DNA from: Podarcis liolepis
Taxonomy: Eukaryota
DNA: 64,000 nucleotides
Strand: one strand, 5' to 3'
Assembly (NCBI GenBank): GCA_965112155.1
Contig: OZ218107.1
In this document: one piece after another, positions 1-64,000 of the stretch
Layout of the letters: every line of letters starts with the position of its first letter
Numbering within the stretch: the stretch's first letter is position 1
The notes under the pieces: generated by a model
Database searches by the model: none
Told to the model about the DNA's origin: nothing
What the model saw: only the letters and a program-made list of their open reading frames with translations
Made by a program: the position numbers and the translations under genes

Positions 1-1357
1 TGGTGCCAAAACCAGGGAGCTAATCAGGCTGAGTTCCCAGTGAGATCGTGTTTGAGTTCAAAGAGTCTAAGAGAATTATAGTATTTGAAAAATGACTCCA
101 GCGGCAAATGAAGAAAAGACTCCAGCAAATATCTGGAAGGATTGACTGGTTTTTTTGGTGCTTTTCTTTAAAAAAACACACACACATCAAAAGTTGAATG
201 TTGACTATCAGTGGGTGTACTGCAGTAGTAATTAGATGGTCACATGAGAATTCAGGGATCAGTAGTCAACTGCTAAGTGATGTCTTGAGTGGAACTGGGA
301 AGTGGAGGTTAGGCTTTCATAAATCCAAGTCCTCAGACTAGCACTGCCAGAGAGCTGGGCCCTTTTCTACTGAGCAGTCTTTTCCAACCTGAAATCATGC
401 TGATGTTTTAGACCACAAATCCATCAGCCTTGGCCAGGAAGAGTGCAGATTGTGTCTGAAGCATTTGGAGGGCACCACGTTGGACGATATCCTTAGTACA
501 TAAAGTGTTTTCAGAATGTGCCAAAACTGCATCACTTTTGGTACATATCTTCTGGGGGGTGGCTATTTCAAAGACTGGGTGCCACAACAGAAAAGGTCCT
601 CTTCCTTGTTGTATGATGAAATCCCACAGGAGTTTCTGCTGAGGATCTTAGGTAACCAGATCCTAAAATAATGGCCTAATTCCTGAGTTAAATGTTAGGG
701 TTTAGGGAAATGTTCAGTGTGTATGTGTGCAACTGAAGGAACTATGAGGGGATGGGTTGATAAGGGACTGCAAGGTGTGGCAGGTGGGTGGGGTTGGCAA
801 ACCAAGCAAGCAGGGGTGGTATCCCCTCATTCATAACATTGTAAGAATATAATCCCACAGCAGTTTGTGTGGTTTCTGATTGGTGGTACCGCAAACTGCA
901 CCATGACAACACACTAGCCCAAGAACTGCTGTGCTGTCATGGCAGCATCCGAGACCAAGCAGGGATGAGATGGGTGACCCAGGCCAGTAGTGGGTGGGTG
1001 TCCCCAGAAGTGGGCAGGCATCCTGAGTGAGCAGCCAGTTCGGACAAGCCAGCCACTGGATTTACAGTGGTGGTGGCATGAGATGAAGGTGACCCACACC
1101 GAGCCTTTCAACCAGTGATTTCCAAGGCTGAAAGGATCAGTATGGTGCAAACTTTGCAAGCATTTCTATGTTCCCCGTCGCTGCCATAGATGATAGGGGA
1201 GGGGCAGCAGAGGGGGAAAGTTCCACTTCACCTCCCGCCCTCCACCCAATGCTGCTGCCACCACCATGGCTGCTAGGGAGGGAAAGGGGAGATAAGCCTG
1301 CTGTTTAAAATGACAGTAACAGCTGTGACTGGGAGGTCTGCTGAGATGACAGTAGTA

Positions 1358-1500
1358 ACAGCCCACCCATCTATCTAGCTGGGTTGCCCCAGCCACTCTG
1401 GGTGGTTTCCAACACACATAAAAACATAATATAACATTGAACATTAAAAACTTCCTGTTACAGGGCTGCCTTCAGATGTCTGCTAAAAGTTGTGTAGTTG
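1358..1500 (-). mobile_element. L2 LINE 3' end fragment
   Basis: Shares CCCCAGCCACTCTGGG..ACAGGGCTGC..TTCAGATGTCT with the L2 end at about 33000-33130. Confidence 0.65.
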
Positions 1501-3374
1501 TATCAGGAGAGGAAGAGGTATAAAGGGGTTGGGTGTGGCAGGCAGGCGGGGTGGACAAGTAAGTGGGCAGGGTGGTAGCTCCTACTATAAAAGGGGGAGG
1601 GGAGTGATCTGCCAAACACTACATGCTGCTGCTCCCCTTTGGCACCAACTGTGATCTGTTTGGGGAATATTTCAGTTTATATATAGTTTAAGGTTTAATA
1701 ATTCTATCCCTGAGTAAAGAATTCCATATTTCATGAAAGGAAATGTAATTAAGTACAAACTTACATTTTGGAGGGAAATGTTGAAGGTAAGAAACTGTGC
1801 TATCTCAATATCAACTATAAAAATCATTCAATCATAGTCTGGATTTTTTTAAAGCCACTAAAATGAGCTGTAATAATTTGTCAAAATAATTCCACAAAAT
1901 ATCTAGGGATTCTTATAAAAAACAACTTATTTCAAAACTATCATGTGTAGATAAAGTTTTTTGAACTGAAATGCATAGGTCCATGTATAACTCCACAAAT
2001 GGTCATCTCAGGCAATTATATTGATAGAAAATAAAATAATTGGTATGGATTTTTAAAATGTCATTTTAAATGTTCTCTTTTGTTGATAGTCCCATAAAAT
2101 GCAATGCATTTTATGCAATGTATACCAAAAAAATGACAAAAAAATTACAATCCATTTCTGTGACTTTTATATCTTAAAGAGGGACAAATTGAGAAAAATC
2201 TTAGGTTATGGAGAAAGAACAAATTTGTAGTCCATGCAGTTGCAGTGCATGTTATTTTCTAGGTCAATTAGCAAGGAGTTTGAAAGAAAAAAGTTTGGCA
2301 TGTTGTTTAAAAGAAAACAAGCATTTTCAAATTCTGCCTTTGTGAATAAGCAATGCAAAATTTGCAGCGTTTTGTCACCAAGTGAAGTCATTAGCTCCAG
2401 AGACAAATGCACTGGGCATTTTCTCATTATTGGTTCCCATAAGTTGAGATGGATGTGATGTATCTATAAATACGTTCATCCACATGTTCTTCATTCTTTG
2501 CCTGCAGCACCTCCATTTTTTTCCTAGTTATCTCATAAATTTACATTAGACAGCTTACACTGTAATGCGACTGACTTCAGGAAACAGCCAGTTTGCCTTA
2601 TCCGTGTGACAACAGTGAAAAAGTATAGAATAAACTCAAGACAATATTCTTCATTCTCTGGATCCTACCTATATAACTGCTATGCCCGCTCCCAGTGGCT
2701 GCATCCTAACATGTAATGCTGTGACATGGGACAATACACCTAGCCTCCCACCACCCTTGCACACCCTTCATCATATCTCAAAATTAAACATTTTCCAATC
2801 TTAGCTATGGTAAGTGAAAACAAGGAACCTTTGTAGACTATTTTTTGTGATTAACCACAGTTCATCCTGACTCAGTCAACCCAGCATCCTGCAGTAATCC
2901 AAAATGGAACCAAGAGCTTACAAATTCTCCAAAGGTGCACAGGCTCAGGGAGGGAGAGGGGAGAAAAGAAGGCAGGTACGTGCCCAGGAAGAGCTAGGCT
3001 TGTTTTTGTAACTCTGAGGAATTGTTGCAGCTGAATCAACCTGTTTTTGGAAACTTGTTCATCAAGTTCACTCTATTATATAGGATGCTGTATCCCTAGC
3101 CTACTCATACCTCCAAGTTTGGACTATACATAAAACAGTATTAATCAGAAATTCTACCTCATTTATTGTAATTCTCAAACTGAGAAGTCTCTCATGAGTC
3201 ACATTAAAGCACCTTAAACCTGCAACATTTAATAGACAAGCCAAAATACAATTTTTTTCTAGTCAGAGATGACCTCTGTGAGCATAGAAAGAGGGGGCAA
3301 AATGAATGATATATTACTTACAGTACTTATTTTAAAACAAATAGAAAAGGATTGCTTTCAAATGCTTTAACTAT

Positions 3375-3736
3375 CACTGGGCAACAATTTTTTACTTTTT
3401 GAATGTTGTCTAGATTTCTACAACTGATTTAGGGTATTTTTGCACTGCTGAATCAGGAAATGGCATCCGTTTCTCTCCATCAGGTCAGGTTTTTGTGCTA
3501 TGTTGATGTGAAAAAAATCAGATCTTGTGACAAAATCGATTACATTTTTGTGGCATTATCAGCTGATTTTTGTCAACACATATTATCCTAAATATGTTTT
3601 TAAGAGAAAAAATGTTTTCCCAACAACATATTGATTACCTGATAGAAACATCGATTACTGTAAACTGAATGGTGGGCATTGATAAAGGTAAGTACACGTA
3701 AATTGCATGTTGCTTCACCATTTTTCAAACTTTTGC
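3375..3736. mobile_element. Possible Chapaev/CMC-type DNA transposon terminus
   Basis: Begins CACTGGGCAACA with a subterminal TGCTGAATC motif resembling Chapaev ends (from memory). The other end is not seen; it abuts a SINE. Confidence 0.35.
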
Positions 3737-3880
3737 CAGAAGCGGCTTAGTCATGCTGGCCCCATGACCCAGAAAAACTATTTGTGGACAAACGTCTGCT
3801 CCCTCAGCCTGTAAAGCGAGATGAGCGTCGCAACCCCAGAGTGGTTCACGACTGGACTTAACTGCCAGAGGTCCCTTTAC
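3737..3880 (+). mobile_element. Sauria SINE 3' part
   Basis: CAGAAGCGGCTTAGTCATGCTGGCC..AAAGCGAGATGAGC..GCAACCCCAGAG, shared with the element at 16232-16580. Confidence 0.8.
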
Positions 3881-3889
3881 AAAAATAGG

Positions 3890-4600
3890 AGCTTAGATGG
3901 ACCACCAGAGCCTCGAGTGACACCAAAGGATCCAGGAGTACTCCCAAGCTATGAACCTGCTCCTTCAGAGGAAGTGTAACCCCAGCAAGAGCAGGTGATC
4001 CCCTGCTTATCTGCTCTATGGAAACACCCACTAACAGTGCCTCAGTCTTATCTGGATTGAGCTTCAGTTTGTTGGCTCTCATCCAGTCCATTACTGAGGC
4101 AAGACTTCCTGCACTTCCACTGCCTCACCTGCAGATGTAAAGGAGAAATAGAGCTGCGTGCCATCAACATACTGCTGACAACATACTCCAAACCTCTGGA
4201 TAACCCCACCCAGCAGTTTCATGTAGATGTTAAACAACGTAGGGGATAGGATTGAGCCCTGTGGAACCCCACATTGAAGGTTCCGTGGGGCTGAAAAGCA
4301 TTCCCTAAGCAACACCCTCTGGGAACCCTCTGGGAACGACCATCCAAGTAGGATTGAAACCACTGCAAAGCGGTGTCACCCACCCCTAGTTTGGAGAGTC
4401 GCTCCAGAAGGATACCATGGTTGATGGTACTGAAAGCCGCTGAGAGGTCGAGAAGAATTAACAGGGATTGTCTCTCTCTCTTGACAGAGGTCATCATACA
4501 GGGTGACCACAGCAGATTCTGTGCCAAAACCGGGCCTAAGCCCCAATTGAAATGGATCCAGAAAATCAATTTCTTCCAAAAGCACCTGGATCTGGTCTGC
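3890..4600 (-). mobile_element. Degraded L2 LINE reverse-transcriptase fragment
   Basis: Frameshifted ORFs with [49 protein letters not shown] (decayed YADD) and WMRANKLKLNPDKTE. Confidence 0.9.
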
Positions 4601-5253
4601 TTCCTAGAGAAGCTACACTGGTTTCCTCCTTGCTGATCTTCTGCCAGCAGGTGAAGACTTTCTTGCTTCTATAGGCTTTTCGTAATTGACTCCTTTTCAT
4701 TAAATGGCTCGTGCCATGCTGTTTTTATTGTAATGTTTTAAGCAGGTGTTATATATGTATACAGTTATAATCCTATTAACGTTTAATTGTATTTTAAATA
4801 TTGACTTTTCTGTTTTTAGTGATTCTTGTTTTTATATGCAAGTTGCCTTGAGGTTCTTGAAGATGATGATGTTGATGAAGGTGAGGAGGATGCTATACAT
4901 ACTGTATAAAAAATAATGACATGTTTAGCCCTGAATGTGGAAATAGCGTAAGATAGATTGGAGTGGGGCATTTTTCAATGAATTTTTTGGGGGAGGGGGG
5001 AGAGCCTAGCTTATATATCTGTTCCAAAATTTACAAGTTTTACACTAGACAAGAATGGCAAGAAATCATATCTAAGTTCATCTAGATAGAAAACAGTGAA
5101 AATAAATAACAGCAATTGTAGCCTGTAAGGAGGACTGAGAATCCCCATTTAGAAAAGTATTATGAAGCAGAAATTTTGACATGTGTAGTGCTTTGAGGAA
5201 TACCAATAATATTAGGCCTATGCAGAAGCACAAGGTGCAAATGAGTATTTCAT

Positions 5254-5370
5254 GGAATCAAAGAATTGCAGAATTGGAAGAGATCCACAGGGTCATCTAA
5301 TCTTAACCCCCTGCTATACAAGAATCTCAATTAAAGCCTCCATGGCAAATGGCCATCCAATTTGGATTCA
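5254..5370 (-). mobile_element. CR1 3' end fragment (degenerate)
   Basis: Resembles the CR1 tail at 6113-6284 (AGAATTGGAAG..GGGTCATCT..AACCCCCTGC). Confidence 0.55.
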
Positions 5371-5506
5371 TTTATCCGAGTCTTTGGGAAAATAGAATGG
5401 TAAGAGAGAAGGTGAATGGAAAGTGCTGGTTGTGTAACAACAACAAAAAAAAGGAGATTCATACATATATGGTGGAAATGATGGAAAGATAGATCATGAA
5501 TACATC

Positions 5507-6495
5507 CGAGAGGCACTCATTAAATATTTCCCCTGACGTACTTCCCACGGACTGAGACAAACGAAACTAGGCAATTATTAGTCCTTCTCTACATTGCTAT
5601 CAGCAAGAGTCACAAACTTCTCTCATTGCTTTATGCAGCTGTGGAGACCTCATCTATAGAAGTCAGCGGTTTGCCTCAGAAGCCACGACTTGACCTGAGA
5701 AATCAGCATTTCATTGCCTGGAAAAAGCTTGCCCTTCCAAAATAACTTCATGGCCTCTCGATTTTGATGGCCTTCCGCAATTTCTGCAGCAGTGAAGTGT
5801 AGTATGTCCCAGTAATTGTTATACCCTTTCCAGGAAATCTATCATCACTACTCCGCGCTGGTCCCACACTGATCTTGACATCTGCAGCTAGTAGGCGAAC
5901 AGTTATGCAGGGATCCTCCAAAATGGCAGCCTCCACTTGTTGGGTGGTGTCTTCATCAAAGGTGGACTGTGGTTGCCCAGGAGCTGTTTCCACTGAAGTC
6001 CTGCCACACTTGAACTGACGATGCCAGTGCTTGACTACGTCATACGATGGGGCATCCTCCCCATAAGTCCCTTTCATCTCATCAAATGTCTCCTGTGATG
6101 TGCGCCCTTTCATAGAATCATAGAGTTGGAATAGACCACAAGGGCCATCGAGTCCAACCCCCTGCCAAGCAGGAAACACCATCAGAGCATTCCTGACATA
6201 TGGTTGTCAAGCCTCTGCTTAAAGACCTCCAAAGAAGGAGACTCCACCATACTCCTTGGCAGCAAATTCCACTGTCAAACAGCTCTTTCAAGTACAGGAA
6301 CCTGATAACCGCTCTGCGTTTGACTGGTTCCATTATCAGACGCTACTCCACATTAGCATTTGTAGCACAGAAACTGTTAGGAGTTCAGAGCTACAAATTA
6401 CCACATTACCTATGGAGAGGTGTATACACATGCAATTTAATCCTCCTACGATAACTGGAAGTGGGTCAAGGGAAATCTTTAATGAGCGACACTTG
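5507..6495 (-). mobile_element. Internally deleted mariner element with transposase pseudogene
   Basis: Imperfect TIRs of about 35 bp (core CTCATTAAA.ATTTCCC.TGAC), TA on the right flank. N-terminal MEPVKRRAVIRFLYLKGRTSQETFDEMKGTYGEDAPSYDVVKHWHRQFKCGRTSV helix-turn-helix; C-terminus with stops ending ..NVEKD*. Confidence 0.88.
6113..6284 (-). mobile_element. CR1 LINE 3' end nested in the mariner
   Basis: CTATGATTCTATG tail on the minus strand; CTTTCA duplicated at 6107-6112 and 6285-6290. Confidence 0.85.
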
Positions 6496-7329
6496 TACAT
6501 AGAAACTTTATTTGCATTAGCCACTATCCAGAGCAAGAAAGCTAGATTATTTTGAGGTATGGCAATAAGTTATATTTAAGCATTATTTAACAAAGGTCCC
6601 CCAAGTATATTATATTTGATCTTATTCTTAACTTTTAAAATAGCATTTGTGTAGGACGAACTTCAGGTTTTTTTAGAGTTTTAAAAGTGTTCACACACAC
6701 ACAAATACAGAATTATGCATACTGTAACTGTACACCAGCATTATAAGGAGGAAAAATGATTTCCGCTTGAGGTGGGCACAGGGCAAGAATATATCACCTC
6801 ATCAACTATTTAACCAGAGTTATTGCAAGAACAGAGGGAGGCATCATCAAACCTTTATTGCATTAGCATACAGCCATAGCAAAATAAGACAATACAAAAA
6901 TGCTAGAGACAAGCAACCAAGCAAAAATTCAAGGCGATATTGCTGGCGTAATGACATTTAAATTACCCTAAGACAATAATGCAAAGATTTAGTTGCCAGT
7001 GCCAGAAATCTAATATGCGGATATATATAAAGCATAAGAGGGAGGCAATTAATCCACTTTTAACTATCTTCAGTCTATGGCTGCTGCACAAAATTTACAA
7101 CATAACCTTCCGCATGTTTACTCAAAAGCAAAGCCCACGGTGTTCAACAGAGTTTGTCTCCAGGCAAGTGTCCTTGCTGGTAGCCCTGCAGTGGAAACCT
7201 CTGCCCATCTCACCTGCCCCCTTCCTCTTCAGCTTCAGTCCCTCTCCCACCTCCCTGCCATGCGGAGGCTGACACTGCCTTCCTCACAGAGTCCTGGTGT
7301 TATTAGACTACAACGCCCATCCCTGCTTA

Positions 7330-9460
7330 CCTACCCCGGGCTGGGGCACGTGGGCGTTGAAATCCCAACAAAATGCGGAAGACCACGGGTCCCCCGCTCC
7401 TGCCTTGCGGGGCTGTTGTAAGGATCGCAGCCAGGCAGCGCGCATGAAACGCTTTAACCACCCGAAAGCATTATGTCTAGGCTTCAAGTCAGGCCACCTC
7501 CTCAGAAACAGAATCCCCCGCCCTGAGTTTAGTAGGCCTTAACTGCAACCAACTGCTATAGAGCTCTCAAAAATAATAATGTACACACGCCTCTGTATAT
7601 CTCTGGAAAGAAAAACGTACTGTTCTCGGACGACGACGACACCGTAATGGTTTTTGTACACGGGCACCATCTTAGGAGGGGTAATTCTCTGGTGTGAGGG
7701 AGAGGGAAGGAAAGAGGGGAGGGAGAGATGCCTCTTCTAAGATGGCGGCCGCCCTCAGCGCCACACGCTCAGCCGTCAGAAGCCCCGTTCAAGAGACGAG
7801 AGCGCGGCCCGACTAAGCGCAAACGCCTGTTTTTGGCGACCGAAAGCCTGCAACCCTCGGCTGAACGTTACCCGTTTCTGAAGGGCAACGTGGGAAGAGC
7901 TGCGCTCCGCCACCCGAGCAACGCAGCCGCTCAGCCGCCGCGGAGATGGAAGACGCAGATGCCGCCTCCGCCGCCCTTTTCCAGGTGGCCGGTCGCCTCT
8001 CCAGGTTCGCCGCCGCCGCCTCTCGCTGCCCGTAAACCACCTGAAGTAACGCGCGGAATCCGCGACAAGCTCCGACTCGCCCGGCCTCCCCTTTCTAACT
8101 GCGCCACTCGCGGCGGCAGCCGCCGCTGCTGCTGCTGCTGTGGGAAAGCGACCAGGCGGGCCGCAGCGGCCCGAGTTCAAACCCGGCTCGGCGATTGGCG
8201 GCTTTCTTTGTCCGTCCAATCCTGGCGCCGCTTCCATTGGGAGGGGAGCGTGGCGCTCGCGGGCCGTGAGCCCGCCCCCCTCTCTCTCCCCTCCTCCCTC
8301 TACCGCCCGGGCTCTCTCAAGCGACGAGCGCCGTGAGGTAAATACAAGCAGCATCTCAAAATGGCGGCGCCACCGAGTCCCGGACGAGGCGCGGTGGTAG
8401 CGCCGCAGCCGGAGCCCTTCTCCTCGAACTTGGCGGCAGAGAGCAGGGCCTCTCCGCGCGGCTTCCCGTCAGCTGCCAAGCGCATGAAGGGAGCAGAAGA
8501 GCGGACGCTCAAGGGGCCTAAGCGCGTTAACGGCGAGGGCGGCGGCGGCAGTAATAGGCAGCAGCAACAGCCTCCTCCGCCGCCGCCGCACATACCAGGG
8601 GCGCCAACCCCGGTCGGACACGGAAGCCCCGCCGTGTGGAGTTTCACGGCGTTCTCTTCGGGCGGCGGCGGCGGCGGCGGGAGCGCGGCGAGCGGCGGCG
8701 GGTCTTTCGTTTTCCCGCCTCAGCTGCCCCACAAGTTGCTGCCGCCTCCGCCCTCCCACCGCTGCCTGGCCTCGGGCGCCGACGGAGGCGGCAGCAAGAC
8801 CAAGAGGCCCAAGGAAAAGCGGGACAAGGAGAAGAGGAAACTCGGGGCCTTGCCGGGGTCGTCGATGGTGGCGGCGGCGGCGGCAGCAGGAGGCGGCGGC
8901 CCGAGCGCGGCTGGCCGGGAGGAGAACGGCGACGTGAAAGCGCTGCTGCGGCAACAGCAGCAGCACCGCCACCGCCACAGCCACCGCCAGGAAGGTGAGC
9001 GGAGTGTGACCCGGGGGAGGCAGCCGGCAGGCCCGGGGGTGCGGGGAAACGTCGAGAGCGGGGCGGGAGGAGCGGCGGCGGCGGGGAAACGGCCTACCCG
9101 CCGCGCCGACTCGGGGCTCCCAGCAAAGCAGCCGCGTTCAGGAGGGAGAAGGAGGAGGAAATGGTTGCTCTCTTCGGCGAGCCTGACACCGGAATGGCTG
9201 ACTCGGCGGCACATGGAACGAACACGTTGGCTCGCTGCTTGGCCGCGTGTCTCCGGCGGGGGTGGGTGGGTGCCCTTCGCCCTGTCTTATCGGGGCTACA
9301 CCTGGGGGTGATTTGGGGCTGGTGGGCTCCGTCGGCGGGGGGACTGTCGTGCTGCTGGTGGCGGGTACCTTTTGCAGGGAAAGCGGCAACGGCAGCGCTG
9401 TCTGGCGGCTCCTGTCAAAAAGGGGGTGTGGAAACGGCCACTGCCGTGGGTGGAAGCTGC
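7330..9460. promoter_or_regulatory. CpG island / RSBN1L promoter
   Basis: Dense CpG. CCAAT boxes at 8194, 8216 and 8236; GC box near 8271; YY1 motifs AAGATGGCGGC at 7739 and AAAATGGCGGC over the start codon. Confidence 0.85.
8361..8994 (+). CDS. RSBN1L: RSBN1L coding exon 1 (low-complexity N-terminus)
   Basis: ATG in aaaATGg context. MAAPPSP..KRVNGEGGGG..GSPAVWSF..KRPKEKRDKEKRK..REENGDVK matches the RSBN1L N-terminus. Donor GAAG|gtgagc, phase 1. Confidence 0.9.
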
Positions 9461-10495
9461 CAGAGGCCTTAGGTTTTCAGACCTATTAGGGAAATAAGGG
9501 TGCCTTGTAGCTGGCGGCAAAGAGTCAGATGGGCATCCTAACAATGAAATGCCGTTTATGGTTCAGATTAAATTTTGATTATGAGTATATACATTGATGT
9601 CTCGTTGAAAGGCTGCATTTATTAAGTGGGTTAATATTGATAGCTCATGCCCTGTGGTAGGAACGCCAAGCATATTACAGCAGTGTGTTTTGAATGTTCA
9701 AAATGATGTGCTGAGTTCAAAATGTTGTTTTTCATTTTAAAACTAGAAATGGCTGACTTGTATTTTGCAGCATATACGGTTTCAGCCATAATGCAGTCAC
9801 CTAATGATTATGGAAACTGTAAAAGTGCTGTAAACTTGAGCGCAACTTCGCCTGCTTTTAAAATCCCAATGGGATGATCATATAAAAGCTGTTTGATATC
9901 CTATCTAATATCAATATGTCTTTGAGCTGGATAGGATGCAGCTAGCCCAGTTTTGTGCTTATTTATGGGGAAGTAAACTGCACTTGTTCCCAAACAATTT
10001 AACTGTCTAACTGACCTTGCCCAGTTGCAGCATTATTAGACTCCACTTGGTACTGATGCAGCTGAGAAGTCTGGCTCTTTAGTTCAGTATAGGGAACTTA
10101 GGCAGCTTGGCTAAATCTATATAACTGAACCAGCATAGGCTTCCATAAATTTCAGGTGCAAAGAAATGGGGTGTGGTAGGATCAGTGTTAGTTGGCGGGA
10201 TTAGCTCCTTGACTTGCACTTCTGGAAATCTGCAAGCCAATAACAAGAGTGATGTCAAGGGGGACCACCATAATATAGCTTAAGAACAAACATGCATATT
10301 CTCTTCCATGCACGCAGCTGGCAAGAATACTAAATGCACCCCACAACCACACACAATTATTGCTTAATAGAATAGCAAATGGACAGACTGATACATTTGT
10401 TGCCAACAGGAGTTTAGTAGTATCCATCTTAGCTGGTGTATAGAAATGGACTCCTTTTTTCAGAAGTGCAGGCAACAGAATTTAACATGTTGGAA

Positions 10496-10780
10496 CAGGG
10501 ATGGGGAATGTTTGGCCTGCAGGACTCTCTGTCTGGCCCTCAGAACTCTCCCCAGACCACATCCTTTACTAACCCTGTTTTTTAATCCCAAGAGTTTTTT
10601 CATGGCTGAAACATGCCATTGAGCTCTGATAATTCGCCTTGCTTGCCTGGGTGGAGAATAAAGAGGAGTGTGTGTAGAAACTAGCATACTATAGAAAGGC
10701 AAAAATTACATTTGTTGCTTTGCCCACTTTCACCTCTGCTACAGTGCATGTTGCTTGGAAGAGAAGTTTCCCCACCTCTG
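10496..10780. mobile_element. Old hAT-like MITE
   Basis: Degenerate termini CAGGGATGGGGAA ... TTCCCCCACCTCTG; no clean TSD. Confidence 0.4.
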
Positions 10781-12493
10781 TCTTAGCAAACCTTAACTGT
10801 AGTGCTGCAGGGACTATGTTCCAGAACAGTGCTAAGTCGATATGGATACATTTTAGTTCGTGGATACATAAATAGTTCGTGGTGGTTAACATTGCAAAGT
10901 TGCATTTTGCAGCTCACCCCTGTTGATTCAAGAGGACAGTATTGATCTTTGAAATTTCTGGATTACACTAAAAGGAGATTCACAGTGTTGAGTAAAAAAA
11001 TATTTACTCAGAAATAAGTCTCACTGAGTCTAGGGTTTACTGTCAGATATACATTTGATTGCAGCCTTCGATTCGTCAGTTCATTGAAAAATAATCATTG
11101 TGGAATGCTGAGGTTCACTTGTGTCCTTAAATATTAATCCAATTTTTTTGTCAAATGAGATTTTCCTATTGATCTTTTTGTAAGGAACGGCACTAAATCG
11201 GTCTTAGTTGTTGTTTAGTGGCAGGATATCTATCACAGATAAAGGCTACATAGAGTGGGGGAGAAATACTTGAGGACGTGTCACGTGTCTGCCCTCTTCA
11301 CGTATAAGGTGTGGGTGTGGAGTTTGTTTATATAAAATGAAGCTCAAGGGTGAGTGGAGTGAAACTATCCACTTTTCAGCTTATCTTGTTATGCTCTGAT
11401 ATCTGGAGCAATTTTTTAAAGCCCATCTCTGATCTTGGGTGGGAAGCCAAGTTGGGGACAAAATTCAGTAAACCAGTGAAGCACAGTAAAGTAAACCAGG
11501 AAATACTTCAGTTCTCCTCACCTGTATGCTCCTTTCATGTAAAAAACAAAAAGGCACCACCACCAGCCTTCTGCAACTTCATGTGTGAACTGGGCAAACG
11601 TGTATAAAAGCCATATGGCTGCCCTATCACATGTAACTTCAGTTGTAAAACCATGTACGTAGATTCTTGTCCTTTGCAAACAGTGCTTAACTTTACATTT
11701 GCTTTCAATGCACAGCAATAAACCTTTCACTTCTTTTAACTTACCCAGAATGCTTCTACCTTTAAGTCTATAGGTATCACATTTTTCTTTTAATGATTGT
11801 ACAAGAGCAATTTTGAGGCACATCACAGGTTATTCAAGTTTGTAGTGTGAATATGTATTATATCCAGATAAACATAGCAAAATTTCTGTAAACTGGAAAA
11901 TAATTTATTTTCTTTACTCTATTCCACCTGTCATGCTTTTGGTGTACAACAGATGGAAAAAAATAACTATAAACATTCAGTCTAGTAAAGATAATAATAC
12001 ATGACTGGTCTTCTAATCACACCAGTATGAAGAATGCTTTCCTAATATTTCTAATTAATGTTGTATTCCACTTAGAGCTTTTGTAACCCATAGATTGTTG
12101 TTAGCATGGTGTGTCAGATAGTGTTGAACTTGGATTGGCTAGAAGCAGGTTCAGCCTAGGTGACCTTGGGCCAGTTGTTATCTCTCAGCCTAACCTATCT
12201 TATAAAGTTACAAGAAAGTAAAAAGTGTTTCTGTGAATGGAGAGAAGGGAAGGGAAACTATGTACTCCACACTAAAGTGTTTCATAGACTCATACAATTG
12301 TAGAGTTGAATGGTATCCCAAGAGTCATCTAGTCTAACCTCCTTTTTAGAGGAAATGTGGAATAAAATGTAATAAATTGTAGATATATTTGGCTTTTCAG
12401 AGTAGTAGCAAACTTTCTGAAAGATGCTTGTTTCTTATGGTAGCGACAGCTGACCAAACAACCTGGATAGTCTTATGCATCTCTGAATATGAA

Positions 12494-12590
12494 TATGTTG
12501 TATCTGAAGAAGTGTGCATGCACACGAAAGCTCATACCAAGAACTCACTTAGTTGGTCTTTAAGGTGCTACTGGAAGGAATTTTTTTATT
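12494..12590 (+). mobile_element. Penelope-like pLTR fragment containing a minimal hammerhead
   Basis: 97 nt, one mismatch to the arm at 29924-30014. Flanked by the direct repeat CTGAATATGAA (12483-12493 and 12591-12601). Confidence 0.8.
12500..12537 (+). ncRNA. Minimal type I hammerhead ribozyme motif
   Basis: GTAT-CTGAAGA-A-GTGTG(CATG)CACAC-GAAA-GC-TC^ATAC: CUGANGA and GAAA boxes, 5-bp stem II, 4-bp stem I, palindromic AGCU in place of stem III. Confidence 0.72.
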
Positions 12591-15500
12591 CTGAATATGA
12601 AGTACAGTCCAGGCGATTAGTGTGTCAAGAGTAATTTATCCAGGCCTCCTTTTCCTTTCACAGGGATTTCATCACTTGATTTCCCAGTGTTGGAGCACTA
12701 ATGCATGTTTAAATGGTATTATAAAAGTGCTTTGTACTAGGGAGTGTTTCTGGAGTATGGAAAATGACCCGGCCTCTAGTAAGAACCCATTTGTGCCTGA
12801 GAGTACCACATCAGAAACCCAAGCTCTAGAACAGTGCAGGGGTTCTGTTGCTGCAGAAGCACTTGTAGTCTAACTTTTCCTTGCTTGTACAGCAGACGAA
12901 GACTTCTGGTGTCGTGGAAAGGAAGGAAGAGGGAGATTCTCTGTGGCTCCACCAATTAGTCTCTTGTTTGACTTCTTGGAAAACTCCTAACTGCTAAAGT
13001 GCCTTCTCGTATAGAAATCTCCATCTGCTTGTGTCTGACCAGGTTCAACACCAATGCTTCCAAAGGAGGTGTGAAAATATTGCTTCAAAAGCTAAACTTT
13101 AAATTACTAGGCATTGATGAATTGATTTTATAACACTTCAGAATCCTTTTCAATAAAAGGGTTAGCGGTTATAGAGCTTTTCCAATACAGAAGCAAAGAA
13201 ACATAACTAAACTCTACACAATTGGGAAATGCAGAGTACAGCTAATCTTAATCTGAATAGCTGTAACATTTCCCCCTCTCCTTGACACGTGAATATAAAA
13301 AAAGAGGTAGTTGTTGTCAGAGAATTGTTGTTTTCATGTTGTGTCTCATAGACTGCAATTTAAGGTGTCATGGCTGTCAATCTAAGCCAAGGTGTATCTG
13401 AACAATTATATATTCTGTACTACTTAAACTGTAAATCCTCTGAATATATTTGTTGGATTTAATTCTTTTGGTTACTGGAGAGCTAACATGCACAGAAATG
13501 CTTTCCATGTTTGAGAGGCAGGATCCTGGTTCCTGCATTTTTACTTATTTGAAAAGGAGGGATAAGGGGTTGGGTTGCTCAGTGTCTCAGCACAGTAGTT
13601 TAATGTCCACGTCTCAACCCACACTGAACTAATGTCCTGAAGTTGGGTGAACATATGAGTGTGAGCTATGAAAACAAAAGGTTTCCAAAGCTTGAGGAGT
13701 TGCCCTGTTGTTGCCCAGGGAACAAGAAAATCATTTCTTGTAGGGCCTTATTTATATATTTAATTTTAACATGAGTCTATGTTCATTTAAAAATGTTGTG
13801 TGGTCACTGATGGGATAGTTTTGACATTTACAGAACTCGATTAAAAGTCAAGTCTGTACCTGTCACAGAGATCATGAATTTAGAAAGATCTAATTATGTT
13901 AATGCGTTCATGGTGAAATGGCTAGGATAGAGCTTTCTGTTTTCAAGATATGACTCGAAACTCATTGTCCTAGCTCTTTGTTTAAATGATTTAATCATTA
14001 CTTGTTTTAGTTGTAAGTTAATATTTTATTTTTTACTATTCAGCTAAATAACATGGGCAATTTCTAATAAACATTCAAACAAATAAATACAAAACAGGAT
14101 CACAAAGTTATAGAAAAGAAGAGAACCAAATTTAATACAACATTTATAGTAGAAAATAAAATCAATGTGACAGTACTTTTTAATAAAAAAGTGCAAAACT
14201 TTTGAAGCAGTTGCTTAGACATTTGAAATGGCTCACAGAGCCAGAATTTATTTTTACTTTATTATCTTGTCTTTCTGCTCTTACACCAGCAGATTCCTTT
14301 TCAGTATCTGCAATGCTTAAACTATTCAAGTGAATTTGGTTTTAGTGCTGATGACAAATTTCTGGACTGAGACTCAGAAACATCCTGTACCTAAATTCTT
14401 AAGAGCGTTTCCACCTTTTTTCTGATTAACTATTCTGCCCCATCCCTGTTTGGTGGCCCTTCAGGTTTTAGTGAAAAAGCCAATCAGATTCTGAAAGCTG
14501 TGCTACAACAAGATACATAAATCCATACAGAAAATGTTACTGCTTATTCTTACCAGAACAGTAAATATATATTTACATGTTATTATTTTCAGATTTCACT
14601 TGGAATGTCTTGAATATTGTGTTTTGAACTGATGTAGATCAAAATGATATTTGCCAGAAATGACAGTACTGAACTTGTGCAAAATGAAACTAATCCTCTT
14701 TGCACTTAACTGGTAGTAAATGTTTTGAACACAATGGGACTTACTTATGAGTAAGTTAAATACAGTAATGAGAAAAGTCAGTATAGATTAAGTTCTAAAT
14801 TGCAATATGCAAGATAAAGAATGGATATGAATTTTCTGTTATGAAGTAACAAATTTGATCAGCACAGACTTAAATGAAAACTTAGTGTAGGTGGTATTTA
14901 ACTTCAAATACACCTAGTACTATTTATTCAAATATGTTCGACAGTCTTCTCATGATCATTTTTTAACACAGCTTTTTTAAAGACGCATGAAAAGAGATTT
15001 TGTCTAATAGACAGTACCCCCTTAATTTGGTTTAACTTTGGATTCTGGAAAAGTTTTACTAGGTTTTCTAAAAGAGTAAGTAGAACAGGCATATTTACAA
15101 TTAATCATTCGGTTATCGGTAGCTTACACTTTTAGAAATAGTTGTTGCTAATTGTACGAAAACATGCATTACACAAATCTGGGTGGTTTAAGAAGATTTG
15201 GGAAATAGTTAACTTTGTTAAACATATTTTCCAAAAAGTTATTTTAGATCTTATATCAAGAGGTTCATAGAAAGATTATCTTTGTTTATTGAATAATAAA
15301 TTTATTAATGATTTGCAACTGTATAGTGTTATAATTTATCCATTTTTTACAGATTATGTCTGTTAAGCTTTTAAAACCTGTATATGTGGTTTTTCTTTTC
15401 TTTTGTTTTCATATTATGTTAAATTTCATAAATACAGGAAAAATGGACGTAGTTCTTGAAAAATAGTTTACAAACACTGAACAAATATTTCATTTTCTCT

Positions 15501-16231
15501 GTCACTCTGTCCTTTGTTTCCAAAAAAATTGTTACTCAAAATACCAGTTCTCAGTCTTATTTGTTCTAAAAATATCTTAATGTGTGTGTGGGGGGGGGGA
15601 ATGGTTCTGGCTTTGCTATTTTATGAGTTTATTCTTACAACAAGTCCACATTGATGCATATGATACATAGCCAGAACACGTTTTGTTTACCTGGCTTTTA
15701 AAAGGGCACACTTCCATTAATAACACACAATGAAACATTTCAAATTAACATAAATGATAGTTTACATAAGGAACCTACTAATTCTTTTAGTGAAGATGTT
15801 GGAAATTTGGGGACAGTTTATAAAGTAGGTCATGCTTTCAAGGGAGGAGAGGGTGCCAAATCTGTGGCAAAGGATGGATGCGGCATCAACTAACTGATGC
15901 CCCAACTGACAACGTAATTGGAGAAGAAGACTTTTTTTTAAAGACAACTTTGCTGATGACATGAAGTCATCTGTAAGATCCTTCTTATTTCTCAATCTCT
16001 GAAACTGACATCTAGAATTGGGAATGGTACAAAGTGCTACATAATCCGTGTTCAGTTAATGCCAGAGAGTCTTTTTAACTTCAAATCTTGGCTTGCTGTG
16101 ATATGCATAAGCAATAGAACATCTCCTTTGCTCTAAATTCCATATGCAGCGCACAGTTCTTCATGTTTCTAAATGCTTAATCCATTGTGGTATTTAAAAA
16201 TTATTTATTAAGTCTATGCATGTATGTCTGT

Positions 16232-16580
16232 AGGACGCGGGTGGCGCTGTGGGTTAAACCATTGAGCCTAGGACTTGCCGACCAGAAGGTCGGCGGTTCG
16301 AATCCCCGCGACGGGGTGTGCTCCTGTTGCTCGGTCCCTGCTCCTGCCAACCTAGCAGTTCGAAAGCACGTCAAAGTGCAAGTAGATAAATAGGTACCAC
16401 TCTGGCGAGAAGGTAAACGGTGTTTCTGTTCGCTGCTCTGGTTTGCCAGAAGCAGTGTAGTCATGCTGGCCACATGACCTGGAAGCTGTACACCGGCTCC
16501 CTTGGCCAATAAAGCGAGATGAGCGCTGCAACCCCAGAGTCGGCCACGACTGGACCCAATGGTCAGGGGTCACTTTACCG
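16232..16580 (+). mobile_element. Full-length Sauria SINE followed by (GTAT)n
   Basis: tRNA-like head with A box (GGTGGCGCTGTGG) and B box (GGTTCGAATCC), conserved body, CTTTACC tail. Confidence 0.9.
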
Positions 16581-19285
16581 TATGTATGTATGTATGTATG
16601 TATGTATTAAGTTTATAGGGTAGACAATGAGTTGCAAACTGGGGACCAAAATTATATTCAGAACCTGCAGATGAGCACATTTTCTAGTTTTTATTTATGA
16701 TAAGTGATCCCTCCCCCAATATTTTACACACACATCAACACATCCTGCTAGATTAAGCACAAGGGTTTTTTTTTATTGCTTCCAGAATGCCCTTCTTTTC
16801 CTTCTCACCTCTCCCCATTGTCCTGCTTTCACAAGATTTTCTCTCTTGTCAGCAGTTGGCTCTTCTTTCTCTCAGCTAATTCAGACATTCAGGAATAGCT
16901 CATGAGACTCAAAAGACAGTGCCACTTTGGGATTCAGATGCACAATTGCATGCTGGAATATTCTGCCAAATAAAAATACTGCTTCATACATAAAGATAAA
17001 ATGCTGGGAATAAAAAGTAAGAGTCTATTGTTTAACCTGTACAGGCCTGCTTTGCTTTGCTCTAACTTTGCTGAAGCAGACATATTGCAGGCTGTGGTGA
17101 TTGGCAGTTGAAAAAGCAAAGATGAGCTCCCGTTCTGATAAATGTGGACAAAAAAGGGGCATTTACAGTTGGAATGATCAATGCTGATAACTGTAGGAAG
17201 GAAAAGCTGAAACAAATTAGAAAGGAGGCCTGCTGCTTGTGTGAAAGGAATTGTCACTTGCCATAAGTTATTGGACAAGAGACAATCTTTGAGATTTTGG
17301 TGGACAACTAAGAAACTGGTATTTGATTTCAAAACTTGGATTGCAATGGTTGTTTTGCTCCTTTGTGCTGCTTATCCATGTGGCCCAAATCTAGGTTCAA
17401 ATTTGGAGGAAGAATTTGGGTATATAAGTGAATCAATAGATACCAGCTTTCTATTTCTGGGCATAGTGAATTGATAAAGGTAAGTTTTCTATTTTGAAAC
17501 TGATGGACTTGCTAAACAATCATGTAGGGCAACTGGTTGCTATAGTTATTTAAAAAACCATTAGTTTTGCAATTAATAGACTTAATAAATGATCATAATC
17601 AAACAACTTGATTATTTATCCTGCATGCCTTTTATAAAGTATAATTGTTTTTTTAAAAAGGAGATAGGTCTCCCCCCCCCTGTATACCTGCCAAGATGCT
17701 ACAATCACCTTTTTTAATTGCTTCCTGATCATTTTCATATTTATTTAAAATGAATGATCAGACATTTCCAGAAGAAAGGACAAAACTGTTTTTACATAAA
17801 AGCATGAACATTCTTTCCATCTTTGTAATAAGTATTAATAAATAATATGAAAACTGCACATGAGTAGAGCTCAAGTAGTTGCAGGGCACAAGTTTTTCTA
17901 AGTTACCTGGTGCATGATGTTCGTAAGATACTCTTCGACCCTGGAACAAACTAATGTTTTCTCACTACTTCAATTACATTTACTTGAAAAATAATATCAT
18001 CAGCATGTTTTAAACTGTAGTTGTAAAGGAGATCAGTCCCCCATCCCAGCCAATTTTAAATGTTGTGTCATTTGTTTTAGTCCTTTAAAATTGTAATCCA
18101 CCTTGGGTGCCTTTTGGCAGAAAAGCAGCATATAAATGGAATGGATGAATTCTTTCACTTCTGGAGATTTTACAGTTAGGTGTTTCTTTTCACTATGAAA
18201 GTTTGATGACTTTATGTGGTTTGGAAAGAACTGACCAGGGTAAAACTTTTAAGGTTTGTAAAACATTTCTAATGCCATTTAGTAATCTTCTAACTGTCTA
18301 TGACAATTTTTAAAATATCTTCTCCCTCTTACTTAGGCTGTCACTATTTTATCTGTGACCTTTCAGTTCCTCCCTTTATCTGATAATCTCTTGCCAACAT
18401 TTCCTCCTGAATGACTCCTTGACTTTGCAAGTTAATTGAGATAAAGCCAGAGGTGCATGAGACATAAAGAGATTTCAAAAGTGTGTTCACTGTGCTGTAA
18501 GCTTTGTCTTAATATGTTTCTCTAAAATATGAACAGATCAAATTTGGAAGGTTGTCATGCTCTTCCTCACTGTTTGACTGTCAGGCCTTTTCCTTTGGAG
18601 GCACCAACGCCTTGCAGCAGACTGCCTGAGACAGTAGGAGGTTGTGACAATATCTGAGGTGTTTTGCATTGGGACAGTCTCCCCCTGGAGCAGCTAGTAG
18701 CAGTTGCGAGAGGAAGGCAAATGAGTAGGGAAGGAAAGTGTTTTGCAACTGAGTACTTGAGATGGAAGTGGTGCAACCTTCTGTCCAGCTGCAAATTATG
18801 GATGCAATGGTCCCAAACAAACTCTCTCTTTGAAACTGCTTATATGGAAGGATGGAACATACATTCAAAAGCTTGTCATAATGAACATTTGACTTTTAGC
18901 TTTATGACTTCAATTAAGTGAATTGGAACCACATTGCATTTAATATTAAAACAGTGGTCATACACACTTCTAGAAGCCATGCATTTTGAGAGAGACTGCT
19001 GAAGCTATCAGTGATATAGCAATATTGTGTTAGTGTGTGGCTTTGTTGTAGTGAATGGGAGCAAACAGCACAATTTTAAAACTGGTGCAGTTCCAGAGTT
19101 TGCAGAATTCCTGTACTCACCATATGAGGGTGCCCAGAATTAGAGAACTGGAATAGCAGAGAATGCCAAAACATATGCAGTGTGTGCATTATGCCGGCTA
19201 AAATTGCATGCAGTTATTTACCTTTACAAGACAAGTGATGTAAACTTCCATACATTTTTGAAGGCATAATGGATTTTTTTTAGTA

Positions 19286-19493
19286 CAGGCAGCTGCCTTT
19301 TTAGGTGCATCCAATTTGTGTGAGCACATGCACATCACACTGAACCTGGAAGTGACCCAAAAATATCACAAAAGGGGGGGGGAATGGGAACAGCATGGGG
19401 TGTTTCCATGCTTTTTCAATGGTGTTATACGAGATTTCACTTAAACACACAGTGCCTTGGAACACAATCCCTGCATAAATTGGGAGTTGTCTG
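19286..19493. mobile_element. Tc1/mariner-Tigger-like MITE (old)
   Basis: TA flanks; imperfect TIR CAGGCAGCTGCC versus CAGACAACTCCC. Confidence 0.5.
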
Positions 19494-19595
19494 TAGGGCA
19501 TTGAAATGTAGCAGAAAACATAAAAATAAATAATAAAAAACCACTTCCTGTTTGAACTCAAGCTAAGAACGTATACCATATATAATTTGGCTCAT

Positions 19596-19763
19596 NNNNN
19601 NNNNNNNNNNNNNNNNNNNNNNNNNNNNNNNNNNNNNNNNNNNNNNNNNNNNNNNNNNNNNNNNNNNNNNNNNNNNNNNNNNNNNNNNNNNNNNNNNNNN
19701 NNNNNNNNNNNNNNNNNNNNNNNNNNNNNNNNNNNNNNNNNNNNNNNNNNNNNNNNNNNNNNN
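19596..19763. other. Assembly gap (168 N)
   Basis: Run of N in RSBN1L intron 1. Confidence 1.
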
Positions 19764-22700
19764 AAGGAGAGTCAGACTTCTACTCTTGAAGGTACTAGGG
19801 TATATTTTAGTATTTTACTGTTGCAGAAAATTGGAAGGGAATGTTGAAAACCATCAACAGCAGTAAACATTCGTAAAGTTTTTAAAATCTTGGTTTATAT
19901 ATGATTTGCTGACCTCAGTAACATACCGCACAAAGAATATACAGTACCTTTCAGTGAAGAAAGCTCATAAAATATCCTTATAATTAAGATGTAGCAATAT
20001 ATTTGGATATTGTCAGTGCTGTGCTGTAGGCAGGAGTCTGGAGTGAGCCATGAACTGGAAACTATGCGACAAAGAAGAAGTCAAGACCAGTGACTAACCA
20101 AAGATGTAGGAAAATGCCAATGCTCAGGAAGACATTGTTGCTTGAGCAAACCTCACCTTGAAAACAAAAACTTTTATACTTCTTCCTACTGACAAAGATC
20201 CAGTGGTTAGCATGAGTGGGATGTTAGTATGGAAGGTTTATCACTGAGAAGGCTGCTGCCTGTAGTTGAATGAATCACCATACAGGGCAGCCACAGACAG
20301 ATTGAAGCTGCATCCTATAATTATTTAGCTACTCTTGATAATACTATTAAAAAATTCAGATTTTTATCATATGTTTTCACAGGTTTGCAGCCTTACCTGG
20401 GAGTCAGCCCTGTTGGACCCAGTCTGATGCATATTTGAAGGAAATGTCTAGAAGTGGGAAGTTTTAATATTGTTTATATGCTATCCCACCCTTCAGAATA
20501 ATTAGCATGACTATTTAATTTATTAAATGTTAATTGGTGTCATAACAACCCATAATTTCTGATTCTAACCCTCATGCTGATCTTTGTGGATATGAGAAAG
20601 TAGGAAGTTTGCAGAAGTTTAAATAAGCTTTTCTACTATTTCACGTGTTTGTGTAGTTCCTTGATCATGTATATTTCCAAAAATTCATCACATTTTAACT
20701 GATCTAGAACTTGAAAAACTATATCGTGAACATAAATGTCAAGGCATGTCAGACAGCCAGATTGTACTCCTGGACCAAATACCTGAATGTAGTCTGTATT
20801 TTTCAACATTTGTAATTACTCTTCTGATTCCAAATCCTATGTATGTCCCTTGTTTAGTAATGCAGTAAAACTTAGATTTCAGGGCTTGGTGAAGCACCCA
20901 TCCCCAATACACAATGATGTGTTCAGAATGCCTTCTCCATTTCTTTCAACACTAAAATGGTTGGCATTGTTGCTGTAAACCATCTTCATGGTCTGTTGTT
21001 TCTACAATTTAAAAATGACAGCTTTCAATTTTTAATGATAAATTGATAAGCTGGAAGTCTATTATATTTTTAGTATTGTTGCTGACAAACTCTTTTCAAA
21101 CATCTTTCCTTGCTCTCTTGGGAGATAATGAAAAAGGAACATGCTAATAAATATCTGTACAGCCTCCTTGCTATCATTCAAAGCTTTCTGTGTCATAGTG
21201 CATGTAATGAATTTGGCATACAGTTATTACATCATAATTGTTTTTGAAAGTGATTAGTTTCTTTCTTTCTTTCTTTGTGCTTTTTATGCTTTGCTAAAAG
21301 AGTTTTGCCTGGAGTGTGTAGAGCAGGAGTTGTTTTCATAGTGCCTTGTACAATGACCTGTGATTAGATCTCTGTCTCTACTGCAATGATGCAGTAACTT
21401 TGCCCTCTTTCTGTGATGACAGTCCTTATTGTGTGGAATTTTGTTGCATTAGCTGCTTTTGATCTTGATGTGCTTCTTGCATAATATTTTAATGCTGAAG
21501 TGGCATGCCCTCTCTCAGCTGATGCAAACCAGCTGCTGCTTTTGGCATCCTACATTATTTTAAAACAGATGGGAAAAACTTCTGTTCACTTGTAGGTTTT
21601 GAAATGCTTGGTCAATTACTGTTTATTTTGTGTCACTTGTATATTATAACTCAGAAGTTTTCTAGTAACTTGCAGTATATGTACAGTATATACATTTGTT
21701 TAAATGAGCTTGTCAGGAGCTTATTTTGTTCTCCGCATAGGAACAACTGGGACATATAAAAAATGGTCTAGCAACTGAACCCAAATTTCCCAACTGGTCA
21801 GAAGCTCGGTTGGCTGGAAATTTACAGTATTTGAGTTGCTGCATTCTCACAAATGCACAGTTGCTGTTAATTAAGCAGGTCTCCATGTTGACCTGGAGCT
21901 AGCTACCAGCCATAGGTAGATAACACGGGTGCACTCAATCCATGATCTCATCCTAATTAGCGAGAGCTGAGTTGTCACCAGAAACCATGTTCTCTGTTAC
22001 CCAGAGATCTGCAAGTACCAGACTTCAGTCAAGGCCTAAACAGAATAAAGGCTTTTATTGACAACACCCACTCCCATCACCTGATGTCAGACACAGGAAA
22101 GTTAAAATGGTGGCTGCAAAGAAACAAAGAGGAGTGTGTTCTAAGGCAATAGTATAATCCCAATTATTCCTTTGCCATTGCATCTTGAATGTGGAACTGT
22201 GTGAACATGGTGCCTTTTTCTGTCAACTTTTCTTTTTATCAGATAGTGCCTTTGACTCTGACCTTCCCACTGCTTTTGACAGGGATTGGATCTATTCAAC
22301 TGATCGCACTCCAGTTAATCTGATTGCCACCAAAAGCAAGCAAAAGGGTTGAGTCAGAGGCAATATCTGGTAAAAAGAAAGGTCACTTCACATGTTGGCT
22401 GCTTCAGTTGAAGTTTTTTTTTAAAAAAAGATTTATTTTCCTGATTCCACATGACAACTCCAGGGTAATTGAATAGACTGTATATGGTCAGTTTGGCAGG
22501 ACTTAATATTGAGCCAGCAGTGGGTTGGCAGGGGAGCTCAGGACAGTTGTAATGGATTACATTAGAAATTTTCCAACAGTATTGATTTAAATGAGAACTT
22601 TTTGTAAAAATAGTGGCTCCTGTGGAAGAGGAATGTCAAAGGGGGCATACTCCATGCTTTCCATGGATCATGCCAAGCAAAGGGGTCCAAACAAAGGCAC

Positions 22701-22775
22701 TAGCTCATGTCTAGTCAGCTTTTGGCAGTGTTTCCTTCCAGCAGTATTACTTCACATTATTTGCTTCCCCTAGAT

Positions 22776-22902
22776 CAGTGTTCCCCAACCTTGGGCCTCC
22801 AGCTGTTTTTGGACTACAATTCCCATCATCCTTGACCATCCTTGATCCTTGATGGGAGTTGTAGTCCAAAAACAGCTGGAGGCCCAAGGTTGGGGAACAC
22901 TG
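22776..22902. mobile_element. Palindromic hAT MITE
   Basis: Near-perfect arms of about 53 bp starting CAGTGTTCCCCAACC; exact 8-bp TSD CCCTAGAT. Confidence 0.92.
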
Positions 22903-23326
22903 CCCTAGATTGTTCCCATCAGCAAGTCCTTTACCTCTTCTTCTCAGGACTGCTTCAGTCTTGTGTTTTCTTCAGAATATCTAAGCTGTTGTCTTTTTAA
23001 ATTCCATTTTATTGGTTTTCTATTAGTCCAAAATATACAAAGTCATTTACAAAACATTTTGTTACCAAGTCTTATTTTTCCTGACCAGTCTCCTTGGCAG
23101 TAAGTTCCAAGCCCTGAGTTCATCAGTTCTTCCCAGAGCTGCCTCACAGTTCCATGAGTTCCATGAGTTCCTATTTCATTACTATTTCCCCAGGGAGCAG
23201 GAGAGCTAGATAAGCATAGGTTGTTGGTATCACCTCTCAGACAGTGTTAGAAACTCAGATATACAAGTGAGGGGCTAAATGGCGCTTTAAACCTGGGTTG
23301 CAGTCACCACAACAGAATGTCTATTC

Positions 23327-23381
23327 TGGACTAGATGACCCTCAGGGTCCCTTCCAGCACTGCAATTCTGTGATTCTATGA
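23327..23381 (+). mobile_element. CR1 3' tail
   Basis: TGGACTAGATGACCCTC..GGTCCCTTCC..ATTCTGTGATTCTATG. Similar pieces at about 30296-30370 (+) and 12283-12340 (-). Confidence 0.7.
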
Positions 23382-24472
23382 TCTCAGCTACATTGCTTGA
23401 CTGTAGCTTGCTCTTACAACAATTAACTTGTTTCCAGTATGGAAGAGGGAGAAACAAGCACAATGGAAATTGTATTATCTATGGACTAAGGCAAAGGTTT
23501 TTTAACTGTGGTTGCCAACTTGGCACCCAGAAATCTCTACATGGTCTCAATTGGACCCATGCCAGTAGCAAAATGCACCTGGTGCCTGGCTAATTTCTAA
23601 TGCTGCTCTCAGATCACACCTGATGGGACTTAGGAGAACTGCCTGAAAAAGACCTCTCACAAGAAGCAAGGATCACTTTAAGCCAATACCCGAAGAGATG
23701 CCTTATTTGGGCAGCCTGATTATCTAACCTGTTGCCTGTATTTCCACTGGATTTCACTCACATTCTTCTATCTTTCTGAAGATTTTTATATCCGCCCTGT
23801 CTCCCCTTCCTTCTTGGCAGCTGATGGAGAGTGCCTCATCCTTCTTCCACAAGTGGAGTCTCTAGGCAATGTCCGAATGTGTTCTTCTCAGGAGTTATTG
23901 CCCGGTGGGTGCCAGCTGGTGCAGAGTGGGGCATACTGAAAGGGCCAGGTGCCATCAAAGGACTGGGAAGCCCTGACAGCACATTCAGATAAGGGAACTG
24001 TGTTCCTTTTTAAACATTTGTTCTAATTAATGTGATTTTAATTTATTCCAGTGGAGGGAATTCTATTCCCCCCCCTTTTGTTTTTGCCTCACTCACTTTC
24101 ACCTTTTGGCTTCTGTAGGCAGTGGCCAAACCATTTCCCACCATTAAAGCAAGGCTCTCTTTTTAACCCTTTCCTTCACCTGTACTGGAGTGTTTCTTCT
24201 TCTTCTATGCAATATTAAAGTCTGCCCTTTTCATTGGTGGTCTGTCCCCATTCCCCTAGCAAGTTAGGGGTTTTATATGCATGACTCAAGCCCTTAGTTT
24301 TTTTCCTGCCCCTTTACCCTCCCTTTTTGAGGTTGAAGTGAATTGCTGGCCTATTTCTACAGAAAAAAAGGATAGGAACAGTTTTATAGTGCACAATTAT
24401 TGACACCGTATGTCTACAATCACAAAAGAACACTTCTTTCTCATATCCCCTTGCTTCCAGTATTGAGGTGTA

Positions 24473-24725
24473 CAGTGGTGCCTCGCAAGACGAAAAGAAT
24501 TCGTTCCGCGAGTCTTTTCGTCTTGCGATGTTTTTCGTCTTGCGAAGCACGGTCCGTCGCAACTGTGCCTCTTCAAGCAGCTTTTTAAAAAAAGCGCAAG
24601 ACGTTTTCATCTTGCGAAGCAAGCCCATAGGGAAATTCGTCTAGCGAAGCAACGCAAAACCGAAAAACCCTTTCGTCTAGCGAGTTTTTCGTCTTGCGGG
24701 GCATTCGTCTTGCGGGGCACCACTG
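24473..24725. mobile_element. Tigger/pogo-like MITE
   Basis: TA TSD; TIR CAGTGGTGCCTCGCAAGACGAA; internal TTCGTCTTGCG repeats. Same family as 54554-54841. Confidence 0.88.
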
Positions 24726-24937
24726 TATCTTAGATCCTTGTTAATTCCATTATGGAGAGATTGTACCCACCATTCATATTGCAAGATCAGGTTGCCAATA
24801 AAACTAAAGTTATAGCCAAATAACCAGAAGAAGAAAGCACAGCTGCCCTATGTAACAATAACTGGATTTCTTTAACTCAAACCTGATCAGTGACAAACAG
24901 AGTTAAAAGAGTTAACTGGTTACCTAGAAAGTGATAG

Positions 24938-25320
24938 GTAAAAGGTAAAGGTAAATGACCCCTGGATTGTTGTCCAGTCAAAGGCGACTATGGGGTGCAG
25001 TGTGTATCTCACTTCTGTCTGAGGGAGCCAGTGTTTTTCCACAGACAGCTTTCCAGGTCATGTGGCCAGCATGACTAAACCGCTTCTGGCACAACGGAAC
25101 ACCAAAATGGAAGCCAGAGTGCACAGAAACACCATTTACCTTCCTACCACAGCGGTACCTATTTATCTACTTGCACTGGTGTCCTTTCAAACTGCTAGGT
25201 TGGCAGAAGCTGGGACAGAGCAACGGGAGCTCACCCTGCCACACATATTTGAACTGCTGACCTTCCAATCAGCAAGCCCAAGAGGCTCAGTGGTTTAGAC
25301 CACGGTGTCACCACATCCCA
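24938..25320 (-). mobile_element. Sauria SINE (diverged)
   Basis: Reverse-complement similarity to 16232-16580; (GGTAAA)n tail on +. Confidence 0.85.
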
Positions 25321-25943
25321 TGTCTAGAAAGTGATACAGTAGCCCTGAGCTGACTCCAATGGGAAATCTGTAGAGTCGATTAAAGAAACTAGTCAGAAGT
25401 AACCAAGGAATAAAGCACAATTGATAAAAGCAACCATATAATCTTTGTTTCCACATTATAAAACCTGACAAACTAAAAATCATTGGTTAACTCCATTGGA
25501 TGGTGTTGCAGGGCTGTAATTGTGGCAAAAGGTTTCTAAACCAAGTACTAACTGAAATGACGAGAAGTTACAAAATACCCTTTTTTGTGTGTGTGTGTGT
25601 ATAACGTCTTTTATCTGTGTATAACTTTTGATAGAATAAAGATAATTAAACAGTTTGTTGCATTATATTCTTTCTAATGATACATAATTTTATGGCATTA
25701 TTATAAAAATGACTTGTTATAAGCCATCAAACCTCAGAAATACATATCTTCCAAAAGGTTTCCACAATTTTGGCCATGTCTGTAACTGGGTAGAGAAAAG
25801 CAAGCATACAAATCATCATTAAAGCATTTGTATTGGAATAGTTTTGAATCAGTGTTAGAAACTCAAGATACATGTTAGGCACCAAATGGCTCCTTAAACC
25901 AAGGTTGTAGTCGCCAAAACAGAATGTCTGGTTGCCATTTCTG

Positions 25944-26091
25944 CAGTGGCGTAGCGTGGGGGGTGCAGGGGGGTGCCGGCCGCACTGGGCGCAACATCTG
26001 GGGGTTAGGGTTAGGGGGCGCAAATCCATGGGTTAGGGGGCGCAAATTACTTGCCTTGCCCCGGGTGCTGACAACCCATGCTACGCCACTG
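25944..26091. mobile_element. hAT (Tip100-like) MITE, G-rich
   Basis: TIR CAGTGGCGTAGC; exact 8-bp TSD CATTTCTG. Confidence 0.92.
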
Positions 26092-27111
26092 CATTTCTGG
26101 GCAAGATGGCTCTAATGAGGGACCGACTGTGTTCAACAGTTAATCTTCTGGCTAGTTCAGATGACAACCTTGAGCTCAGTTCAGAACTTTCAGAACCTAA
26201 AGAAGGAAAAGTCACTTGATCCAGGGACAGTTCTCGTATCTATTTCTACCTCTTTTTCTTAATGGTGACATGAACTGTTCGTAGCATAAGAATGTTCTTC
26301 ACAACTGTGAGCAGAGCAGAGCAGATCAGTGGGGTGGGGTAGGTGAAGATAAGCTACAACAATTAAATATGACATTGTTCACTGCTTCTGCTCAGGCTGA
26401 CAAGAAAAAGCATTTTGGTTCCTGAAATTCATTCCAATTGTGCAGATAAAATATAACAGAGAGAATTCTACAGAATGTGGTATTAATGTGTGAAAACAGT
26501 CAAGATCCAGTGATCCCAGGCATTCACCTCCAGATGGAGATGTCAAGCGCCATCCTGGCACCCAGGCATTCACTTGGTCGCAAGCGGCCGATAGTTGCAA
26601 AATGCGGCTTCTGCCTGGCTAATTTCAAACACTGTTTTGAAGATGTTTTTATTCATTTACACTAGTAGTTTTGGGAGAAAGGCTGGGATATAATATACAA
26701 AATAATAGTAACTTATGCTTGGGAACACACCTGATTTAGCAGAACTGAAATCTTCCTGTTTCATTGTTTTCTTTATCCTAGTTCTATCACCTCATACGTC
26801 CTAAAATGTTAAGTTGTTTTCCGGGGGCTTGGGCTTCTCTTCGTTTTTGGAAATCTAATCTATTAGGCTGGTAGAATTGTGGCTCAGAGTCAATTCAGGA
26901 GTTTTGGTCATATGGTAGATGTAGAATATACTTGCTGGTTTCAATTTTTAAAGTAAGCCCCACAACAGTTATGTATAAAGTGTCTCTTCTCAATATCTGA
27001 GAGTTCATTTAGCCTTAGAACTTTGTAGAATATTTACTTATTATACCAAATATAATTGTGGTAATTTTTCTTTGTAAAGTTCTGGTTAAATATGAATTGT
27101 TTCCTTTTTAG

Positions 27112-27231
27112 ATCAAACCATCAGAGACAAAATTGCAGAAAGGGATAAGGAAAAGCAGAAAGAAAAGAAGAAACACAGGTTAATGTCTGAAATTAAGAAA
27201 GAGAATGGAGAGATGAAATTATTTCAGAAAG
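27112..27231 (+). CDS. RSBN1L: RSBN1L exon 2
   Basis: Acceptor ttccttttag, donor AAAG|gtaagc; 120 nt, phase 1-1. Encodes DQTIRDKIAERDKEKQKEKKKHRLMSEIKKENGEMKLFQK. Not in the ORF track. Confidence 0.92.
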
Positions 27232-27547
27232 GTAAGCACACACAAATGTCTATTGTATAGCAGCTGCCTGCTTTCCTAGAAAATTGTACTATAGGCAACT
27301 CCCCATTTACATGAGAGTTGCATTCTGAGGGACTCTGCTTGCCAGCTTGCCCCAACCTTCTGGTGCCAAAAATGACGCACACCACCTTGAGCTCCTTGAA
27401 GAAAATATGGGATAATAAGTTGGTGTTTTTTTTGAGTTATTTAACCTCACTTGGCATATCACTTCACTGTGCATATAAATCAGTTTTTCATCTTCTTGGC
27501 ATGTCTCTTTAGACATACAAAAATGAAAATATTTCTTTTTTTAATAG

Positions 27548-28191
27548 GTATAAAGGAGAAACCAAAAAGCAATGCAGAAGATCTACAGATTAAAAAAGTA
27601 AAGAAGAAAAAGAAAAAGAAGCATAAAGAGTGTGAAAAAAGGAAGCGTCCAAAAATGTACAGTAAATCTATTCAGACCATCTGCTCGGGATTATTTTGTG
27701 ACACTGAGGATCAAGATGCCAAAGGCATAATCAAAAATCATCTTAAGGATTTCAATGGAAAAAATATGGATCCCAAGAAGGACTCTGAGTACAAGATATC
27801 AGAGAACAGTGAGTTTCCATTTGTCTCGTTAAAGGAGCCACGGGTTCAGAATAAACTCAAAAGGTTGGACATGTTGGAGTTCAAACAATTCATTCATATT
27901 GAGCACCAGCCTAATGGAGGTGCTTCAGTTATCCATGCCTACAGTAATGAACTCTCCCACTTGTCTCCTGTGGAGATGGAGAGATTTGCAGAAGAATTTG
28001 TGGGTCTGGTTTTTAGTGAAAATGAAAACTGTGCAGCTTACTATGTAATGGGAATTGTTCATGGGGCAGCTACTTACTTACCTGACTTTTTAGACTACTT
28101 TTCATTTAATTTTCCCAATTCGCCAGTGAAAATGGAGATTTTGGGAAAGAAAGATATAGAGACAACGACTATGTCAAATTTTCATGCTCAG
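27548..28191 (+). CDS. RSBN1L: RSBN1L exon 3
   Basis: Acceptor ttaatag, donor CAG|gtaaga; 644 nt. GIKEKPK..KKVKKKKKKKHK..MYSKSIQTICSG..HQPNGGASVIHAY..KKDIETTTMSNFHAQ. Confidence 0.96.
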
Positions 28192-29880
28192 GTAAGAGGT
28201 TTTTTTCACTTTCTAAAAAATATTTCATACTGTGATTAATTTCTTTTATATAAATGAAATATGTTAGCAGGAGAAGATTGAGTTGACTAAGGAAAATACA
28301 GTCAGATCCCCCCCCCCCCCGTATTCAATGCAGGAACAGAAGGTATTCTCCATTATGTATATTTGTACAATAATAATTCGCAAATTCTGTAGTTGGACAG
28401 GCTAATATGTTTGATAAATTGAATAATTAAAGACTTGTGTGAGTATGAGGTACCTATTCACAGAAAAGCTTGCCTGCGGCATCGCTGCATAATTTGTTGA
28501 TTGTGGTGTAGTTCCTTCCAATCAGCCTGTGGGTGGGGTAAGGGATAGTTCTTCTGTTTCAGTGGCATTGAATGTGATGGAATAATTTAATGAGAGCAGA
28601 ATGACCCAATCTCAGAAGAAACATGACTAATGGAGAAACACAGCAGATATACTTCTGGGTGTGGGTAGCTCTTACTCCTGCACCTTCTAAAACTTATTGG
28701 ACATCCATTTTTATTTTTTAAAAACTGATTTTTCTATAAGATCTTAGGAATATTTTCTGAACTTTTCCTTAGCATGCAATTGAGTAGTATGACCTGGACT
28801 TGGTAAAATGATGCATTTTCAGTTGTATGTGCTATGGCTGCAGTCCTATGAAAGATTCCTTAGGAATTGGTCCCTTTGGATCCAGAGGGGCTGGCAATTC
28901 AATCTAATGCATATTTAAAGCAAGTCAACTTGTTTTGCATTATTTATATCCTGCTCCACCCCTGAAAATGCCATAATACCCCAACATTAATATGAATTGG
29001 TGTCATAACAACTCCATAGCTTCCGACTCTTATTTTTCAGCATTGAGCTTTGTGAACTTCAGAAAATGAAATGCTTCTCAACTCCTTCAGCTGTTAGTGT
29101 TCTGTGCATTTCCAGTCATCAGCTGTGAGAAGACAAAGACCTGGTCAGCATGCATTGGTTTAATGTGAACCAGTGGTGTAGCAAGTTCAGGTGGTACCCG
29201 GTGCAGAAAATTTCTTGTCAACCCCCCCCCCAAATTATTAAAAGAAGGAAAAAATAAGATACTTAGTCAGTGTCATAGCTAAGGCCACCGTGTTTGGGGC
29301 CCTTTTGCTGTTCCTCATGCAGGAGTCCTGTCAATTTGCCAAGGTCCTCCCCTTCCCTCTGATTGTCCTTCTCTTCTCCCCCCCCCGCCCCACTTCCCAA
29401 GGGGGTGGGAAGGAACTCAGTTCCTGTCACCTCAGACTCCACCTCTTCTTTGCTTTACTTAATGCCTCATCATGTTCTTTGTTTCTCTTGCTTCAACCAC
29501 AGACAGAGCTCAAGCGTATTCCTGCCTAGCAAAAGCACCCAAGAATAGTGCAAATCAGGAGCAATAAGGGAGGATGTAATCTCTCATACCTGCACGCTGC
29601 TTCTGTGAACAGCCATAAGTATAGTGCTCAAGTACAGTGGATTTAGGTGGTGTCATAGGTGCCCCCCGCTTGCCTGCAGCAAGCCCCGTTGGGCCTTTTC
29701 ACAGCTCGCTGCAGGCGTGGGTAAGCCCAGTGGGGCTCGCCACAGGTGTGGGAAGGCCCGGCAAGGCAATTAAGCAGTTATAAATAAGTGAGCCCCCCCC
29801 CTAAGAATAATGCACTCAGATAAACTGAATAAAAAAATTCCTTCCAGTAGCACCTTAAAGACCAACTAAGTTAGTTCTTG

Positions 29881-29918
29881 GTATGAGCTTTCGTGTGCAT
29901 GCACACTTCTTCAGATAC
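29881..29918 (-). ncRNA. Minimal hammerhead ribozyme motif (antisense copy)
   Basis: Exact reverse complement of 29924-29961. Confidence 0.7.
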
Positions 29919-29923
29919 ACTGT

Positions 29924-29961
29924 GTATCTGAAGAAGTGTGCATGCACACGAAAGCTCATAC
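29924..29961 (+). ncRNA. Minimal hammerhead ribozyme motif (sense copy)
   Basis: Identical to 12500-12537; predicted cleavage after C29957. Confidence 0.72.
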
Positions 29962-32900
29962 CAAGAACTAACTTAGTTGGTCTTTAAGGTGCTACTGGAA
30001 GGAATTTTTTTATTTTGACTATGGCAGACCAACACGGCTACCTATCTGTAATCAGATAAACTGGTTTGTGCAGATATTTTTGGGTAAGATGCTTTGATCA
30101 TAATAACAGGCTGCATCCAACTAAATCCTACTTAGGGCAGGCCCTTTGAAATTAATGTTTGGATTTTTAATCCATTACAGTGAGTCTGCTCTGAGTAGGA
30201 CTAGCATCTGGGGGGGGAGAGATATGTAAATTTACAAAGAAGAAGGAGGGAAAACGAGGGCTGAGCAAATGTAAAAAGGATGGGGCAGCTGCATATTCCT
30301 GCATTCCAGAGGGCTGGACTAGATGATCCTCAGCAGGGTCCCTTCCAACTCTACAATACTATAATTCTAGGGGAAAGGAGCCAAAAGGGCAAAATCACTT
30401 CCCAAAGGTCTCTTTCCCCGTAAGAAAGGATTTAAAGTGAGGCAGGAAACAGTTAAGCAGGGAGATGTGGAAAGGTGAGAGGGGACACACACAGAGAGAG
30501 AGAGAGAGGGAGGGAGGGAGGGAGGGAGGAAAGAGTCACCCTGTTAATTTGTTTGCAGCTTCAAAAACACAGCCCATTACTCAAGAAAAGAAACCCATGA
30601 ATACCTGAGTGTAGGTGCTTAAGAGATACAGAGTGCCTGTCAGCAAAGAGAGAAGTGGCTCCCCGCAGCTCCCAAGTGCTGGTGGGACAGCTCCCTTTTC
30701 CCTCTCACCTGCCTCTGCCTCCCGGCCGTGGCTTTAAGGGTGATGCCTGAGCCTGGGTGGGTTCAGGGGGCAGCGACACAGGCACACGCTCCCCACACCG
30801 ATGGAGAGGGAAGGGGAAAGCCCTGTGGCCAGCAGCAGAGCAAGCTGATCGGACATGGGGCAGGGTGAGCTGGGCCTCCGAGGAGTTAGCCTGCCTCCAC
30901 CCACTCGGCCGAGGAGGAGACAGCGGGCGGATCTTTTGGGGCAGGATGGATCCTGCGGGCGCCCAAGCCACCACATCACTCCTAGGAGAGATGCGTGGCT
31001 CGGGCACGTTGCAGGCCGCACGGTGAGTGCCACCCAGCACTTTGTCACCCCCCCTCAGTGGGGACAGCCAGGGTGGACGGCCCCCACCGTACCCCCCCCA
31101 TCCTCCATCCCTGCTGTGAACAAGCAGTGTGCTACTATGTGTTGCTAAAATGCTCCTGGCCTGTTTCTTCCTTTGCTGAGCCAGGAAGAAAGCAACCACA
31201 GTGCTGGCTTACTTTTACACGAGAACCAATGCTCATGGATTGTGTTTCTTCAGTCTTTGGGTATTGGGTTATTGCTAATGGTTTGTTTGGGAGAAACGAG
31301 CTAGAAGTACTAGGTTTAGGATAATACTAATCAGTGATGTGGCTTGTTTCCTGCCAGCTCCTCAGCTTGCATGCCCTGGTACACCACCCATTCACAGTAT
31401 GCCATGGATTTTTCTGACCATAGCTTAAAATAATGGACAAATGGGGTCACTGAAAAGAGAGGACTTATTTGTGCTGTATATTCAGGGAAGTTTTTGGCTG
31501 AAGATTGCATTCTCTTTGAATTGCTTAAGTACAGTTTCTCTTGAAAATATTGTAAATCAAACGATGGATTAATGTTGCAGCCAGTAACAGTGTAATATAA
31601 TAAAACACATAATAAAACAGAACACAGATCAAAACTGACACATCAGTTTTATGATATCGTCATATGCAAATGATCTGTTAATTTGTCTTGAACAGACTAT
31701 TTGTAATTATACCTTTCCTGATAGGCAGAATAGGCCATAGCTGAATTCTTTTTAAGTAAGTATTCCCTTATTGATAAGGATGTCCTTTATATGTTTGTCA
31801 GTCTCACAGTTGCTCTTGAGTCAAATTTGGGACCAAACCATGTTCCTATAGTGTATATACATACCACCTTCAGGTTTGGCCTGGATCTGATAGAAATGTT
31901 ATCAACTAAAAACATTATTCCTTAGAAGAGTATGAATGTATACTAGCCTCTTATCAATTCTTACGTAAATGTTATGGTTGATTTGGTTTAATCATAATTC
32001 ATTATAGTCTTTAAATTGCTTCACTGTGTTTGTCGGTTGTCCTTGATCTGTTGATTTACAGGCTGCCGAATTGTTTTAATTGTAGCTTTTATTGATTTTA
32101 TTTTGGGCTTTGCATTGGTTCTATGTGTCCAGGAATTTATTAAGCTGCCTTGAGCGCTATTTGGCAGAAATGCAAAACTGAACAGCATAGCCTCTCAACA
32201 TGAAGGTAAAAAATGTTGCAATTTTTGAAATCTTCATTCCTATTACTTTATGGATATTACATTTTCCTTCACAGTTGGTGAAAGGATCAAGGGGATTCTT
32301 ATTGGGTAAATATTATAAGAGTGAACCACTGTTCAGCAGTCATTTAAAAAGCAAGTCAGTTTATTCCTGGTTGAAGGTAAACAGTAGATTCATGACTCAT
32401 ATAATGATTAAAAATAGAACAGTTAAGTCATAGCCATGTCTGGCTATTCTGTTCTCTTTAGATAGCTGGACAAAATGCCTGCATTCAGCAACATTAAAAA
32501 CAAAACTGTTGACTCTTGATATACTAAAATTCCAGAGACAAGGATAGGGCTTGTCTTCCTTTATATTATGATACTTTTAAGAGTAAGATTTGGCCACAAA
32601 ATGTCATTGTACCCAAGTTCTGAGAGCATAGTTTTGGTGCCACTGGAAGCACTTTAGAATAAATCAGTGACATAAATCATAGGGCTTCCAGGTGTAGCTC
32701 TACTGTGTTCTTCACTATAGAAACAGGAATTTTACTCTTGGAAACAAAAGTATATGTTCTGCTACTTAAAATATCTGCATTGAAGAATGGGAAACATCCA
32801 AATTATGTGTGCTTGAGCAGTTAGCAAGTTGTTCATACATGGTTGATTCGGTTAGATCCAGGCTGGCCATCCTGTGAATGTGGAAGGGCTCTTTCTCTTC

Positions 32901-32984
32901 ATAGAAAGGACCAGAAATTTCTTGCTAGAGGAATAATAATAATAATAAGAAGAAGAAGAAGTATAATAAGTATACTAATTATAA

Positions 32985-33650
32985 TTATTTATTTATACCC
33001 CGCCCATCTGGCTGCGCTTCCCCAGCCACTCTGGGCGGCTTCCAACAAAATATTAAATTACAGCAATCCATCAAACATTAAAAGCTTCCCTAAACAGGGC
33101 TGCTTTCAGATGTCTTCTAAAAGTCTGGTAGTTCTTCTTCTCTTTGACATCTGGTGGGAGGGCATTCCACAGGACGGGTGCCACTACCAAGAAGGCCCTC
33201 TGCCTGGTTCCCTGTAACTTGGCTTCTCACAGCGAGGGAACCACCAGAAGGCCCTCAGCACTGGACCTCAGTGTCCGAGTAGAACGATGGGGGTGGAGAC
33301 GCTCCTTCAGATATACTGGACCGAGGCCGTTTAGGGCTTTAAAGGTCAGCACCAACACTTTGAATTGTGCTCAGAAATGTACTGGGAGCTAATGTAGGTC
33401 TTTCAAGACCGGTGTTATGTGGTCTTGGCGGCCGCTCCCAGTCACCAGTCTAGCTGCCGCATTCTGGATTAGTTGTAGTTTCCAGGTCACCTTCAAAGGT
33501 AGCCCCACATAGAGCGCTTTGCAGTAGTCCAAGTGAGAGATAACCAGAGCATGCACCACTCTGGCAAGATAGTCTGCGGGCAGGTGGGGTCTTAGCCTGC
33601 GTACCAGGTGGAGCTGGTAAACAGCTGCCCTGGACACAGAATTGACCTGT
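32985..33650 (-). mobile_element. 5'-truncated L2 LINE 3' end
   Basis: HALVISHLDYCKALYVGLP..KLQLIQNAAARLVTG..DHITPVLKDLH, the L2 ORF2 C-terminus, plus the 3'UTR; AAT/AAG microsatellite alongside. Confidence 0.92.
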
Positions 33651-34434
33651 GGCTTTTGTCAATTTACCCTTCCTTTACAGTGCCCTGCACCACCTCTGGT
33701 GCTCCTCCAGAGTCCCCCAACTCTTCAAAGCAGATTTTCCTTGGGCTGAAAAGAGAAGAAGGTGCTGTAAAAATAGACTTATCCCTTCTGTCTGGCACTA
33801 GTGAAATGTCACAGAACATGTGAGGAATCTGGGGATCCAACCCTTTCTGTTTGCACACACAAAAATCCTTAAGTTTTCTTTTTCTAAAACCTTTTTGCAT
33901 GGTAAAAACTTGACAGACAAACATTTTATTGTTTAATTTGAATTTCTTGGTACCAGAAAATGGGCAGCATTCTTCTATGATTCAAATGCTTCATGTGCTT
34001 CACTATGTATAGCTGTGTTTTCTTGTTTTTTGAGTTCTCTTTGCAGTTTTCCCTTTTGAACTGTACTATAATTGGATGCAGATAAATTTCCATTTTGGAA
34101 GCATGCTGATAGGCCTAAAACAAGTAACGACAGCAACTTGGATAGTCTGCTTAATTAAAAAGTTTACATCTATTCCATGGTTTTAAACTCCTATGCTTGG
34201 TGTTCACTTCTTCCCTCTTTTACCAGAAAAGCCATACCTATGTGTTTCAGCTTGTGATAAACTAGAGTAAGATGACAATTTTTTTCTCTTGCCTAGGGTA
34301 GCTGTTTATACAATTTTGTAATATTTATAGGATGCTGAGATACAACAGAAAAGCATAGTTTAGCACTGGAGCCTTAAGTTTGCACACTCACTCCTCTTTT
34401 GTATGCTGCAATTAGTAATTCTCAATCCTAGTTT

Positions 34435-34754
34435 TTGTTGTTGTTGTTTAGTCGTTTAGTCGTGTCCGACTCTTTGTGACCCCATGGACCAGAGCACGCC
34501 AGGCACTCCTGTCTTCCACTGCCTCCTGCAGTTTGGTCAAACTCATGCTGGTAGCTTCGAGAACACTATCCAACCATCTCGTCCTCTGTCATCCCCTTCT
34601 CCTTGTGCCCTCCATCTTTCCCAACATCAGGGTCTTTTCCAGGGAGTCTTTCTCTTCTCATGAGGTGGCCAAAGTATTGGAACCTCAGCTTCACGATCTG
34701 TCCTTCCAATGAGCACTCAGGGCTGATTTCCTTCAGAATGGATAGGTTTGATCT
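34435..34754 (-). mobile_element. BovB (RTE) LINE 3' end
   Basis: TTTAGTCGTGTCCGACTCTTTGTGACCCCATGGAC..TCCAACCATCTC.TCCTCTGTC.TCCCCTTCTCCT..CATCAGGGTCTTTTCCA; (CAA)n tail. Confidence 0.9.
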
Positions 34755-37099
34755 AATTTACTGTTTCATATGAAAAAGGCAAACTATGGTGAGCTTGCAT
34801 AAAACAAAGATCAAGTCGACTAGGTATAGCAAGCTACTCTCCTGGAAGGAATAGATTACTATTATTCACATGAGTGTGAAGGGTTAATGACAGTGCTATA
34901 TTAAGGAAAGTAACTGTAAGTCCAGGATCACGTTTACATTTTGTTAATCTTATGTAACTGTAGTTGCCAAGGGAACAGGTTCCCCTCCTATTTGAGTGCT
35001 TTTCTAGTAACCTTGTCACAAAGAACAAATTGTGTTGCAAGTGTACCTGCTCTTTGTTGCCTCCTTCCCCAAACTGGTGCTCTTCAGGTTTTTTGGAATA
35101 CAACTCAAATTATTTCTCACCACTGGTCATACTCACTGGGCACATGAGATGAAGCCTTCTCTTTTGAAATGGACAGGGGAGTGGCTCCAGCCTTTCTTCC
35201 GATAGCATCCTGAGGTACACCACCTAACTTGGTTTGCTACATAATGGGATTTAAGCCTTACTATAAACCTAATTTATTGTCCATTTAACCCTAATGAGGA
35301 AAGACCATATACACAAAATGCTACTCTCATTGTAGAAAAGCTAATCACCCACAGCCACCCCCCCCCCCCCGCTAATCAAACTTAGGACAACTGACTGTTT
35401 CTTGTATCCGGGAAGCATTATCCAGAATCATGCCCCTTTCTTTTTCAATGTCTTCCGTGCTCAAGCCAAGCCAACCAGAGAGCACATGCCATGCTCTGTC
35501 CCCATTCCTGAGTTGTGCTCCTTCTCTCCTCCAGACTCTTATTCTCATGAGTCTTCTTTTTTCTGAGCTCTTGACTGCTGTCCCTCTGCTTCCTGGGATC
35601 ACCACTTCTTCTCTAATGTTCAGAGCCTAAGTGGAAGGCAAGGTAGTAACCCGCCTGCTCCTCCTATTTCCTTGCCTTTTTCTCAGTCTTACTGCAGTTA
35701 TACCCATTCTTTTCCACCCCTTTATGTGCAAGCTGTATTTTTTACCCATTCCACCAGCTCACCCCCCAAACATTCTCCTGCCTCTATCTTCCTTTCTAGC
35801 AAATCCAGTTAATTGCTGCGTTAGCACTCTTTCAGTAAAGAAAGCCTTTTTCGGTAAAGTCTTTTAACTTGTCTCTTGCTCCCTGAGCACCTTACAAAGG
35901 CAATCCACTGCGCCGACTAAACAATACGAACATTACCAGCACTTAGCTCGTTGGTATTTTGATTGTTATATTAGCTGGAGCAGAATGCACCAGACTGACA
36001 TCAGGCTGTTCTTTGGTAGAATAGGGCCATAGTCCCATTGGACAGAGTTGTTTGCTGCACACCACATGAGTTAAATTTCCCTAACTGCTTGTGTTCTGGA
36101 AGGGCTTATTCCATGGACACAGCAAAGTACTATGAAGATGTGTACTGAGTAAGTAAGCCGGGCAATGCTGTCATAATAGGATGCTGAGACATAACAATGA
36201 TCTCATGAGCAGAGTTGTGCATCTTACATGAACATCTTAGGGTGTGAATTTCCCCCGCTTCATTATTCAGAATACTTTCTTGCATTAAAATCACACGGCA
36301 GCAGAGCTGATTTCGCTGGTGCTCTGGTATCAGCCATTTCCTTCCAACGTGCCCCAGATATTGAATCATTCCAGGGCATTCTGGGGAAAACATGACAACA
36401 CCTACTATTAACTTCCACTCCTCTCCCAATATCCAAGGAATTTTGGAAAAATAAAATGGTAGGTGCTAAGTCATCCCTAAAATTGGGTGCTTCCTCCAGA
36501 AAAGGATAAGCCCCGCTCCCAAATGAAATTAATTGGATAATGAATCTGAATTCATTTCACTGCTTAGTGATGTTTACTTTATACAAGTATGTTGAATGAA
36601 ATGGATCCCATTTGTTTCTATTTTTCATTAATTACAAAATAAATTAACATTCCTTTTTCTATTAATACAGTACTTGTATAAAGTATATGCTTTTTCTCTT
36701 ATTTTTTATTTTTAAAATATTGCAATCCCTAACCTGACTTTGCTAAATTGAACTCCCAATATAGCCCAATATAAATTACACTCATATAAAAACAATTTGC
36801 AAATTTATTTAATCTGAGTGGTAAGATGAGCTTTTTGTAATAGAAGTAAAATCTAGATATACACTGAGGTTGCTTATGATCCAAAGGTAGTAATACACTA
36901 AGGTATGGTAACTATGGCTTTATTTGGACATTCTCTAACATCATCTCCTAAGATATATGGTCAACAGTCACTAGAGTCTGCTTTAACCTGAACACATTTT
37001 GGAAGCAGTGCAAGCACTTTCGGTTTGAATGAACATTTAGTGGCAGGGGTTAAGAGAAGTTCATTTTACCAGCAGAACAGAAAATAGTATTCTCTAGTT

Positions 37100-37589
37100 C
37101 AGTGTTTCCCAACCGGTGTTCCGCGGCACACTAGTGTGCCGTGAGACACCGGCTGGTGTGCCGTGGGAGGAAGGCGGGCGAGTCGGGCGGTGAGAGGTGG
37201 CGGCGGCGGCGAGGATCCGCGTCGAGCCGGGGGCGGCTCCGCGGTGGTGGTGCCGAGCGGCGGGGCAGCGCGCGCAAAAGGGAGGAGCGCGAGACAGCGG
37301 AGGAGGAGGAGGCCGGCATGTCCGGGCAGCAGCAGCAACAACAGCAGCAGCAACTCCCGCCGCCGCCCCCTCCTCCGCCCGCTATCGCCGCCGCCGCCTC
37401 AGCTGCCCTCGCTCTGCTGCCTCCTCCCACCCCGGCAAGGGGGAGGGAAAAAACTTTCGCTTTTGTGCGTCCCTCCCGGCGTGACGCTGCGCGCTGACGT
37501 CACGGGGCGGGGCTTTAATGGTGGTGTGCCGCGAGATTTTTTTCCGGCTAACAGGTGTGCCGTTGCCCAAAAACGTTTGGGAAACACTG
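37100..37589. mobile_element. Non-autonomous hAT element with a CpG-rich interior
   Basis: TIR CAGTGTTTCCCAA; repeated GTGTGCCG subterminal motifs; exact 8-bp TSD CTCTAGTT. Confidence 0.93.
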
Positions 37590-38979
37590 CTCTAGTTGTC
37601 TCGTAAGAACACATAGAACTCGCTCTGCAATTCTAGGGCTCTGATATGTAATATGAAGAAGACATGAAAATAATATTCTGTTACCTTTCAGCAGGTTGAA
37701 GCTAATTTTAACAGTACCAAGCAGCAACAACCTCCAAACCCCCATCTGTACAGAACCTTTATTGTATTTTAAGTCAAAGGGGGCAATTACAACTATAAAC
37801 TGCAGGATGATGTTCTTTAAATCAGAATAGTTTGCATTTTTATGGTTACTTAATTAGAAAGGCAGTCATCAAATTTTATTTTTAAGTTCATTATATGCTT
37901 TGTACAGTTAGATTGCGTTAATTTCTTGACTCTTGTCGAAGCACAGTAACTTTTAATACACATTCACAAAATTTAACATGCTTCTTAAGAATCCTCATTT
38001 TTGAAGCCCAGTTGATCTCTCAAAAGCCAAAATGAGGGCTTACAGTTGATACAATTAATGAAAAATCTGTGCATGTTTTTCATATAGTGCAACCAAAACA
38101 GATATGATAGAAGCCACAAATGAAGTTCCTGCGTGTTAGCAGTGCATACATGCTCCATTATCTATAAACACATTTGCCATGCACACCAGTCAAGTTGTGA
38201 TTGCCCGGTCAGATGTGCTGCTGACTTAACTCTCCATACATGAATGGCGATGAGGCGCATGGTGCCTTAGGTGTATTCATTCATTCCATTTATAACCTTT
38301 GTCTTAGCTTCTGTCATATCTGTATTGAAGGGTTTTTTTGTTCTCATGTAGCATACTTTTAAAGTGTTTATTTGATGTCACTGTGGATGCATACAAATCA
38401 TCATTTGCTGGGGTGAGAAATTGATCTGAACCATGGGCTCAAGGGAGAGCCTAGTGCTTGGATGCAAGTGGTTGGATGTCAAGAATCCCAGAACAGCAAG
38501 TTCTATCGCTTTTAAAAAGTAACATGAAAACAGCATGCAGAGCCCTTCTGCCCTTAATGATGCGGGGCAAACACTTGCAGCAGCAAGCAAGCAGTCATCA
38601 AGATTTGTCCGCAAATGTTAAGCCTTATTTTTAACAAAAAGCTGCTGCATATGTCAGCTTGGCCAGAACCTCCCCTCAACCCACGTGACCCCTGAAGGCA
38701 TAGGTGGCAACTGTCCAAGGCTTACATATCACTTCCTACTCTGAGCCCAGAGCCCAGCATCTCAGGGCTCACTGATAAGCATAGTAACAAAGCAAGCCAA
38801 GTGGCACATATCAAAGCATGTATGAGCTCATTCCCACAGCAACTATCAGTTAATTTTGAGGTTATCTTGACTACCAAGATGACTGACACGGGCCCAGTTG
38901 CGACCATGCGGAGATTTCTGGACTGACATCTCCACCTGGCTGGCCTTTCTATCTTTCTTAAGCAGGTAAGCAGAAGAGC

Positions 38980-39177
38980 TTATTTATTGTGTTTATATCC
39001 CAACCTTTTCCCCAAGGAGTACATGTTTCACAGCCTCCTCAGTTAATCTCTACAACAACCCTGTGAGGTAGGCTGTGACTGGCCCAAGGTCACTGAGAGA
39101 GCTTCCTGACTCGAGTGGGTATTTGAACCCTGATCTCACACTGATCTGACACTCTTAACCACTACACCACACTGACT
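38980..39177 (-). mobile_element. tRNA-derived SINE (Squam3/MIR-core-like), degenerate
   Basis: GACTGGCCCAAGGTCAC and CTCTTAACCACTACACCACACTG shared with 51930-52169. Confidence 0.7.
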
Positions 39178-40998
39178 TCCTTAGAGTACTTCTGCTGTGG
39201 TCCAGCTATATAAATTAAGTAGGTAAATAAATAAGAGCAAAGCAAAATGTAATTTAAAGAAGAATCTGAACTATTTCCTTAAAGCTTGAATTTGTTTTAT
39301 TTTAGATTGTTTTATTTGATGTTTTAATGTGTTGTAAACAACCTTGATTTTTTTAAAAAAATAAAGCGGTATAGAAATGGAATGAAAATAATAATAAGTA
39401 TAATAAGTTCCATGGGGGGGGGGGGAGAAGGTTCCTAGACAGTCTGTTCTGGCAACCCCAGCCTAGGTTTAAGGTGCCATTTGGCAATCAGCTTATATAT
39501 CTGAGTTTCTAACACTGCAAGATGGCGTTTGCAGGCCTTCCACAGAGAAAGAAGCCTAGTTTGTTATCTATGTCTTCATTTTTATGCTATCCATTCCTTT
39601 GACAAAATATTAAAACATCTTGCTACAAAACAAGAGCTGGAAGTGCCTTTTTCCAGCCTGAGTGCTTATCTTTCAACACTGCATGTTTAATTTAAATCTG
39701 ACTACAGTATGTTGCTGTAACTAATTGTATGTAGACAGAAAGTCCTAGGAAAAATTTCTTAATGGCAAGCTAAATCATCTAAATCATCTATGTCTAAACT
39801 CTTAACAGTGTTAGCTGATGGATTATTAAACAAAAACTGGCTATTGGAGTTTCTGTGGAGGAAACATGTTGACTTGACAGTCGTGTTTGAGAGTACATTT
39901 GAGAGTAGCATTTTGTTGCGTTGCTGACATTTAGACAGGCTGATTGCTGGTCAAGAAGTCACTGCATTTGTGTCAATGGAGAACAGATGGTTGTAGGGAG
40001 GGCGTATGTCCAAGAGAGTGGGAAATGAGGTAATGAAAGGGGGGGGATAGATATATTAACACATATTTAAAATTGTCATAGGCACAAAGCTATAAAAATT
40101 AGGCATCTAGAAATTAGATGTGGACTCATTTTAAAAGAACGGAAAGCAGGCACTGCTGCATAGAAGCTTAGAATACATTGCCATTTAATGAAAAGTGCTG
40201 CCTTCTCCGTTATTTTTGTATCAGTGCATAGGAAGGCAAATGTATAAGATCCTAGGGTTTGCATTAGACAGCACAGGAGAAGTGAATGCACTGGCTGGTA
40301 AATAATCTGCTATGCATATTAATGTTGGTTCAGTAAACATCATTTTCTTAATCCCTTGCTCCAGCCTTGTAATTAAATTTATTGATATTCTACGCAGCAG
40401 AATATATTAGTTAGTGATTCAAACAAGGCAATGTATTTTATAGTATAAATAGTAATTCTCTTGCTTTTATTGTAAATAATTGTGCAACATGAAATGCATA
40501 TTCTCTTTCTCTGCTTCTATTATGTTTGTTCCTGAAGAGAGAAATTAAAGTCAGACATTTTTCATTATCTCTTTCAGTTGTGTTGCAACATTTTTATACC
40601 AAAATATTGAAATATAAATTAAACCTTTTTATTAAAACTAAGTCATTAAAATACATATAAACAATTTATTTATTTTTTAAATGCAGCCACCTTTTCTTAT
40701 CTGCTACCTTTTGTTTTACTTGCATTGTTTAATTATTTTTTTTACCATTTGTGGGTTTTTTGCATTTCATGTTGAGTATGATCTTTTATTTATGTTGAAA
40801 TGCTAAACTAGCATTGCACTTGCCACCTTTTAGCCTGGTCATAACTTCAGATCTCCTCTTACTGTACTATTAAAAATGTTTAATTTGTACTTCTGTGCTT
40901 TAGAAAATATTTTGTATATTTGTGTAAATGTAAATTGTTTTGTAATTTATTCTGTGTATAAAACTGACCCTTGTTTACTGTATATGACTTTCTTTTAG

Positions 40999-41136
40999 GT
41001 AAAAAGAACATATTCCCATGGTACATACAGAGCTGGCCCAATGAGACAAATCAGCCTTGTTGGAGCAGTGGATGAGGAAGTGGGGGACTATTTTCCAGAG
41101 TTCCTAGATATGCTGGAAGATTCACCTTTCTTAAAA
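40999..41136 (+). CDS. RSBN1L: RSBN1L exon 4
   Basis: Acceptor tcttttag, donor AAA|gtaaga; 138 nt. VKRTYSHGTYRAGPMRQISLVGAVDEEVGDYFPEFLDMLEDSPFLK. Confidence 0.95.
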
Positions 41137-41851
41137 GTAAGAAAGAAAGGGAATCGGGGAAGTAACTTTGCATAGTTTTGTTAAATCTTAAAACTTTGTT
41201 TATTATGATAAACAAAATGACACTTCTAATATGGTGAAGAGATTAGATCCAAAATCTGCAAGTCTTTAATACAGGGATTCTTGCATGCAAAATTAAAATT
41301 AAATATAATGCAATGCAAGAAAATAAATAGTGTGCAACATTTTGTGTTTATGTGCATTTTTCTGCAATCAATAGCTTTCAGGGTCCATGATCCCCAAAAG
41401 GTTAAGAATCACTGTTTCAGAAAGTCACTTCCAAAACTGGCAAATGATTAGGTATAAGGCAACAATTAAAGGTATTGATTTTTCAATTTGTATTCTACAT
41501 TCATATTTGAAGGCCAGTTCAAGTTCTTCATAACAGGCTATTAATTTCTTATGAAACCTGCAGTCCTGATGAAATTTTCAAGGAGCACTGAAAGCACTCA
41601 GATTCTTAGGTTGAAGAATACAGTGTGCTACAATGCAATTTATATATAGATATAATATTTCTTTGAGGTAGACATTATTTTGAATTGAAAATACAGTAAA
41701 TGCAGAAGGAAAAATTGTGGTCCTCTACATTGATGAAATTGCCCCTGTTTTGCAGTAGAATAAGATATGCAGTGTTTTCATGTTGTGAGTTAATGAAAAT
41801 GTTTCAATTGGTGGTGTTTTAAATAACCTTTAAATAACTGTTTCTTCTTAG

Positions 41852-41994
41852 TGTACTTTGCCATGGGGGACACTTTCTAGTTTGAAACTAGAGAGTCGTA
41901 AAGATAGTGATGATGGTCCTATTATGTGGGTACGTCCAGGAGAACAAATGATCCCTGTGGCAGACATGCCAAAGTCACCTTTCAAAAGGAAAAG
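41852..41994 (+). CDS. RSBN1L: RSBN1L exon 5
   Basis: Acceptor tttcttcttag, donor AAAG|gtatgc; 143 nt. CTLPWGTLSSLKLESRKDSDDGPIMWVRPGEQMIPVADMPKSPFKRK. Confidence 0.95.
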
Positions 41995-43603
41995 GTATGC
42001 TGAAATATCTGGCTTTATTTGATTCCATACTGTAGAGTTTAAAACTTCCTGAGCAGCTTACAGCCGTTAAAACAGTAATAAGGTATTTTAAAAGAATTTT
42101 AAAAATTGAAGCTAAAAAATCTCAGAATCCCCAAAGCTCTAAAAATCCTGAGTAAATAAAGATACCTTCATCTGGTACAAAAAGACATCAAGTTCAAAGC
42201 CCCTCTGGCAAGACTGTAATAGTTGGAGTGTGCCAAAGCAAAAAATACCTTGGTGGAATCTACACTCATATAAAAAACATTCTGAAAATGCTTTAAAAAA
42301 TAATAAATACATTGAATTTTCCATAAGGCTCGGCATTGCCATCTAGTGTCACATTGTATATTGCACTTAAAACACACTTTATCTGCGGTTGTAAAGCTGA
42401 GTCCCTTGTCTCCAAAGTTGTAAGTTATTTTTGAGGAGGCTGGTTTAAGCCCATGTTTTTTCTTCTTTTTGAATAACTTTTTATTGGGTTTTAAAAATCA
42501 AGGATCATAGGAATAATAAATTATACAAATAGACCACGTCTTTTCATATCATTCATACATCACAAAAATACACAATAAGTTTGCAGTAATATCTATGACA
42601 TACAATTTATTATTAGTGGTCAGTATATAAGCTCTTGGTTCATTGATTGGTTAAACAAAAACAAAGGGGATAAAAAAACAGGATAAAAATACAGGATAGA
42701 ACAGAGTTAACAGATAACATTCAACATCACTTAGCTAATCGCCTAATCAGGAGCCCTTGTGGTTGTGCTTAGATTAAGTATGAGTAATAGTCATTTTTTC
42801 CTCTTAAGTTACCAATGAAACAATATAGAGTGCTTGTATATTGATGAATGGGGGGTTTCAAAGTGAATATAATAATTTATGTTTACATTTAAATTTAGAT
42901 AAACCAGATTGAGCCAAATGCTGATGGTGGGGGGATTATTCATTTTCTGGAATATGTTATGAAATTAAACTATATTGGAGTAAAGCCATCTTTCTTGATT
43001 TGTCAATGTGTCAACTGTAGTTTATTTGTAGTTTATTTCTTAAGGAGGGCTGTTTCCCAAACTGTTTTGTACCAATTGTCTATTGTTGTGCCGGCGGAAA
43101 AGTCTTTTCAGTCTCTGGTTATGTTGTGCTTTGCCACTTGTAATAAATGGCTTGTTAATTCTTTAAGTTCAGGCCTTTTTGACTAAACATGTTATATTTT
43201 CTTTTCTTAACAGACACTAATACTGTGTACTTGTAATACTTGGCTCTGGTTCTAGAATTACTGACTGAATTGGATAGAGCTGGCTCCAATTTCAGCCAGT
43301 ATTAATCTCTGAAGTGATGTACTTAGGCCCTTGTGAGATCAAAAAAGAGCACTTTGTTCCATAGAGGGAGAAAGTAAATGATCACAGAGAGCTGGGGTGG
43401 CAGCTAGTTCATCATCAATGATTGTTATGATTTATTTATTTTTATATCAAACAGTTTTAAGTCACTTAATAGTTTTAACGTAGGGTACAACATAAACAGA
43501 AAATCATAAAACCAGGAATTCAGGCAGTCAAAAACATTCCCTGAACTTATGGGTCAGGGAAAGACCAGGCAAAAAGTTAGGTCTTTACAAGACACATGAT
43601 GTA

Positions 43604-44257
43604 CCGTATTTTTTGCCCTATAGGACGCACTTTTCCCCCTCCAAAAATGAAGGGGAAATGTGTGTGCGTCCTATGGGGAGAATGCAGGCCTTCGCTGAAG
43701 CCTGGAGAGCGAGAGGTGTGCACCGACCCATCTTGCTCTCCAGGCTTCAGGCAGCTATCCGCAAGCCTGCGGAGCCCGGCGGGAACTCCCGCGGGCTCCG
43801 AAGGCTTGCGGATAGCTGCCTGCAGCCTGAAGCCCAGGGAGCGTGGCACTGTGCACCCCGGGCTTAGGGCAGCTATCCGCAAGCCTTGGGAGCCCGGCGG
43901 GAGTTCCCGCCGGACTCCCAAGGCTTGCGGACAGCAAGCTCCACAAGCTCCGGGAGCGATGGCGAGGTTGCGCAACCTCGCCTTGGCACCCAGACCCATT
44001 CTGGGGGCTGGGGTTGGGGGAAGCTCGGGCTTCCCCCATCCCCAGCCCCGCAAGCTCCAGGAGCAATGGCGAGGTTTCACAACCTCGCCATCGCTCCCGG
44101 ACCCCCGGACCCGAGGCTAAAAACAAAGCCAGGACAGCCAGCGGGATCCATCCCGCTCGCTGTCATGGCTTCTTTGCTCTTTGGGGCTCGGGGGAAAAAT
44201 AATTCCCCCTCCTTCCCCCCCCCAAAGTAAGTGCGCCCTATAGGGCGGAAAATACAG
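43604..44257. mobile_element. Tc2/pogo-like MITE with a GC-rich palindromic interior
   Basis: TA TSD; 29-bp imperfect TIR CCGTATTTTTTGCCCTATAGGACGCACTT. Confidence 0.88.
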
Positions 44258-44601
44258 TAATTGGCCAATTTTTCAGCCATGCAAAGCACTCATCTTCAGT
44301 GCCCCTGCTTTGCTGAGATTCAGGCTTAGCTTGTTATCCCTTATCCAGTCGACCGCTGCATCCAGGCACTGGCCCAGGTCCTGCGTGGCATCTCCTGATT
44401 CAGTCATTATTGAGAACTAGAACTGAGTGTTATCCTACTCATGACACCTGGCCCTAATTTCCTTATGACTGCTCCCAGTAGTTTCGTATTGCCTAGAGCA
44501 TAATTTCTAGGGGACTGAAAAGCACTCTTCTATTATTACTGTCTGAACTTGGCCACATAGGTAGCGCAGTGCCCCCAATTCCCATCCCATAGAGCCAGTC
44601 C

Positions 44602-44673
44602 CAGGAGTGCCTGGCTTGCTCTGGTCCATGGAGTCACGAAGAGTTGGACACGACTAAACGACTAAACAACAAC
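44602..44673 (+). mobile_element. BovB extreme 3' end (72 nt)
   Basis: Reverse-complement match to 34435-34515; 11-bp TSD AGAGCCAGTCC. Confidence 0.88.
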
Positions 44674-45095
44674 AGAGCCAGTCCAGGAGGATGCAATGGT
44701 CAATGGTATAAAAAACCTTAGAGAACTAGACGTGGAAACAAGATTACACTCCCCTTGTCCTGCTCTTGTTAAGCACAATCCATCAGGGTGGTAATGAGCG
44801 ACTCAGTCCCATAGAACAGCAGTCTTTCCATTTATAATTTGTGTGTAGAATGCAATTATAATATCAAATGAACATTGCACTGTGTACAAGAAATGTACAA
44901 AAAGATCTAGAAATGCGGGTGTGTATTAGCTTGTTCGTTTGTTTTCAATCACCGCACAAAAATTCTAAACCAGCACCTTGTATATTGGAGGGCATTCCTT
45001 TTTTACTGGTGTAATAACTTGCTAACATTTTTATATGAGGGGGGGGGGGAATGGACAATTATTCTTAATTTTTCTTACCCCCATCCTTTTAACAG

Positions 45096-45263
45096 AACAA
45101 CCAATGAAATAAAAAACCTGCAGTACCTACCTCGTATTAGTGAACCTCGTGAAATGCTTTTTGAAGACAGGACACGAGCCCATGCAGATCACATAGGACA
45201 AGGGTTTGAACGACAGACTACAGCTGCTGTGGGAGTATTAAAGGCAGTGCATTGTGGAGAGTG
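45096..45263 (+). CDS. RSBN1L: RSBN1L exon 6 (contains putative Fe(II)-binding HxD)
   Basis: Acceptor ttttaacag, donor TG|gtatgt; 168 nt. TTNEIKNLQYLPRISEPREMLFEDRTRAHADHIGQGFERQTTAAVGVLKAVHCGE. Confidence 0.95.
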
Positions 45264-46068
45264 GTATGTATTTGCCAGGTTTTTTTCAGGATAAACATCT
45301 GAAAAATACCTGCATGAATTGGACAGTGCTGAGATAGATCCCAACTAATAGTCCTGTCATCACTCTTGGCCTTGAGTTGGCATGCAGAAGAGATTTGGCC
45401 CTGTATTGCTGCAAGTTGCTGATCCTAATATAGGGAGTCAAAAATCCTAAAGATAAATGCTATTTGTGCATTTAGCTTGATGCATTCTATAACAGATAAA
45501 TATTCCATATCAAATCTACATTGGCACAATGGATAGAAAATGGCAAGATAGTGATGGAGGTGATTAGTAAGTGTTAATGCAGAATGGAAATTGCCATGCA
45601 GAATGGAAATGGACATGATTTTTTATTTGAGGTGTGATTTTCTTCTATTTTGAGCTCTAGACTAATCTGTTTTTGAAATCTTAGTTGGCTGAATTGTGCA
45701 ATTTAATTGAAAACACAGATGAAATGTTAAGAAAGCAAAATGAGCATTTGCCTACCTTCTGATAACTGGATTTGAAAGTAAATCCAGCTTTTTCCTCTTC
45801 GTGTGTGTGTTTTTTAACAGCTGTGAAATATCAGAGGATAGTGGAATGTGATAAACAATTATGATTTAAAAATAATAATGTTTTGGAGACTGATAGTGTG
45901 ACATATAAGTAGGTCATAACTTAATCTGTAGCTTCTGGGACAAGGAACCCTGAGCACTGCAATCTCTAATTTACACTAATTTGCAGATGCTGTACATTGC
46001 AGCTGTGTGGAAGAAGTAAGTAAATTAGCATACTTGCCAGAGTATCCTGTGGCTCATGTGAAACTAAA

Positions 46069-46430
46069 AGGTAAAGGTACCCCTGACTGTTAGGTCTAGT
46101 TGCAAATGACTCTGGGGTTGCGGCACTCATCTCACTTTACTGGCCGAGGGAGCTGATGTTTGTCCGCAGACAGTTTTTCTGGGTCATGTGGCCAGCATGA
46201 CTAAGCCGCTTCTGGCGAAACCAGAGCAGCGCACGGAAAAACTGTTTACCTTCCTGCTGGAGTGGTACCTGTTTATCTACTTGCACTTTGACGTGCTTTC
46301 AAACTGCTAGGTTGGCAGGAGCAGGGACTGAGCAATGGGAGCTCACCCCGTTGCGGGGATTCGAACCACTGACCTTCCGATCGGCAAGCCCTAGGCTCAG
46401 TAGTTTAGACCACAGTGCCACCCGCGTCCC
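46069..46430 (-). mobile_element. Full-length Sauria SINE
   Basis: Reverse-complement similarity to 16232-16580, including the B box (GGATTCGAACC on +). Confidence 0.9.
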
Positions 46431-46685
46431 TTTTGATTTTAGGCCCCAGTAAAAGGTTATGCTTTCTACAAGGAAGTTGTAATAGAGTAGTACACACCTG
46501 AACACCTGTTATATTAGCATGAGAAGACAAAGGATCAGTTGCTGTGTTAGTACTATTTATAAAAAATAAGTTCCAGTTGCTGTTGTTACTTTTCATTGGA
46601 CTTCTGCAAACTGAAAAACAACTGTATATTTTCAGTGCTTTATTTTGTGCTTACAAGAGCAGCAAATAGCTGGCTGATTTAATAT

Positions 46686-46907
46686 AAAGCGGATGCTCGG
46701 GTTGCGAACGTGATCTGTGCGGGAGGCACGTTCACAACCCGTAGCGCGATTCAGCACTTCTGCACATGTGCAAAGTGCGATTTAGTGGTTCTGCGCATGC
46801 TTGAGCACCGAAACTTAGAAGCAACCCGTTCCGGTACTTCTGGGTTTGGCGTGGTGCGCAACCCGAAAACGTGCAACCTGAAGCACCTGTAACCCGAGGT
46901 ATGACTT
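46686..46907. mobile_element. Tigger-like MITE immediately upstream of exon 7
   Basis: TA flanks; CTCGGGTTGC and GTAACCCGAG terminal symmetry; internal CAACCCG repeats. Confidence 0.65.
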
Positions 46908-46946
46908 TATTAACCTTGATGGCAACACTTTCTCTCCTTTGCATAG

Positions 46947-47055
46947 GCCTCAACAACCTCGTATAACCAAAGATGTAATTTGCTTTCATGCAGAAGATTT
47001 CTTAGAGGTAGTTCAACGAATGCAACTAGATCTGCATGAACCTCCGCTTTCACAG
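46947..47055 (+). CDS. RSBN1L: RSBN1L exon 7
   Basis: Acceptor ctttgcatag, donor CAG|gtaagt; 109 nt. [36 protein letters not shown]. Confidence 0.95.
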
Positions 47056-47146
47056 GTAAGTGTTTTGAAAGACTTGATAATTATTTCCTTGAGAATTACC
47101 ATGATCCCGAAAACATTTATTAATTTTCTTTTCTCTCTCTTTCTAG

Positions 47147-47791
47147 TGTGTCCAGTGGGTTGATGATGCAAAACTTAACCAATTACGAAGGGAAGGCATT
47201 CGATATGCCAGAATTCAGCTGTATGATAACGATATTTATTTTATTCCAAGGAATGTTGTGCATCAGTTTAAGACAGTTTCAGCTGTGTGCAGTTTAGCTT
47301 GGCATGTTCGGCTCAAGCTCTACCACTCAGAGGGAGAAAATCAAAGCATCTATGAAGCAGGCCTGCCAACAGATCCCACATGTTCTGCTGTAGGACTTCA
47401 AACTGACAGCGTAATCCACGCAGCGAGTATAAATGCCTCTGAAGACACTAAATTTTCAGGCATTCTGCAAACTAAATATGTCAAACAGGAATTTTCATGC
47501 ACACATGAACCCGCTGCATCTTTCCAAAATAAAGAGGAACCAATTATTGTTAATCTTCCAGAAAAGACAGTCGCACCTAATGTTATGGAATGTCAGAATG
47601 TTAAAGCAAAGCTGGATCATGGTCAGTTGACAGGGTCTACGTTTGAAACTGCCTCTGAATTTGAACCTGAAGACAAGGACTTGCAGGACAGCTTGGGTCT
47701 GGGGGGTCATGTGAACCTGGAGGATACCAGACAAAGCAGTTCAGCATATTCAAGTCTGCATGGCAAAGAAGAAGATGACTTTTTGTGTTGA
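47147..47791 (+). CDS. RSBN1L: RSBN1L exon 8 (terminal coding part)
   Basis: Acceptor ctctttctag after a 91-nt intron. [60 protein letters not shown]. The eight exons sum to 2601 nt, consistent with one 866-aa reading frame. Confidence 0.95.
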
Positions 47792-48260
47792 AGTTGTTCT
47801 GTGTGTGTATATATATTTTTAAATTCCTTTTTAAACATAATAATGTAAAGATGCTTAAATTCTGTGAGTCAGGTTTGTTACTTGCCTCACATCTGTTACA
47901 GAAAATAGTTTATGTAGCTTTGTAACATTCCTCAGTGCCTGTCCATAACTGTGAAAGTATGAAAGCACTTAGGGCCAGATGCACTGTAAACACTGCAGGT
48001 GTAACATAAAGAAGTCTTTAAATATGAGTTGTAGGTTTTAGACTAGAGCTGACATTTAACATATATTTTTTGTAAGATAAGCCAGAATTCTTTTTGACAA
48101 TTCCAGGCTTTTCCATAGAGCTTATTTATACCAATTTTTTTTTCCTTTTTAACGTGTCAGCACTGTAGTGTAAATAGCTTTTTTAAAGAAAAATCTTTTT
48201 AGTGTGATTTATATTGAAATGTGAGCCACTTAATAAAGGTTCATAATAACAATAATGGGT
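47792..48260 (+). other. RSBN1L: RSBN1L proximal 3'UTR with polyA signal
   Basis: AU-rich sequence after the stop; AATAAA at 48232-48237 followed by a U-rich tract. A longer UTR is possible. Confidence 0.6.
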
Positions 48261-49337
48261 TTTATTTTTCAGCCTCTTTAAAAAAACCCTCAAAACTTCT
48301 GAGCTAATTTTCAAAACACTTAGTTTTGCAAGAAAGTGAATATTATTGTATGATGAAACAAAAACCTTAGACATTTAAGTTAAAATGCACAGTTTCACTT
48401 TCAAAGCGAATTTGGATGAGTAGTTCATGTGGTGGTTATACATGCAATGAACTTCTCTTGTCATCTTATCTTACATTGACAGGTACTTTGCTCACAATAC
48501 AGTTATGATAAACTTGAGAGATCCCACTATTTCCTGGTGTTCCCTACATGAAGAGAGATGAGTCAGGAATCCTAAGGGAAAAAATCGCACACATAACAAA
48601 AAAATCAGTTAGAATGTTTTGGCATACCATACAGGGATACTTGTATAATTTTTGAAGTTTCATATTCTAGAACAGCAGACAAGTATTGATAGGAGCCCAA
48701 AAATGGAAGGTGGCTAGAATGTGTGACCTACCTGACCTTTGAGGGAACCTAATCAAGTTTTTGATTCTTAGCCTTTAGCTGAAACTGCATGCATATTTTT
48801 ATGCTTTAATCCACAACCACAAAGGCCAAAAGAACAACCCGAAACTTGGACTTTGGGGATTTTGGAGAAAAGCAGTACATAATTGAATACAATAATCAAT
48901 TTACATTTTTAAGTACTTGTATAACTACTGCTAAGAAGGCCCCTTGATTAAATGTAAGACACAGAATCTTCATAGGTGTACTTAAAGCACAATTATACAT
49001 TAGGGCTGTATTCTAGAGGGTATTTAATTTTGTCTTTAGCTCTTGGATTACTGAATTGGCTTCTTTGGTAGATGCAGCCAGTTGAGTTTGCCCAGCCCAT
49101 TGGAAAGCATGGCCACTGCTGCTAAGCCTCATAGGTTTTGAAAGGAGTTAACACGCGGAATGCTTAATTACAGCAAAGGTTTAACAGCCCATAACATCTT
49201 CCCCTTTCAGCTTTAAAAATATAAACACACTTCAAGGCAAGATGCTGCAAAGATATGAGGCCCTTTTTTTGTCCCCAGTGCATCTTAGTAATATGAACTA
49301 CAATTTGAGCTCATCTTGTGCATTCAGTAAAATTGAA

Positions 49338-49502
49338 GGAAGGGTTGTGGCTCATACATTGCATATGTAAGAAGTCCCAAATTTAGCCACCCACGTTTCC
49401 AGTTAGGGCTAGGAAAGACTTACCTGAACCCTTGGAAAGCTGCTGCCAGTCTGTAGATAGCTATGACCTAGATGGACAAGTGTTGCGGTATAATACAGTT
49501 CC
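49338..49502 (+). mobile_element. Degenerate tRNA-derived SINE (Squam2-like)
   Basis: GTGGCTCA head, CTTGGAAAGCTGCTGCCAGTCTGTAGA..CTAGATGGAC body, GGTATAA..CAGTTCC tail. Confidence 0.45.
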
Positions 49503-51929
49503 CCATTATCTTATATGGTACAGCTTTTTTTGGATTGTGCCACTTTGCAATCCAGGTTGAGATGTAGTCCATATTGGGGAGTTATTGAAGGTTTTCCCAA
49601 ATATTTTCCCAAATATTCTACTTTGAGAGGTACAAAGGGTTGTTGACTTGGGGGGGGGGGGCACTGCAGCATGCATTTTCACCTTTATTCTGAAGTGGTA
49701 CAGTCCTAAAAGCACAGTGCAACATGGTGGGGAACGGGATCTGCATCTTTTTGAAGTTTTTGAAAGGGATGCGATATCTTTTGTTAGTTACCTAATGGGC
49801 TGAACGTGTTACCTCCTTTTTTAAAGCGCTAAAACCTGAGCACTCTTAAACCTCCAAGTTGTTCACCTCAAACTAAGCAGTAATTGGCTATGACTAACTT
49901 TTGTTTACCACCTGAGATGTTGCCCTATGTATCTTCCGTTCAGCTAGCTGCTCTCTACCTGAGCGTAATTGGGTATAAAGTACCTTTTCCTATGAGATGG
50001 ATTCTAAGCCCTGCTCGCTCCCGAAACCTAAATCTCTAAATCTTGAGTGGACACCAGTTCCAGTCTCCTCAACTTACTCTCTCCCAGTTATTACATCCTA
50101 TCATTGGCATTCTATCCTGTATACATTGAAACTTACTTGAGGACTTAAGTTGGAATAAATATAACTTGCAATAATGGAGCTGGAGTTTATTATAGGAGGC
50201 AGGACCCCCCCCCCAAAAAAAACACACCAAATCCAAATGTACAAATTAACAATAGCCAGACAATTTAAGCTGTTAAACAATTTTGTGTGATTTGTCCTCT
50301 TCCATAAATGCTAACATATAAATTGGCTCAGAACCTGATGGTTTTTATGTTGTACAAATGTAATTCACCTACATCTGGCCCTATACCATTTTCCAGGCAG
50401 AAATAAGTAGAGGTTTTAAACTCAAGGTTCATACTTGCATCAAGGAATGTCACTATTAGGTCGGTAACTGGTAAGACAGATACAGATGATTGTAAGAATC
50501 ATTAAGGCTTCCATACTATGTACGTGTGCCTGAGAATAGGTCTAAATTAACTCAGTGGGGCTTACTTCTGAGTAAACATGTATAAGATTGTGCTGCCAGA
50601 GCAACTTCTCAGACTTCCAAGTTTTTCATAGAATGAAACAGCATAAGATGGAGACATACATAATTGCTAGTATATCCTGAGGAGAGGGCCTGACTCAGTC
50701 ACCAGTTCTTACTAATACATTATCGTCTTAACTCACTACTCTCAGTCACACTTCTTTAGTGCCTACTGTAGCAAGAGACCTCTATTGGTAAATATAGTTG
50801 GTGCACCATCAAAACAAAAATAAAATAACAAATGCTCTAACTTAACCTGTGTCTTTTTAACTTTTGTGCAAGTTTGTTATATTTTACACTTGTTCTAATC
50901 CTTCATTTCATTTTCTGATGCATAATACTGCTGTCAAGCGACATTTTTAGCTTCTTTTTAAAAATGCCTCTAGGTGTACACTTTGATCAGGAGCTTCCAT
51001 AGTGCTCTTCTTTACTCTGAGTTGAATGATGCTGGACTTTTGTTTTGCTTTTTGTATGCAAGAGCCACAGAAAATTTAGCACAGCTGGCCTCCTGACATG
51101 AAGAAATGTTATTCTAAGACGTGTGCCCCCAAAGCTTCTGTTTCTTCCTCCTTCCTGGCTGCCCCACCAGCAACAACCACCTCTTACAATGGGCAGAAAC
51201 CAGATGTTTAGGCTCCAGCTGACTCCCACTTCAGCCAATCAGATGAAAGTGGAGTAGAATTCCCTCCCCTGCATCAGACCACCTCATATCCATTGAGATG
51301 TAGGCAGAACCTCCTAATCAGACCAGAGCTATCTAATCAAAATTGCCAGCTTTTAAGCCTCTAGCATAGTGTTGCTTCTCAAAGCTGCCACATAACTTTG
51401 CAACTGTCTGCCAAGAGCTGATACCACGTAATTCAAAATTTACATTACCCCATGCTGTGAAACTTACCATTTTTTAAAAGCAAACTTTACAATATGCTTA
51501 AACAAATGGCAATTTCACCACAGTAGCATTCTATATTGGATCTTAATTAGGTTTCAAACCCTGATCTAAACCCAAATAAAAAAGAAAATAGGAAATAAAA
51601 TAGCACTGAGATGAGAAGGGCCCTCCATCTTTCTTGTAGCTATGTGTTTAGCAAGTTTTAAACTGGGATAACTTTTATAACTCTTGAGGTCCAGATGACT
51701 AGATGTTTGTGCCCCTTGGAATGTAGCCTGCAAGTTCGTTCTTTCTTCAAAGGAGCTCAAGATGGCCTTGTCAGCTGCACGTTTTTGCCATTCTGAGATT
51801 TGTGAAGGGTGGGATGTAAATCAATGTGCTGTGAAGGTGACTTGTTTTATCAAGCATGATCATGTGATAAGGATGCTCATCACATCTAGATTCTTGCTTA
51901 GCTCAGGGATTTTCCTACATAGAAGAAGA

Positions 51930-52169
51930 AGAGGAGTTTGGATTTGATATCCCGCCTTTCACTCCCCTTCAGGAGTCTCAAAGCGGCTAACAATCTCCTT
52001 TTCCCTTCCTCCCCCACAACAAACACTGTGAGGTGAGTGGGGCTGAGAGACTTCAGAGAAGTGTGACTGGCCCAAGGTCACCCAGCAGCTGCAGGTGGAG
52101 GAGCGGAGACGTGAACCCGGTTCCCCAGATTACGAGACTACCGCTCTTAACCACTACACCACACTGGCT
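51930..52169 (-). mobile_element. tRNA-derived SINE (Squam3-like)
   Basis: Minus-strand head AGCCAGTGTGGTGTAGTGGTTAAGAG (A box), GGGTTCACGTCTCC (B-box-like), MIR-like core, (CTT)n tail. Confidence 0.85.
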
Positions 52170-52224
52170 AGGTGTGGTAAGCCAGCTGTGATTTTGGAAG
52201 GTCCTTTACTGGGGCTTCCTCGTG

Positions 52225-52225
<1 letters not shown>

Positions 52226-52270
<45 letters not shown>
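52226..52270. repeat. (TG)n microsatellite
   Basis: About 22 perfect units. Confidence 0.98.
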
Positions 52271-52273
<3 letters not shown>

Positions 52274-52463
52274 TACTATTCAACAATGACATAAAAATGC
52301 AACCTATGGGGGAATAATGCACATTGGACTTGGAATGTATAGTAATAGCCAATCACCAGCCATTTTCTCTGAACATAAAAGCCCTGCATCAGACCGTGTC
52401 CATCTACACTAGAAACCTACTTCCAACAGAAGCTGTGACCAGCTTCTGCCACTCTGCATAGAA

Positions 52464-52784
52464 CAGGGGTCAGCAACCTTTTTCAGCCGTGGGCCGGTCC
52501 ACCATCCCTCAGACCATGTGGTGGGCTGGACTATATTTTTGGGAGGGAAATGAACAAATTCCTATGCCCCACAAATAATCCAGAGATGCATTTTAAATAA
52601 AAGCACACATTCTACTCATGTAAAAACACCAGGCAGGCCCTACAAATAATCCAGAGATGCATTTTAGATAAAAGGATACATTCTACTCATATAAAAACAT
52701 GCTGATTCCTGGACTATCCGTGGGCCAGATTGAGAAGGCAAATGGGCTGCATCTGGCCAATGGGCCTTAGGCTGCCTACCCCTG
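52464..52784. mobile_element. hAT (Charlie-like) MITE
   Basis: TIR CAGGGGT..GCA.CCT; exact TSD GCATAGAA; internal tandem duplication of about 70 nt. Confidence 0.88.
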
Positions 52785-54553
52785 GCATAGAAGATGCACA
52801 GGACTGGAAGACCGCTTATCTCCACATGTGCCTGTGTGTATGCTAAGATCTGCAGATATGCTTGGAAACATCATTTCAGCACCAGACAAAGACCTCTGTA
52901 TTTTCCAAAGCTTTTAAATCCTCTCTTGTGTTGCTGCTATTTGGTGTTTGATTTTAAAATTCTGCTAAGTCTGTTTATATTGCTTGTTAGTGTCTTTTAT
53001 GGTTTTGGTTTTTGGGGGTTAATTTGTCCTAATTTTAATCTTTTGCAAACTGCCCTAGTAAGGGCGTGGTATACAGAAACTATATGGAGTTTATATGCCC
53101 ATATTTCAAAAAACACTGACAAGCCAATGGTCATATAGTAATGTTAGCCATAGAAGTCTCATCTTAATTATGGAAGTGGCTGCTTCATTCTATAGCTGTA
53201 ACTATAACTATTTAGGTAACTCAAAGTCTTAAGAATATCATTAATCTCTGCGTTTTTAAACAGAAACAATGACTAAATCTGACTAAGCACACATAGTTGA
53301 GTATATGTGACTACAATTCTGTACAAAAGTACCTGAGTGAAAATGACTCTCTGCTTAAGGATATAGAAGATTAAAGCCTTAAATAAGATATGAGCCCCCA
53401 ACACCCATAGTTGTGTAATAGGAAGCAGAAGTAAGTGCAAAATACAGTCCTACAGATTCTTCCAGAGAATCTTCTATGTGATTCTCATTAAGTTGTTTAG
53501 ATCTTTCCCCTTATTAAAGCATGCCAAAATATAAGTTGTAGCAAAGATGATAGAATTTCATGCTTTAGGCTACTGCTGTTTCGTTACCACAACGGGACAG
53601 CGACAGAAGACATTTTGTAAAGATCAGGTAATTCTTTAAGCATAATATTATGGTTTCAAAACAGGTGTGCACATCCATCCATCCACTCACACAATGAAGC
53701 TTTTCCCTCACTGCAGCACCCTTCATACCCCTCTTGCCTTTCCTGCGAGTCAGAAAAGCTTGACATGGGATTCAAGGCTGCAATAGTGAGGAGAGAAAAC
53801 CCCATTGTGACTGGACTTTGCCTTGCACAAATTTCATTACAAGCCATTGATTATTTTACAGAAGGAAACATAAGAAACTGTTGCAGCTAAGTAGCAAAAT
53901 AGGTGAGAGCTGTCTATTCATAAATGTCTCCTATATCTCAATCCAGCAAAACCATTCTGCCATCTTATTGCATGTTTTACAAGAGACCAAAAAAATTCAC
54001 TGGCCTGGAAAAGAGAGAGAAAACAAACCTACTCATAAGAACATTGGTGTGTCTTTTGTCAAGTAAGGCAAGAGCATCTTCAAGTTGGAGATGCAGCTGG
54101 ATTCTAGTACACCTAAGTGGAATATTCTTCCCATTCATTCTGAGGCTATGATCAAAGCACACTTACAGGGAAGTAAACTCTTCTGTTTATGAAATTTGCC
54201 AGCTGCTTCGAACATTGTGAAATGTCTTCTTTTACACAGCACCCCTACTGCACAGAGGCAATTGTGTGAAGCACAAAAGCATGCTTTTATTGTTATCCCA
54301 GGTTTTGTTCCTATAATGCTACAGTGTGACAAATATATTTTCTGGCACTGTGTTCTTTTTCCTCCCTTGACCTATTTTCTTCCTCAACAGGAAGATTGCG
54401 CCCCTTGGAAGAGGGTAGATGAGATAAAAGTAGGATGATGTGTTAAGACTTGGTGATTCCTGACTGTTTGAGTTTGTACAGTAGTTTAATGTCAATTCAG
54501 TTCACACTGGGCAGCTTAGGGGCAGGAGAAAAATGAGGAAGTGAAGGCAAATA

Positions 54554-54841
54554 CAGTGGTGCCCTGCAAGACGAATGCCTCGCAAGACAGAAAACTCGCT
54601 AGACGAAAGAGTTTTCCGTTTTGGAGGTGCTTCGCAAAACGAATTTCCTATGGGCTTGCTTCGCAAGACGACAATGTCTTGCGAGTTCCTGCTGGTTCCC
54701 CCCCCCCTTTTTCTAAGCTGCTAAACCGCTTATCAGCTGATCCGATCAGCAGATAAGCCGCTAATAGCGCTAATCCGTCAATGGGCCGCTAGACGAAGAG
54801 AATCACAGAACGGATTCTTTTCGTCTTGCGAGGCACCACTG
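54554..54841. mobile_element. Tigger/pogo-like MITE
   Basis: TA TSD; same TIRs as 24473-24725, in the opposite orientation. Confidence 0.88.
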
Positions 54842-54926
54842 TACTAGTTAACATATCGCATTAAGCATATACATTTATTACAATGCTTGAATCTTAAGAG
54901 CACAAAAAGGTTCCTATTAGCTAGAG

Positions 54927-55023
54927 CAGGGTTTCCCAAACTTTCTCCAGCTGTTTTGGAACCACAATTCCCATCATCCCTGTAGTCCAGCAACAGCAGG
55001 AGACCCAAGTTCGCAAAACCCTG
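54927..55023. mobile_element. Degenerate palindromic hAT MITE
   Basis: Shares CCAGCTGTTTTGGA..CAATTCCCATCATCC with 22776-22902; partial TSD ending TAGAG. Confidence 0.7.
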
Positions 55024-55464
55024 AAGTAGAGTAAACTAAAGCATTTTAAAATGCTTGCCTGCAGTGTTTCATTTGTAAGATAGAAAAGCATCAAATTTAT
55101 ACAAGAAAGATCACTATCATTGAATCTTTTGCAGATTTTGCAAGCAATGATCCAACTAGGGCCTGCGTGCTTTGTAACTGTTGTGTTCCTCTCAGTATTA
55201 CAACATGATTAGTTGCAAGTAAACCCACTTTGTGTACAAAAATATTACTTCTGTGCCTTCAGCTCACTGTCTGGAGAATAAAGTGACTATTGAGAATGCA
55301 GAAGTTGGCCATCTGTTCCCAGCCGTTTACAGAAAAGCCATTTCAATTTAGTTTTGTGCAATGGCAAGTTCTATAGTGTAATGACTCAACACGCTAGACA
55401 CAAACTTGACACATGCACTCACAGAAGGATAAATAGAGAGAATACTTGGAAAATATTTTGATTA

Positions 55465-55470
55465 TTTATT
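55465..55470 (-). terminator. TMEM60 candidate polyA signal
   Basis: AATAAA on - about 190 nt after the stop; an alternative lies at 54874-54879. Confidence 0.55.
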
Positions 55471-55658
55471 TACAGTATATACATATAAATCAGATAGCTG
55501 TGCTCCACACATTGAAGAGTCTAGTCCAACGGCATATAGAATGTCAACATACAGCTGTTACTTGTAGTTCCTTTGGGTGCTGTAAACTTATAGCAAGCTA
55601 ATGTTGTTAAGGAATGTGATGCTGGCTGATGAAAGGATGAACCCAGTCTATGGACAAG

Positions 55659-56063
55659 TTATTCCCTTCGTACATAGAAGATGTTGTATCCAAGTTCTAT
55701 TATCCCTCCAATGAGCAACACCCAAAAGGGAATAAAGACATAAACTAGCTTTATTTCAGCAAGTTGTTCCAATTTTGCACAGAGGGCGAGGCAGAAGGCC
55801 AACTTAAGCAGCATTGCTACAAGGTACCAAGCTTTCTTCTTGAGGTGACGGGACCCATTTCGGGGGTCATAGCCAGACTTACAACGGCGAGCCATTTTTA
55901 CAATTATCATAACTAGAAGAATAGTATCAAATATCCAAACTGGGATAAATATGAGAAACCAGTTCCATGGTGCCTTTTCATCCAATTTCAACACTAACAT
56001 GATCAGGAACAGCAATGTGAAGAGCCATGTGAGCAGCACTCTCTGCGCCAAGGACATTCTCAT
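55659..56063 (-). CDS. TMEM60: Transmembrane protein 60 (134 aa, single coding exon)
   Basis: MRMSLAQRVLLTWLFTLLFLIMLVLKLDEKAPWNWFLIFIPVWIFD.. is recognisably TMEM60, with four hydrophobic segments. Upstream acceptor ttctgctttatcctag puts the exon start at 56109. Confidence 0.96.
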   Translation of the reverse strand: MRMSLAQRVLLTWLFTLLFLIMLVLKLDEKAPWNWFLIFIPVWIFDTILLVMIIVKMARRCKSGYDPRNGSRHLKKKAWYLVAMLLKLAFCLALCAKLEQLAEIKLVYVFIPFWVLLIGGIIELGYNIFYVRRE

Positions 56064-56579
56064 TTAAACAGCTTTAGTGGGTGGTTGGCAAAAGTAGAAA
56101 AGATGGACCCTAGGATAAAGCAGAACAAAAACAAATGGACTGGGGAGATATCAGTAAGTCTAGCAAAAACAAACAAACCACACACCATCAAGCTAGGTTT
56201 ATAAATGAAGCTTCACCCAACTTGCAATTTAAAAATAAAGAAAACAGTCTCTGGGCCAAGTCTAGTTTTCATTTGTGGCTGGATTCAACTTATTAGTTCC
56301 ACTTGTAGAAGCTCACACAAGGACTTCCACTAGTGCAATGCCCCCCCCACTGCCCCCAAAAGTGGCTTGTGTGTCTGTCAGGAAAACCCCAAGAACAGTG
56401 CAAGGTGGGAGAAAATGGGAGATTATTCAATTGAGCAAGAAGAAATGCCTCTGCAGATGGAGCAATCTTAGCGCTATGCTCCCTTTATCTCCCATATGTT
56501 GACTTAAGCAAAAACAGTTGTGCCTGCCATTTTTATATGAAGCCATATAAGGTTACATGTTTGCTATTCACTTAGAAAA

Positions 56580-56830
56580 CCCCGAACGACTTAGGACCAG
56601 GTTACCTGAAAGAACACCTTTCCTCGTATAGACTTGCCCGCTCTCTAAGAACTTTGCATGAGGCCCTCTTGGTTGTGTTGCAGCCTGCTGAAGTCCATCT
56701 TGCAGCAATGTGGAGGAGGGCCTTTTTGGTGGTGCTGGCAGCCAGCTTGTGGAACAATCCCTCCTCTGAAATAAGGCAAGCACCAGCTGTAATATGCTTC
56801 AGGTGCTTGCTAAAAACATACTGTTATCTT
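56580..56830 (+). mobile_element. L2 3' fragment
   Basis: RRAFLVV.A.SLWN.P.EIRQAP..FR.LLKT, typical of the L2 ORF2 end. Confidence 0.6.
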
Positions 56831-58132
56831 CCTTCAGGTCTGCATAATATGTTACCCCTAGACTCTTAAATCCAATTGTTGGAGGAGAAAAAAGTCTGTG
56901 GCCACATGGTACAGATGTTGGAAAACACAACAGAAAAACATTAAGGCTCATTAACAAAGGAACCAAATGTCATGACTGACTGGCACGACAGCTCCCTGCT
57001 CATGCTGTCAGTGTGTGGTGGTCAGGTGCAAAGGTGAGTCAAACAAACTGGAACAGGCTGGGCAGGAGGTGGGCACTGGAGGAGAAATGCTCAACCAACC
57101 AGAGGATAAAGGTGTAGCAAAAATAGCATGTTTAGAGGGAGTTCCAAGCAGGAAGGGAGCAAAGATGGTGAAGGAGCAGCGGTAAAATAAAAGAATAAAG
57201 AAACAGGCAATGGGCAAGCTTCAGCAAGCAACTTAGGACACAGGCTGGGATGAAGGAAAAAGCAGGAATTCCAGGGCTAGCCACTGGTGGAGGAAAAGTG
57301 CCGGTATTAACTGAAGGAATGGACAAGCTATTTAAACACCTGATGGTGGAGGGATTAATGGGGAAGCAAGACCACTTAAATAAACACATCTTAGAAAGGC
57401 TCTGAGGATGAGAAGGACTTGAAACGTGTCCAAGGGTCAAGGTACTTTCTGAAGGCGAGATAACCTCTGAGGCTCTGAAAACCCTTTTGATCCACAGTTG
57501 GAAGGAAGGTGGACACTCACACCAAACTATAGTAAAGCTCATATGTTTCTCTTGTGCTTTTGAACTCCACATATTAATTCTACAAATTAGGGAGAAATAA
57601 TTTCACTCAGCCTGATTCTAACCATACTGCTCAGAAGTAAAATATGCTTAGGACTACGGCCTTAAAATGTTATAACTATCAGTTATATTTTTGCACCCAC
57701 CAAGGAATCTGGTGATCTATTTCTTGCTGGTACCATATCAAAATAGCTGTATAACAGCAACTCAACATATATCCCATATTACAATTGTGGGTAATTTTTA
57801 CACCCACCCTTTTCTCCAGATTTGGATTTTGAGAATTTTTTTGGTAGACTGAGATACCTTTTATGCAAGATTTTCCAGACCACTGGTACCACCCCCTAAC
57901 AATTTCTTATAAATCATAGTGTATTAGACATTTTTTGTACACTGCTTCAGCATCCAGACATTGTAAAACAGCATGCAAAATTAATGAAGGCACTAAAATT
58001 ATTTATTCCACTTTGCTTTTGTAAGCAATAGTTATGTATATGGTTGTCAAGAGAAAGGCAGTCATTTGCTTGTGATGACTGCGGAGAATGCTGGACCATC
58101 TAATGTAGAAAGCTACTCCTCAAGCAAGATGG

Positions 58133-58231
58133 CATATTCAGGAACACTTAGCATCAGATTGGTTATGCCTTATTAGTTAAGCCTTAACTAATAAGGCATA
58201 ACCAATCTGATGCAAAGGGATCCTGAATATG
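58133..58231. repeat. Long inverted repeat (49-bp arms, 1-nt spacer)
   Basis: 46/49 complementary; the inner 31 bp are perfect. Confidence 0.95.
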
Positions 58232-59204
58232 TAATCTCACACTCATAGCTAGGGGCAGGGAACAGAATCCTAATAAAAGAAGGCAGGCTGCAAAAGACTT
58301 TATTTAAAGATTATAGGGCAATGGTTGCCTTGGTCCTACTTTTTATGACCGTTTAGATATTTAATTTTTATATTTCAGGATCTATGGATCTCCCTGCCAC
58401 AGTATCTCAAAAGTACCTCAGTGTGACCTTTTCCTACTGCCAGCTTAGAATGCTTTTAAAATTTAAATAAAAGAATACATGTACAGTACCCTTAAAGCCT
58501 CCTAGTAGCTAGGAATAATAGGTTTGGGTGTGAAACTGACACCAACAATGGAGACAAAATGTTTCTTAAATACATAAGGGAATACAGTACTGATACTTAG
58601 TTTTGGATGTTAAAAATGCTTGATGACCGTTTCTATGGACTCAAAGGATACTGTTGCAGACACCTGTCAAATTCCCTTGATTTCTTGGTCTCTGCCCCAG
58701 CCAAATTCTCACAATCCTGTCCCGCTACTGGATGCAATCTGCCTCTGACCCCAAAGCTCCTCTGACTGTACTTCTAGCAGCTTGAACAGTTCAGCTGATT
58801 TTTTAAAACCATTTTTTGGCAAGACCTTAACATAGGGTAGCCTTTTGGTTCCCTTCTTCTGAAGCAAAGTACGTATAGTTACCACACTGCAGAGGAATAG
58901 CTGAATATTCAGATGTCAACCATTCACCTCAGCTCAGTCTTTCCCTCGCACCTCCATCACCAACCAACTTCCCAAATGCCATTATTTCTCCCCACTGACT
59001 TTCTTTGCTGATGAGAATTTGCAGCCAATCAGACTGTGCTGCTTTCTATACCAGTAAAAACAAATTTACCTAAGGCAGGCTCCATCTATAAATACTGAAA
59101 GGATGGTGTCTCTCTACCTGCTTTCTGATCCAATCGCCAAGCACATACTGCTTACTTAGGCCTGCAACACAGTAGCAGCACAATGCCTCAAACTTTGACA
59201 GTTG

Positions 59205-59359
59205 CATAGCTGTCAACCTTCCCTTTTCTGGCAGGAAATTCCCTTATACCAGCACCGTTTCCCGCTGCTATCCCGGATTGTTAGATATCCTGTAGACTGT
59301 CCCCAGGACAGGTGAGGCTGCTGATCCCTTATTTTCAAATCTGAAAGTTGACAGCTATG
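59205..59359. mobile_element. TIR MITE with CATAGCTGTCAAC ends
   Basis: 13-bp perfect TIR; flanks CAGTTG and CAGTTC (possible 6-bp TSD). Confidence 0.75.
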
Positions 59360-59916
59360 CAGTTCCTATGCTCTGACATCAACAGAGGCCACAGAACCAT
59401 TTCCCAAAGCACAAAACATACATATGAGAAGTGCAAAACGCAACATTTATTGGCACAGCTCCTTCCCACTGAGCCCTTGGCTAGGAACTAGATCACCTTA
59501 AGGGGGAGAATAGCTCTAATTTTCTTTTTAGGAAGCCTTATGAGCCATGAGTGGACGCTCTCCCCCTGAATTGCTTTTAGCTTGCTAGAAACTATTCTTG
59601 CAGTTTTTATGCCTTTTTAAAAAAGCGATTTGTGAAATATATGGTTATTACCCCACTTTGAGGGCAACGACTGAATACACTCAGGTCAGGAAAAACCCCA
59701 TCCAAGTGTATTCAGAAGTAATGTTCTACTGACTTCAATGGGACTTGCCCCCGTGGAATGGTATCTCCCGGCCCCCCCGGGGGGGCTCAACCATAGCAAG
59801 CAAGAGACAGGGAATCTCTGAGGGGACATACCAACGGGGACAAAAGGGGGGGAGGAAAGGACTCCACAGCCACCACCGCCCTGAGCTAAATACCCCATTA
59901 ATTCCAAATTACCCAC

Positions 59917-60070
59917 CGGTCACGCTTCCGGCGTGCCTCGCAGCCGCCGCTGCCCTAGGACGGGGCCCCAGAGACTCGCTTCATCACCGCCCACCGCTCG
60001 AGGCCTCGGGCAAACCAGCCAGAAAAGAGGAGCCGACGTCTAAGCTGCTCCGACAGCCCCAGAGCCGACC
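59917..60070 (-). other. TMEM60: TMEM60 putative non-coding exon 1
   Basis: CpG-island edge with a minus-strand donor CCG|gtgggt (59916-59911; alternative gtaatt 4 nt further on). The start is estimated from the adjacent CCAAT and CRE motifs. Confidence 0.5.
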
Positions 60071-60589
60071 GGCCGATGAGATATACGTCACATCCCGCAC
60101 GACACGCTCATTGGTTGCAGAAGGTGCCTGTCATGTCGCTTGCTCCAAGCCTATTGGGTTGTCCGCATCGAATCCCGCCTCGCGGGCAGCACGCCTTCGC
60201 TAAGTGCCCATTGGACAGGCCTGAGGAAGATTCCCCCCCCCTCCTTATCCATTTCTGTCGAAGCGTGACTTACTACGCTCTCTCCTCCCTCTCCTCCTAC
60301 TCGCGGGAACAGCTGCCCATCACAGCCGCTTTGAAAAAGCCCGTTTTGCGGCTACCAATCGCTTTTCGCCGAGGGGCCGCTTTCTTTGGCGCCATTGGGT
60401 GAAACGCTCGCTGAAACCGCCTCGGCCCCGCCTTCTCCAGGGGCTCGCCGTCCAATGAGGAAAGTTGTTTATGTTGAGGCCGTCGGCGTCGAAGAGAGCG
60501 GCCGCCGCGCGCGCGCCGCATCCCTCCCCCCTCCCCTTCCTCGGAGAGAGAGAGAGGGAGAGCGAAGGAGGGGCGATGATTGACGGGCC

Positions 60590-60800
60590 GCCTTTCCCGC
60601 GGCAGCGCGCTGTTGCTGCCGTCGCGAGCGCGCGCGCCCCCGGAGCCGCGAGCTGTTGCCTCGCGCGGGCGGCTCGTGCCCTTCTCCGCTGACTGAGGGG
60701 ACGGACGGGCTGACAGGCAGGCGGACGGTTGCCTCGGCGGCGCGCGCCCCCCTCCCCCGCCGCTCCCCTTTCTGCCGCGTGAGGCGAACACGGAGACCCG
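60590..60800 (+). other. PHTF2: Putative non-coding first exon of the divergent gene (PHTF2 by synteny)
   Basis: GC-rich leader ending at donor CCG|gtgaga (60801). The name rests only on the known RSBN1L-TMEM60-PHTF2 gene order; the start is approximate. Confidence 0.5.
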
Positions 60801-61001
60801 GTGAGACTCGAACCCCGCTCCCCCCGCGCGAGCGCTGAGGCGACCGAGGGGGAGGGATGCATGGCGGGGGTCTCTCCCAGAGCGCGGGAAGGGACGGCTG
60901 AGGGGAAGGGCCAGGGGGCGGCGGCGGCGGGGTGGGGATGTCCAGAGGCGCCTCCTGCCCTGGGAGGGGATCGGGTCCTTATTGCGGCGGGGGCTGAGCC
61001 T

Positions 61002-61123
61002 CAGTGGCGTAGCGTGGGGGGGTGCAGGGGGGGGCCCGGCCGCACCGGGCGCAACATCTGGGGCTTAGGGGGCGCAAATTACTTGCCTTGCCCCGAGTGC
61101 TGACAACCCACGCTACGCCACTG
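61002..61123. mobile_element. hAT (Tip100-like) MITE inside the CpG island
   Basis: TIR CAGTGGCGTAGCGTGGG; exact TSD CTGAGCCT; same family as 25944-26091. Confidence 0.93.
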
Positions 61124-64000
61124 CTGAGCCTCCTCCGCAGGTGCGAGGGGCGCCTCGGGCGAGGGGTGTGCCGCCGCGCGTGTGGCGAGGCGCCCGGCGG
61201 GTCCGGTGCCAGGGACACCGGGGAGGGCGGCCGGCCAGCGTGCGGCGCCGAGCGGGGTTCACGCCGGGACAGGGCAGCCTGGGCTGCTGTAATTGGAAAG
61301 CGGAGCGGGGAGGAGGAGGCGAGGGCAGCCCGGAGAAGCCCGGCGGCGCTTGCAAAGCTGGCCTTATTATAGCCCCGAGTTTTTCCCATGAGCTGCCAGC
61401 TCGGCCTCTGTGCTCCTCCGTGCAATTCGTCCAGCGTTTGTGCTTGAGTTGCATCGTGTTCAAGTGCTTGTGAGTTCTGCTTGCTCCCACAGGATTCAGG
61501 TAACGGCTCCGATCGTGGTGGATTTGTGCGTTTGTGTTCATCTAGGCCGTCCTGGTGGCTGCCATTGCGTCCTTTGCTGCAGGGGTGGTTGTGCATGTGC
61601 TGATGTGTCTCTTCCACATCCTTCAGATGCTCACAACTGTCAGAGAAACAACTAAGAAAAAAAAAGGAGGGGATATTGAGACCCTGTTCCCTTTCTATCA
61701 GTGCACTCCCCCCTTTATCAGTATCTTCATTGTGCTTTTCTGTCACTCGCAACAAAATTTCTGTAGTCTACCACAAGATTATGCACAGTCTGTTGCACCA
61801 TTGTGCCAGTCAAATAAGGTGATTTTCTTTTGTCCAGGTATAGTTCAGTAAAGCTGTATTGGGTTCATACTCTTTAGAGCAGGTGAGTCGTTCATAGCCC
61901 TTGCTCTTAAATTCAACCATCTATACAACCAAACTTGTTGTTCTTCCCCCTTTCTTTCTCACCACGGTCTCCCATCTCTTTTAGTCAAAGGATGCTAACT
62001 TCTGTAGTCTGCTTCACAAGCAGACCATGTTGAACCTTTCACCTGGAATGTCTTCACTGACAACATCTGCCAAACCACTGTATTAAAATTGTTCCTAAAA
62101 CATTGCTTGGGATCTGCTCTAGGATGTTGGGACAAGTAATTGCAGTAAAATATGGGGTACTGAAACACCACAAAAGCTATGTTTGATTCTCTCCCTCCCT
62201 CCAGCTTCTTGATATTCACTTATGTATCATTTACAATGTGTATTTGGGCCTTGTGGTCAGTGTGGTGGTGTTGTTTTATTTGTTAAGTAAGTTTAGATAT
62301 TAATGGCTTATTCTTTGCAATGTCTTAGGTACCTCACATCACTTAGGGACTTCATTAAACCTCAGTGGTGCACTGTTCTTGGCAATATTGTTTCCCCCCA
62401 CAATTTTTAAGTGCCTGAATTGTTTGTTTAGATCCTTGCAGGCATGGCCTTTCTTTACAAGAAATTTTACTGGTATGACTCCGTCTGGCTGACCAGTCTC
62501 TGGTGACCAGTCTCTGTTTTCCTTCTTAACTTGTCTTTCCCTAGAAAATTTGTTTCACAGAAAATTTATATTGTCAAGTGTTCTAGAACTCAATTCCTGT
62601 GTTCCAAATAAAACCTTTAATTTTGGAAATCTGTATTTGTAATGAAAGCTTTTATGTTGTTGGTGGGAGAGGACAAATAAGAAGAGTGTTTAAAGAAATC
62701 CTTATGTAAAATCTTTGTAATCCAATTTGCCTTCGGAGAAAGATTTCTGTGTAGTTCTCTTTGTTCTTAATGGATCATATTAGGCAGTACTGTACACTAT
62801 TACTGCTGAAAAAATATGAAGAATTTGCAACAATGTTTATATTTAAATAAGGATAGGATTATGCTGATTTGCAGTTTAGACACAAGCTGCTTCTCTAGGA
62901 ATGCAGCTGTAATAAAGTGATTTAAATAGTCCACTTCATTTGAAAACCCCCTTAAAATTCTGTGTGTCTGCATCACATACTGTCTTTAGTTCACCCAGCG
63001 GCAAATGGATACTTGACCCAGTGATCTCTAGAGTGATTAAAGTTGATACTTGGCAAAACCATATCCTTAGAAATCCTTTGAACTTTGACTACATCAGCCC
63101 ATGAGGTTGAGGAACAGACTTTATACACTTTTGTAGCAGGATTTCTGTTCATGTTTTCATGCACTCCCACAGAGTGCAGTAGGATTTACTTCTAATATGT
63201 GTGCATATTATTTCACTTTTAATTAAATGTAGTTTGGGGGCTTGATCTACTTTTGGAATGTCCCAGTGCAGGAATTAATGTGTTAAATTCCTTGGCTTGG
63301 TTCCAAAGGACTACTTTAGGCAAGCTTAGTAATTTTATTTTTAAAAAGTTCTGAATAGTGGATGAACACGACATATTGCAAGCTGCTTTGGAAACAGCCA
63401 ATCTTTGAGAGCTGCTGCTGGAAAATACAAGCCCAAAGGCCCACTGTATGTTTGGCAATGGCTGAATTACCAGGAAAAGCTAGAGATTCCTTGAATAGAA
63501 TCCACAAGCCGCACCTCCTGCCTGACCTCCACCAGTTTAGTATCTTCCACTGAGCCTCATAAATCACACAGCGGTGCCTACTCATAGGAGCCTGTATAAC
63601 TGCACTAAAATATGAGAAGTATGTCCTCATGAGTGTTATTTTTAATGTCTTTTTTTTTTTTACAAAAACCTGGGGGCACAAAACAAACAAAACCTTGCAG
63701 CAATAATCATCTTCCCCTTTGTTATCACTATACTTATGGGATGTGGGGTCTGCAAAGGGAAATACCTCAGTTGCTGGGCTCCTTCATTAGAGAATCTTTC
63801 AGGAAAGTATTTTTACTATTTTTATTCAACAACTGAGATACAGGGTGGATAGTACAAGATAGGAGTGACGAACCTTTCAGGTTGTGATTTTTTTATTCGC
63901 ATTACACAGACACCCTGCACTATGCCAGAATAATATTTAATAACAATACCACCTCATTTTATGGGTTGGAACCTTTTCTGCTACCGCTCCTTAAATCCTA

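Follow-up and report, generated by a model that had tools for sequence, protein, structure and literature searches.

Background

Pack-TIRs are TIR elements, mostly hATs, that carry host DNA with a TE-free parent on another chromosome and lie between distinct TSDs; a survey of 100 animal genomes reported 370 of them, 4 of which were multicopy (Tan et al. 2021, PMC8277862). According to the main text of that survey, in which the word 'lizard' does not occur, most Pack-TIRs arose without transposition, the multicopy ones in animals tend to be GC-rich, and Pack-hAT-N8_XT of Xenopus tropicalis is present in 3 copies (PMC8277862). Rice Pack-MULEs are described as numbering thousands of elements, as acquiring preferentially GC-rich genes in open chromatin and as inserting near gene starts, the expressed ones being lowly methylated (Zhao et al. 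2018, PMC5861414). For bat Helitrons such as HelibatN3, which are rolling-circle elements without TIRs or TSDs, Thomas et al. (2014, PMC4224331) describe a bias towards promoters, 5'UTRs and first exons, serial capture and copy numbers that reach the thousands. Buster (Charlie) hATs and MITEs are described as having an 8-bp TSD with the consensus nnnTAnnn, their non-autonomous members being internal deletions of the autonomous element (PMC3517528); short TIRs and a ZBED5/FAM200-type transposase are further marks of the family.

The element analysed here is non-autonomous, 490 bp long and located at positions 37100-37589 of the window, i.e. the whole stretch of 64,000 nucleotides that was analysed, from contig OZ218107.1 of Podarcis liolepis. 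The lizard family to which it belongs is well supported as a multicopy Pack-hAT, and its notable features are its scale, its multi-gene mosaics and the host-derived 5' ends of its intact partners. It resembles the animal Pack-TIRs in its GC-rich host DNA and distinct TSDs, but differs from them by 76-353 exact matches per cargo type, mosaics of at least three genes and the presence of intact partners (PMC8277862). With the rice Pack-MULEs it shares the number of elements and the GC-rich sources, whereas it is a hAT, has island-like flanks in 1 of 59 copies and shows a decay likely due to methylation (PMC5861414). The 5' bias and serial capture are those of the bat Helitrons, but the mode is cut-and-paste and the autonomous copies themselves hold host 5' sequence (PMC4224331). 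Unlike the non-autonomous Busters, with which it shares TSD, TIR and transposase types, it has interiors made of host DNA (PMC3517528). Multicopy Pack-TIRs being very rare in animals by the survey, this represents capture of gene starts from several genes on a Pack-MULE scale by an amniote hAT (PMC8277862), and the family makes it testable in a vertebrate whether the capture of 5' ends reflects chemistry or selection. No prior description of the lizard hAT family was found in the literature, a search to which Repbase, Dfam, subscription journals and the supplement of Tan et al. did not belong.

Structure, insertion site and age of the element

The host gene is RSBN1L, on the + strand (top lizard protein match 99% identical), and the element lies inside the intron at 28198-40998. 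The features are:

28198..40998, + strand: host intron of RSBN1L, 12.8 kb, the third intron by exon matches
37092..37099, + strand: left TSD, CTCTAGTT, nnnTAnnn, Buster type; the empty site skips 498 bases in runs X1 and X3
37100..37204, + strand: left TIR and subterminal arm with GTGTGCCG repeats; 37100-37143 is 93% identical to autonomous copy L191
37205..37295, - strand (gene direction): TCF20-island pieces (37205-37257 and 37257-37295), 98% and 100% identical to the parent
37293..37405, + strand: RANBP9 exon 1 in three pieces, with the 5'UTR end, the start codon at 37318 and polyQ, polyP and polyA tracts
37407..37508, - strand (gene direction): island of a DP-family gene in three pieces, 93-100% identical; half-CRE at 37482-37486, CRE at 37495-37502
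37504..37515, no strand assigned: GC box, GGGGCGGGGC, also present in the 536-bp (L045-type) sister subfamily but lacking in the C4 parent
37516..37589, + strand: right subterminal arm and TIR, 90-97% identical to autonomous copy L191
37590..37597, + strand: right TSD, CTCTAGTT, by sequence

An earlier note, made from the letters of this DNA, had described a 490-bp element with TIRs and an exact 8-bp TSD in an AT-rich intron, and this description was verified: the TIR CAGTGTTTCCCAA, of 13 bp, is perfect at 37100-37112 and 37577-37589, the TSD is exact, and the 1-kb flanks have a GC content of 0.36-0.38 and a CpG o/e of 0.22-0.28. The CpG-dense interior of about 350 nucleotides was likewise found (37170-37520, GC 0.73, CpG o/e 1.01); it has the composition of a CpG island (GC >= 50%, CpG o/e >= 0.6, >= 200 bp). 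The GC-rich distal left arm (about 37165-37204) is common to many subfamilies. The GC box at 37504, the CRE at 37495, the half-CRE at 37482 and both ATGs are present in the element as previously claimed, the ATGs at 37318 (+) and 37319 (-) being one overlapping CATG. The + frame from this ATG begins with MSGQQQQQQQQQLPPPPPPPP and stops after 59 codons. TSD length, short TIRs and subterminal repeats are those of a Buster-family hAT, and the hAT assignment was upheld by the 8-bp TSD, the TIRs and a transposase with matching ends in the same genome. Pack-MULEs are marked by Mutator-type long TIRs and a TSD of 9-11 bp; the 13-bp TIR and 8-bp TSD found here are not of that kind.

The empty site was seen in contigs of two other, related samples, the support in X3 being one contig of 2,183 bases and that in X1 a 22-base overhang; the raw DNA run X23 gave coverage of the element alone, with none of the flanks. 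The insertion in RSBN1L is recent, and insertions of the family are likely polymorphic. The 56 copies of the 490-bp subfamily on C1-C6 have a mean divergence of 0.26% (0.17% outside CpG). Substitution rates are in the order of 1-3e-9 per site and year, and by this rate the subfamily is roughly a million years old or less. The sole private change of the copy in the window is 37198 C>T, which turns a CpG into a TpG.

Three host gene starts in one interior

By sequence comparison, the interior of the 490-bp element is composed of pieces from three host CpG islands without TIRs, belonging to TCF20, RANBP9 and a DP-family gene. These parents were located on C11, C8 and C4 and have a GC content of 0.67-0.70 and a CpG o/e of 0.95-1.01. 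The TCF20 island (L090, G000:C11:32,265,261, TIR-less) lies 8.2 kb upstream of a TCF20 coding exon, and its position and a downstream donor suggest that it acts as a promoter region; an 80-bp stretch with its CCAAT box is deleted in the 490-bp element.

The RANBP9 parent (L071, G000:C8:60,208,510-60,208,956, - strand) is followed by further exons at C8:60.184-60.199 Mb, and no TIR was found near exon 1 at this locus. A longer relative has a reading frame that matched reptile RANBP9 in a protein search. Other squamates and a tortoise have a conserved RANBP9 exon 1, and the direction of transfer was therefore from host to transposon. Elements of ~1,265 bp hold the entire exon with its donor at 95-96% identity and one 1,594-bp element has in addition the RANBP9 promoter and 5'UTR, while the 490-bp element has kept only a minor part of the exon and not the splice donor. 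Going down the size series 1,594/1,265 > 740 > 560 > 520/490 bp, ever less of the RANBP9 promoter, exon and donor remains, which suggests a temporal order of the forms. An interior native to the transposon, its likeness to host genes being due to chance or exaptation, would agree with the 133 exact matches of an interior 38-mer, all sharing it, and with the autonomous copies, which are likewise CpG-rich at their 5' ends. It is refuted by the RANBP9 parent and by the whole exon, donor and promoter in the longer relatives; the parents have no TIRs, and in further elements there are exons with above-cut-off Pfam matches to RIIa and CDK5_activator. We give it virtually no credence compared with host capture.

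The parent of the CRE module (L107, G000:C4:28,669,621) is TIR-less; on one side of it lies a Na/H-exchanger-family gene, on the other an exon that matches Pfam DP with an E value of 8.6e-5, below the curated cut-off. The DP-family gene is likely TFDP1, and its neighbour probably TMCO3. From its position and a downstream donor this island would be the promoter of the DP-family gene. A host source of the GC box was not found: of its 76 exact matches the first 30 all lie within elements, as does another locus; in a wider search the best 40 of 87 candidates were all near-identical copies.

The earlier note had seen in the interior one captured promoter and 5'UTR, read on the minus strand down to an ATG. 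The capture of gene starts stands, with a TIR-less parental first exon found as supposed, but as three parents instead of one, and the single unit falls, because the CREs, the polyQ/polyP tracts with the ATG, and the GC box have separate sources. The polyQ/polyP tracts and the ATG belong to RANBP9 coding exon 1 on the + strand; CATG being a palindrome, an ATG arises on the minus strand by chance. A 62-aa minus-strand ORF from the ATG at 37319 is no more than the mosaic read in antisense and was discarded.

Copies and cargo of the family

The left-end 32-mer has 2,701 matches in the genome at <=1 mismatch and the full-length element at least 40 matches at 99.6-100% identity; exact pattern counts for other cargo types were 213, 76 and 353. 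Of the 133 exact matches of the interior 38-mer, the 59 listed on C1-C6 were examined, and all are TIR-bounded; 16 are identical to the majority type and 3 come from sister subfamilies. Because 58 of the 59 have their own perfect 8-bp TSD, they are real insertions and not chance matches. As expected of a multicopy Pack-TIR, a non-TE interior with an unlinked parent is present in several copies with distinct TSDs.

A sample on C1, made up of 39 places from the top of the left-end match list and one 490-bp copy, yielded 41 TIR-bounded elements of 118-1,451 bp from its 40 places. Among these, longer and shorter relatives held differing cargo; the interiors thus vary and have host parents, and an interior that is the same in all copies and has no host source does not describe this family. 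All 40 interiors of elements >260 bp (the 118-bp mini-element, which is empty, being left out) have GC >= 0.5 and CpG o/e >= 0.6, against 15 of 402 flanking 300-bp windows by the same thresholds, although the 40 are not independent, because most share the C4 scrap and at least 16 share RANBP9/TCF20 pieces.

Other gene starts were traced in the same way. A captured first exon, probably of UBE2G1 type, has 22 full-length matches, 21 of them TIR-bounded and the remaining one a TIR-less island. The parent of a signal-peptide first exon is at C4:73.3 Mb (96%) and that of the abundant 491/694-bp type at C13:23.9 Mb (97%), both TIR-less. The traced parents are TIR-less CpG islands in 6 of 6 cases, a figure that is partly circular because parents were sought for CpG-rich cargo, the AT-rich cargo of L036, L057, L060 and L065 and the autonomous copies lying outside the tracing. 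For the L054 interior and the 5' island of L191, no parent was found among the 60 loci fetched, all of which have a TIR-like end within 1.5 kb, nor was one found for L045 by pattern search and among candidate loci. The cargo of one further element presumably has an FH-like start. Copies of these kinds can mislead annotation and read mapping for RANBP9 and the other parents.

The transposase copies

The genome contains 11 long matches to a transposase that shares the ends of the element. Besides L127, ten long matches were fetched, eight of which have an uninterrupted ORF of 625-626 aa; five copies encode identical proteins and six are bounded by TIRs and TSD. The protein is ZBED5/FAM200-like (Atlas match 0.99), its Pfam Spin-doc finger is below cut-off, and a PDB sequence search gave 0 matches. 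D, D, E, CxxH and RW motifs were located in it, to which we ascribe their presumed roles. TA occupies TSD positions 4-5 in 213 of 217 TSD pairs, as in the Buster consensus (PMC3517528). On sequence grounds the transposase is of Buster type with ends that match the element, and the element is likely mobilised by intact copies of the same genome, to which the identical copies, the five identical ORFs and the empty site point indirectly.

In all eight intact copies, the ORF directly follows about 215 bp that come from the host region on C4, are 89-93% identical to it and include a polypyrimidine/AG acceptor; L127 has two host-contiguous pieces separated by a later insert. The order in L191 is island, GTGAGT donor, 900-bp intron, host-derived acceptor and ORF. 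RNA-guessed contigs from related organisms cover the transposase ORF in all 3 runs. One 2,227-base contig, in X16, departs from the reference at the host-derived acceptor and runs on into a host exon, at C7:68.41 Mb, with a donor at its end; this single contig, from another organism, is evidence that the acceptor is used, but joined to a host exon and not to the element's own promoter. A motif from this spliced contig is absent from all 238 loci examined.

This arrangement bears on the possibility that the cargo serves the transposon, the island keeping the element open for mobilisation and supplying the transposase promoter, so that the bias is selection among elements and some copies, possibly the one in RSBN1L, are antisense promoters. 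The host region with acceptor before 8 of 8 intact ORFs, the layout of L191 and the contig spliced at the host-derived acceptor all speak for it, as do bat Helitrons, in which 5' cargo is described as attaining higher copy numbers (PMC4224331), although the spliced contig joins a host exon and not the element's first exon. A serving cargo is a minority reading in our view. With similar reserve one may envisage a still-active cut-and-paste transposon whose transposase is expressed from captured island promoters and acceptor, serially swapped, and whose island cargo opens chromatin and aids mobilisation, so that about 2,700 promoter fragments, some polymorphic, would have been scattered.

Capture mechanism

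The reading that we consider probable is that of a young, non-autonomous Buster-type hAT whose interior is a trimmed patchwork of three island gene starts, likely built by template-switch gap repair, mobilised by the intact transposase and then decaying as a methylated passenger. During repair of the gaps left by excision, copying would jump to open, GC-rich loci as new templates. Capture would be serial, a new piece replacing part of an earlier cargo of which scraps remain near the ends; deletions would then trim the product, and the intact transposase would amplify successful forms. The bias towards CpG islands likely arises because open GC-rich chromatin gives templates and the GC-rich arms give short matches. 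Once inserted, a copy would be methylated and decay as a passenger.

At the junctions, 0-4 bases are shared exactly, and there are fillers and fold-back inversions, as read from the map of the modules and from the clean rows of an automated script, which was disturbed by nearby substitutions. These short matches, fillers and inversions are compatible with template switching, as a fit and not as proof. Flanks are island-like in 1 of 59 copies, and the capture of islands is therefore not due to insertion that prefers them.

Host DNA could instead be captured by composite transposition, in which the outer ends of neighbouring or nested copies move the intervening DNA, followed by internal deletion. 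Some elements do have inner TIRs (the L031-type 118-bp mini-element, L127, L188-L195), inner TIRs or whole mini-elements occur in L031, L037, L050, L064, L074 and all autonomous copies, and in L127 a Pack element is nested within the transposase ORF. However, the fetched parent loci are TIR-less, a single one of the 59 copies adjoins a CpG island, and in L329 pieces originating on different chromosomes are joined directly, with short matches and fold-back inversions. Composite transposition thus appears improbable beside template-switch repair.

Methylation and promoter potential

In the 56 copies of the 490-bp subfamily, 36 CpG transitions on 118 sites were counted against 11 on 220 other C/G sites, a 6.1-fold excess (p 6e-9), and the ratios in four other subfamilies were 7.0, 4.9, 8.3 and 11.6; two autonomous-copy rows were left out, as 10-12% divergence among near-identical copies suggests that sequences were wrongly oriented. 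When five parents were compared with their families, fixed differences amounted to 9 on 554 CpG sites and 17 on 1,404 other C/G sites, a ratio of about 1.3, and only 3 CpG losses are fixed between parents and amplified families. Deamination of 5-methylcytosine raises CpG transitions. The high ratios in the copies and the ratio of about 1.3 for fixed differences point to inserted copies that are likely methylated in the germline and parents that are unmethylated; judged by mutation spectrum (6.1 against about 1.3), the inserted interior appears not to be a germline-unmethylated CpG island. Intact CpGs had been taken to mean that the element is young or unmethylated. Youth was borne out by the 0.26% divergence and the empty site, and the lack of methylation was contradicted by the 6.1-fold enrichment in 56 copies and by the change at 37198; since CpG transitions run at 5-12 times those of other C/G sites, the intact CpGs reflect youth. 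A relocated CpG island thus appears to become methylated here, a point relevant to the question of whether the sequence of an island suffices to protect it.

For a cargo that serves the transposon, the 3 fixed CpG losses between parents and amplified families could be favourable evidence, but they may reflect a short interval between capture and amplification. The loss of CpGs in inserted copies, 5-12 times faster than that of other C/G sites, speaks against it, as does the 490-bp copy, which has lost the CCAAT stretch, all three parental donors and the NRF1/E2F-like motifs.

In the RSBN1L copy, the TCF20 and C4 promoter scraps are both oriented antisense to RSBN1L and truncated, and no minus-strand splice donor match was found within the element. 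Because the CCAAT stretch and the three donors are lost, no minus-strand donor match is present and the copy is likely methylated, it is unlikely to act as a promoter; it is probably ordinary cargo.

Captured exons and promoters

The captured UBE2G1-type exon 1 was also found as at least 18 older copies with 75-87% identity (loci L264-L271, e.g. G000:C13:16,461,560, where G000 is the genome searched), and the CpG o/e of the seven 300-bp copies that were measured ranged from 0.41 to 0.62. The ends of the hAT family were mostly missing around these older copies; 3 of the 7 copies checked were flanked by A-rich inverted ends, unlike those of the hAT family and located ~400 bp apart. It looks as if a different element had captured this exon independently at an earlier time.

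The TIR-less host locus of RANBP9 exon 1 (L071) was compared to the hAT elements L074 and L031. As the captured promoter and intron start contain stretches that are absent from the present host allele, these elements may preserve an older or different RANBP9 allele. The RANBP9 gene itself hosts an 887-bp-type element (G000:C8:60,187,078).

In two other elements (L033 and L053), a cargo junction is adjoined by (GGGTTA)3, possibly a telomere-repeat filler. Contig G000:C10 had no match among the matches listed across all searches.

Transposase ORF

A duplicated host exon (L239/L240, G000:C7:68,409,232 and 68,411,547) was spliced to the full transposase ORF in one RNA-guessed contig from a related organism, which may represent a gene-trap transcript or a fusion of host and transposase. 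At another locus, the hAT family transposase ORF is interrupted by a cargo-carrying element of its own family (L127:5592-6205, G000:C15:44.84 Mb).

Other features in the window

22776-22902, small hairpin-like MITE with TSD CCCTAGAT
30700-31300, GC-rich repeat-like stretch in an RSBN1L intron
43500-44250, GC-rich repeat-like stretch in an RSBN1L intron
54927 onward, small hairpin-like MITE
55659-56063, minus strand, single-exon ORF downstream of RSBN1L with a Pfam Tmemb_185A match

The two MITEs have related ends (CAGTGTTCCCCAA) and are a cargo-free family, different from the captured-cargo hAT family. The single-exon ORF is taken to be TMEM60.
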